From NCBI GenBank assembly GCA_951406725.2, contig OX597826.1, forward strand, positions 70,494,001 to 70,558,000: DNA of 64,000 nt, read 5' to 3'. The translations under genes were made by a program, and so were the position numbers. Origin of the DNA: Octopus vulgaris. Taxonomy: Eukaryota. Shown here in pieces: positions 1 through 64,000 of this stretch. Below the pieces are notes generated by a model that made no database searches, was not told the DNA's origin, and saw nothing but the letters and a program-made list of their open reading frames with translations. Position 1 is the first letter of the stretch, and every line of letters starts with the position of its first letter.

Positions 1-838
1 AGTCTATCACAGGATTACTCATATTTCCCAGCTGACTGGACTGGAACAACATGAAATGAAGGGTTGCCCGGTCCAGGTAAGATACCATAATCTTATGGTA
101 ATGAGTCCAACACCCTAAACACTAAGCCTCGTGCCTCCACTCTGTTACTTTAAGGGTTAGTCCACGTTAGTCTGTAAGGAACATAGGGCCTGTTTCCTGT
201 TTTCTCTCATGTGTATATATTCCTCCCTGGATGGGACGCTAGTCCATCATGAGATAACTCATTTTTACTGGAGCGCTGTGAAACGCAATGTTTTGCTTGA
301 GAACACAACGCACCGCCCAGTCCAGCATTTGAAACTACAATTTTACGATCGTGAGTTCACCACCCTAACCACTAATCCACACAGCTAATTGCTTTAATGA
401 CTCAGCTACAAAGTACGCACACACACACACACACATGCACACACTGCAAAAAATCACCACTTCTTTCAAAACAGAAACTACTTCAGTTCCAATCAGTTGT
501 TGACCCCTGTACAAAGTTCAAGTGTGTTCCATACTGGAAGGCTGCTCATGCTTCAGAGATAGCGACTTTTCAAATGTGTTTTAAAATGCCAACCCGAGCT
601 TTGCGAGCGAGTACTTCGTTGTCTCCCACACTTGATCTTTGTTGAGGAAGGGAGGAGGCCCGGTAGCTTATTATTGTAGCTGAAGTAGTTCATTCTTGTT
701 TTGAAGGTGTTGGTAATGACTGTTTGATTTAAGAAGTTTATATTGCAACTGTGTGGTTTATGGTTCAATTCCACTGCATGGCACATTGGACAACTTGTTT
801 TCTGCTATGGTCTCAGATTGACCAAAATTTTGTTAGTG

Positions 839-1143
839 GAAGCACATGGCCTAGTGGTTAGAGCAGCAGACTCACGGTCGAGGGATCGTGGGTTCGAATC
901 TCAGACCGGGCTATGTGTGTTTTTATGAGCAATACACCTAAGCTCCACGTGGTTCCGGCAGAAGGTAATGGCGAACTTCTGCTGACTCTTTCGCCATAAC
1001 TTTCTCTCACTCTTTCCTCCTCACCTGCATTTTGCAGCTCACCTTCGACGGACCGGCATCCCGTCCAGGTGGGGAACCTATACGCCAATGAAACCTGGAA
1101 ACCGGTCCTTATGAGCCAGGCATGGCTCGAGAAGGAACAAACA
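839..1143 (+). mobile_element. tRNA-derived SINE with V-domain-like 3' part, inserted into an older SINE
   Basis: A box (TGGCCTAGTGG) and B box (GGTTCGAATCTC) in the head; GACGGACCGGCATCCCGTCCAGG segment; 15-bp target-site duplication AAAATTTTGTTAGTG at 824-838 and 1144-1158. Confidence 0.85.
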
Positions 1144-1289
1144 AAAATTTTGTTAGTGAATTCTGGTTGGTAGAAATTATACAGAAGCCTAGTTGCATGC
1201 GCACGTGTGTGTGTCTGTCTGTCTGTCTATCTCTGTGCTTCAACATTGACACTTTTGATGACAGTAATGTCTGTCTCGCATAAATTGTA

Positions 1290-1525
1290 CAGAGTAGCCC
1301 AAAAGTAGGTTTGTAGTTATTCAACTATCTCTTTCGCATTCATATATTAACAATTTAGATCTTAATTATAAAAAAAATATGAAACCATTATTCTATGCTA
1401 ATTTAGTTTAATTTTGTCAGCGTCCCTTTTCAGTTTGTAAGACAGAAATTTAGATGTAATAAAACGTTTTAAAAGAAATTTAAAGTGCTTACATGATAAC
1501 TGTAAACTTATTTTGGGCCACCTTG
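1290..1525. mobile_element. Tc1/mariner-type MITE
   Basis: Terminal inverted repeats of about CAGGGTGGCCCAAAAGTAGGTTTACAGT preceded by TA; second copy in opposite orientation at 29518-29752. Confidence 0.75.
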
Positions 1526-2084
1526 CATGTTCCATAACTTGGCGGCCCAACATATGAGGACTAGTGGAGTTAAATATCTAACATGTAAACAAGCATGGAA
1601 AAAATGAACGTACAGACGATGATGTGAACGAAAACTGTTGCTAGACTTTCTCTCTCTCTCTGTCCCTCACACACACAACAACAACCAGCTTCTTTCAGTT
1701 TCCATCTACGGAACTCACTCACAAGGCTTTGGTCATCCTGGGGTTATAGTTGAAGAATCTTACCGAAAGTGTCACACAGTGAGACGGAATCTGAAACCAT
1801 GCAGTTGTGGGTTGTGAAGTGAACTTGGGAACCACACAGTTTGTGTCAACGGATTTAATGCGGAGAGCATCCAAAAACGTGTTTGGAAAAAATATGCCAT
1901 GAGGAAGAGATAACATTAGTTCCATGATTAATATTATTTTAATTATTTTGATGACACCCTCAGACAAAGCATAGACTACACTGCATACTTGTCAAAGAGA
2001 ATCACTAAGACATTGTGTAATGTTGTCCACGAGTATGAGTGGGAAACTGGGATATTTTGAAAACAACAACTATAAGGTACTTAA

Positions 2085-2371
2085 TGTATCGACCCCGAAA
2101 GGATGAAAGGCAAAGTCGACCTCGGCGGAATTTGAACTCGGAACGTAGCGACAGACGAAATACCTAATTCTTTATTACCCACAACGAGCTAAACACAGAG
2201 GGGACAAACAAGGACAGACAAACGGATGAAGTCGATTATGTTGACTCCAGTACGCAACTGGTATTTATTTTATCGATCTCGATAGGACAAACAGTGAAGT
2301 CAACCTCGGCGGAATTTAAACTCGGAACGTGAAGCATTTCGCCCGGCGTGCTAACGTTTCTGCCAGCTCGC
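2085..2371 (-). mobile_element. SINE family B, partial tandem dimer
   Basis: Same sequence as the many GGCGAGCTGGCAGAAACGTTAGC...GCCTTTCATCCTTTCGGGGTCGATAAATTAAGTACC...AAAGAAATAG copies in the window. Confidence 0.8.
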
Positions 2372-3196
2372 AGACTTAACAACAAAAACAACATCAATAA
2401 TTATTATTATTATAGGCGGGGGGGGGGGGTAAAGAATACGTGCACCACCCGTTTTCGGCATAACCCTAACCCTCGAAAACGTGTGGTGTGCGTATTCTTT
2501 ATCTTGGCATAATAATAATAATAATAATATCCCTTTTTATTACAGACACAGGGTCGGGAATTTTGTGGGAAGGGGTAAGTCATTTACATCGCCCCAGTGT
2601 TTAAATGTTACTTATTTTGTCGACCCCAGAAAGATGAAAGCTAAAGTCGACCTCGGCGAAATTTGAACTCAGAACGTAAAGACGGACGAAATGCCGCTAA
2701 GCAATTTTTGCCCGGTGTGCTAATGATTACCACTCGATAATTATAAACCTCAGTAATTTATTATTTTAAGTGTGTTTTTTCCTTAGAAAATCCCTTTTTA
2801 CATTGGTTACGTTCCAAAGTCTTAGCATTAAAAAAAAGGAAAAGAAATTAGAATAGGAAGGGAAATAACTCTGCTGAACCTGCTATCGCTTCTATGAGGA
2901 GGGTAAAAGCACGTTGACACTTTACAGACACACACACACACACACGCACATAGACGTGCGCGCGCGCTCACACAGTCATCGTTCGTTACGTAAGGGTCGT
3001 GTTCTGGAGTTTTGAAGCCTTCAGGAATTTTGGTTTGCGAAGTCTGTTCTTCTCTTCAATTTCTCTGTTGCATAACGGATAAGCCGATGGGAAAATACTT
3101 TCCATGCTTTGGAATTCCACGTTACACTTATTTCGTATTGGGATTTGGTTTGCAAGATTCTTTATATGAGTTCGTGTGTTGAAGCATGTTCCGTTA

Positions 3197-3450
3197 TGTC
3201 TGGGGAGAGTCATTTTCTTTTTGTGCCTTATAATTTAATACACTCACCGGTAAAATTTCCCCCCTTTTTTCTTATTTTTATTTTCCTAAAATTTTCGTTG
3301 CATCTTGCAACCTTTGAGGGTCAAGACTATTGAAAAGGCTGCAAGACGCAACGAAAATTTTAGGAAAATAAAAATAAGAAATAAGTGGAAATTTTACCGG
3401 TGAGTGTATTAAATTATAAGGCACAAAAAGAAAATGACTCTCCCCAGACA
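3197..3450. repeat. Long foldback (arms about 118 bp), probable Penelope-like inverted pseudo-LTR
   Basis: 3197-3315 is the reverse complement of 3334-3450; a single-arm copy of the same family lies at about 56190-56350. Confidence 0.8.
3327..3363 (+). ncRNA. Putative variant minimal hammerhead ribozyme (U3-A8 core)
   Basis: CTA-TTGAAAA-G-GCTGC aagac GCAAC-GAA-AATT-T-TAG; the opposite arm preserves stem II as GTTGC/GCAAC; stem I is only 3 bp. Confidence 0.4.
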
Positions 3451-3603
3451 CAACATTACACTTAGATTTTCAGAAATGTAAAACTTCTGCAACACACGCA
3501 CGTATTTACACACACACACAACTACTTTCCAGCGCGCACGCACAAACAATATTGGGGGACAATGAAGGAACCTCTTTGCAGTCACTGACCCTGCTGAAAA
3601 TAC

Positions 3604-3814
3604 CCTTTTACTTGTTTCAGTCATTTGACTGTGGCCATGCTGGAGCACCACCTTTAGTCGAGCAAATCGACCCCAGGACTTATTCTTTGTAGGCCTAGTA
3701 CTTATTCTATCGGTCTTTTTTGCCGAACCGCTAAGTTACGGGGACGTAAACACACCAGCATCGGTTGTCAAGCGATGTTGGGAAACAAAAAAAAAAAACA
3801 CACAAACATATACT

Positions 3815-3859
<45 letters not shown>

Positions 3860-4033
3860 TTATATACATATATATGACAGGCTTCTTTCAGTTTCCGTCT
3901 ATCAAATCCACTCACAAGGCTTTGGTTGACCCGAGGCTATAGTAGAAAACACTCACCCAAGGTGCCATGCAGTGGGACTGAACCCGGAACCATGTGGTAT
4001 CGTAAGCAAGCTACTTACCACACAGCCACTCCT
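3604..4033 (-). mobile_element. SINE family A (tRNA head, CORE-like segment, internal (TA)n/(TG)n, GTAAAAGA tail)
   Basis: Near-identical to more than 12 copies in the window; head AGGAGTGGCTGTGTGGTAAG...GGTTCAGTCCCA. Confidence 0.9.
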
Positions 4034-5647
4034 AATGCTTCAAATCACACACTACCATCTGCAAATTTAGGGAGTCATATATGGGGTTTTATATAGACCT
4101 ACATACACTGAGCGTGAAAGAGAACATGGGATGGTCACTGCCTATGGCTAAACAACAAGAGCTGTTGTAGAAGACCCCCATCTAAAGGTTCCACACAGGG
4201 AGATTGAACCTGTTCTATGGTCCATTGTGTAGATGAGTGGTTCTCATACCTTTTTCTCTGGGGCCCATTTGCATACCCCCCCAAAAATCCCGGGCCCACT
4301 GGAATTCCCCTCTTGTTAGCACTACTGATATGATATAAGTAGCCAGTTTATGTTGCTTTGAAAAGATTAATGTAGAGAAAGATGGATAAATCCAGCTTGG
4401 TGCATAAATCCTTCTGTCCCTAAAGAGTTAAATTTTGTCTGTGCTATAGAAATTTCAAATTTTTCCAACAGCTTGCAAGCAGCCTGGATTTCAAACGAAT
4501 TTAATCTCTCCCTGATGTTGCCCAACTTACCTGGAGTCTTATCTTTATGCTAATTTACATGGACTCTTATCTAGTGGTTCTTGTAAAGTGATTATAACTT
4601 TTTTGGACCATTAACCCAACCCTTATCCGTTTCACCAACCACTTACCAAACCCCTTACATCGCAACTTATACCAAAATGAATGCATAAACTTGTGTCAGT
4701 GACCCGACAGATAACATGAGTTCATTGCTGTCTCTTGCACTAGCTTCACATAGAAGCCCCAGCCCATCCAAAGTACCTTGGATCGCAGGACAACCTGCTG
4801 CGTTTACCTTAGATCGTAGGGCGACCTGCTGTGCTTGAGGAGACCTATTGAGTCAAGTACATCAACATCAAAAATCAAATGGAAATTGTAGTTGTGATAC
4901 CTGTGCCTGTTGCACATAAAAAGCACCCACTACACTCACGGAGTGCTTGACTTTAGGAAGGGCATCCAGCTGTAGAAACACTGCCAGATCAGACTGGAGC
5001 CTGGTGCAGCCTCCTGGCTTCCCAGACTCCAGTCAAACCGTCCAACCCATGCCAGCATGGAAAATGGATGTTAAACGATGATGATCTTCTGCCAAACCCT
5101 TAGATTTGGCTCACTGAACCCCTGGGATTTGACCAAACACAGGTTGAGAATCATTGTCCAAATTCATCCACCTGACAGTTATTGACAATACTGTAATATG
5201 TAAAGATAAGATATTTGTTTTACTTATTCTCACCCAAAAAGACAGATAAAGTTCAAAATAAATCGAAATAATTATTAATGAAAGAAATTGGAAAATAAGA
5301 ATAATGTTCAATCGAAATCAAAATCGATGACTGGCAACCGTGCTAGTGGAGCGCTAAGAGAACCATATGAATGAGATCGGGGCCAGAGCTGGCCTCGTTA
5401 AAAACACCATTCGAGCATGATTGTTACCTGCGTCGCCTACTGGCACTTATGCTGGTGGCACATGAAAAAACATTTGAGTGAGGTCTTTGCCAGTGCCGCT
5501 GGACTGGCTACTGTGCAGGTGGCACGTAAAAAGCACATATATATATCAATAATAACAAAGGGTAAAATTAATTAAGAAGTAATCAATAATTTCACCAAGT
5601 AGAATTTGGTATGAAAAAGGACCATTTCACGGTAAACTTAAGTAATA

Positions 5648-5875
5648 TTTAATAAAAGGGTTCAGCAAAGATTTGCTTTACCACATACCAAAGTTTAGAA
5701 ATAGCAGCCAAAAATCTTAGCTATTTCTTCTACTTTAAAAAGGGACTCCTAGAGAAACCAAAATACTTGAAAGGAGTCCCTTTTTAAAGTAGAAGAAATA
5801 GCTAAGATTTTTGACTGCTATTTCTAAACTTCGGTATGTGGTAAGGCAAATCTTTGCTGAACCCTCTTTATTAAG

Positions 5876-5876
<1 letters not shown>
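5648..5876. repeat. Foldback element in (TA)n (arms about 100 bp)
   Basis: About 5648-5749 is the reverse complement of about 5773-5876; the left arm plus its upstream flank recurs at about 43835-44050. Confidence 0.8.
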
Positions 5877-5907
<31 letters not shown>

Positions 5908-6736
5908 TATATACCTGTGTGCAACTGTGTTCTTTCAGTTTCCGTCTATCAAATCCACTCACAAGATGGTTGAGGAGTAAGCTTCTTACTGCTCAACCAG
6001 CCTATTGGCATCATTTAATGCCTGCCTTCCTTGCTGGCATGGGTTGGGCAGCTTGACAGGATCTGACAACCCAGATGATTGTGTTGAGCATCACTGTCTG
6101 TTTTGGTGTGGTTTCTCTGGCTGGATGTCCTTTCTAATATGCCAGCCACTTTGCAGAGTGTAAAGGGTCAAAATGCAAAGACCACCCTCTTTGGTCATGA
6201 ATGACCATGGGATTTATTTCTTTATTGCCCACAAGAGGCTAAACATAGATGGGACAAACAAGGACAGACAAGGGGATTAAGTCGATTTATATCGAACCCA
6301 GTGATTTACTTGTACTTATTTAATTGACCCCGAAAGGATGAAAGGCAAAGTTGACCTCGGCAGAATTTGAACTCAGAACGTAATGACAGACGAAATACCT
6401 CTAGGCATTTCGCCCGGTGTGCTAACATTTCTGCCAGCTTGCAGATTGCACCTAAAAAGTTTTCCTCGGAGGTAAGGTTATTTATGCAAGACGAGCATTC
6501 ACCCATGCTTACCAGCCTCTCTTCTCCATGCCACTGATATTATCCAAGGAGAAGGCAAAGGGGCCGATACAACTTGGCACCAGTGACATCGCAACTCATT
6601 TCTAAACCTAAGCAACATGAAATAAAGTATCTTGCTTAAGAATACAACCTGGTTTGAGTGCCTTTTGTGTGGCACCAAAAGCAGAGAGTTCACCAAGTAA
6701 CTTACTGGACAGGGCCCCCTCAACCAGGTTGGTAAC

Positions 6737-7169
6737 GAAAGGGTTAAGAATGGTTTCTCTATTATATAAAATAACTTAGTTATCAATCAGCTAGTGTTAG
6801 GAACATAAATTGTGGCTAAGGTTTGGTGGAAGATTTTAATTCAAAACTTATGAAAACAAAACATTTGTACTCAGAGGCAGAAGCTGTTTCAGCCGGGTTG
6901 GTATCGAAAGGGTTAAGAATGGTTTCTCTATTATATATTTAAACCCTTTTGTTACCATATTTCTGTTGAGATACTCTGTGTTTCTTTCAATAAATTTTAA
7001 ATATAACTAAGAATTTAGTAAAATAACTTAGTTATCATTCAGCTAGTGTTAGGAACATAAATTGTGACTAAGGTTTGGTGGAAGATTTTAATTCAAAAAC
7101 TTATATAAACAAGACATTTGTACTCAGAGGCAGAGCCGGTTTCAGCCGGGTTGGTATCAAAAGGGTTAA
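6737..7169. mobile_element. TTAA-type (piggyBac-like) MITE with local tandem duplication of its right end
   Basis: CCCTTTTGTTACC...GGTATCAAAAGGG-TTAA at about 6944-7169; extra AAAGGGTTAA right ends near 6746 and 6915. Confidence 0.65.
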
Positions 7170-7430
7170 GTGGGAGGCAGGTTAGTATTGTGCCAAGGAG
7201 AATTATTACTAATGTCTCTTTTCCTTGTGAAGCAAATGCAGTAGAACTATTTAGTTAAAAGTAAGCCACTGTATTTAGCAGTTGTTGATCTGAAGAAACC
7301 CTTTGACAGGTCCCTTGCTCTATGATCTGGTGGTTAATGTGGAAGCTTGGGGTAGGCAAATAACTGCTGAGAGCCATATGAGCCGTGTATCGAGGTATTG
7401 TCAGTAAGGTGTAAATTCGTAATGAGTACA
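7170..7430 (+). mobile_element. Degenerate RTE-clade reverse transcriptase fragment
   Basis: Translates with stops to KQMQ*NYLVKSKPLYLAVVDLKKPFDR..IWWLMWKLGV, matching the RT motif FVDLEKAFDRVP. Confidence 0.7.
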
Positions 7431-7775
7431 ACTAATACACTGTGCAGGTAGGAAGGTTGTTTTCAGTCCACTTTAGTTCGTCATAGTCCATGAAACTATA
7501 TAACAGAGGCCAGTTCGTTGTGAGAACTACATTATGCTGACGAAACATTGTAACAAGTAGGACAATTGAAATATCTAGAAGTAAACAAATGACAGTCACT
7601 CTGAATTGATAGCATGCCTTGTACTTAAATATAGTTTTCACAGACCAACCAGCTGTTGTCAGTCTCTGACATATCGATCTTATCTCTACTTTCTTCCTCT
7701 TATTAAATAACTATAGATCCAACTTCCTTTATTCTATCACACAGTGCATTTTACCCGTTCCTTACTGTATCAATA

Positions 7776-7815
<40 letters not shown>

Positions 7816-9041
7816 TACATGGATGTATATTTATTTATACCTACACACTTGTGGCCTTACTGTATATCAAGCATTATGGTTTTACCAGGAACAGTAAGTT
7901 CTATATATTTTTTATTTTGTTTTTGTTTAGCCCTTGGACAACTCTGGTCTGGCAGACCTTATGATCAAAGACATTCCAACCTTGACACTTCTATATTTTT
8001 TTTATATTTGATTACCTATTGTCTCTTTTTCTTTTTCTTTTTTTTTAAGACAGCAGTGGGGCTATGATTTGAGAGAGATTTGGCTACTATTTCTAACAGG
8101 TCTAGTGATCATGTAGAACAGTGACCTGTGGTTCTCAACTGGAGTCCATGTAGGATTTTTTGGGGAGCTCCATGTAGGATTTTGTTAAAATTTATGTACC
8201 GTACATTGGTTATATTTCTCACTATACACGAAATATTAAATTTTTTTTTTTTTAATACAGTTTCCTAATAATATTTAATTCTAAAAATGTAACAGGATTT
8301 CTTTAAACATTAAATGACTTTAAGGGCCCATCCGAGTAAAACCAGGTTCAAAGGGGTCCGTAGATGATAAATGGTTGAGAAACCCTGTAGAAGTTCCCCC
8401 GTTGACTTTTGTTGTTTTGCTACTGCTTAGCTCCCTTATAGGGGACACCTTTGAGCATGAGATCATTCCAAGCTTACTGATCCCACTTTTTGCTTCTGTT
8501 CCTGTTATACTGAGTATATATGTTGGACTACATTACTCAACATATCTTTCACATTTTTAAAGTGTGATCTGGAGGATATTTGGCTGCTATTTGTAGCAGG
8601 TCAAGCGATTGAGTAAAGGATTCATCATTCATTGTAGTTTTTATTGTTTGACGGGGGGTGGGATTAAATATCCGAGATATTTTGTTTAACAGCTTTTGTC
8701 AGAGGATGAAGCGTTATATCTGTGATCCCTCCCAGAGTTTCTGAAACTGGTACAGGTTATCTTTAGACATGAGACTTGATCTGAGTTCTTGCAACAGGGT
8801 AGATCTGCCATAGACACTCAAGGACCAGATCATCATCATCATCATCATCATTGTTATTTAGCATTCATTTTCCATATTGACATGGGTTGGATGGTTTGAC
8901 AGGGGCTGCACCAGGTTCCACAGTCTGTTTCCGCATGGTTTCTACAGCTTGATGCCCATCCCAACACCAACCACTTTACAGCATTTCCTGGGTGCTTTTT
9001 ACGTGGCACCATCACCTGTGATTTTTACATGTCACTTTATC

Positions 9042-9347
9042 AGTGGTTTTTATGTGGCACCAGTACCAGTGGTTTTTACGTGGCACCAGCACCAGTGGTT
9101 TTTATGTGACACCATCACCAGTGGTTTTTATGTGGCACCGGCACCAGTGGTTTTTATGTGACACCAGAACCAGTGGTTTTTACGTGGCACCAGAACCAGT
9201 GGTTTTTACGTGGCACCAGCACCAGTGGTTTTTACGTGGCACCAGCACCAGTGGTTTTTATGTGGCACCAGAACCAGTGGTTTTTATGTGACACCAGCAC
9301 CAGTGGTTTTTACATGGCACCAGTGGTTTTTACATGGCACCAGCACC
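9042..9347. repeat. 26-bp minisatellite, about 12 copies, grown inside an RTE 3' end
   Basis: Unit AGTGGTTTTTAYGTGGCACCAGCACC; contiguous with a - strand RTE tail at about 8830-9040. Confidence 0.9.
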
Positions 9348-9874
9348 TGAAGGGACAAGCTTGTATGTGTGGAAGACAGCATTTAGCTCCTGAGCAAAGA
9401 AGTAAATAGTTGCATATAAGACTCGAGAGTATTGACTGCAGGCAAACTAATGGACAGAATCACAAAAGAGTCCAGGAGAACAACAACCACATGTCTTTCT
9501 CTCAACTACCATATTTCTAAGTAATTTCCTCAGCTGCAAAGACTCTCCGCCTTGCTCGTTTACGAGTCAAAGTGCTTGATTCATCACACACTCATTTCGT
9601 CACAAAATCCAGGGTGTGTTTTTTTCGATTAAAAACAGAAAGTAAACAACAGTAATGGGGTGGGGTGATGACACCATTAACAATGAGTCACACACTTGAA
9701 TACAAATCTGCAACATGATCCTGTGTCTAATTTTAGTATTTTATCTTCTGTCTCTACACTTGTTGTCCTTTACTGGTTTGGTAGCAACCTTGGCAAAGGA
9801 TGGCATTCAAGCTGTTCCTACCATAGTGGAAAGACAACATGGTAGGGTCAAAAATAACCACAGAATACTTACAA

Positions 9875-10267
9875 CTAACAGTATCGCCCGGTGCTGCTCG
9901 GGTTTGTTTCGACCCTTTAGAATTGGAGTTATTGAAAAGTAAAAATTTTGCATTATGTAGCTTGTTATTCTCTTTAAGTGAACATTTTTCTGGTTGAAAT
10001 ACACCGAAAAATGGCGACACAGCAGTAAAAAAACTCATAAAAAATAGAGATTTTCATAGAAAAAAAGCACCTTTTTGATGTAAATAATTTTTGGTGTTAA
10101 CATGGTCCGATTTGAATTTTTTCTTCTATGGAAGGAAGAGCAAGCCTTCTTCTATCATACTCTCAATTTTGGTCAACTTGCTCCGCAGGGTCTCGGGGGA
10201 GATAGTGTTAGTTGAAGGCTACCAAACCTGCCATACACAGACAACTTCAGCTTTATATAGAGAGAGA
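9875..10267 (-). mobile_element. Non-autonomous Helitron-like element
   Basis: On the - strand: A|TCTCTCTCTATATAAAGC 5' end, subterminal GC hairpin CCCGAGCAGCACCGGG, 3' end ...GTTAG|T (insertion between A and T, no TSD). Confidence 0.65.
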
Positions 10268-10552
10268 TTACTCAGTACTCAGAGGAAAAGTTGTATTGTG
10301 AAGTTTAATTTGACTAAGACCAAAGTGTAACTGAATAGGTTATTCAACCAATGCATGTATGCTTCCCAACTGAACCCATAAGGGTTCAGTCCCACTGCAT
10401 GGCACCTTGGACAAGTGTCTTTTACTATAGCTTGGGCTGACTAAACTCTAGTGGGTGGATTTGGTAAGGGGAAACTGAAAGAAGCCCGCCGTATATATAT
10501 ATATATATATGTATGTGTGTGCATATAGATATGTGTGTGTGCATGTATATGA

Positions 10553-10587
<35 letters not shown>

Positions 10588-11180
10588 TATGTATTATATG
10601 TGTGTAGGCGCATACATGCTTTCTGTCTAACATATTCACTCACAAGGCAATTGATTTATTTAGGTTTATAGTAGAAGACACGTTTTCAAAGCGCTGAACA
10701 ATTGGACCGAACCCGAAACCGTGTGGTTGTAAAGCAAGTTTCCTTAATCACACAGTCACCCATGCCTGTGCCTCTATTGTCAGTTCACTAACAAAGGTTC
10801 CCATATCTCAATGAAATTCCACCAAAACAAGTTTTATTACTACTGCAACTGCTTGTGTTAATACTAGTTTTGGTGGTCTTAGTAGCAATATGTTAATTGC
10901 ACAACAATCCATCCACAAATATCCTTGACTTTCTCTCTTTAGAATTTCTGTGTGAACAAGTCAGTAGTATTTACTTGGCAAGTTTTTTTTTGTTTTTTTT
11001 TGTTAATTTGAAATCTCTTATATGTCACAGATATATATAACTGTAAGAAGAAAAATATAAAAACTATTTGTGTCAAAGAGATACAATTGTAGAAAGTTTA
11101 GATTTGAAAACCTTGTGTAATAAATCGGTAGCTCTAGGAGCCCAAGTTATTAAACCTCTATACCATATTCATATATATTA

Positions 11181-11793
11181 TCTGGTCATCCCATAAGTTC
11201 TGTACGATTTTACCTTTTCTTAAAATTGAATGAAATTTAATAGTATTTTAGAATGTCTAATGAAATTAAATATTATTTTACAGAATAATAGAATTAACAT
11301 TTCTTTGATTAAAACCCTTTCTAACATGGAAGTACCTAAAGAGCATTTGAGGCACATAATATTTTATGAGTACAAAAAAGGAAACTCTGCAGCTGAAGCG
11401 ACTCAAAATATACACTCAGTTTATGGGGGGAAATGCTTGAATGAAAGAACTTGCAGAAGATGGTTTGCAAAATTCAGAAGTGGAGATTTCAGCCTTGAAG
11501 ATGAAGATCGAACAGGACGTCCAGTTGAGTTTGATGATAAGCTCCTTGAGGCATTACTTGAAGAAAATCCTACATTATCAGTTGAAGAATTGGCAATAAA
11601 GCTTAGTTCAAACCATACAACTGTTCATCGTCATCTTCAACAACTTGGAAAGGTTCCTAAACTTGGAAAATGGGTGCCTCATGAATTGTCCGAAAGCAAC
11701 TGCAAATCCCGAGTTGACATCTGCTCTTCTTTTCATTCTCGTGAACTCATTTCACCCTTTTTGGATAGACTTGTGACTGGTGATGAAAAATGG
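11181..11793 (+). mobile_element. Mariner transposon, 5' half (3'-truncated)
   Basis: TA plus TIR-like TCTGGTCATCCCATAAGTTC; uninterrupted frame from ATG 11326 with HTH, GRP, WVPHEL and TGDEKW (first catalytic D), then breaks into a SINE fragment. Confidence 0.92.
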
Positions 11794-12229
11794 GGTAGTT
11801 CACTTTGCAACCATGTAGCTTCAGGTTTGGTCCCACTGCATGGCACCATGGGCAAGTGTCTTTGACTATAGCTCAGGTTGGTCAAAGCCTTGCGAGCAAA
11901 CCGAATTTAGTTGATGGAAACTGTACAGAAGCCCATCATATATCATCATCATCATCATTTAACATCCGTTGTCCATGCTGGCATGGGTTGGACGGTTTGA
12001 CTGGTTCAGGCATGCTGGTAGCCTGTGCCAGGATCCAGTCTGATTTGGCATGGTTTTCTATGGCTGGATGCCCTTCCTAACGCCAACCACATGCTACCAG
12101 TATCTCTGTAGCAGAATGCAATAAAGTGCTCCCCCTGATGATTCTCTGCAGTTAGGCATTCGAAGGCATTTGGAACATCCAATGCTCAGTTACAAATATA
12201 TATATGTATATATATATATATATTGGGTC

Positions 12230-12564
12230 GGGTCGGGACCCCCTTTGGTCACGACACTGACCATGGAATTGCTCCTAGAAAGTTACCCTCGTAGTCACAA
12301 GTCCGGGCAAGGTTGTTTATGGAAGACCAGCAGTCGCCCATGCATACCGGCCTCCCCTCTCCACGCCACGAGCGTTATCCAAGGGAAAGACAAAGGTCGA
12401 TACACCTTGGCACCTGTGATGTCGCAACACATTTCTACAGCTGAGTAAAGTGGAGCAACGGGAAATAAAGTGTCTTGCTCAAGAACACAACACACAACCT
12501 GGTCCAGGAATTGAACTCACAACCTCACGATCGTAAGCTCGACGCTCTAACCACTGAAGTGAAG

Positions 12565-12568
<4 letters not shown>
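12230..12568 (-). mobile_element. tRNA/CORE-type SINE (family E)
   Basis: tRNA-like head plus TTGAGCAAGACACTTTATTTCCCGTTGCTCCAC CORE-like block; a related split copy lies at about 6160-6650. Confidence 0.7.
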
Positions 12569-12601
<33 letters not shown>

Positions 12602-12608
12602 CACACAC

Positions 12609-12654
<46 letters not shown>

Positions 12655-13241
12655 GCATGCATACATATGTATGTGTGTGCGTCTTTGTTGTGTTTGTCCT
12701 CTATTCGACTGCTTGTCAACCAGTATTGGTTTGTTTACATCCCTACAACCTAGTGGTTCAGCAAAAAAGAAAACAATGGAAAGTAAATACAAGATTTTTA
12801 AAAAATAAGTCCTGGTGGGTGATTTGATTGACTACTACCACTTAAGGTATTTATTTCTTTATTGCCCACAGAGGGGCTAAACGTAAAGGGGACAAACAAG
12901 GACAGACAAAGGGATTAAGCCAATTACATCGACACACGACTGGTACTTTATTTATCAAACTCAAAAGGATGAAAGGTAAAGTTGACCTCGGTGGAATTTG
13001 AACTCGGAATGTTACAGCAAATGAAATACTACTAAACAGTTCGCCTGGTGTGCTAACGATTCTGCCAGCTCACTGCCCATTTAAGGTGTTACCCCAGCGT
13101 GGCTGCAATCCAATAACTGAAACAAGGAACTGGTAAAAGATAAACTTGAAACATTGAATTCTGTAGTCCTAGATACATTGTGTCTGAAAAAATGCTGAGA
13201 CGGACATGGTTGGAATGTCTGTAATTGGAAGGTGTGTTTAA

Positions 13242-14929
13242 CCCCTTGATGCTGGTATTACCCGAAGCATGCGAGACATTGCTCCGTTTTTTTTTATCTA
13301 ATGAGGCCACACAAACACACAAGTGCTAACGAGCTCACGTCTATTTACGTTCACCGTTACAATAACATAGCATCGTGCATTTACATCTACCGGTTTATGA
13401 AAACGAACCATGTGAAGCTATTTATCACACACGACCTTCGAACTTTAGGTCTCACCGAGGAAATGACTTGTGACCGAGACCTTTGGAAGTATGCTGTGCG
13501 TGAGAAGACCCGGCAGGACAAGTGAGGCCATAATCCCGTGGCCTCTACCTGGGATGTAGCCAGCCCACTTATGCATTCCTTTCCTTCTTGGGACACAAAA
13601 CTCCACTTGTGAAGACCTGTTGAGGCAAGTGAAAATCAAAATCGTAATCTATCAACATCAATGGAATTTGTAGCTGTGATACCAGTGCCGATGGCACGTA
13701 AGAGAACCATCTGAACGTGGCCGTAGCCAGCGCCACCCTGACTGGCCTTCGTGCTGGTGGCACGTAAAAAGCACCATCCGATCGTGGCCGTTTGCCAGCT
13801 TCGTCTGGTCTCCATGCTGGTGGCACGTAAAAAGCACCATCCGATCGTGGCCATTTGCCAGCCTCGTCTGGCACCTGTGCCGGTGGCATGTAAAAAGCAC
13901 TCACTACACTCACAGAGTGGTTGGCATTAGGAAGGGCATCCAGCTGTAGAAACATTTCCAGATCAGACTGGGCCTGGTGCAGCCTTCTGGCTTCCCAGAC
14001 CCCAGTTAAACTGTCCAACCCGTGCTAGCATGGAAAGCGGACGTTAAACGATGATGATGATTTGCATGAGTTATTCTGCTCAAGTTCAAAACATAGTTTG
14101 CGTGTGGTACAACTCAAAACACGGTATTATGCATGTAATGTATCTGCATGTCATTGGTCTACTGCTAGTCTCATGACTTGAACGTAACCTAAAATAGCCA
14201 AGATGATGCACGGGACGGCAAGCGCGCGCACCTCTAGAGATAAAGTACACAATAGCGAACGTAAACGTACGTCAGCCGCTGAAAAGCCCATGATAGATGT
14301 AGGGCAGCTCTGCATCGTATAGTTACGTTAACCATGGGTAGGCAAGCAAAAGTGTGATCCCATATTTGCATCAACCGTTGCCAAGGGGTTAACTGCACAG
14401 AACGAGCTTGATAAATTTCGGGCAGGACATTATAGAATGATTGGAGAAGCAGAAGTAATCTAAATTTTAACGATATGTCAAAAAATATTAACGTTCTGTC
14501 ACATAAGAAATGCATTAAAACAAAGGTGTCGGGCGTGATGACGAGTGTAAATTCACTGATGGAGGACCGAAGCGCAAACGCAGAACTTGTAATTGATTTG
14601 AAGACATTTTGAATTATGATGCTTTTTCGCTGGAGACCGTTACTTTTATACCTCCTGTACCAATGCATATGCATGTAAAGTATCTGCATGTCATTGGTCT
14701 ACTGCTAGTCCATTGAGTTTAACGTAACCTAAAATAGCTAAGATAATGCAAAGGAACGGCGAGTGCACGTACCTCAAGAGATAAAGTACACAATAGCAAA
14801 TGTAAGCATACGTCAGCCACTAAAAAGTCCGTGATAGATGTAGAGCAGCTCTACATCGTATATTTACGTTAACCGTGGGTAAGCAAGCAAAAGTGTGATC
14901 GCATATTTGCGTCAACCGTTGTGAAGGGG
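13242..14929. mobile_element. TTAA-flanked piggyBac-like non-autonomous element with duplicated right end and nested RTE
   Basis: TTAA-CCCCTTG at 13238; AAGGGG-TTAA at 14383-14392 and at 14924-14933; 14131-14392 is similar to 14671-14933. Confidence 0.65.
13430..14060 (+). mobile_element. 5'-truncated RTE LINE (end of ORF plus 3' UTR plus (GAT)n tail)
   Basis: Encodes HDLRTLGLTEEMTCDRDLWKYAVREKTRQDK*, nearly identical to the C-terminus at 46640-46733. Confidence 0.9.
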
Positions 14930-15146
14930 TTAAAGCTGACACAGAGCTATACAGCAACAACAACAACAAAAACACATATGATGACTTTGTGCCTTTTTAT
15001 TTTCTTTGCAGGTTGTCACTTCAAAGCTGTCATCTCATCTTAAAGTCCATAATACCAAACGACCAAGTCTAACCAATGTCTCTAAGCCTGATCCTTCACA
15101 CAATCCAAACCAGACTCACCCACTGCAGCACAGCTCCATTGTTGCC

Positions 15147-15309
15147 ATGGTTACACAGATCGGTCATTCTTTAGCTGGGGGAAATGATGCCAGCCTCCGA
15201 GACTTCTATATCGGCCTCACTCTTGCCATTTCTTCAAGTCTCTTCATTGGAAGCAGCTTCATCTTCAAGAAACTTGGACTGCTGCGTCTTGCCACTCATG
15301 CCAGAGCAG
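15147..15309 (+). CDS. NIPA2: Magnesium transporter NIPA2-like, coding exon 1
   Basis: [30 protein letters not shown] matches the NIPA2 TM1 region; acceptor ttgcag at 15011 (exon starts 15012), gccATGG at 15147, donor GTGAGA at 15310 (phase 1). Confidence 0.93.
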
Positions 15310-16212
15310 GTGAGATACCTTGACTTTTATCCGTTACAAATTCTTGTGTTAGAGGACATTATTATTGATTGTGGATTCGGGGACAGATTGGATGTGTTTG
15401 TTTGTTTGTGTTTCCCTATGTTTTATTTTTATTGTGGAGATAGATGTGTGATAAGAAGCTTGCTTCTCAACTACACGGTTCCGGGTTCAGTCCCACTATA
15501 TGGCAACTTTTACTCACGCCAACCAAAACCTTGTGATTAGATTTGGTCGATGGAAACTGAAAGAGATACATTTTGTAATCACCTGAAGAGACACATCTAC
15601 ACCAATGGATACTCCTAAACCAGTTGTTAAGTATCCCACCTGTGAGGGATTGATGCTTGATGGGTCAAAACAATTCTGGTGATTCTTGTACCTTCCATCT
15701 TCTGTCTCTTTTGTTAATCGTGTGTGTGTGTATAATGACACCAGGTAGCCTAAACTGTGAACATGCTTTACTCAACACACTAATTGACAGATACTCATTA
15801 GTCCAAAATACACGTATCAAAAGGATGTTATAATAATAGTCTACACATTCAAAAACAACCATACCAACAATCCAACATACCTAAGGTCAATTCAGTCAGC
15901 TAAAATTCTTTAAAGTGTTGTCCCAGCATGGCTGCAGTCTCACAACTGCCACCTCCCCTCCCCGCATGCTGGAGCCTCATGGAGCTTTAGGTGTTTTCAC
16001 TCAATAAACACAACGCCTGGTCTGGGAATTGAAACCGCAATCCTACAACCACTAGTCCGCTACCATAACCACTGGGCCATTGCAACTCCACATACACACA
16101 CACACATATTTAAATGGGCAGGCAAGCAGGGAACCTCAGAAAAAGTGAGACAGACAGACAAAGCAAGCAAAAGACGGAAAGAAAATTAGAGAAAGGCATA
16201 CACACACACATA

Positions 16213-16250
<38 letters not shown>

Positions 16251-16308
16251 TCCAATATTTTGTACCATTTGTCGTAAAGCAAGCTGTAAATATCTTTTGT
16301 CATTTCAG

Positions 16309-16365
16309 GTCAGGGCGGATATGGTTACCTACGAGAATGGCTTTGGTGGGCTGGCATGACGCTGA
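16309..16365 (+). CDS. NIPA2: NIPA2-like coding exon 2 (57 nt)
   Basis: tttcag|GTCAGGGC...CTGA|gtaagt; GQGGYGYLREWLWWAGMTL. Confidence 0.95.
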
Positions 16366-16632
16366 GTAAGTACTTTTAGGGTTCTTCTTATCACCCCAGT
16401 CTATATGAGGGTAGCTTTGACACCAGATGCTCCTAAAGTTTTCATTTCATACATTGGCCACCCTCATATTCCATCCTACACACTAATAAGATATTAAGCA
16501 AGAAAGCTTTGGTATTCATATTTAAAGATCAAAGGTCCCTTCTACAACACTGAGTAAATATCCTTTGTCTATATGAGGATATTTATGGTACTGAGTAAAA
16601 TGCCCTCTAATATTCTTAAATAGCTGTTATTT

Positions 16633-16870
16633 AGGCGGCGAGCTGGCAGAAACGTTAGCACGCCGAGCGAAATGCTTGACGGTATTTCGTCTGCCGTTAC
16701 GTTCTGAGTTCAAATTCCACTGAGGTTGACTTTGTCTTTTATCCTTTCAGGGTCGATAAATTAAGTACCAGTTATGCCCTGGGGTTGATATTATCGACTT
16801 GATCCCTTTGTCTGTCCTTGTTTGTCCCCTCTATGTTTAGCCCCTTGAGGGCAGTAAAGAAATAAATAGG
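16633..16870 (+). mobile_element. SINE family B, full monomer
   Basis: Head GGCGGCGAGCTGGCAGAAACG, B box GAGTTCAAATTCC, tail AAAGAAATAAATAG. Confidence 0.85.
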
Positions 16871-17995
16871 TGTTATTGGTAGCTATCCTTATATAGAATA
16901 TTGTATGAGGAGAGTCAAAAAGTAATGCTATTTTGTTTAGGACAGGTATAATTACCAACACTGGAATATGTATCATACATCAAAATGAAGCTGGTCCTCT
17001 GTGGATCACATCCCTACTTCTCAACATAGTCACCGCTTCTCTCAATAGCATTGTTCCACCTTCGAATGAGAGCATGTATCCCTGCCCCGAAATTGTTTTG
17101 CTCAAGAACAGAACACATCGCCCAGTCCAGGAATTGAAACCACAATCTTACAATCATGAAGTCCAACACCCTTACTACAAAGCCATGCTCCTCCAGCAAT
17201 GATGGTGGCCACTTTTATATTGGACTGGATGGCAATTATTGTGTCCTGATGTCATTATAAGCAGCTATTCTGCTATAAACTATTTTGGTGGTCACCTGTA
17301 CTGGTGGCACGTAAAAAGCACCATCCGAATGTGGCCGATGCCAGCACTGCCTTGACTGGCTTCCGTGCCGGTGGCACGTAAAAAGCCCCAACCGATTGTG
17401 GCCATTGCCAGCCCAGCCTGGCACCTGTGCTGGTGGCATGTAAAAAGCACCCACTACACTCACGGAGTGGTTGGCATTAGGAAGGGCATCCAGCTGTAGA
17501 AACATTGCCAGATTAGACTGGAGCTTGGTGCGGTCTCCTGGCTTTCCAGACCCCAGTCAAACCGTCCAACCCATGCTAGCATGGAAAACGACGATGATGA
17601 TGGTGATTGTACCATGATATAAACTAGAAGTGGCAACAATGCACAAGAACAGTTATACAAGACTTGTCTCCTGTAGCTGCTGTTCTCTTTTGACTTGTCA
17701 TTTTAAAAAGCTACTTTGATATCGGCTGGAATGGTTGTCATTATTACTCTATATGGTGTGAAGTTGCTATCGTGTTAGAGGATGGGTTGGCTGTTGTTGA
17801 CCTTAGATATCTATAATAAAGGATGTCCTGGTATTGAGTAGGGTGGTTACTTTTGTTTCCTGTTGTTATTCTGCCTGGATATAGGTCAATTTAGTATTGT
17901 AATTATTTCATATGATCTTGCAGCCAATTTTCTTTCAAATCAGACCAAAAACACACACACACACATTATTTTCTTCAAAAAGAATTCATAGTTGT

Positions 17996-18207
17996 TACGT
18001 TTATGTATTTGTGTAGCTGAAAAGCTAAAAAGAACGCTGATGGTGACCACTGATGCGGTCACAGGAGTGTGACGAAAGAACTCTGGCCGAAGTAAGATTA
18101 AGATTAATGTAAAAAAAATAAATAACGCTGAAGCAAAGTAACACCAAATATATAGTGCGTGTGTTTTTATTGGCTAAACTGGTAAAATGACCATTCCTAA
18201 ATACAAC
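17996..18207 (+). mobile_element. 212-bp insertion carrying a hammerhead-like fold
   Basis: 13-bp direct repeat AATTCATAGTTGT at 17983-17995 and 18208-18220; hammerhead-like motif at 18044-18089. Confidence 0.6.
18044..18089 (+). ncRNA. Putative variant minimal hammerhead (C3-G8, N9=C, extra G)
   Basis: TGACCA-CTGATGC-G-GTCAC aggagt GTGAC-GAA-AGAACT-C-TGGCCG. Confidence 0.5.
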
Positions 18208-18963
18208 AATTCATAGTTGTGTTTTGTATGATAACGTAAAAGACTTGATGGTAACAGCTGGAGCCTGTTTGGACATTAGTCTGTTGGAGCAAAGCTCACC
18301 TGAGCAACTCTGTAACACAATGCTGTATATTATGCAATTATGTAAGTAATTATGTCTAGCTGTGTAATGTATTGTTCTTTTGGAAGAAATAAACTCAACT
18401 TAGTGAAGAACTCAATATGAAGTAGGAACAGCTGCAAAGTAGGACACAAACTCAGGGTTTTGTCTCATGGCTTGCTCTGTGTCAAAAGGAAAATTGAATA
18501 GAATTTGCCTTTGTAAAGAGGTGGTGGTGGTGGTGTGGGGGTAGGTATTTGAAACAGTGTGGGGAATAGTGGTATGCCAGCGTGTTAGTGGTCGTTGGAG
18601 AAATATAAAAACAATTAAACAATAATCCAAGGTGGTGCCCCAGCGTGACCACATTTTCATGACTGAAGCAAGTAAAAGATAAAAGAATAACAAAGAATAT
18701 ATTTTGTCTTTTCCTTGTTTCAGTCATTTGGATGTGGCCATGCTGGAGTACTGCTTTGTAGAGTTTTAGTTGAATTAATCTAATCCAGTAGTTTTTTTTT
18801 AATTAAAAATTTTTTTTTAAGAACTGGTATTATTCTGTCAGCCTCTTTTGCAGAACTGTTAAGTTAAAGGGATGTAAACAAAGCAACACCAGTTAAGTGG
18901 CAGTTGGAGACAAACACAGACATGCACACACAAATATTTGTGTGTGTGTGTGTGTATATTATG

Positions 18964-19146
18964 ATTTAGGGTATCTAAGAGATACCACCACGCTTGAAAT
19001 AGCAGTCAAAACTTGACTCCTCTAAAACCACATTAAAAGTTCATACAGCACCAGGAGAGAGGTGCTGTATGAACATTTAATGTGGTTTTAGAGTCAAGTT
19101 TTGGCTGCTATTTCAAGCGTGGTGGTATCTCTTAGATACCCTAAAT
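18964..19146. repeat. Near-perfect palindrome (arms about 88 bp, 8-nt loop)
   Basis: ATTTAGGGTATCTAAGAG...CAGCACC aggagaga GGTGCTG...CTCTTAGATACCCTAAAT. Confidence 0.9.
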
Positions 19147-19435
19147 TATAATTTTAATAATAATTATTACCTTTGAAGGTTTTTATCCCCATGCTGACCA
19201 CTTGATAAGTTTGATATTTAAATAATGATCTTATCCTTAGCCTCGTCTGGCACCTGTGTCGGTGGCACATAAAAAGCACCCACTACACTCACAGAGTGGT
19301 TGGCGTTAGGAAGGGCATCCAGCTGTAGAAACACTACCAGATCTGACTGCCCTGGTGCAGCCTTCGGGCTTCCCAGACCCCAGTTGAACCGTCCAACCCA
19401 TGCTAGCATGGAAAGCGGACATTAAATGATGATGA

Positions 19436-19475
<40 letters not shown>

Positions 19476-19636
19476 CTTCTGGCTTCACAGACCCCAGTAG
19501 AACCGTCCAACCCATGCTAGCATGGAAAACAGACGCTAAATGATGATGATGATGATGATGATGTATATATATGTATATTAGAAATATTAAATTTCTAAAT
19601 ATCTTAGAGAGATATGTGCGGTGGTGGAGCGATAGG

Positions 19637-19906
19637 GTGGTTGTATACTGTCAACTTGACGTGACAGTCTTGTAAGGGAATTACACCACCATTTGCTACT
19701 CTAGTCTGATGACGGGCAAGACCCAGAAACATGCATGTCTCTAGATGCAGGACTAGCTGTTGGGGGTGCTTGTCTCCCCTTCGTAAATATATAAAGACAC
19801 AGGAAATGTGTCAAGGCCGACAGGAAGCGTCGATGCTTCCTAGGGCTAAATAGAGGTGGTGTAATTCCCTTTATGGGACTGTCACGTTAAGTTGACAGTA
19901 TACAAC

Positions 19907-19909
<3 letters not shown>
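19637..19909. mobile_element. Penelope-like foldback unit in (TA)n
   Basis: Inverted arms 19637-19690 and 19855-19909 enclosing a hammerhead motif. Confidence 0.65.
19700..19745 (+). ncRNA. Minimal type I hammerhead ribozyme fold
   Basis: TCTAG-t-CTGATGA-c-GGG caaga CCC-a-GAA-ACATGCATGT-C-t-CTAGA; palindromic stem III, GUC site with predicted cut after 19739; U.U mismatch next to the site. Confidence 0.65.
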
Positions 19910-19956
<47 letters not shown>

Positions 19957-20179
19957 CAAAATAAGAAAATGGAGAAATACACCTTAATCAATAATCAACT
20001 ACCAGATAATACCCAATCACATAATTTATTAAACCACTACATATGATCATCAAGGTCAAACATAATAGTATAGAACAAAACAATGCACATCAATGAGTAA
20101 TATGATACAATAAGTACAGTATGTATATTGGATATATGTTATCCCATGGTGGGTTGCATTCACAACCCCTATCTCAATT

Positions 20180-20218
<39 letters not shown>

Positions 20219-20828
20219 GCAGCGTGAGTGAGTGATAGATGACAAGATTATTTTCAGTTTCATCATGGTTTAACGTCCGTTTTTCCATGCTAGCATGGGT
20301 TCTGTTTAGCAAATCCACTTGCAAGACATTTGCCCATGGTGACATGCAGTAGGGCTAATCCCAGTACCATGTAGTTGAGAAGTAAACTTCTTATCAAACC
20401 CAGCGTGCATATATATATATTCTTTTACTTGTTTCAGTCAGGTGACTGCAGCCATGCTGGAGCACCACCTTTAGTCAAACAAAATTGACTCCATGACTTA
20501 TTCTTTGTAAGCCTAGTACTTTTTCTATCAGTCTCTTTTGCCGAACCGCTAAGTTATGGGGATGAAAACACAATGACATTGGTTGTCAAGCAATGGTGGT
20601 GTGGACAAACACAGACACATAGACAAATATATGTCGACAGATAGACACATACACATATGAGAGGCTTCTTTCACTTTCCATCTACCAAATCCACTCACAA
20701 GGCTTTGGTCGGCCCGAGGCTATAGTAGAAGACACTTGCCCAAGGTGCCACACAGCAGGATTGAACTTGAAACTATGTGGTTGGGAAGCAAGCTTCTTAC
20801 CACACAGCCACGCTGCACTTAAATATAC

Positions 20829-20869
<41 letters not shown>

Positions 20870-21597
20870 TGGTGGATGAAGGGGTGTTGCCTTAGTTGCC
20901 TGGCCACACCCTTTCTGGCTGAGCCAACACCAAAAGAATCAGACTAAGGTTTTTCAGGCAGCAATCAAAGAGAAGGGAGTTAACTCTTACTAGAATAGGA
21001 ATTGCCAGACCTACTAGGTGTTGCCTGAAATTTTTGGGGAACATCCCAAAAAATAAAATGGTAGTGGATTCTGTATAGATGCAAAAAGGTGAGCAAATTA
21101 TGTGTTTGTGTGTGTGTGTGTTGTTATATGGTGGTACAATCCAAAAGATCATCTCCACACGACATAAATAATTCAAAGGTAAACAGATCTGAGGATTGGC
21201 TAAACAGATTTTGTGTGTTTTACAGGTTATGTAACCTACATTGTTTAGCTTTGAAACATATGTAGTCTTTATTTACCTTTTCCTTTGTTTCCATTCTCAG
21301 ATATACATATGTTAGATTGAGGTTATTATTTCAAGGAAAGTTTAAGAATAGTAATGGAATATTTACTGATAGTAGGAGTGGGGGTTCTCAACACAGAGAG
21401 TAGAAAGTAAGAAATTGAAAATTTGTCTTTGAGTTGGACTTCATATTTCAACTGATGACTTATTTAGCATGGCCAGACCATACCATATCATGTAGCTGGA
21501 TAAACTTGGTCCTAGTGAACATGAATTTTTACAGTGTATGTGTGTGTACGCATGTAATCCTGACCTTGACTTTAATATTGTTGTTTTTTTGTTTCAG

Positions 21598-21688
21598 TGT
21601 CCCTTGGTGAAATAGCAAACTTTGCAGCATATGCTTTTGCACCTGCGACACTTGTCACCCCTCTTGGGGCTCTGAGTGTACTTGTGAG
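21598..21688 (+). CDS. NIPA2: NIPA2-like coding exon 3 (91 nt)
   Basis: tttcag|TGTCCC...GTGAG|gtaaga; [30 protein letters not shown] is the family signature. Confidence 0.97.
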
Positions 21689-22247
21689 GTAAGAACAAAT
21701 ATTGCTTGCTTGAAAGAATTTTTTATTTTTTTATTCATGACAGAGGTAGGAGTGGCTGTGTGGTAAGTAGCTTGCTTATGAACCACATGGTTCCGGGTTC
21801 AGTTCCACTGCATGGCATCTCAAGCCCTGTGTTAGTAGGGTGCTAAGAGCACCATCCGAGCGTGATCGTTGCCAGAGCAGCTAACTGGCTTCCGTCCTGG
21901 TGGCACATAAAAGGCACTATTCGAGCGTGATCATTACCAGCGTCGCTTTACTGGCACCTGTGCCAGTGGCATGTGTAAAAAAATTCGAGTGGGGTCGTTG
22001 CCAGTACCGCCTGACTGGCACATAAAAAGCACCCACTACACTCTTGGAGTGGTTGGCGTTAGGAAGGGCATCCAGCTGTAGAAACTCTGCAAGATCAAGA
22101 TTGGAGCCTGGTGCAACCATCTGGTTTGCCAACCCTCAGTCAAAATCGTCCAACCCATACTAGCATGGAAAGTGGACGTTAAACGATGATGATGATGATT
22201 CATGTCAGAGAGTAATTTGGGGCTGCATTCACTTTTTCTGTTAGGGT

Positions 22248-22475
22248 TTAACCAGTTCGTATTCAGATTACTCTCTCAAATGCGATACTTATTTATTCTC
22301 ATTGTTTTAAAATCATCTTGCATTATCTCATAGCTTTGAGATTTCATTGATGTCATTGTTTATGGTTTGAATGACATTGTCAGGTAGGTGTGAGAGGCCA
22401 GTTATGGCCAGTTTGAACATAAAACACCTAGAACAATTGGGATGGATATGGTCCGTTTAAATGCTAAAGGATTAA
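22248..22475. mobile_element. TTAA-flanked MITE (older copy of the 54386-54606 family)
   Basis: Colinear similarity to 54386-54606 with TTAA at both ends. Confidence 0.7.
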
Positions 22476-23379
22476 AATTTAACCCCTAAGTCACAACAAC
22501 CCAGTCTCCTCATCAGCTGTTAATAGGTTCCACACTGTAGAATAAATAATGGTTGTAAGTGGCAGCAGCAGAAATTACTAGCTAATATGTTAGGTTTCAG
22601 TGTTTAGTTCATGTTGTCTTGTGGGGAAAGTTACACACCACAGGCTGACACCAGCTGGAAATTTATGCCATATCTGTTTGTTGCCACAAAAAGTCAATAA
22701 AAATATTCTTTTCTACTTTAGGCACAAAGCCTGGAATTTTTGGGGAGGGCGGGCAGTCGATTAGATCAACCCCAGTATGCAACTGGTACTTAATTTATCG
22801 ATCGCGAAAGGATGAAAAACAAAGTTGACCTCGGCGGAATTTGAACTTAGAATGTGAAGGCAGACGAAATACCTATTTCTTTACTACCCACAAGGGGCTA
22901 AACACAGAGAGGACAAATAAGGACAGACAAATGGATTAAGTCGATTATATCGACCCCAGTGCGTAACTGGTACTTATTTAATCGACCCCGAAAGGATGAA
23001 AAACAAAGTTGACCTTGGTGGAATTTGACCTTGGCGGAATTTGACCTTAGAATGTAAAGACAAACGAAATACCGCTAAGCATTTCGCCCGGCGTGCTAAC
23101 GTTTCTGGCAGCTCACCGCCATAGTCAATAAAAATATTGACCAAGAACTTGATGGGATTCTGTGATGATACATGCATGCAGACAGAGTATTTTACTGTAT
23201 ATTCATGTAGCACCCATCGCACCCAGAGTGGTTGGCATTATGAAGGCCATCCAGCTGTAGAAACCATACCAAATCAGACTGGAATCTAGTGCAGCTTTTC
23301 AGCTTACCAGCCCTTATCAAGCCATAGACAACGGATGTTAAATGATGATGATGATACATATATTATATGTGTATATATA

Positions 23380-23690
23380 TAAGACTTTTGTGCGTAATAA
23401 GATAAAGAAAACCAAGGCTGTATAGATATTAGAGCATTTATAGATAGAAGGTCTTACAGCTGTTTCTAGGATATTAATTAATAATATCCCTTCATCAGAG
23501 ACGGTGTGAGAGGAAAATTAAGTCATAGTTAGTTTCGATGTGATACAAAATAGAGAGTGAGGTGGAGGAAAGAAAATAGATGTAACATATGTATGGGTCT
23601 GTCTATATCACTTATTCAGCATTACCTGACACCTTTGGGTCTCAATGACACCATTCTCTCTTATAACCTCAATATTATGTGTGTATATAT
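23380..23690 (-). mobile_element. Penelope-like pseudo-LTR fragment in (TA)n
   Basis: Contains a hammerhead; both ends match pieces of the rearranged copy at 30157-30413. Confidence 0.65.
23451..23502 (-). ncRNA. Minimal type I hammerhead ribozyme fold
   Basis: - strand GTCT-CTGATGA-a-GGGATATTA ttaat TAATATCCT-a-GAA-ACAGCTGT-A-AGAC; all three stems pair, palindromic stem III, GUA site with cut between 23455 and 23454. Confidence 0.8.
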
Positions 23691-23786
23691 ATATATATAT
23701 GATTGATTGATTGATTGATTCCAGTTTCAGCTCATGAGCTGTGGCCATGCTGGGGCACCGCCATTATATATATATATATATGGGTA

Positions 23787-24015
23787 TACTCTTTTTACTC
23801 TTTACTCTTTTACTTGTTTCAGTCATATGACTGCGGCCATGCTGGAGCACCGCCTTTAATCGAGCAACTCGACCCCGGGACTTATTCGTTTGTAAGCCCA
23901 GTACTTATTCTATCGGTCTCTTTTGCCGAACCGCTAAGTAACGGGGACGTAAGCACACCAGCATCGGTTGTCAAGCAACACTAGGGGGACAAACACAGAC
24001 ACACAAACACACACA

Positions 24016-24056
<41 letters not shown>

Positions 24057-24219
24057 GACGGGCTTCTTTCAGTTTCCATCTACCAAATCCACTCACAAGG
24101 CTTTGGTCGGCCCGAGGGTATAGTAGAAGACACTTGCCCAAGGTGCCACGCAGTGGGACTGAACCCGGAATCTTGTGGTTGGTAAACAAGCTACTTACCA
24201 CACAGCCACTCCTGCGCCT
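23787..24219 (-). mobile_element. SINE family A, full length
   Basis: Complete head-to-tail match to the other family A copies. Confidence 0.9.
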
Positions 24220-24425
24220 ATATGTAACGGGTATATGTAACTATTTGGACTTTAAGGTGTATGTCTATTGGTGTGTCAAATAAAGCACATTCACCGTTTG
24301 GGCTACCTGATGTCATCTACAGGTATGCTATAATTTTCACTGGATCTATGTCAGGAAATCCGCAAGGTCTGTTGAGTTTATAGTTGATAAAGAAATGGAA
24401 GATGGATTTAGTAACAAGTCTTTAC

Positions 24426-25245
24426 TCAGCACAACAATCGTTTCGTCACATCTTGCATCTCTCCTACAGGATGTTGTGCATCAGGTTGCATTACTTCAAT
24501 TAGTGCAAGCTGTGTCACTTCAGGTGCTTGGGTGTAGAAAAATATCCCCCTAGATATACTGTGATCTCCTTGGCATGTTGTTCTGGTTAGTTGTACATTG
24601 GTATACTTACAGTGTACATTGTGGTACAGTTACGGTGTATACTCTTTACTCTTTTACTTGTTTCAGTCATTTGACTGTGGCCATACTGGAGCACAGCCTT
24701 TAGTCGAGCAAATCGACCCCAGGACTTATTCTTTGTAAACCTAGTACTTACTCTATCGGTCTCTTTTGCTGAACCACTAAGTTACAGGGACGTAAACACA
24801 CCAGCATCGGTTGTCAAGCGATGTTGGGGGGACAAACACATAAACATATACACACACACAAACATATATATATATATATATACGACGGGCTTCTTTCATT
24901 TTCCGTCTACCAAAACCACTCACAAGGCTTTGGTCGGCCTGAGGCTATAGTAGAAGACACTTTCCCAAGGTGCCACGCAGTGGAACTGAACCCGGAACCA
25001 TGTGGTTGGTAAGCAAGCTACTTACCACACAGCCACTCCTGCACCTGTATGTTGGTACGCAGTAAGTATACCCATGTACAACTAGCCAGAACAATGCACC
25101 AAAGAGATCACAGTATATCTAGTGGGATATTATTCTACACCAACCACCTGAAGTGACAGAGCCTGCACAGATTGATTCAGTGCAACCCAATGTGCAACAT
25201 CCTGTGGGACAGATGCAGGATGCGTCGAAATGGTCAACATGCTGA
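24426..25245. repeat. Old foldback (arms about 185 bp) interrupted centrally by a family A SINE (24640-25046)
   Basis: 24426-24610 is a diverged reverse complement of 25062-25245. Confidence 0.8.
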
Positions 25246-25346
25246 ATATATATATATGTGCATATATTTGTGTGTGTCTTTGTACTTATATATTTTTCAG
25301 ATTTTATTTATTGTACGTTGATTGTCTATTTCTATTTATTTGACAG

Positions 25347-25507
25347 TGCGTTGCTGGCATCTAGGGTTTTGAAGGAACACCTGAATCTATTGGGGAAGAT
25401 TGGATGTACTTTGGCAATTCTTGGTTCCACTATAATGGTTATTCATTCACCTAAAGAGCAGGAAGTGGCTAGCATGGAAGAATTAGAAGAAAAACTCAGA
25501 CAACCAG
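25347..25507 (+). CDS. NIPA2: NIPA2-like coding exon 4 (161 nt)
   Basis: tgacag|TGCGTTG...CCAG|gtaagt; [41 protein letters not shown]. Confidence 0.97.
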
Positions 25508-27354
25508 GTAAGTTAGTTTCTGTCTTCCTTCAGAGGAAGAGAAGGAGGAGGACTCTTGCAGTTCCAGGCAATGATGGATTTTGTTGGTGTTCCATCAAAA
25601 AACAAAAAATTCATCATTATTTCTTTGAACTGCAAGAGTCCTCCACATGGTTCTTGAATCATGATCGGTATTATTATTATTATTGTTAATCAATGACATT
25701 TCTTCTGCCTTTCTATTCTGTGTTTAAATTCCATCAAGGTCGACTTTGCTTCTCATCTTTTCAGGGTCGATAAATAAATACCACTCAGTAACTGAAGTCA
25801 TTTAAATCTATTAGCTGCCATCCGCCAAAATTTCAAGCCTTGTCCCTATAGTAGAAAGGATTATTATTAAGCGAGAGAGCAGCGCATGCAATCAAAGTGA
25901 CACTGGGGTGCAAATATACAAAGCCCAGTATACCCATCATGACTACCCATCTAATAAGGGTATAACGGCACATGCTTCACAACCATATGTGTGTGACATG
26001 GTGATGTATCAAGATAAACCACACATAACCTTGCAGGTGGGGTCCAGTCAGAATTTTCTTCAGGTCATGTAGCTCATCTCGCTCAAAATGTACCTGAATA
26101 AGGGTTGTTTAAGGATGTTGAACAAAACGCCCATATTTTTAGAGGTGAATTATTCAAACCCCTAAGAATTCCTCTCAACACATGGCTATGATACTCTCCA
26201 ACTACTTCTGCTTGTGATCAGAAATGCACATATCGTCTGCCACTAAGGGACTTGGTCAACTGGTTATGGTCAATCAACTGACAAGCAAATCTCTTGGTAT
26301 TGAGCGGAATATTTGCTGTCACCCATCTTTTATACCAAAGCAAAACAATGTACATGATAACACTTCCAATCAGTTAACCTCAGAAGCCATGAGAATCGGC
26401 CTGGGAATCATCATCATCATCATACGTCCGCTTTCCATGCTAGCATGGGTTGGATGGTTCAACTGGGGTCCGGGAAGCCAGGAGGCTGCACCAGGCTCCA
26501 GTCTGAACTGGCAGTGTTTCTACAGCTGGATGTCCTTCCTAACGCCAACCACTCCATGAGTGTAGTGGGTGCTTTTTACATGCCACTGGCACAGGTGCCA
26601 GAGGAGGCTGGCAAATGGCCATGATCGGATGGAAAAAATATTTCCTAGTTTATGCTGGTTGTTGTTCTCCGGTTTTTTTTTTTTATTTATATGTGTATTT
26701 TCATGAGAATTATTTTGTAGTAAAAATATAAAATTTATCTTTTATAATTTTGGAAAAATTTGCTTAATAACTTAAAACTGCCTGCCTCAAAAGAATGTCC
26801 TAATTGAGCTGAAGGCCAAATTACATTATTGAGAGTCAACAGATCTTAGCCTCCCTTACTCGGCACCATCTTATCTGCATCAGTTCAGTGTACCATTCTA
26901 TTACCAGCAAGTAAATGTTAACAAGACATCTTTGACTGTTTTTATTTGTGACTCATTTCTTTGTCTTAAATACTTTTAGTTTTCCAAATTCCCTGTTTGG
27001 TTATTTGCTTATTTGTTCTCAATGCTTTCCTGCACATACGAATCTGAATATGTTAATCGTTGTTGTGTTTTGTCACTGAACAACTTTACGATGATTCATT
27101 AGCATAAGGGATTCTGAGACACCCAGTATTTCAACACTGCTGTATCTCATCAGTGAAAGGCACTCTGAGACTAATGAATCTAACAAGAATTTGAGGCTCT
27201 TGTTTATAATTTTAGCAAACAATTAATTAATAAATGTTAATTAGGAACAAATTGAGTCATGCAGTCAGGAACTACTTATTTATGTGTATTTGCACCCCTA
27301 ATTCTGTATGATTTCTCCACTCTATTTTTCTCTTTTCATTTTTTTTATTTTCAG

Positions 27355-27971
27355 TGTTTCTCATCTATGCGACCTTGGTGGCATTTACCACAACTATTCT
27401 CATTATCTACTACGTGCCTCAGTATGGTAACAAAAACGTCTTTCTCTACATTGGAATCTGCTCACTGCTTGGCACTTTCACCGTGATGGGCTGCAAAGGG
27501 CTGGGTGTGGCAATGAAGCAGACCGCGTCTGGAGAGATGAACATCTTGCTGAACTGGTTGTCATGGTTATTGGTGATAGTGGTCGCCACTTGTATAGTGT
27601 TGCAGCTGAACTACCTCAACCGATCATTAGATACATTCAACACAGCAGTGGTCACTCCTATTTACTATGTCCTGTTCACATCTTCAGTGATGGTCGCCTC
27701 GCTGATCCTCTTCAAAGAGTGGGTCAATATGGACCTGTTGGACATTATTGGCAACATGTGCGGCTTCATGACGATCATTGCCGGAATCTTCCTACTCAAC
27801 GCTTTCAAAGACATGAACATCAGCCTCAGTAATTTGCCAAGCTCAAAGAAGGTCGACTACAATCCGGCACTCAATCACCTCAACAACGACACCAAGCTGA
27901 TCTCCATCAAACACGATGACTGTCAGAACTTGCTTCTGTCGCACTCCAGCGACATCAACTACAACTATTAA
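27355..27971 (+). CDS. NIPA2: NIPA2-like coding exon 5 (terminal)
   Basis: tttcag| acceptor; QLNYLNRSLDTFNTAVVTPIYYVLFTSSV...LFKEW...GIFLLNAFKD; stop TAA 27969-27971; exons sum to 1089 nt, in frame. Confidence 0.97.
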
Positions 27972-28692
27972 ATTTTTATTCCCATGACGCTCTCTGTCAT
28001 ATCTACTGTTCAGTTTATATATGGCTCTCTGTTTAACCACGGACCACTGGAAGTACCCTCAACTGGCCACCGACAGTACCATCTTCTGGTTGCTGGCTGT
28101 CAGCCTTTTGAATGGTAAATTTGAGCCGAGGTAGTTTCCACTGACCGATTGATTGCTCTCAGTGTCAGTGATAAGTGTTTATTGTCAAATGTCATAAAAC
28201 ACTTGTTTGACGTGTACTGCCTACTGAACACTGGTCAGTGACCAGTACCTGCTGGTGGTCATTTGACCAGCAATCACTTTGCAGATCATATTGGTCTGTA
28301 TCCAGCAGTTCCAGGCCAGAGATATGTGGCTAGCATCATCAGGACAGTATCAGAGTCTAGTACAATCAAGGCTCTGGTCATTGTCCAGAACCACTAGGTC
28401 ACTGGTCAGAAGCCAAAATTTGTCCTTGTTTAAAAAAAAAGTCAAAAAAGAAGAAAACCTAGCAGCCCATATCTTGTTGCTCCCTGGAAAGTTCCAGAAA
28501 AATGAAAGAAAAAAGAAAAAAAAAAGAGGAAAAGAAGAAAAACCAATTTATTCAAATTTGTTATATTTAATGAGATAAAATCTGGTCACTGGTCAATGTT
28601 GGAAGAGACAGTGTCTCAAATGTTGACCATCTCAGTGGTAATTTACCAAAGAATCCATATATGTATCATAAAAGTCCTACAACAGAAAGTAG

Positions 28693-28698
28693 AATAAA
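28693..28698 (+). terminator. Candidate polyadenylation signal of the NIPA2-like gene
   Basis: First AATAAA I found after the stop codon, at the end of unique sequence before microsatellites. Confidence 0.35.
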
Positions 28699-29295
28699 AC
28701 TATACACACACACACACATACACACACTCAACTCTACACACACTACAGGTACACATGTACACTACACCATATGAACAATACTTTATATTTCTTTTACATA
28801 CATCACCTGAAATCCTTCTGTGCATGTGTTTATACACACACACATATGCACATACACATATTCAACATTTATGTTTGTGTGTGTGTATATATTTATATAT
28901 ATATATGTTCAACATTTACATGTATATATGTATATATCCGACATTTACATGTGTATATATGTATTTATATATGATATGTTAAATAATATGTATTATGTGT
29001 ATCTAATTAAAGGTGCACTAATACAGTGTGTACATTTATATTCAGTCTGATTTTGTATACTCAAACATGAAAATACTTTTTATTGTAAATTAACACAAAT
29101 ATATTTAATACAAATGTACACAACTTAGTTTTAATGCAATGCAATACAATATATATATATATATATAATTTAAATAATGAGGGAGATAAATTGAATATTA
29201 ATTTAATTAATATCAATTTAAAACCAGTAGCCTAGCATATATAAAAAAAATTTGAAGAATCAGAAAGAATTTCAATACATCTGTATATTTGGGGC

Positions 29296-29752
29296 TACAA
29301 CCACTAGGTGGATAACCATATGCTAGAAGAAGATCACATACGATCTAACTACAAAGAAAGAATGTTCTCCAGAGATTTATCTGGAGAACATTCTTTCTTT
29401 GTAGTATATATCTTCTTCTATATGGTTATCCACCTAGTGGATGTATATATATATATATATATATATATACGTGTGTATGTATATGTATGTGAATGTGCCT
29501 GTGTGTTTGTGCATATATAGGATGGCCCAAAAGCAGGGTTACAGTTATCACGTAGACACTTTAAATTTCTTTTAAAACATTTGATTTCATATAAATTTCT
29601 GTCTTACAAACTGAAAAGTGAGCTTGACAAAATTAACTAAATTAGCATAGAATAATGGTTTCATGTTTTTTTATGATTAAGATCTTAACTCTTAATATAC
29701 GAATGCGAAAGAGATTGTTGAATAACTGTAAACCTACTTTTGGGCCACCCTG

Positions 29753-29796
<44 letters not shown>

Positions 29797-29964
29797 TGTT
29801 TAGCAGAGTGGCTGAAGGTCTGAGAGTTTTATGCTTTGGCACTTATAAGTGCCATTGCACGAAACCCTCGGACCTTGAGTCACTCTGTTGCTTCTACTAA
29901 ATATTAATAAGAATATACATGTACTCTTATTTTGAGTTTTGTTTTTCCTGTTTGCACCAACATA

Positions 29965-30008
<44 letters not shown>

Positions 30009-30409
30009 AATAAACATAAAAGTGAAACAAAGTGGAAAAAAAAGAGTACTCAAATACCAAATATGCCGAAACAAAAAATTGTCGACAATTTTTTGTTTCA
30101 GCATATTTGGCATTAGAATTTTTCTTTTGCCCTTATCTTGTAAATATATATATATGAGATAATGGTGTCATTGAGACCCACAGGTGTCAGGTAATGCTGA
30201 ATAAGTGCTATAGACAGACCATAGTTAAGTTCCAGATTCGGTAATATTGCGAATAAAGAGTTCAACGTTGGTTCTATGTCAGCGTGTGTATATAAGAAAT
30301 TTTTGCGTAATAAGATAAAAAGCCAAGGCTGTGTAGATATTTGACCTATCTATAAATGCTCTAATATCTACACAGCCTTGGTTTTTTTTATCTTATTATG
30401 CAAAAAATT

Positions 30410-30413
<4 letters not shown>
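29296..30413. repeat. Cluster of palindromes separated by (TA)n, plus a Tc1/mariner MITE (29518-29752)
   Basis: Foldbacks at 29296-29445, 29793-29907, 30053-30114 and 30291-30413. Confidence 0.85.
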
Positions 30414-30453
<40 letters not shown>

Positions 30454-30739
30454 GGAATATACAACATACCTATATATATATTTATTTAAGAAGAAGCTTG
30501 AAAACGCCACTATATAACATAAATTTTAATTTTCTTAGAGATTTTACATGTTTCGGTTCTTCTTGAAAAAACGAACCTTATCAAAAATATTTTTAAAAAT
30601 TAAGTGTAATAATAAAAAAAGTTCATAATTGTTTCTTACTAGTCTCAAGAGTCCACGTGGTGGTGTTTTTTTTTGGGGGGTGGGGGAGCATAATGGCTGT
30701 CTTGTGTGTTGACTAGAATCGTTGGCTGTCATGCATATA

Positions 30740-30789
<50 letters not shown>

Positions 30790-31077
30790 AACACAAGTAC
30801 ATTCATTATATGCATAAGGAAGAGGGTTGGCTGTGTTTTCAAAGTTTTGCTGATGACTGACTTTATATCAGCACACAGTCTAATGAAACCTGGCCTCAGT
30901 GAAGCTATAGAGACACTGTCAAACTTTTCCATGTAGAAGGATATTTTATATCCCCCCTCAAATGCATTGATTGCTCTTTCAATCAAAATTTGGTTGTTTG
31001 TTATGTATGAGTGTGCATTTATAAAAAAAAAAAAGTGTGTATATATGTGTGGGGGTATGTGTGTATATATCTACGTA

Positions 31078-31133
<56 letters not shown>

Positions 31134-31620
31134 CATACATACATACACATATATACATACATATATAGATGTGTGTGTGTGTGTGCATACTTGAATGTGA
31201 GTTTGTGTAAGCATGTGCATTGTGTATACAAATATATATGAAAGTATGTGTTATATATATATATAGATAGTGTTCTGGCATGACCACAGCCGCATGGCTG
31301 AAATGAATAAAAGAATATAAATATGTATACACACACACCCACACACATATATATATACATGCATGTGTGTATGCATGTATATTGAGCGTTTGTAAAGACA
31401 TTTTCACTTTTCTGCCAAATTTTGAAAAAATTTGGAATTTGTTTTGTATTTTTATTGTTGAGATTTTTACATTTTTATCCCAAGTTTTAATAGTTGTTGA
31501 TAATAATAATAATAATACTCATGAGGATTTATAATCATCATCATCATCATTATTATCATTATGTTATCATCTTATAAATAAACACTAAAAATTACAGTCA
31601 ATGAATTTGCCTTTTGTGTT

Positions 31621-32405
31621 TCTCTTTTACTTGTTTCAGTCATTTGACTGTGGCCATACTGGAGCACCGCCTTTTAGTCGAGCAAATCGACCCCAGGACT
31701 TATTCTTTGTAAGCCTAGTACTTATTCTTTCGGTCTCTTTTGCTGAACCGCTAAGTTATGGGGACATAAACACACCAGCATCAGTTGTCAAGCAATGTTG
31801 GAGGGACAGACACAGACACACAAACATATACACACACATACATATATACATATATACGACAGGCTTCTTTCAGTTTCCGTCTACCAAATCCACTCACAAG
31901 GCTTTGGTCGGCCCGAGGCTATAGCAGAAGACACTTTCCCAAGGTGCCACACAGTGGAACTGAACCTGGAACCATGTGGTTGGTTAGCAAGCTACTTACC
32001 ACACAGCCATTCCTACGCCGATCTTTACATTTTATCTTTTACTTGTTTTGGTCATGTAACTGTGGCCATGCTAGAGCACTGCTTTGAAGGGTTTTAGTTA
32101 AACAACTGATTCCCAGGTCTTATTTTTTTTTAAGCTTAGTACTTATTCTATCAGTCTTTTGCTTGACTGCTAAGTTATGGGGATGTAAACACACCAACAC
32201 CAGTGGTGGGGGGACAAACAGACACAAAGACACACACACACAGATACCTACATATATACAACAGACTTCTTTCAGTTTCTGTCTACCAAATCCACTCATA
32301 AGTCCTTGGTCAGTCCAAGTCTATAGCAGAAGACACTTGCCCAAGGTGCCACACAGTGGGACTGAACCTGGAACGATGTGATTAGGAAGCAAGCTTCTTA
32401 CCACA
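31621..32405 (-). mobile_element. Two adjacent family A SINEs
   Basis: 31621-32018 (young) and about 32030-32405 (more diverged). Confidence 0.85.
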
Positions 32406-32946
32406 TTTTAAGTAACATCTTTGTGTAGCAGAAGATTTGCTCAACCGGCCTGTGCAATTTGAACAATCTATCTCGGTTAATAAAACAAGTTATACCTGCT
32501 TCTGTATAATTTTTCCAACAACCCCCATGTATAATATATGTGTGTGTGTGTATGTTACATGATCTCCACACTCACAATTACTGACAGGTATAAGGAAACT
32601 TGCCTTTAAAACTCAGATAAAAGACAATAAATATGGCATAATCATCAGATATTTCAGTCAATAGGTACTTTTGTCACCAGGTGTATTAGTCACCACATGC
32701 CTTAGTCATCATGTCTATTAGTCATCTGGTGTCTTAATCATAAGCCATGTTAGCCCTGTATGAATATATTAGAAATAATGATTTCTTATTGAATCTATTA
32801 TTTTGACTATAATACATGCACAAGGCAGCTGATAATCAATAGGAAACAAACTAAGCAAAACTGCAAACGTAAATGTTGTAGGTATACACCTTAAAGGTAA
32901 CATCATTAGTAAAGGAAAATTAGCATATTCACCTATTTTGCTAATA

Positions 32947-33460
32947 CCGTAAATCCTCGAGTATAGTCTGCCCTTGAGTACAATACGCAGGGGATTTTTA
33001 GGGGGCTGTACCTCTGAAAAACCCAAACCTTGTGTATAATACACACCTGTTCTCTAACTTGAGTCAAGGAGGTGTCTATATAAGGTCCTTGGTTTGTAAA
33101 AATGTATATGGTAATGTCCTTTATTATTATTGTATATATAACATAATGCAAACGTGTAGCTTTTTTGTGTATTTTGTTTGCAGAAAATAAAGAAATAACA
33201 GTAATAACGTTTAATAAATGTTGCTTACTGCAAGTTATGGATGATTCTTTTATGACTTCATTGCTTTCAGGCTTAGCTTAAGGTATTTTCGCGCCCGACA
33301 TCACAAAATGCATCTGAATAAACATTGCCGGACAGCAAATAGAGACTCGGTCATTGCTTAGAAAATAATTTTCATTTTTAACCTCGTATATAGTATGCAC
33401 TAGGGATTTTGACCTTTAAATTTTGGGGAAAAAAATTGGATTATACTTGAGGATTTACGG
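32947..33460. mobile_element. pogo/Tc2-type non-autonomous DNA transposon (514 bp)
   Basis: TA-CCGTAAATCCTCGAGTATA ... TATACTTGAGGATTTACGG-TA. Confidence 0.85.
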
Positions 33461-33514
33461 TACATGCCAATTTAATGATGAAAAGGGGGAAGTTGTTAAT
33501 TTTTACAAACCTAA

Positions 33515-34533
33515 TATTCTTTTCTACTCTAGGCACAGGGCCCAAATTTTGGTGGGGTGTAGGGGTGCAGTCAATTAGATCGACCCTGGCATGCAACTGG
33601 TACTTAATTTATCGACCCTGAAAGGATGAAAGGCAAAGTCGACCTCGGCGGAATTTGAACTCAGAATGTAAAGACAGACGAAATACTGCTAAGCATTTCG
33701 CCCAGATTTTGTAATATATTCTTTTCTTCTCTGAGCACAAGGCCCGAAGTTTTTGGGGAATGGAGACAGTTGATTAGATCGACCCTAGTACACAACTGGT
33801 TCTTAATTTATCAACCCCAAAAGGATGAAAGGCAGAGTTTACCTCAGCAGAATTTGAACTCAGAATGTAAAGACAAACGAAATAGCGCTAAGCATTTCAT
33901 GCTAACAATTCTTATTTCTTTATTGCCCACAAGGGGCTAAACATAGAGGGGACAAACAAGGACAGACAAAGGGATTAAGTCGATTACATCGACTCCAGTG
34001 TGTAGCTGGTACTTAATTTATCAACCCCTAAAGGATGAAAGGCAAAGTTGACCTCGGCAGAATTTGAAGTCAAAACATAGCGACAGACGAAATACTGCTA
34101 AGCATTTCGCCCAGATTTTGTAATATATTCTTTTCCACTCTAGGCACAAGGCCCGAAATTTGGGGTGGGGGAATGGGGACAGTTGATTAGATTGACACCA
34201 GTACACAACTGGTTCTTAATTTATCAACCCCAAAAGGATGAAAAGCAAACTCTACCTCAGTGGAATTTGAACTAAGAGCGTAATGGCAGATGAAATACCT
34301 ATTTCTTTACTACCCACAAGAGGCTAAACATACAGAGAGGACAAACAAGGACAGACAAACGAATTAAGTCGATTACATCGACCTCAGTGCGTAACTGGTA
34401 CTTAATTTATCGACCCCGAAAGGATGAAAGGCAAAGTCGACCTCGGCGGAATTTGAACTCAGAACGTAACGGCAGACGAAATACCGCTAAGCATTTTGCC
34501 CGGCGTGCTAACAATTCTGCCAGCTCGCCGCCT
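33515..34533 (-). mobile_element. Tandem array of SINE family B units
   Basis: About 5 head-to-tail copies of the GGATGAAAGGCAAAGTCGACCTCGGCGGAATTTGAACTC block. Confidence 0.85.
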
Positions 34534-35518
34534 TTACAAATCCTGTATTGGAATTAAAAAAAAACCAAGCCTGGCTAAAAGAGCATAATATGGATTGTGA
34601 CAGCTGGCCATAATATGCAATTTAATACATGCAAATAATTTATTTATTCAGTTTTTTTGACTGTCTCTGATTAAACATCTGCTGCGTGTCCTGCATAAAT
34701 TAGGATTTTAGGTGAACTGCTAGGAATTTTGGTTGCAGCTGGACTGAGATTGATGTCCTCATGGTGAGGGGGTTAAATGGGGAGTAGAACAAGCTAACAA
34801 CTTACAGGATTTTTGGGGTAAATCTGTGAATTTTATCTGGAACAGCTTGATGTATTGGAGAGCAGATAATGGCTTTGGAGAGCAAGGAGATTGAAACTGT
34901 AGTTAAGAGGAAGGTAGCTGACATGGAGGAGTGGAGGGCATCTTAATATTGGGAAAGAGTTACCTGTATCCTAACGATTCATGCCAGGTATCGAAATGCC
35001 GATGATCGACTGCTTGGAACTGGCCAGGAGCTAGCATTTAGTGGGATGGTCAGCACCCCAGGTCAGTGGGTGAAGCAGTCCTCCTCATTAGATGCAGGTG
35101 GAGTGTCATTGAATAGTGCACACAGCCTGATATGGCACACACAAAGCTGTGGATATCAGCACAAGTCTGAAATTCGTTACTAGATGGAGTGAAGGGGGAT
35201 AAAATGCAGACCCCCTACTGAGGAGGGAGCACTCCACCTCAGAGAGGGGGAAGATCGGGAGGAATGTTAACAACAGACTGATGTGGAGAAGGGGTGAATG
35301 TGTCAGATGTGGGATGGGTAGTGAGATAGTTGGAGGCTGGGAGGAGGGTGTGTGTGTGTGGGGGTTGGAGTGAGGATGAGGGGGAGAATATCAGGGAGGG
35401 AGGGAGTGGTGGAGGAGTTCAGGTAGTGGCATCTGGTGTGATGGAATGGAGGAGTAAATGGAGTATATGTTGTTTAGTGTGGGCGAGTAATTCATGAAAG
35501 AGATGATTTAAATGGATT

Positions 35519-35901
35519 AGGCGCAGGAGTGGCTGTGTGGTAAGTAGCTTGTTTACCAACCACATGGTTCCGGGTTCAGTCCCACTGCGTGGCACCTTGG
35601 GCAAGTGTCTTCTACTATAGCCTCGGGCCGACCAAAGCCTTGTGAGTGGATTTGGTAGACGGAAACTGAAAGAAGCCCGTCGTATATATATATGTATATA
35701 TATATGAATGTGTGTGTGTCTGTGTTTGTTCCCCTAGCATTGCTTGACAACTGATGCTGGTGTGTTTATGTCCCCGTTACTTAGCGGTTCGGCAAAAGAG
35801 GCCAATAGAATAAGTACTGGGCTTACAAAAGAATAAGTCCCGATTAAAGGCGGTGCTCCAGCATGGCCGCAGTCAAATGACTGAAACAAGTAAAAAGAGT
35901 A
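35519..35901 (+). mobile_element. SINE family A, full length
   Basis: AGGCGCAGGAGTGGCTGTGTGG head to GTAAAAAGAG tail; another copy at 36538-36925. Confidence 0.9.
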
Positions 35902-37397
35902 TGTAACATAAAGCAGAGTGTGCATGGGAGGGAGGGTGACTGAGAGGAGAAGAAGATGGAATAAGCGAGAGGGAGAAGGTGGTCAAAGGTGTGTATTTTG
36001 AAGAGATTAGAATGAATGGTGGCACACATAAGGCAGGAGGAAGTAGTACGGAGTATGGGTAGGATGGCTGAAACATAGTGGAGAGTGGGGTAGAAATGGA
36101 GGCGGAAAGCTTTGGGGATGAGGTGGTGATGGAGGCAGCGACTGAGATATGAAATGTGGCTAGAGAAGCATGTTTGTTTTTGAAAATTAGAAGGGTAAGA
36201 TTAATAGAAGGGTGAAAGCAATGGAAAGGGAGGGTGGAAAGGTGTTCTTTAGGCAGTGGTGAAGGTGGAGAAGGAAAGATTTGTAATTGGGCATGAGTGA
36301 AAAAGGAGGAAAAAGGGGGAGAGAAAGGCAAAATAATGACATATGGAGTTTAGAGGCTCAAAAGAAATTCTAAAGGTGCGAGGGGAAAAACTACAAGAGG
36401 TGAGAGGAGAAGAAAAATAGAAAAATGAGAAAAAATACAAGTGGCAAGAGAAGAAGAAAAATAAAAACAAGGAGAGAAAGAAGGAGAAAGAGGGAAGAAA
36501 CAGAGAGAAAAGAAAGGAAGAAAGAAGATGAAAAGGTGTAGGAATGGCTATGTGGTAAGTAGCTTGCTTACCAACCACATAGTTCTGGGTTCAGTCCCAC
36601 TGTGTGGCACCTTGGGCAAGTGTCTTCTACTATAGCCTTGGAGTGGCTGTAGTAGAAGACACTTGTGATATGATTTGGTAGATGGAAACTGAAAGAAGCC
36701 CGTCATATATATGTATATAAATATGTGTGTGTGTGTGTGTGTGTGTGCATGTGTGTGTGTGTGTGTGTATGTTTGTGTGTCTGTGTTTGTCTTGCCGCCC
36801 CAACATCGCTTGACAACCGATGCTGGTGTATTTAAGTGCCCATAACTTAGCGGTTTGGTAAAAGAGACTGATAGAATAAATACTAGGCTTACAAAGAATA
36901 AGTCCTGGGGTTGAGTTGCTCGATTAACAGAGTAAGAAAAACAACAATAGGAACACACACACACACACATGTCTATGTGTGTGTGTGTGTGCATGAGCAA
37001 ACAAGTACACACCCATACAGTCATATATACAAATGCTTAGGCATCCATATCAAAGAATATAAAACCATTATATCTTTCGATATTCTTGTATAAAGCTTGA
37101 GCTATTGTTTCTGTTACATTAATTTTCTGTATGAAGACCACTTCACGCTTTCATGTGAAGAGAGTGCATTTTTTTTTTTTGGTTGACTTTTATCTGTGGG
37201 ATGATAAAACGCAAACTCCTACACACAGTTTTATGCTGCAAATTGATACTGATGTATATCTTATAAAATTGATGACAGATGCTAAGATAAGTGGAGAGCT
37301 TTGAAGATTTAGTTCCTGCAGTGCCATTATGGGTCTGCACCATCTCAACTACTTGGAGAAACGTATTCTCTTGGTAACATTATGTTAAGCTACTACA

Positions 37398-38246
37398 AGC
37401 TGGCAGAAACGTTAAAACGCCGGGCGAAATGCATAGCCGTATTTCGTCTGCCGTTACGTTCTGAGTTCAAATTCCGCCGAGGTCGACTTTACCTTTCATC
37501 CTTTCGGGGTCGATAAATTAAGTACCAGTTTCCCACTGGGGGTCGATGTAATCGACTTAAGAAAAAAAAAGAGACAGTTGCACTGGGAAAACCATGGTTT
37601 ACATGCTGAGTTGACGACAGCACCACAAAATATTATATAAAAACAAGGCAATGAGCTGGAAGAATCGTTAGCACACCGGACGAAATGCTCAGTGGTATCT
37701 TGTCTGCCGCTACATTCTGAGTTCAAATTCCGCCGAGGTCAACTTTACCTTTCATCCTTTCTGGGTCGATTAAATAAGTACCAGTTACACACTGGGGTCG
37801 ATATAATCGACTTAATCCGTGTGTCTGTCCTTGTTTGTCCCCTCTGTGTTTAGCCCCTTGTGGGTAGTAAAGAAATAGGTATTTCGTCAGTCTTTATGTT
37901 CAGAGTTCAAATTCCGCCGAAGTCGACTTTGCCTTTCATCCTTTCTGGGTCGATAAATTAAGTACCAGTTACGCACTGGGGTCGATACAATTGACTTAAT
38001 CCATTTGTCTGTCCTTGTTTGTCCTTTCTGTGCTTAGCCCCTTGCGAGTAGTAAAGAAATAGGTATTTCGTCAGTCTTTATGTTCAGAGTTCAAATTCCA
38101 CCGAGGTCGACTTTGCCTTTCATCCTTTCTGGGTCAATCAAATAAGTACCAGTTACACACTGGGGTCGATGTAATCGACTTAATCCGTTTATCTGTCTTT
38201 GTTTGTCCTCTATGTGTTTAGCCCCTTGTGGGTAGTAAAGAAATAG
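37398..38246 (+). mobile_element. Tandem array of SINE family B units
   Basis: One partial copy plus a trimer of about 184-bp units joined at AAAGAAATAG|GTATTTCGTC. Confidence 0.85.
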
Positions 38247-38421
38247 AAAATATTATATAAATACCTGGAGATATTCTACTTGAGTTAAGGATTTGATACT
38301 ATTTGAAGTGGGCCTCTCAAGTGCGTAACTGGTACTTAATTTAGCGACCCCGAAAGGATGAAAGGCAAAGTTGACCGCTAAGCATTTTGCCCGGTGTGCT
38401 AATGCTTCTGCCAGCTCACCC

Positions 38422-39350
38422 TAAACTCCTGTAACTGTTCTTTGATTTTCAAGGTAATCTATTAGTATCACACCCTCTGAATCCCAGAAAACCGTGGCCA
38501 TCACTTTTTGAGCTGACTTTTGAGATTTGAACTTGATGGGTCCTGAAGATCCGTGTGAGAGCCATTGCTTTGACTGTTTTTTGGACTCAGGATCATACTG
38601 GTAAATCCAAGTTTCATCTCCAGTGATAATTGCTCTTCGTCTGCTTCAATTTTGTTCAATAATGTTAAGGAGAGATCACTTCAAAGATTCTGTTGATCAG
38701 GCCTCAATGCTTTTGGGACCCATCGTGCTGAAAGCTTGCTCAGTCCCAAATTATCATGAAGAATTGAATTTGCCAACCCATAGGAAATGTCTAGGGACGT
38801 AGCTATCTGATTGACAGTTATTCGCTGATCTTCTTCAATTAAATTTCGAGCAGCCTCGATGTTTTCATAATTTTTTGAGGTTGGTCTTCCTGAATGAGGG
38901 TCGTCTTCAAAGTCGTCTCTTCCTTCTTTGAATTGCAGAATCCACTTGTAGACTGTAGTCTTTTTTGGAGCATGAGTTCCATAAACTTTTTCCACAGCCT
39001 CAATGATCTGTGTTCCTTTCCATTCGAGTTTTACCAAAAATTTGATATTCGACCGTATTTCAAAATATCTGTTTTCCATGGTCGAAAAAGTAGAAACCAC
39101 TTTTAACTTATTTCATGAGAAACAAGAGTCTGATTGGCTGAATTGGTCGATCTGGCTTTCAGGAAAAGCATTCCTGGAAGGATCATTAGAATTAACTGTC
39201 TGTGATCTCTGGCCTTGGTCACATGTCAAAGCAAACATTTATCAAGGTATCAAATGAGGGGCTTCAGTTGGAAATTCACAAATATATATCCCAAATTACA
39301 TGATTCAAGTATTTTTTTATGTTTGAGTGAGTTTCTGAAACACTGTGAAA
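38422..39350 (-). mobile_element. Defective mariner, irritans-subfamily/Hsmar2-like, 5' half
   Basis: HTH...SGRP...SARWVPKAL, premature TGA at 38681-38683, small frameshift, then IITGDETWIYQYDPESKKQSKQW...KVMATVFWDSEGVILIDYLENQRTVTG; truncated at a SINE; outer boundary approximate. Confidence 0.9.
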
Positions 39351-39511
39351 TATATATTCAAGAAAAAATGCTGTCAAATGCAGTTTATGTTGTGTGAAAT
39401 TTAAAATTTTGTTGATTTGGTGTTTATAAATAAGTGTTCTTATCTGTTTTTGTGTCTTATCTTAATTATTACTTAAAACAAAGTGTCACACATAAACAAA
39501 CCTTGTGCGTT

Positions 39512-39560
<49 letters not shown>

Positions 39561-39599
39561 TTGAGCCTGAAAATAGGAAAGTTGGTTGTTTGTCTTTTC

Positions 39600-39890
39600 A
39601 CCGTGATCTAGTGTTTATAGTTGAAACTGTTCAAGATTTAGAGAAGAAATTTCAAGCATGGAAGCAAAGCTTAGAATTGAGAAGCTTTAAAATAAATTTA
39701 GCAAAAACTAAAGTGTTAGCAAGTAGGAAAGAAGAGAAAATCTGGTTTACTATGAAAGAAATGACCTAGTTAACCATTAAGGCATACCAAAATCAATAAG
39801 CTACTGTAAGAACAATGTGGAGAAAATATTGAGGGTACATTATCTATGTTAATAACAAAGGGCATTCTTTCAGAATAAAGAGCAAAGTGT
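39600..39890 (+). mobile_element. Degenerate RTE reverse transcriptase fragment
   Basis: DLVFIVETVQDLEKKFQAWKQSLELRSFKINLAKTKVL, the region after the YADD motif. Confidence 0.65.
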
Positions 39891-39929
39891 ATTAGAACAT
39901 TAGAATATTAGAATATTAGAATATTAGAA

Positions 39930-40690
39930 TTTCAGAACATGGGACTAGGAAACTAAGCTGGTCCTATGGAGGACATTTGTCCTCAGCTGTCTGGACCACT
40001 GCTCTCAACTGTGGTCACCCAACAGTGTGAAACTAATAATGGAACTTGAGGCTGTTCAGCAGTGCTTCACTAGGAGCATTGCATCAGACAGAAATGTTAG
40101 GATGACAGGCGAAATGCTTCGCAGTATTTCATCTGCTGCTACGTTCTGAGTTCAAATTCCACCGAGGTCGACTTTGCCATTCATCCTTTCGGGGTCGATT
40201 AAATAAGTACCAGTTATGCACTGAGGTTGATGCAATTGACTTAATCCCTTTGTCTGTCCTTGTTTGTCTCCACTATGTTTAGCCCCTTGTGGGCAATAAA
40301 GAAATAAGAACAGCTGAACTACTGGGAAAAACTGCAACACCTATGATACTACTCTCTGGAGCAAAGACAATAGAGATATGTAGAGGTGGAAGATTCTAGA
40401 GGGGTTGGCACCAAACTTTGGCTCTGAGAGTTATGTTGGCTCCCCAAACTGGACGTCACTGCACTGCTCCAAAGGTCCCACCCATCCCATCTAGAGTGAG
40501 GACAAGGGACTTCAATAGCTTGGGATTCAAAGGCCTGCAACTATTTATTAGTTTGCCAAAAAATCTGAGAGGTCTACATGGAGTGTGGGTAGATATTTTC
40601 AAGAAACAACTTGTCCTTCTGAAGTCCAAAATCCCAGGTGAACTTGAGAGGGAGATAACAATATCAAACTTACTCCTTCACCAAAAGGAT
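39930..40690 (+). mobile_element. Degenerate CR1-clade LINE ORF2 C-terminus, interrupted by a family B SINE (about 40090-40310)
   Basis: LWRTFVLSCLDHCSQLWSP..ELEAVQQCFTRSI / YSLEQRQ*RY..WKILEGLAPN..GLQLFISLPKNLR..FKKQL. Confidence 0.7.
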
Positions 40691-41375
40691 ATTATTATAA
40701 TACAAATCAAAAATCAAAAATTAAAACTAAAATCGAAATCGATCAACATCAATGGAAATTGTAGCTGTGATACCAGTGCCGGTGGCACGTAAGAGAATCA
40801 TCCGAATGTGGCCGTTGCCAGCGCCGCCCCGACTGGCCTCCGTGCTGGTGGCACGTAAAAAAGCACCATCCAATTGTGGCCGTTGCCAGCCTCGTCTGGC
40901 ACCCGTACCAGTGGCATGTAAAAAGCACCATCCGATTGTGGCCGTTTGCCAGCCTCGTCTGGCACTTGTGCAGGTGGCACATAAAAAGCACCCACTACAC
41001 TCACAGAGTGTAGAAACACTGCCAGATCAGACTGGGCCTGGCGCAGCCTTCTGGCTTCCCAGACCCCAGTTGAACCGTCCAAACCATGCTAGCATGGAAA
41101 ACGGACGTTAAACGATGATGATGATGAAATCACAAGAGAATGGCCATTGAAAAGTTAGTAATACTGGTAGTGCCCACCATGGCCACAGCCTTTGGACTGA
41201 AATGCATAAAAGAATGTATGTAAATTCTTTGAACTATAAAAAAAAAAGAAACTTCTATCTTAGAGTTCGTTGCATTAAGAATACCAGCAATAGCTTAACT
41301 ATTGTTTCATGAGGATGGCGTCCCTGCATAATTACACTCAGCTATTTGCTGCAACTAATCTATAAATATAATATA

Positions 41376-41890
41376 ATAAATAAATGCGCCCTTTTAAAGC
41401 CTAGCCAGGCTCATGGACCCGGTTTCCCGGTTTCTATGGCGTAAGTGTTCCCAGCTGGACGGGACGCCAGTCCATCACAGCATTACTCATTTTTGCCAGC
41501 TGAGTGGACTGGAGCAACGTGAAATGAAGTGTTTTGCTCAAGAACACAAAGTGTCGCCCGGTCCAGGAATCGAAACCACAATCTTATGATCATGATGCTG
41601 ACACCCTAACCACTAAGCCACGCGCCTCCACAAAATAAATGCGCCCTTTTTAAAACCTAGCCAGGCTCATGGGCCCGGTTTCCCGGTTTCTATGGCGTAA
41701 GTGTTCCCCAGCTGGACGGGACGCCAGTCCATTGCAGCGTTACTCATTTTTGCCAGCTGAGTGGACTGGAGCAACGTGAAATAAAGTGTTTTGCTCAAGA
41801 ACGCAACGCGTCGCTTGGTGCAGGAATCGAAACCACAATCTTACGATCATGATTCTGACACCCCTAACCACTAAGCCACGCTCCTTCCAC
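41376..41890 (-). mobile_element. Tandem pair of tRNA/CORE/V-like SINEs (family D)
   Basis: Two units of about 257 bp; related copies at 45605-45860 and 1-380. Confidence 0.85.
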
Positions 41891-42105
41891 AATCTATAAA
41901 TATGCTGAAAAGAAACAAGAAAAGGAAAAAAGAAAAGGAAAAGAAAAGCAGGAGCAGAGAACTGCGAATTGTGGTGACAAATAACGGAAGTTACATGGTT
42001 TCAGTTCGAACATCCGGTTACGACGCCAATTTCTATATATCTCACGCAGTTTTATACACGCACCTGCGTCGTCTCTGTGTATACACAAGGATATACATAC
42101 ATACA

Positions 42106-42153
<48 letters not shown>

Positions 42154-42509
42154 GTCTGTGTGTCGAGACAGAACATACACGCCTGCCTGTATATATATAT
42201 ATATATTTACACATATATATATATATATATATATAGGTGCGTACATTGACAGACCACAAGTGTCACATTGATTTCTTTCGTTATTGAGGTCTGTCACTAA
42301 TCTTAAATATATATCTTGTTGATTAATTAATTCTTTTTGTGTTTCACAACATCGAAGACAAAAAAAAAGAAAAAAAGGAAAAATAAGGAAGTAAAAAAAA
42401 AAAAAACCGTTTTTACTTCGGTCGAATTTTGGGATTTTACAATTTCCAGTTCTTTAGAGTTAATTGGTAAATATAAAAACACTTAATTTAAGTGGATGTA
42501 TTGTATTTG

Positions 42510-42562
<53 letters not shown>

Positions 42563-42699
42563 CACGTGTGTGTGTGTATGTGTGTTCTATTCTCATTGTT
42601 TTTTAATGATTTTTTGTTTTACGATGTTATTGTTCTTTTAATTTGGGGAAATTGAATTCTCTTGTAATTTTAGTTTATTACTATCAAAAATTACGTAAA

Positions 42700-42703
42700 G
42701 TAT

Positions 42704-42750
<47 letters not shown>

Positions 42751-43195
42751 AGTACGTGTGTATTATATATATATGTATATATAAACTGTATATATATATG
42801 TATGTATATATAAGCTCTATATATATATGTATGTATGTATATATAAGCTGTATGTGTATATAAGCTGTGTATATATGTATGTATGTATATATAAACTATG
42901 TATGTATATATAAACTGTGTGTATATATAAACTATGTATGTATATATAAGCTCTATATATATGTATGTGTGTATATATAAACACTATGTATGTATATATA
43001 ATGTATATATAAGCTGTATGTGTATATAAGCTGTGTATATATGTATGTATGTATATATAAACTATGTATGTATATATAAACTGTGTGTATATATAAACTA
43101 TGTATGTATATATAAGCTCTATATATATGTATGTGTGTATATATAAACACTATGTATGTATATATAAGCTGTGTATATATGTATGTATATATAAA
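42700..43195. repeat. (TA)n-derived minisatellite
   Basis: Repeating TATGTATGTATATATAAGCT/AAACT-type units. Confidence 0.85.
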
Positions 43196-43618
43196 CTGGT
43201 ATTGTTTTCAACAAGTAGTATAGCACTCAATCATTGAAAGACTAGGGATATTGTTATAACACAAATCACTGCGATGTTTCATCACAAAAAGCCTTATGAA
43301 ATGCAGTTACCCATGGTCTTTATTATATCAATAATAATCGTTTCAGATTTTGGCCCAAGGATAGTAATTTCGTGGAAATCTGTAAGTTAGTTACATCCAT
43401 CCCATTGCTTAATTGGTATCTATATTTTATCGACCCGGAAAGGATGAAAGGCGAAGTCGACCTAATATTATATGTAAGGTCCTAATATATATGTGACAAT
43501 CCTGTCACAACCTGGGACCTTGAAGGCTGCTTTAATGCAAGAAAGTATACTAGACCCTTAATATTTTATATTCAATATTTCATCTATTCAATAAGACAAT
43601 CAATACTTCATTTCATTT

Positions 43619-43660
<42 letters not shown>

Positions 43661-43793
43661 TATACTATATATTCTATATTCTACATTTATATTATAAAGA
43701 ATATAAATAAAACATAAAAAAAACAGAGTTGGAATTTCTTTGAATAATATATATCCCTCTATACACAATCATACAAAGCCCTTTATATATATA

Positions 43794-43838
<45 letters not shown>

Positions 43839-44047
43839 ACAAAGAGTAAAATTAATTAATTAAGAAGTAATCAATAATTTCACCAAGTAGAATTCGGCAT
43901 GAAAAAAGGACCATTTCACGGTAAACTTAAGTAATACTTAATAAATAGGGTTCAGCAAAGATTTGCTTTACTACATACCGAAGTTTAGAAATAGCAGCCC
44001 AAAAAACCTTAGCTATTCCTTCTACTTTAAAAAGGGACTCCCAGAGA

Positions 44048-44083
<36 letters not shown>

Positions 44084-44588
44084 TTTCTGTATATGCATAG
44101 CTTCAATTTGTGTATGACCTGTCGAACCTTTATAAATAAACTCCCTTATCTTCTGACTGTACCTTTCACGTAACGTGTGTTTTGCACGTAGATAGATAGA
44201 GATAGGCGGACCCGGTTTCGATTCCTTGTGAGAATCGTTCCACTTGCGGCGTCGCTCGTGTCATTGGTGAACGCTTTCTACGTCATGATATCGTAAATTT
44301 CTAATTTTTTTGTTATTTTCTGAGATACAAAGCAAAACAAATAATCTGTGGCCTTGTACATAGGTAAAACTATTTATTTTCCCCTCCCTCTACATTTTCT
44401 TCTTCTTCTTCGTCGTCGTCGTCGTTTTTGTTGTTACACTGCCTGATCGAAGGAAAACGACACCTATTTGTTATTTACTGTTGTGTAAATATATATATAT
44501 GGATTCGTTACAAACAGCAATTCCGTTATCTAAGTCATAAGTAAGATTTGTTTCTCTTTCATCACCTTTACTCTCCTTGGTTCTGCTC

Positions 44589-44621
<33 letters not shown>

Positions 44622-44628
44622 ATATATG

Positions 44629-44683
<55 letters not shown>

Positions 44684-45567
44684 TTGTTTCAGTCATTGTG
44701 ACTGAGGCCATGCTGGAGTACCGCCTTTTGTCGAGCAAATCGACCGCAGAGCTTATTCCTTCTAAGCCTAGTACTTATTCTATCGGTTCAATTTGCCGAA
44801 CCGCTAAGTTACGGGGACTTAAACAAATCAGTATTGGTTGTCAAGTGATGTTGGGGGAACAAACACACACACACATATATATATATATACATATATACGA
44901 CGGGCTTCTTTCAGTTTCCGTCTACCAAATCCACTCACAAGGCTTTGGGCGACCCGAGGCTGTAGTAGAAGACACTTGCCCAAGGTGTCACAAAAGAATA
45001 TATATATTTAGTGTGTGTGTGTATGTATGAGCACCCACTAATTTCTTTCTTTTTTTTTCTCACATTAAATTCTAATATGGTTGGTATCTAGACCATCTGA
45101 AAGATATTTGTAGGGAATTCTGTTAAAAAACATCCATTTTTCCGAAAGTTAAGCGGGTACAAAGTCGGGTGGCAGGCACACTTAGGTAGGTATACTTCTT
45201 TCTCTTGCTCATGTCTTTAGTCACCCATCATATACATCTTCTCTTCCCCATACATTGCATCCTTTCACAGATTCCTTCCGCTTCTTAGCAATCTCACGAC
45301 ACTATGCTTTCGGCGTAACCAACAGCGACAGTGAATCCCTTCTTTTCGCTAGACATTGCTTGGAGGGTAACTAAAAAATGCCACTTAATCTGTTCTGACC
45401 CTTTCATCAATTCTCTTTTGTTCCATTTGTTGGTTCAGAAACCACTTAGTTTCCATTCCTCCTGCCACCACCCTCACTGTTCCACCCCACGCTCCCCATT
45501 TCCCATCATGAATAGGACCTCATGTCCAGTGCATTTCTGTATACTTCATGCTTTAGCTTTTTAAAAC

Positions 45568-45616
<49 letters not shown>

Positions 45617-45857
45617 TAAATGCACCCTTTTAAAACCTAGCCAGGCTCATGGGCCTGGTTTACTGGTTTCGATGGCGTATGTGTTTTGCAGCTGGATGGG
45701 ATGCCAGTCCATCACATCATTACTCATTTTTGCCAGCTGAGTGGACTGGAGCAACGTGAAATGAAGTGTTTTGCTCAAGAACACAACGCGTCGCTTGGTC
45801 CAGGAATCGAAACCACAATCTTAGGATCATGATGCCGACACCCTAACCACTAAGCCA

Positions 45858-45905
<48 letters not shown>

Positions 45906-45917
45906 AAACACATATAT

Positions 45918-47340
45918 AAATCACAAACACCTTCAGGTAGATGGCCCTGCTCGATCTGTAGAAAGGGTGTAGGTAGAAACTCTATAAGATGCACCAAGTG
46001 TAAGCTATGGACACATAAGAGATGCAGCAATGTCAAAGGAAGGCTAACTAGGAAGATGGTTTTTGTATGTGGCAGATGCTCAGGAACAATAAACACTGAA
46101 AATGCTCTGAGACCAACTTCTGTCACTTTCCAGGGAGAAAAACTAGAAATAGTTGATAGTTTCCGTTACCTAGGTGACCAAGTCAGCAGCGGGGGCGGGT
46201 GTGCTGAAAGTGTAACTGCTAGAGTAAGAATAGCTTGGGCAAAGTTCAGAGAGCTCTTACCTCTGCTGGTGACAAAAGGCCTCTCGCACAGAGTGAAAGG
46301 CAGACTGTATGATGCGTGTGTACGAACAGCCATGCTACATGGCAGTGAAACATGGGCCGTGACTGCTGAGGATATGCGTAAGCTCGCTAGAAATGAAGCC
46401 AGTATGCTCCGATGGATGTGTAATGCCAGTACTCACACTCGGCAGAGTGTAAGTACCTTGAGAGAAAAGCTGGACCTAAGAAGCATCAGTTGTGGTGTGC
46501 AAGAGAGACGTTTGCGCTGGTATGGTCATGTGGCGAGAATGGATGAAGATAGTTGTGTGAAAAAGTGCCACACCCTAGCGGTTGAGGGAACCTGTGGAAG
46601 AGGCAGACCCAGGAAAACCTGGGACGAGGTGGTGAAGCACGACCTTCGAACTTTAGGTCTCACCGAGGAAATGACTAGAGACCGAGACCTCTGGAAGTGT
46701 GCTGTGCGCGAGAAGACCCGGCAGGACAAGTGAGTCCACAACCCGTGGCCTTCTACATGGGATGGAGCCAGCCTACGTATGCATACCTTCCCTTCTTGGG
46801 ACACAAAACTCTACTTGTGAAGACGTGTTGAGGCAAGTGAGGATCAGAATCGAAATCGATCAATGGAAATTGCGGATGTGCTACCAGTGCCGGTGGCATG
46901 TCGAAACTCTGCTTGTGAAGACCCATTGAGGCAAGTGAGGATCAGAATCGAAATCGATCAATGGAAATCGATCAATGGAAATTGCAGATGTGTTACCAGT
47001 GCCGGTGGCATGTAAGAGAACCTTCCGTTTCGCGACCGTTGCCAGCACCGCCCGTTTCGTGTTCGTTGCCAGCCTCGCCTGGCCCTCGTGCCGGTGGCAC
47101 ATAAAAAACACCATCCGTTCGTGGCCGTTTGCCAGCTCTGGCTGGCACCAGTGCGGGTGGCACGTAAAAAGCACCCACTACACTCACGGAGTGGTTGGCG
47201 TTAGGAAGGGCATCCAGCCGTAGAAACACTGCCAGATTTGACTGGGCCTGATGAAGCCTTCTGGCTTCACAGACCCCAGCAGAACCGTCCAACCCATGCT
47301 AGCATGGAAAACGGACGCTAAATGATGATGATGATGATGA
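45918..47340 (+). mobile_element. 5'-truncated RTE LINE inserted in (TA)n, with an intact C-terminal frame of about 270 aa
   Basis: PHD-like Cys/His cluster, VDSFRYLG, KGRLYDACVRTAMLHGSETW, RRLRWYGHVARM, GRGRPRKTW; stop at 46731-46733; repetitive 3' UTR and (GAT)n tail; about 18 shorter 3' ends of the same family in the window. Confidence 0.95.
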
Positions 47341-47747
47341 TATATATATATATATATATCATCATCATCATCATCATCACTCAACGTCTGTTGACCATGG
47401 GTTGGGCGATTTGACCAGGGCTGGTTAGCTGAAGAGCTGCACCAGACTCCAGTCTGATTTGGCATGGTTTCTACAGCTGGATGCCCTCTTAACACCTACC
47501 ACTCCAAGAGGGTAACGGGTACTTTTACATGCTGCCTGCACAGGTACCAGTTGTGTGACACCATCTGCCATGCCTACAATTTCACTTGACTTGATGGGGC
47601 TTCTTTTCAAGCATGTTATATTGCCAAATGTCTTGGTCATTTGTGATTGCCTCCATGAGGCCCAGCACTTGAAAGGTGCTTTGGTACCAGTTACACAACA
47701 CCAGCATCGACCACATTGCTTCATATAGATATATATATACATATGCA

Positions 47748-47796
<49 letters not shown>

Positions 47797-47973
47797 ATAT
47801 TGGTTTGATAGTACAAATAGGACAGATAAAACTCAAAATGTGTGTGTGTGTGGGTATGCACGCATGTGTCTGCATATAGATTATCAATTACATGTGGTGG
47901 TATCAGCAATGGTTGCATATATATCAGCAATACATGCATATGTATATATGCAGGTATGTTTGTATTTATGTAA

Positions 47974-48008
<35 letters not shown>

Positions 48009-48056
48009 TGTACTTGCATAGCAAGTGACCTGATCTGAGATCGTGTGCTGGAATGA

Positions 48057-48267
48057 AAACAATTGCAGCGTGGAAGGTGTTTATAAGCCATTTAAGAAAC
48101 ACACAAAACCATTAGATTCTGTGCAGCACAGAATTTTGTCAGTGAACAGGTCGCGGTCTAAAGCGACGAAAATATTTTGACAGATTAAATTTAAATGTTG
48201 AAGTGAATCTAATGGTTTTTGTGTGTTTCTTAAATGGCTTATAAACACTTTCACGCTGCAATTGTTT
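48057..48267. mobile_element. Penelope-like foldback unit
   Basis: 63-bp inverted arms 48057-48119 and 48205-48267 enclosing a hammerhead-like fold. Confidence 0.65.
48135..48184 (+). ncRNA. Putative variant minimal hammerhead ribozyme (G3-C8 core)
   Basis: TGTCA-GTGAACA-G-GTCGC ggtctaaa GCGAC-GAA-AATATT-T-TGACA; stems I and II pair perfectly, stem III is palindromic. Confidence 0.65.
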
Positions 48268-49269
48268 ATATTTATATGTTCATACATAGATACTTACATA
48301 GATATATTTTCTTACATTAAAAACAATCTTCAAAATTAGATTTTTACAAGTAAATGAAAAGTTCATCTTGCACATATTCAAGAAATTGTATCTATAAGCT
48401 GAGCAATGAAAATACACAAGACATTTGAAAATTTAGCAGGTGATTTATACAGATGTTGACCTCCGAATTTCATTGAGGGCACTTTCTTTCATAGTTAGGA
48501 ACCATCTCCTTCATTATACATAAGTCCTTCACTTCCTATGATGTAAAAGCCCATCAACAACCCTGTCTTTGACTCTGGGCTGTCTTTTCCTCTCCAGGTC
48601 TTGTTGGTTTAGAATTGTTATCAATGCTTTTCTTTCTTGATGTTGGCCATATACAAACTGTTTTGACCTCTGGGAAGAGACAGTCCATCTTAGTCTGGTC
48701 TCTATCCTTTTACCTATCCAATATGGGAGGCCCTGCTAGGAGCTTATACACTACTAGCATAGCTCTCAGGATCATTGAGGTACAGAAGCCACCACGTCAC
48801 CACAAAACACTTAAAGCTCCATGAGGCTCTGGCAGGGAGGATGGGGGGGCTCATGGTAAATCCTGCTGTACACTTTCACCACAACTTTCTCTCTTTCTTC
48901 CTGTTTCTGTTGTACTTGCATTTCAAGAGGGCCAGCCTTGTCGCACTCTGCGTCACGCTGAATCTCCTTGAGAACCATGTTAAGGGGACACGTGTCTGTG
49001 GAGTGCTCAGCCACTTGCATGTTAATTTCACAAGGAGGCTGTTCTGTTGATCGGATCAACTGGAACCCTCGTCATCGTAACCGACGGAATGCCACGTCTA
49101 CACTTGTATGATTAATAAAACAATGTAAGAAATAATTTTTAATATATTTTTTCCCCTCAATATTTAGTGTTAATTCCATGCAAAAGTGTACCAGGAATTT
49201 TTCGTTGGATCTCAAGTGCACTACAGATTAAGAGGCATTGGAGTATGTATGTTAAAACAATTGTTCTTA

Positions 49270-49653
49270 TAGGCGCAGAAGTGGCTGTGTGGTAAGTAGC
49301 TTGCTAACCAACCACATGGTTCCGGGTTCAGTCCCACTGCGTGGCATCTTGGGCAAGTGTCTTCTGCTATAGCTCCGGGCCGAACCAATGCCTTGTGAGT
49401 GGATTTGGTAGACGGAAACTGAAAGAAGCCTGTCGTATATATATATATAAGTGTGTGTCTGTGTTTGTCCCCCTAGCATTGCTTGACAACCGATGCTGGT
49501 GTGTTTACGTCCCCGTCACTTAGCAGTTCAGCAAAAGAGACTGATAGAATAAGTACTGGGCTTACAAAGAATAAGTCCCGGGGTCGATTTGCTCAACTAA
49601 AGGTGGTGCTCCAGCATGGCCGCAGTCAAATGACTGAAACAAGCAAAAGAGTA
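49270..49653 (+). mobile_element. SINE family A, full length
   Basis: Complete match to family A; further copies at 20421-20815, 44682-44990 and 54921-55322. Confidence 0.9.
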
Positions 49654-51033
49654 TAGCTCCTGCCTTCACAAACCATGAGTGGGATGGTTCTATGGCTGGC
49701 GCAAGCAATTATTGTTGTTGTTGCTTTGCATAAAGTCAACCCTGACTGAGCGGGTCTATGATCAAAGACACTTCAGCTATGCTCCACCAACTACCTTTTA
49801 GGGGTAATGTCTAGGATCACATTTATCAATATGTCCTTCCCTTTTATAAGACAGTAGAGTATGACTTGAGGGAGATTTTGCTGCTGTGTATTAGTTTGAA
49901 TGACCACATTAGAAGCTCATTCATTGGAGAAACTGTTTGTAAAGCTGGAGGGACCTCCTTCACTGTTAACCCTCTCAACTCTGAAAGAGAATTAATTGAA
50001 CAAAATGCCCCCAAAAGCTGAAGTTAGATTTATATTATTGTTTTATGTGTAGTGGAGAATAATTCTTGCTTATGAAGACTATGATAAAAGTAATGTGAAA
50101 CTAAGGCTGGGAATTGTAAGTGTAATAGTAAAAGCTGGAAATTCTGTCGTCTTTATTTTGACAAATTCTCTGTGTGGAGATGAAGTTTTCTGTTCAAACA
50201 TGCAAGTGGCTCAGCACTCCACAGACACGTGTACCCTTGACGTGGTTCTCAAGGAGATTCAGCGTGACACAGAGTGTGACAAGGCTGGCCCTTTGAAATT
50301 CAGGTACAACAGAAACAGGAAGACAGAGAGAAAGTTGTGGTGAAAGAGTACAGCAGGATTTAACCCCCTCCCCCATCCCCTGCCAGAGCTTCATGGAACT
50401 TTAGGTGTTTTCGCTCAATAAACACTCACAACACCCAGTCTGGGTATCGAAACCGTGATTCTACGGCCGCGAGTCCACTGCCCTAAACACTGGGCCATTC
50501 CACACAAGTGTAGAACAATGTTATGAATAAAGTTTCCAAGGTAATGCATACCTTAGTGTAGATTCATTTAATACTTAACCCTTGCAGACAGATTTAGAAC
50601 TCACAGTCTTTGTGGTGTTCTGGTACATAATTTTTCACACAAGGAATTTTACAGTGAAGTAACAGATCCTCCTTAGTGTGGTATATTTGAAAATACGGTG
50701 CCATACAGAGTGAGACATCGCGCACACACACACACACACACACACAGTGTTTCGATGTCAGTACCACTTCATGTCTGCAAGGCGTTAAATTACATTTCTA
50801 AAAATCCTCAGTGCATCTAGATCAGCAGTTCTCATCCAGGCCCTCATGTTGCTCTCATGTATCATTCCAATGGTGATCTTTCTACAAATATAATAAATGT
50901 TTCATTAATTCACCTGTATTTCATTTTCTCTGTGTGACCCCCTAAAAACGATCCAGGTTTTGGATTTGGTCCAGATATTAGAATGGTTGAGGGCTACAGA
51001 TCCAGATATTCTTATCAACACAATATTTGAGAA

Positions 51034-51064
<31 letters not shown>

Positions 51065-51385
51065 GGCAAAATGTCTGTCTGTCTGTCTGTGTGTGTATCT
51101 TTTATACAAATCCACAATTTTTCAGTTAGAGGGCTCGCACTTTCTATGGTCATTCAAAACTGTCCAAGGGTGGTCGTGCACATCTTTACATTTCCCCAGT
51201 CACCCCACAAAGCCATTAAAAAATCAATAGAAGTGACTGTGATTTTCTATCCAAAACCCAATCAAAATGCCCGAAACTTGATACGCCAATTGAATGCCAG
51301 CTAGCTGTATGTGATTGGTCGGAGATTTGGACAGTACTCTCGTGTATGTGCACATGCACGCAGCTGTATATGCATGCACTAGCAC
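51034..51385 (+). mobile_element. Helitron/DINE-1-like non-autonomous element, 5' part
   Basis: A|TCTCTC...TATATA...(TGTC)n start resembling the 9875-10267 element; 3' hairpin not seen. Confidence 0.4.
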
Positions 51386-51794
51386 TATGACCCTGAGTCA
51401 GAGATGTTGATAGTAGAGTTGGAGTTGAAGTTTTTTGTTTTGACTGCACAGAAGAACATTATAGGGTAGGTGTGAGAGGCTGGACCTGACTAGCTTGAAC
51501 ATAAAACAAGGAGACTATTTGAAAAGAAAAAGGATCCTATTATTTCCGGGTCATAGTGCTAGTCATTGTTATTTACCATCTCATCCACTCGAACAAGAAT
51601 GGAAAAATGGTTGTAAAAATATAAACCCCCAAGAAAAAGAACTTTGGAGAAGCTTGTATAATTACTGTAGATATAAGTAGGGGACATAGATGTCTACAAG
51701 AACTGTAGAGAACCACTACAATACAACAACAATAATACTGGAATAACTGTCTTGTAAATTCTATTTCCAGGTGAAGTTTAACAAACATGGCATC

Positions 51795-51983
51795 ATGATG
51801 AATGATGAAGAATCAGATGCAGTCTCTGCATCAATCCTTGACGATGATGAAGAGGAGATATTTGAAGTTAATCATGACAAACCAATCCTACCTTTAAGAC
51901 AAAGTGGGAACCGAGCCACACAATGGACATGGTGTGGAAAATTCCTCAAGTCTGTTGGACTATCAGCGTCTTTTTTAGCTCTC
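51795..51983 (+). CDS. MFSD4B: MFSD4B/NaGLT1-like MFS transporter, first visible coding exon
   Basis: Acceptor ttccag at 51770, ATGATG at 51795, acidic N-terminus then start of TM1 (KSVGLSASFLAL), phase-0 donor GTAAGT at 51984 matching the next exon. Confidence 0.8.
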
Positions 51984-53460
51984 GTAAGTTTTGTGGCATT
52001 TTTATGTTGTCTTTCCCCACGCCCCATTTTTTATTCTCTTTTTTTTTTAAATGTTTGCAGTGGTAGGGCAGTAGGCTAGATACCTTGTAGTGTTTAGTTT
52101 TCTTCCTGTGTTCCCTTACAATCTCTCCTGTGCTTATAAAGATCTGTTGGATACTGGGATTGATATAATTGTCTGTATTCCTCCTCAAAAATCTTGTGAA
52201 TTCACGCTCTCATTAGAAATTCTAATTAGCATTGTTAAATTGTTAATAAACTCTATGGAAGTTCTGTCAGCCTGGTCGACACATGAAAGGAAGAGAAAGG
52301 TGATGAAAGGAAGAGACAGATTCAAGCCCTTTTTTTTTTCTTTTGTGGACTGAGAGGCTGGTTTATTAGAGACTCCCTCTACACATTTTTTTTTTGACCA
52401 GGAGGAGGTAGTGAGGTTATAGAGCCTTGCTTTGGTTGAGAGCAAATAATATAAATTTTGACCTATTGTAAAAAAGTGTGTGCAGAGCAACGAAACCATT
52501 TTGCACTTAATTTGTTCATTGTCAAAGCATTCTTTACTGAGATCTGGAGTTATGTAAACACATCTGCTGTCATGTGTTGGACAGATCCAGTTATTGGCAA
52601 TGTCTTTTGTGAAAGTCATCCTGTCACTTTCCTTTGGTGTCCTAGAGGGTTAGTGTTTTTCTGTCTGATGACTATAGCCAGGGCTGTGGAGTCGGAGTAG
52701 AGTCTGAAACAATTAAGGGATAGTTGGATACCAATTCCGACTAGCTTTATTCTTTAATATAAACCAGTTATAACATATAGGCCTACTCAAAGTACAAACG
52801 TATGCATATGCTTTATGAGTTATATAGACCACAATCACTTAATTACATAAAGAGGAGTCAGTCAGAGATGTTGATAGTAGAGTTGGAGTTTTTTGTTTTG
52901 ACTGCACAGAAGAACATTATAGGGTAGGTGTGAGAGGCTGGACCTGACTAGTTTGAACATAAGACAGGGAGAATATTTGAAAAGAAAAAGGATCCTATTA
53001 TTTAAGATATGGTTTGCTAATGTTATTCAAGTAAAAAGCATTGGTGTGGGTGCTGGAGCCCTGTAAAAAGTACCCAGTACACCCTGTAAAGTAATTGGGG
53101 TTAGGAAGGGCATCCAGCTGCAGAAACCATGCCCAAACAGACTGTGGAACTTGGTGTGGCCCCTGGCCTTGCTAGATCCCGTCAAGTTATCCAACCCATG
53201 TCAGCATGGAAAATGGACGTAAAATGTTGATGGTGATGATGTGAGAGATCCTCGGAGATTGTGAGTTGTAGCAACATTGGGTGTTTTGATTTTGTGCCGT
53301 CCCAAACAGGAGAGGGTGAGGAGCAAGATTACTTTGTTGTTGTCTTTAGTGATTATGACTTTGGGTTGATGGAAGAGTTTAATGTCAAGGGGCCGTATTG
53401 GGTGGGGTGGGGATGTCTTCTGAGTTGTTGGTTATGGTGGTCATGCAGGAATTAGTGAGA

Positions 53461-53690
53461 GATGTATGGATTAACATGTGGGATAATGCAAAGAGATGTT
53501 TGGATTAGCATGTGGGATGGCGTAAAAGATGTTTGGGTTAACATGTGGGATGAAGCAAGAGATGTTTGGGTTAACAGGTCGAGTGATGTAAGAGATGTTT
53601 GGGTTAATATATGGGATGATGTGAGTAATGTTTGGGTTAACATGTGGAGTGATGTAAGAGATGTTTAGGCTAACATGTGGGGTAATGTCT
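53461..53690. repeat. 33-bp minisatellite, about 7 copies
   Basis: Unit approximately GATGTTTGGGTTAACATGTGGGATGATGTAAGA. Confidence 0.85.
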
Positions 53691-54385
53691 AAGTGTGTAT
53701 GGAAGATCACGGAGATGGGAAGAGTGGTGTCATTTGCATAGAGTTTTTTCTTTTTACTTTTTTCAGTCCTTTGATTGTGGACATGCTGGGGTACCACCTT
53801 GAAGGGTTTAGCCGAACAAATCGACCCGAGGACTTTTTTTTAAAGCCTAATATTTATTCTATTGATCTTTTGCCGAAACATTAAATTATCGGGACGTAAA
53901 CACACCAACACCAGTTGCCAAGTAGTGGTGGGGGAAAGCAAGCAGTTGATTGATGTGCAGATGGGAGAGGGTGAGAACAGGACTGTATTTGGATAAATCA
54001 AATTTTTATTTCTTGGAAATTGTAGTTGTGATACCTGTGCCTGTTGCACATTAAAAGCACCATCCGTATGTGGCTGATGCTAGCGCCGCCTTACTGGCAC
54101 TTGTGTCGGTGGCGTATAAAAAGCACCAACCGATCATGGCCATTGCCAGCCTCCCCTGGCACGTAAAAAGCACCCACTACACTCATGGAGTGGTTGGCGT
54201 TAGGAAAGGCATCCAGCTGTAGAAACACTGCCAGATCAGACTGGAGCCTGGTGCAGCCTCCTGGCTTCCCAGACCCCAGTTGAACCGTCCAACTCATGCT
54301 AGCATGGAAAACGGACGTTAAATGATGATGATGATTATTGCCCACAGGGGGCTAGGGGATAAACAGGGACAGACAAAGGGATTAA

Positions 54386-54606
54386 CCCTTTAGTGTTCAG
54401 ATTACTCTGTTAAATGTAATACTTTTTCACTCAACTTGTTTTGAATTAATCATGCATTATCTTATAGCTTTGAGGTTTCAATGATGTGATTGTTTATTTT
54501 CAGAATGGCATTGTAGGTTAGGAGTGAGAGGCTAGATATCGCCAGTTTGAATATAAAACATGTAGAATATATTGGGCCGGATTTGGCCGGTTTAAACACT
54601 AAAGGG
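54386..54606. mobile_element. piggyBac-like MITE (221 bp)
   Basis: TTAA-CCCTTTAGTGTT...AACACTAAAGGG-TTAA; splits a family B SINE exactly at its GGGA-TTAA-GTC site. Confidence 0.9.
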
Positions 54607-55628
54607 TTAAGTCAATTACATCGACTCCAGTGCATAACTGGTTCAAATTGAAGGTATGTGAATGAAGGAGAAGTTGGTCAGTACATGCTGTAACTGTGTG
54701 ACTTGACAGGAAATAAATACATTTAAAACATATATGCAGCCTAGCTACAAGGTTTTCATGTTAGATTTATTTGAAGAATTTGCTTAAGTTAAGAGCGACA
54801 ATCATTGTTTCCAGGTCACCTCTGGTCAGTCACGTGGGTGAACAAGTCTCTGGTATGTCTTTAGAGGCCATACTGCTGTTTACTGAGAATGGAGAGAGAC
54901 AGACAGACACCAAATGCAATTAGGAGTGGCTGTGTGGTAAGTAGCTTGCTTACCAACCACATGGTTCCGGGTTCAGTCCCACTGTGTGGAATCTTGGGCA
55001 AGTGTCTTCTACTATAGCCTCGGGCCGACCAAAACCTTGTGAGTGGATTTGGTAGACGGAAACTGAAAGAAGCCCGTCGTACATATGTATGTATATATAT
55101 ATATATATATGTGTGTGTGTCTGTGTTTGTCCTCCTAGCATTGCTTGACAACCGATGCTGGTGTGTTTACGTCCCCGTCACTTAGCGGTTCGGCAAAAAA
55201 GACCGATAGAATAAGTACTGGGCTTACAAAAAATAAGTCCCGGGGTCGATTTGCTCGACTAAAGGCGGTGCTTCAGCATGGCCGCAGTCAAATGACTGAA
55301 ACAAGTAAAAGAGTAAAAGAGAGCTAGACGATTGTTGACAGTTGCTTTCATCAAGTATGACACATTGGAAGTTAGCAGGGTCAGAGAGGTTGCTTTCATT
55401 TGAAGAACAGGAAAGAACATTGCAAGTTTGTATAGCACAATGATGGCAGAGTACTATTTGCAGGGTTATGGAAAGAAGATTGTCAGGAAAGTGACCCAGG
55501 AGGGGGATTTCACTATGGTATGTTTCTGAAGATTGTGATACATTTGTGTGGAGAAGCAGAGAAAGCAATATTGAATCGTTTGAGGAGAGACAGAAGTAGC
55601 TCCATAGCTGACTGTTTAGTGACAATAG

Positions 55629-56019
55629 TGAGGGGAAGGGAAGCACTCTGTCGGTTACGACGACGAGGGTTCCGGTTGATCCGATCAACAGAACAGCCTG
55701 CTTGTGAAATTAACGTGTGAGTGGCTGAGCACTCCCCAGATACGTGTACCCTTAACGTAGTTCTCGGGGATATTCAGCGTGACACAGAGAGTGACAAGGC
55801 CGGCCCTTTGAAATACAGGTACAACAGAAACAGGAAGTAAGAGTGAGAGAAAGTTGTGGTGAAAGAGTACAGCAGGGATCACCACCATCCCTGCCGGAGC
55901 CTCGTGGAGCTTTTAGGTGTGTTCGCTCAATAAACACTCACAACGCCCGGTCTGGGAATCGAAACCACGATCCTACGACCACGAGTCCACTGCCCTAACC
56001 ACTGGGCCATTGCGCCTCC
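55629..56019 (-). mobile_element. tRNA-derived SINE family C, full length
   Basis: A and B boxes (TGGCCCAGTGG, GTTTCGATTCCC); 11-bp TSD AGTGACAATAG; partial copies at about 15950-16090, 48800-49095, 50190-50500 and 60175-60340. Confidence 0.88.
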
Positions 56020-56879
56020 AGTGACAATAGGCAGAAGCTGTGGAGTTGGCTTTTTGGGGATGATAAGGACTAGATGCAGAGGAGAGTGCTGGTGAGAGTA
56101 AGAACCATGAAGTCTGTTGAAAATGGAAATTGAACATTTAAAAAAACCCACCAAAATCTATTTATTTGCAATTTAGAGTTATCTTTCGTTTTTGGATTAG
56201 GTTTGCAAGATTCTTTATATGAGTTCGTGTGTTGAAGCATATTCTGTTGTGTCTGGGGAGAGTCATTTTCTTTTTGTGCCTTATAATGTAACACACTCGC
56301 CGGTAAAATTTCCGCTTATTTCTTACTTTTATTTTCCTAAAATTTTCGTTTTATTCTTCTCTTGATCCACTGCTCTCAATGTTTGCTTCCAGTTTTGGAA
56401 TGTTCTCAGGAAAAGTGCACAATTCTTATCATGAATTTTCTCCAGTTTTTCTATTCTCTGAAATCAGTGACCTTCCAGAGTGAATTTTACTTTTGGGAGG
56501 AGAGACAAAAAAACAGAAAAGAAAAAGGCTGTAGATACCAAATTCACAGAGTAAGGCAGCTGGGGGTTGAGAGTCATCTTATGTTTTACCAAACAGTTTG
56601 CAGATAAAGAGTGACGTATGAGTAATGATTGTCTTTGCACAACACCCAAATTTTTTTTTTTTTGTCTGTGCTTCAGGCCTCTTCACACTGTCTCTCATAA
56701 AAGTTTCAAATTTTGGCACAAGGCCAGATATTTTAGGGGAAGGCGTGGTTGGCATTAGGGAGGGCATCCAGCTGCAGAAACTCTGCCTGGAGTCTGGTGC
56801 AGCCAACTGGTTTGCCAGACCTCAGTCAAGTCGTCCAACCCATGCTAGCATGGAAAGCGGACGTTAAATGATGGTGATG

Positions 56880-56913
56880 ATATATATATGTAAAGTATGT
56901 ATATATATATATA

Positions 56914-56994
<81 letters not shown>

Positions 56995-57018
56995 ATATAT
57001 ATATATATTATATATATT

Positions 57019-57053
<35 letters not shown>

Positions 57054-57082
57054 ATATATATATATATATGTGTATATATATA

Positions 57083-57115
<33 letters not shown>

Positions 57116-57268
57116 GTGTATATATATATATATGTGTATATATATATATGTGTATATATATATATATGTGTGTATATATATATGTGTATATATATATGTG
57201 TATATATATATATGTGTATATATATATGTGTGTATATATATATGTGTGTATATATATGTGTATATATA

Positions 57269-57311
<43 letters not shown>

Positions 57312-57410
57312 ATATATATATATATATGTGTTGTGTATGTGTGTGTGTGTATATATATATGTGTGTGTATATATATATATATATATATTGTATATATATA
57401 TATATATATA

Positions 57411-57443
<33 letters not shown>

Positions 57444-57470
57444 TTATATTATATTTATATTTATTTATTT
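56880..57470. repeat. About 590-bp (TA)n/(TG)n compound microsatellite
   Basis: Direct reading; it accounts for the long YI/HT ORFs in the track. Confidence 0.97.
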
Positions 57471-57589
57471 GAAAATATTCAAGTGAAAAAATTTTCAGAT
57501 TTTTTTCTCTTATGAGGTTTTTCACGCTAACTACCTGATAATTTCTTGTTATGATTTCTTATTAAGATTTTATCCTTAATTGTTAAATT

Positions 57590-57620
<31 letters not shown>

Positions 57621-58497
57621 ATAGCGAGGTCGTTGCAAGTACCGCCGGACTGGCCCCTGTGCTGGTGGCACGTAAAAGCACCCACTACACTCTCGGAGTG
57701 GTTGGCACGAGGAAGGGCATCCAGCTGTAGAAACTCTGCCAGATCAGATTGGAGTCTGGTGCAGCCATCTGGTTCGCGTCCAACCCATGCTAGCATGGAA
57801 AGCGGACGTTAAACGACGATAATGATGATGATGATTAACATGTTAGTTTGAAAAGTTTGCATTGCAGCTACATTTTTCTGGGTTCAGTCCCACTGATTAA
57901 AAAAACCCTTTGTAGAAATGAGAGAAACCAGAAAAACACATTTAATATATAAATTTTGGTTAATGAGCTTCCAATTATTGTTTGTAGTTGTGATACCTGT
58001 GCCGGTGGCACATAAAAAGCACCATCCAAATGTGACCAATGCCAGCGCCACCTTGACTGGCTTCTGTGCCGGTGGTACATAAAAAGCACCATCTGAGCGT
58101 GGCTGATGCCAGCGCCGCCTTGACTGGCTTCTGTGCCGGTGGCACGTTAAAAGCACTATCCAAACGTGGTCGATGCCAGCGCCGCCTTGACTGTCTTCCG
58201 TGCTGGTAGCACGTTAAAAGCACCAACCAATTGTGGCCACTGCCAGACTCCCCTGGCACCTGTGCCGGTGGCACGTAAAAAGCACCCACTAGACTCACGG
58301 AGTGGTTGGCATTAGGAAGGGCATCCAGCTGTAGAAACACTACCAGATCAGACTGGAGCCTGGTGCAGCCTCCTGGCTTCCCAGACCCCGGTCGAACCGT
58401 CCAACCCGTGCTAGCGCGGAAAACGGACGTTAAACGATGATGATGATGATGATTATTAATTTCTGTTTCTGTTGTTTTTTTTACCTTGTATCTGTAG

Positions 58498-58783
58498 GGA
58501 CTTTGTTTGGCCGTACCCGGGGTGACATTACTGGACTTGAAAGAACGGGTAGGCACCACCACTGAGTACATCTCCTACATTTTCACGGCACGCTCAGTGG
58601 GATACCTGCTTGGTTCCATTCTGGGTGGATTTCTATTTGACCATTTTGACCAGCAGTTACAACTCTCTTACACCCTCCTCCTCACTTCTGTGGCCACCAT
58701 CACAGCCCCATGGTGCACTTCTCTTGTTGTTCTGGCTGTCATGATTTCCTTCCAAGGAATTGCAATGGGAGTTCTGGACACAG
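58498..58783 (+). CDS. MFSD4B: MFSD4B-like coding exon 2 (286 nt)
   Basis: ctgtag|GGACTT...ACAG|gtgagt; GLCLAVPGVTLLDLKERV...ISYIFTARSVGYLLGSILGGFLFD...GIAMGVLDTG. Confidence 0.92.
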
Positions 58784-59379
58784 GTGAGTTAACATACTTC
58801 TTTCATTACTAACCTATATTTTTTTTTGTGAATTTATTGGTAGTGCCGGTGGCACGTAAAAAGCACCATCCGATCATGGCTGTTTGCCAGCCTCGTCTGG
58901 CACCTGTGCCGGTGGCACATAAAAAGCACCCACTACACTCATGGAGTGGTTGGCGTTAGGAAGGGCATCCAGCCGTAGAAACATTGCCAGATCAGATTGG
59001 GCCTGGTGCAGCCTTCTGGCTTCCCAGACCCCAGTTGAACCGTCCAACCCATGCTAGCATGCATAGCGGACGCTAAACGAAGATGATGAAGATGATGATC
59101 ATGGGCATTCTGTCTGGCATGCTAATGATTCTACCAGCTTGCTGCCTTTCGTTTCAGATTTTGGCTCAGGTCCAGTTGTTCCAGAGGAGTGAGGCAAATC
59201 GAATATGTTGACCCCCCCAATGTTCAACTGGTGCTGATTTTAGCAACTGCAAAAGGATGAAAGGCAAAGTCAACCTCTGGCATTTGAACCCAGGATGTAA
59301 AATGTTTGAAGAGCTGCCTCTAAGTATTTTGTCCAGTGCACAAACAATTCTGTCAGCACCCAGCCCTTGGTTTTAATAA

Positions 59380-59910
59380 TCTTTTCTACTATAGGCACAA
59401 GGAGGCCACTTGATTAGATTGGCCCTGAAAGGATGAAAGGCAAAGTCAACCTCAGCGGAATTTGAACTCAGAATGTAACGGCAGATGAAATACCTATTTA
59501 TTTCTTTACTACCCACAAGGGGCTAAACACAGAGAAGACAAACAAGGACAGACAAATGGATTAAGCCGATTACATCGACCCCAGGGCATAACTGGTACTT
59601 AATTTATCGACCCCAAAAGGATGAAAGGCAAGGTTGACTTCGGCGGAATTTGAACTCAGAACGTAGCAACAGAAGAAATACCTATTTCTTTACTACCCAC
59701 AAGGGGCTAAACACAGAGAGGACAAACAAGGACAGGCAAACGGATTAAGTCGGTTACATCAACCCCAGTGCATAACTGGTACTTAATTTATCGACCCCAA
59801 AAGGATGAAAGGCAAAGTCGACCTCGGCGGAATTTGAACTCAGAACGTAACGACATATGAAATACAGCTACGCGTTTCGCCCGGCGTGCTAACGTTTCTG
59901 CCAGCTTGCC
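59380..59910 (-). mobile_element. Tandem SINE family B array
   Basis: About 3 units with the same tail-to-internal junction. Confidence 0.85.
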
Positions 59911-60633
59911 ATCCTTGTTTTTAATAATCCTTGCTTACTATAGGTACAAGGCCTGAAATTTTGTAGGGGTAAGGATAGTTGATGAAAGGCAAATTTGACT
60001 GCGGCTGAATTTGAATCCAGGATGTAAAGAACCCAGAATAAATACTGCCAGGCGTTTTATTTGACCTGCTAATGATACTGCCAGCTTACAGTCTTTGTTT
60101 TTAATTTTTTTTTTTTTTTTTTTTGTACTTGTTTCAGTCATTTGACTGCGGCCATGCTGGAGCACCGCCTTTAGAGTGGTGAAAGAGTACAGCAGGGATC
60201 ACCACCTCCTGCCGGAGCCTCGTGGAGCTTTTAGGTGTTTTTCGCTCAATAAACACACACAACGCCCGGTCTGGGAATCGAAACCGCGATCCTCCGACCG
60301 CAAGTCTGCTGCCCTAACCACTAGGCCATTGCGCCTCCACAATAATATTATTAATAATAATAATATTATTAATAATAATAATAAAAATAATAATCCTTTC
60401 TACTACAGGCACAAAGCCTGAAATTTTGGGGGAGAGTGCTAGTCAATTTAAACGGCCCCAGTGCAAAACTGGTGCATGTTTCATCGACCTCAAAAGAATG
60501 AAAAGCAAAGTCAACCATGACGAAATTTGAAATTAGAACATGTGGAAAAAGTGCCATTAAGCAGTGTGTCTGGCATGCTAACCATTCTGCCAGCTGACCA
60601 CCTTTTTAATAATAACAATAATAATTCCTTTAG

Positions 60634-60845
60634 CTCTTTTACTCTTTACTCTTGTTTCTGTCATTTGACCGCGGCCATGCTGGAGCACTGCCCTTTAGCC
60701 GAGCAAATTGTTCCTCGGGACTTATTCTTTGTAAGCCTAGTACTGATTCTATCGGTCTCTTTTGCCGAACCGCTAAGTTACGGAGACGTAAACACACCAG
60801 CATCGGTTGTCAAGCGATGTTGGTGGGACAAGCACAGACACACAA

Positions 60846-60908
<63 letters not shown>

Positions 60909-61414
60909 TATATATGACGGGCTTCTTTTCAGTTTCCGTCTACCAAATCCACTCACAAGGGTTTGGTCGGCCCGAGGCTATAGCAGAAGACACTTGCCCA
61001 AGATGCCATGCAGTGGGACTGAACCTGGAACCATGTGGTTCGTAAGCAAGCTACTTACCACAGCCACTCCTATGCCTTTTGTTACCATATTTTTCTAGGA
61101 ATACACTGCCTTTGTGTTAACTTTAAAAATAATGAAGAATTTAATAAAATGTCTTTATTTTTCACCTAATGTTTGAAACATAACTGAACTTGAAATTTTG
61201 ATGGAAAATGTTAAATTTAGATTAGTGGTTCTCAACTAGGGTCCATAAAACCCTTGGGGATCCCTATAAGATTGTGTTGTTAAAATTTTTATGCAATAAA
61301 TAATTGGTTCCACTTCTGCGATGCACAAAATATTTTAACAATAGCCTCGGGCCGACCAAAGCCTTGTGAGTGGATTTGGTAGACGGAAACTGAAAGAAGC
61401 CCGTCGTATATATG

Positions 61415-61468
<54 letters not shown>

Positions 61469-61476
61469 GTGTGTGT

Positions 61477-61516
<40 letters not shown>

Positions 61517-61529
61517 ATATGTGTGTGTA

Positions 61530-61604
<75 letters not shown>

Positions 61605-61879
61605 ATGTGTGTGTGTGTGTGTGTATATATGTGTGTGTGTGTGTGTATATATATATATGTGTGTATGTTTGTGTGTCTGTGTTTGTCCTCCCCAACATCG
61701 CTTGACAACCGATGCTGGTGTGTTTACGTCCCCGTAACTTAGCGGTTCGGCAAAAGAGACCGATAGAATAAGTACTAGGCTTACAAAGAATAAGTCCTGG
61801 GGTCGTTTTGCTCAACTAAAGGCGGTGCTCCAGCATGGCCACATTCAAATAACTGAAACAAGTTAAAGAGTAAAGAGTA
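60634..61879. mobile_element. Inverted pair of family A SINEs
   Basis: - copy at 60634-61076 and headless + copy at 61341-61879 with an expanded (TG)n. Confidence 0.85.
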
Positions 61880-62143
61880 ATTATTTTTATACAATTCCGA
61901 ATATTTTATTCTGAAATTACAATACAATTTTTTTTAAGCATCAAAACGGGAATCAAAGGGATTCATTTTAAGACATGAAAATTTGTTTCATAGAAATAAG
62001 GGAGGTCTCTAAAGGGTTTAAGTAAAAAATCCTGTCAGTTTTGTAACTTAGTCGAACTAGTATACTGCATGTTACCACTATTGTAACAGTGTTTTGCTTG
62101 TATTAATCTTTTAATTTTCCTGCTTTTTCTCTTATTTTTTCAG

Positions 62144-64000
62144 GTGGAAATGTTTTCTGTATGAGAATCTGGGGTCAACAAAGTGGACCTTACATTCAAG
62201 CTATGCATTTTGCTTTCGGTATTGGTGCCTTTATTGCCCCACTGTTAGCTAAACCCTTTCTGGCTCCTGTCATATCAAGCAACATGACACCAATCTTAAC
62301 CCACCCCCACCTGCACGTGCATATTCCAGGCATGGATGCCAAACAGCATCTGTTATATCTGCGGGATGTTCCACAACCACTTACCTGGAATCAGTCTACA
62401 GGTGGCATCAGCACAACTACCAAATATTTCACTGATAGTAACAGTAGCGTATTGGCAGCGGACAACAGTTCCCGAACCCGGTACCCTCTGGCGCCAACCC
62501 TCACGTCCACATCACCAAGACCGAAAAAACCAAACAGTGCTAATGGAAAATTCCTCAAGAAAAATTTTGCCGACGGCCAGAACATCAAAACTCATTTGAA
62601 GCAATCGGAGAAGAATAAGAATGCAGCAGAGAATCAGCCAAATGTCGTAACGACATCGTCCACCACCTCTTTGAGTATGACTACAAACAGGTTGGCAGCA
62701 TCTGCTAACGGTTCAACTGCAACCTCATCTCCTTCCCTGTCTGTAGACTCAGCTTCTGTCACCACTGCTAATATTAAAAATACTGGTACTACTACTACAA
62801 CCACTACTCCTACTACTACAACAACAACAAGGAAAGCAACTGCTGCTGCTGCTACTACTCCTACCACTGCTACAACTACTACTACTACTTCTACAACTGC
62901 TGCCACTGCAGAAAGTAAGGCAGTAGTGACAGCTTCAGTTGGGCCTACACCCTCCTCCATTCTACAGTTAAGGACCGTAACAAATTATGTGACGAAGCAG
63001 AAAATTAACCAGAGTACTTCTGCTGCTGCTAATACTACCACCAATAGTAACCATGTTAGTAGTAGTAGTAATAGTAACAATGGTGGGAATAACTCAGTAT
63101 TGACAGGTGGAAATTCTTATTTGCCCTCCAGTAATCAGTCATTGTCAACGGAAAATCCCGCATTGACCACATTCCACCCACAAAAGCCTGAGACATTTGA
63201 CAAGATGCTGAACAACGCCATCCATGCTGTGAAGGGCATGTCCCACATCCAGTTTGCTTACATGATTATCGGCGTTTTGCTCTTTCTTATTAGCATCTTC
63301 TTCATGTGTCTCTACTGCTACGACAAATCCTACCAGAGTCCAGTTGCTTATCGGTGCGACCGGAAACACAAGTCATGCTTCGAGGACCAGGGTTTCCGCA
63401 TCCAGATCCTCATTGCTCTCTTCATATTCTTCTTCATGTACGTCGGCATGGAAGTTACATTTGGCGGGTTTATAATGATTTTTGCTGTCGAACAGTTTCA
63501 CTGGAACAAAGACAATAGTGTGATGCTAACATCACTGTTCTGGGGAGCACTTGCTACTGGCCGGGGTATATCTATTTTTATTACCAGATGCTGTGTCCCT
63601 TGTTGGATGCTCGTTACAAACATCACACTAGTCCTTCTAGCCAGTTTAATCTTATCGTTTGGCCTGTCTCACTATCAGGTTCTCCTCTGGGTTGGTACTT
63701 TACTGTTTGGGCTTGGTCTCTCATCCTTGTTCCCAACAGGGATGTCATGGGCCGAAAGCTACATGACAATGACTGGAAAAGCGACAGCTGTCCTGATAGT
63801 CGGTTCAGCGTTGGGTGAGATGATACTACCAGCCATTACTGGTTTCTTCTTCACCAAAAAGAAGATGGTTTTGATGTACATAATGTTCAGCCTCAGCCTG
63901 CTTAGTTGTCTGTGTTTCATCATAATGCAGAATCTCGCTTCGAACCAGCATCGCAAGTCAATGAGGAGCGAGCTTTCGTCCTCGCTCGAGCAGCAGCAGC
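62144..64000 (+). CDS. MFSD4B: MFSD4B-like coding exon 3 (more than 1.85 kb, runs off the window)
   Basis: tttcag| phase-1 acceptor; GGNVFCMRIWG..YIQAMHFAFGIGAFIAPLLAKPFL...FFFMYVGMEVTFGGF...LFWGALATGRG...SSLFPTGMSW...GSALGEMILP; no stop to 64000, so it is absent from the ORF track; 4A versus 4B assignment is tentative. Confidence 0.93.

Follow-up and report, generated by a model that had tools for sequence, protein, structure and literature searches.

The window analysed here is a 64,000-nt stretch of the Octopus vulgaris genome (assembly GCA_951406725.2, contig OX597826.1, positions 70,494,001 to 70,558,000, forward strand). It contains two partial copies, in opposite orientation, of a short repeat unit that is the pseudo-LTR (pLTR) of a Penelope-like element (PLE) encoding an RT with a C-terminal GIY-YIG. 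The forward copy (48122..48267, + strand) spans unit positions 5-152, is a 94.6% match to the unit from locus L020 and stops at the short 3' end of the family, with AT-rich DNA beyond. It carries a type I minimal hammerhead (48135-48184, + strand) with G3 and C8, identified by descriptor match, fold and alignment, and in its right arm the start of the PLE ORF (48234..48267, + strand; ATG at 48234), where a 1-nt deletion causes a frameshift past codon 5. The inverted, 5'-truncated copy (48005..48119, - strand) corresponds to unit positions 89-204 and is a 93% match to the natural L020 unit. By translation it consists of the ORF start, with its ATG at 48091 (MAYKHLP...), and a tail of ~55 nt, and it has no hammerhead. 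In the native element at locus L131 the ATG of the 5' unit, 92 nt past G3, runs straight into the ORF, and both arms of the window copy are thus the first codons of the PLE ORF.

Inverted arms of 63 nt had been described at this locus, and they are borne out: 48057-48119 and 48205-48267, 63 nt each, agree in 61 of 64 alignment columns, with one mismatch and two gaps. The left arm extends a further 52 nt (48005-48056) that have no partner, so the hairpin is asymmetric. Sequence and alignment place a palindrome of 9 bp with a 1-nt loop at the junction (48116..48134, no strand assigned). We infer that the 5' end of the forward copy folded back here and that a 4-nt microhomology joined it to the left arm. 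Since this microhomology skips unit positions 18-88, it would explain why a single hammerhead lies between the arms. With one hammerhead, a deletion in loop II and a frameshift, the window copy is probably inert. Taken singly, this locus with its arms is commonplace debris of a PLE, one slightly decayed copy among thousands.

The hammerhead motif and its predicted fold

Stem I of the motif is formed by 48135..48141 (5' strand) and 48178..48184 (3' strand), both on the + strand, as indicated by descriptor and alignment. It has five Watson-Crick pairs, followed by a U.G, where the family has U-A, and by a U-A. The core G3 U4 G5 A6 A7 C8 A9 (GTGAACA, 48142..48148, + strand) contains the swapped 3-8 pair, with G3 at 48142 and C8 at 48147. 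An extra G (48149, + strand) follows between A9 and G10.1. Stem II and loop II (48150..48167, + strand) comprise five Watson-Crick pairs (48150-54/48163-67) and an 8-nt loop, one base less than in most subfamily A copies. The last segment (48168..48177, + strand) consists of G12 A13 A14 (48168-70), helix III AAUAUU (AATATT, 48171-76), which includes A15.1-U16.1, and U17 (48177). On the basis of hammerhead numbering, the cut is predicted after 48177. The preliminary description had reported a core with two compensatory changes from the consensus, perfect stems I and II and a palindromic stem III. The palindrome and stem II agree with our analysis and the G3/C8 swap is real, but stem I has its U.G, and the motif differs from the strict consensus in three respects, the extra G48149 having been overlooked.

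A type I descriptor that accepts any Watson-Crick 3-8 pair gave this motif as its sole match in the window when both strands were scanned. The three-way junction with stems I, II and III is present, with a helix III of 1 bp in the monomer or 6 bp between two copies. Folding of 48130-48190 gave z = -3.25, and 1 of 200 shuffles was equally good. U4 G5 A6, A9, G12 A13 A14, A15.1-U16.1 and H17 are complete in the window copy and in the family. The predicted ground state is a lengthened stem I with a G3.U17 wobble (-15.5 vs -14.2 kcal/mol). Closure of helix III in the monomer was computed to cost 5.4 kcal/mol, and the AAUAUU duplex to contribute just -0.2 kcal/mol. Loop II differs between subfamilies. 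No consistent pairing partner by which loop II could make a tertiary contact with the stem I region was seen by eye, and a pairing between loop II and the 5' end was dropped, its register differing between subfamilies. An Rfam scan returned 213 matches, the best 150 of which were microsatellite-driven and contained no hammerhead family.

The motif shows the traits of the minimal PLE hammerheads described by Cervera and de la Pena (2014, PMC4209133). These are the extra base between 9 and 10.1 (here G48149, a G in 11 of 11 aligned relatives), a helix II of at least 5 bp from G10.1-C11.1 (G48150-C48167) and a small palindromic helix III (AAUAUU), and the motif family lies at the same place within a PLE pLTR. 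That paper also describes mostly solo copies with some opposite-strand pairs, and natural 3-8 covariation, with U3-A8 in S. mansoni. The rows of its Fig. S3 that were compared all start CUGA or UUGA and include no G3-C8, the state of the focal family. The extra base is G in the focal family but H in the consensus given there, with one G row, and focal stem I is longer. A diminished stem III and a dimer model are shared with the small PLE hammerheads of Lunse et al. (2017), for which dimeric cleavage is described (as presented in PMC6765202). Among natural core variants, Perreault et al. (2011, PMC3088659) likewise describe a compensatory 3-8 change in nature, U3-A8, which is not associated with PLEs.

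The Penelope-like element and its copied template

A DNA search of the 2.8-Gb genome returned 2,210 candidates, of which 40 were scored, with 64 matches. Across the genome the 47-nt motif has 443 exact occurrences, and a looser core pattern has at least 6,135 matches compared to 1 for the control. The pLTR unit is ~212 nt long. Its 5' start is fixed, and its 3' end lies near either position 150 or position 210, two sites ~55-60 nt apart. We analysed 58 distinct loci, picked by likeness to the motif region. Head-to-head hairpins make up 40 of these, a long arm facing a short one in 32, and the remaining 18 are single; the flanks are 86% AT. The hammerhead half is found on both strands at 25 of the 58.

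No ORF was found in the shared flanks of the first 60 loci, because these were solo copies; the link to an ORF came via subfamily B. Copies of this subfamily share upstream DNA, and L078 has a GIY-YIG fragment ~1 kb before the unit. When the L078 GIY-YIG protein was used as query, the unit lay downstream on the same strand in 29 of 30 endonuclease loci, with L078 itself counted in the 30. A 1,025-codon open frame at L128 contains RT motifs, a CX3CxxC linker and GIY-YIG. In the ORF protein P0002, PF01541 (GIY-YIG) was detected with E 1.6e-5, and DK and YVDD motifs are visible in the sequence; Pfam RVT_1 gave no score in P0002, and its relative P0071 has PF00078. The pLTR-type organisation, with a partial tandem, an inverted 5'-truncated copy and a tail, is seen in L131 and in the 32 long/short hairpins among the 58 loci. 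PLEs as a rule have an inverted 5'-truncated copy and a tail on one side (PMC8557442), and the element shares both, together with an RT and C-terminal GIY-YIG, the CX3CxxC linker and the DK motif, with the Nematis/Neptune-type EN+ PLEs of Craig et al. (2021, PMC8557442). A short spacer after CxxC and an insertion after the HK motif, judged by eye without a reference tree, tentatively place it in a Nematis-like clade.

The nearest named database protein, labelled octopus, is a 100% match to the genome. Just the two known families were returned by a search for more PLE families with a foreign protein, and a viral contig search gave one irrelevant locus. Long frames behind the N-terminal peptide were rejected as read-through into TA repeats, and a Hydra/Penelope-type RT fragment near L005 was not taken as the unit's partner. 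At L073 (3587-4876), an RT-endonuclease fragment of another PLE type, with a YRDD motif, lies ~1 kb from a solo unit. In the window, 61406-61643 is a 67% match to the 3' UTR of the element, with the unit missing.

A close parallel in layout is PAc, the Poseidon of Anolis (Frangieh et al. 2024, PMC11167929). As described there, its pLTR also overlaps the ORF start, its two 3' ends come from internal RT starts, between which the PLE tail lies, its targets are AT-rich and its template is uncleaved RNA. The ATG is inside the hammerhead in PAc and 92 nt after N3 in the focal family, the tail is 30-40 nt in PAc compared to ~55-60 nt, and the clades differ.

The 5' junctions of the copies were informative about the template. 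AGATG is preceded by C or T in 51 of 51 native contexts but by G in 23 of 35 junctions that are non-native, and a variable base (10 C, 8 T, 5 A) precedes this extra G. Genome-wide, the ratio of G to A before AGATG was 43:4, counted by eye among the 100 matches listed of 1,724. The 5' ends of short copies lie ~60 nt ahead of the predicted cut site, and many have a non-templated G there. A single such G at a fixed start is the expected trace of an RT that has read up to a cap. The G at a fixed start therefore suggests that the copied RNA began 23 nt before G3 and was uncut, and this G is likely cap-derived. Together with the two 3' ends, it maps the transposition template and would indicate insertion from uncleaved RNA. 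A spliced first exon would leave shared sequence before the G and none is seen, so a cap is preferred over a 3' splice site. Four contig sets presumed to derive from RNA, a kind of data that shows neither transcript starts, ends nor strand, gave no informative join. In L131 (5695-5722) and other native contexts, a branch-point-like, pyrimidine-rich stretch ends in YAG at the inferred transcription start, and an acceptor site overlapping the initiator may coexist with the cap start.

Covariation of the 3-8 pair among relatives

Free mutation of the core among family copies, which the preliminary description had set against its own proposal, is not what was found. In 75 copies chosen via protein similarity, with the motif not used, G3 and C8 were present in 73, which like the window copy fail the literal consensus of C3 and G8. 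Variable cells numbered 9 of 900 in the core compared to 270 of 7,273 outside it. This conservation within the family is weak evidence, because most of the 75 rows belong to one young subfamily. The 12 subfamily-level differences avoid all 12 core positions, with a chance of ~0.37 by our own estimate. Among the sequences analysed, G3-C8 was seen in one lineage only, where older ORFs (81-86% identical; L143, L144, L146, L147) have it like the young ones.

Relatives were compared in a structure-anchored table of 11 rows; MAFFT misaligned L171. A sister PLE, 59% identical in amino acids in the RT region, has many 1,312-codon frames (1,310-1,312) and, in the corresponding place before its homologous N-terminus, a hammerhead. 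Its 3-8 pair is C3-G8, and relative to the focal family it has double changes in the third pair of stem I (focal U-A to sister C-G), the fourth of stem II (G-C to A-U) and the second of helix III (A-U to G-C). It has C instead of A9 throughout the family, and a mismatch in stem I. Outside the motif, the sister pLTR has no significant DNA match to the focal pLTR. The sister family is very young, has an Asn-rich insertion of ~250 aa before the RT (L152, L153 (ORF 184-4119)) and is a candidate active element. A solo copy of its pLTR (18045-18210, + strand; 93% to L153) lies in the window, with C3-G8, C9 and C17. The protein P0101, a dynein regulatory subunit in the database, starts with ~150 aa of the sister PLE RT and is likely a gene-model fusion or an exonised fragment.

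Among metagenome relatives, a clear hammerhead behind the ORF was found in 3 of 15 loci, with C3-G8 in L171 and L176 and U3-A8 in L172. The other 12 had no clear hammerhead behind the ORF, several being without the region. The unusual core of L172 (at 2497) combines U3-A8 with C instead of A9, and divergent candidates that fail the descriptor are present in L170 (4960-5010), L173 (3425-3465) and L178 (2340-2385). Older lineages in the octopus genome keep the focal stem I and stem II flanks with C3-G8 or U3.G8, as judged from 20 of the 100 listed among 226 matches. L216-L227 represent an older C3-G8 lineage, of ~200 copies by pattern, whose stem I 3' strand is unlike the focal one. L228 and L229 are focal-family copies with U3.G8 and are double mutants or relics of an intermediate state.

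Across related elements, the 3-8 pair is thus found as G-C, C-G and U-A, with U.G in 3 old copies. U4, G5, A6, G12, A13, A14, A15.1 and U16.1 are invariant in 11 of 11 rows. G is absent at N17, where 8 of these rows have U, so the UUU cleavage triplet, earlier regarded as atypical, is ordinary for this clade; U17 is also frequent in the PLE hammerheads of PMC4209133. Focal and sister ORFs adjoin on the tree (SH-aLRT 100, quick method with no bootstrap), and the outer rows with a known motif have C3-G8 or U3-A8, which makes G3-C8 the derived state. With relatives in the C3-G8 or U3-A8 state and double changes in all three stems, the swap is natural, derived and compensatory. The proposal of a natural variant therefore survives for the family, where G3-C8 is fixed and covaries with C3-G8 and U3-A8, but the window copy that suggested it is nothing special. 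The natural G3-C8 would be what is new, the minimal PLE hammerhead and a natural U3-A8 being already known. No report of a natural G3-C8 was found in the literature searched, a novelty claim limited by the variant set of Lunse 2017 being outside the comparison.

Probable retention of a self-cleaving fold

The 3-8 pair (C3-G8) forms in the active conformation of the hammerhead (PMC3884650), and its retention as C-G, U-A and G-C thus points to the catalytic fold. An engineered C3G/G8C change partly restores cleavage in PAc, whose PLE hammerhead requires protein (PMC11167929), and this engineered combination is the natural state of the focal family. The minimal PLE hammerheads in the literature cleave slowly even when dimeric (PMC4209133). 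We consider it probable that the short pLTR insertion, through its family-wide G3-C8, keeps a slow, dimer- or protein-dependent self-cleaving fold.

According to this model, a capped transcript would start 23 nt before G3, and the element protein would prime reverse transcription at either of two internal ORF-start sites, giving the long and short ends. Uncleaved RNA, which is the main insertion substrate in PAc (PMC11167929), would be copied to the cap to give a solo unit with the extra G. The inverted arm, which in the window copy has no hammerhead, would arise when the 5' end folds back and the template is switched there. Two hammerheads, from the 5' and 3' pLTR of one transcript or from two RNAs, would pair via the 6-bp helix III, and a minority of molecules would be cut after U17, probably with the aid of the protein of the element. 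Cleavage may trim tandem precursors, or it may send RNA to translation or decay instead of transposition. The swap would be permitted by U17, which relatives already have and which would keep a G3-C17 mispair from forming; in an engineered G3-C8 variant, activity was lower with C17 than with G17 ('data not shown' in PMC3884650).

A stronger form of this model, which we advance tentatively, is that G3-C8 is a naturally evolved active hammerhead, in a clade that uses C-G, U-A and G-C at 3-8 and tolerates C9, that U17 and the extra G enabled it, and that cleavage is a switch. The clade would then offer a natural set of variants of a re-tuned catalytic core, overlooked by standard CUGANGA searches. 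A cut 60 nt past the cap would remove RNA from the transposition pool and leave an uncapped message that starts just before the ORF. If the motif cuts, nature has carried out in full the base-pair exchange by which laboratory work confirmed the active hammerhead structure, and descriptor searches based on C3 or U3 miss families with thousands of copies. Controls are at hand in the sister with C3-G8, C9 and intact ORFs, the U3-A8 relatives and the 1,025-codon frame of the family itself, and they make the role of PLE hammerheads directly testable.

C9 in the young sister family and in L172, together with the stem I mismatch of the sister, suggests relaxed catalytic constraint in the clade. It bears on a different explanation, that the element is as described and its fold no longer cuts, being kept as a structure (for protein binding, as a 5'-UTR fold or through promoter overlap) whose shape is selected. 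The sister with C9 has many intact ORFs, the cap-type G shows uncleaved templates, and no peak of 5' ends was seen at the predicted cut site: among 5' truncations at unit positions 55-71, counted by eye in 100 listed of 327 matches, 2 clear and 3 ambiguous ends fell at position 62, ~4 at 63 and ~7 at 64. For PAc, HHR mutants are described as having no effect on insertion in vitro and RNA-seq ends as absent from the cut site (PMC11167929), and the authors of PMC4209133 leave roles other than cleavage open. Against this stand the 3-8 pair of the active conformation (PMC3884650), kept in three Watson-Crick forms, the eight invariant positions and the absence of G at N17. We regard loss of cutting as doubtful, and a retained, slow self-cleaving fold as the better account.

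Chance fixation is improbable. In this scenario, the ribozyme was already dispensable when a neutral double hit gave rise to G3-C8, which became fixed in a single master and was then amplified by hitch-hiking. The data contain one G3-C8 lineage, with thousands of copies from few masters, and double mutants at 3 and 8 occur at about the chance rate (7 of focal type among 100 rows listed). However, two transversions exactly restore pairing and leave the other core bases untouched; paired changes in three stems also became fixed in this lineage, and its loop II was rebuilt between one subfamily and another. That G3-C8 accompanies the older ORFs (L143, L144, L146, L147) as well as the young ones also speaks against this scenario.

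The preliminary description took the arms to hold and frame the ribozyme, and a foldback DNA element or a viroid- or retrozyme-like hairpin RNA with arms as a functional scaffold would fit the 211-nt hairpin, which folds at -113.6 kcal/mol and preserves stems I and II (paired with probabilities of 0.85 and 1.0), and the similar layout at 19637-19909, but this is very improbable and already largely refuted, since arm length and junction vary from locus to locus, 18 of 58 loci have no hairpin, the arms are asymmetric and encode the PLE ORF start, and the native element (L131) has no inverted arm ahead of its hammerhead. The arms are an inverted second copy of the element end, likely no more than a by-product of insertion. 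A MITE or foldback DNA transposon, with fixed terminal inverted repeats, was rejected for the same variability and asymmetry and for the loci that lack arms. A non-LTR retrozyme, with tandem non-coding repeats, intact hammerheads and no ORF, was rejected as the copies are dispersed and tied to an ORF. The one tandem array seen, at L071 (6972-9733), has seven 426-bp repeats of the unit plus flanking DNA, and a SINE-like repeat interrupts an upstream copy; the repeats that were read have a disrupted stem I, so this array is likely a local amplification and not a retrozyme.

The foldback at 19637-19909, which had been likened to the focal one, does have the same layout but belongs to an unrelated repeat family (3,226 first-look candidates), with no DNA match between the two. 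It is a hairpin insertion with a canonical CUGAUGA hammerhead, a 4-bp stem II and a 10-nt palindromic helix III. Compared to its own sister copies, it has T instead of A at position 2.1, and its stem II is closed by a C.A pair, position 10.1 being mutated.
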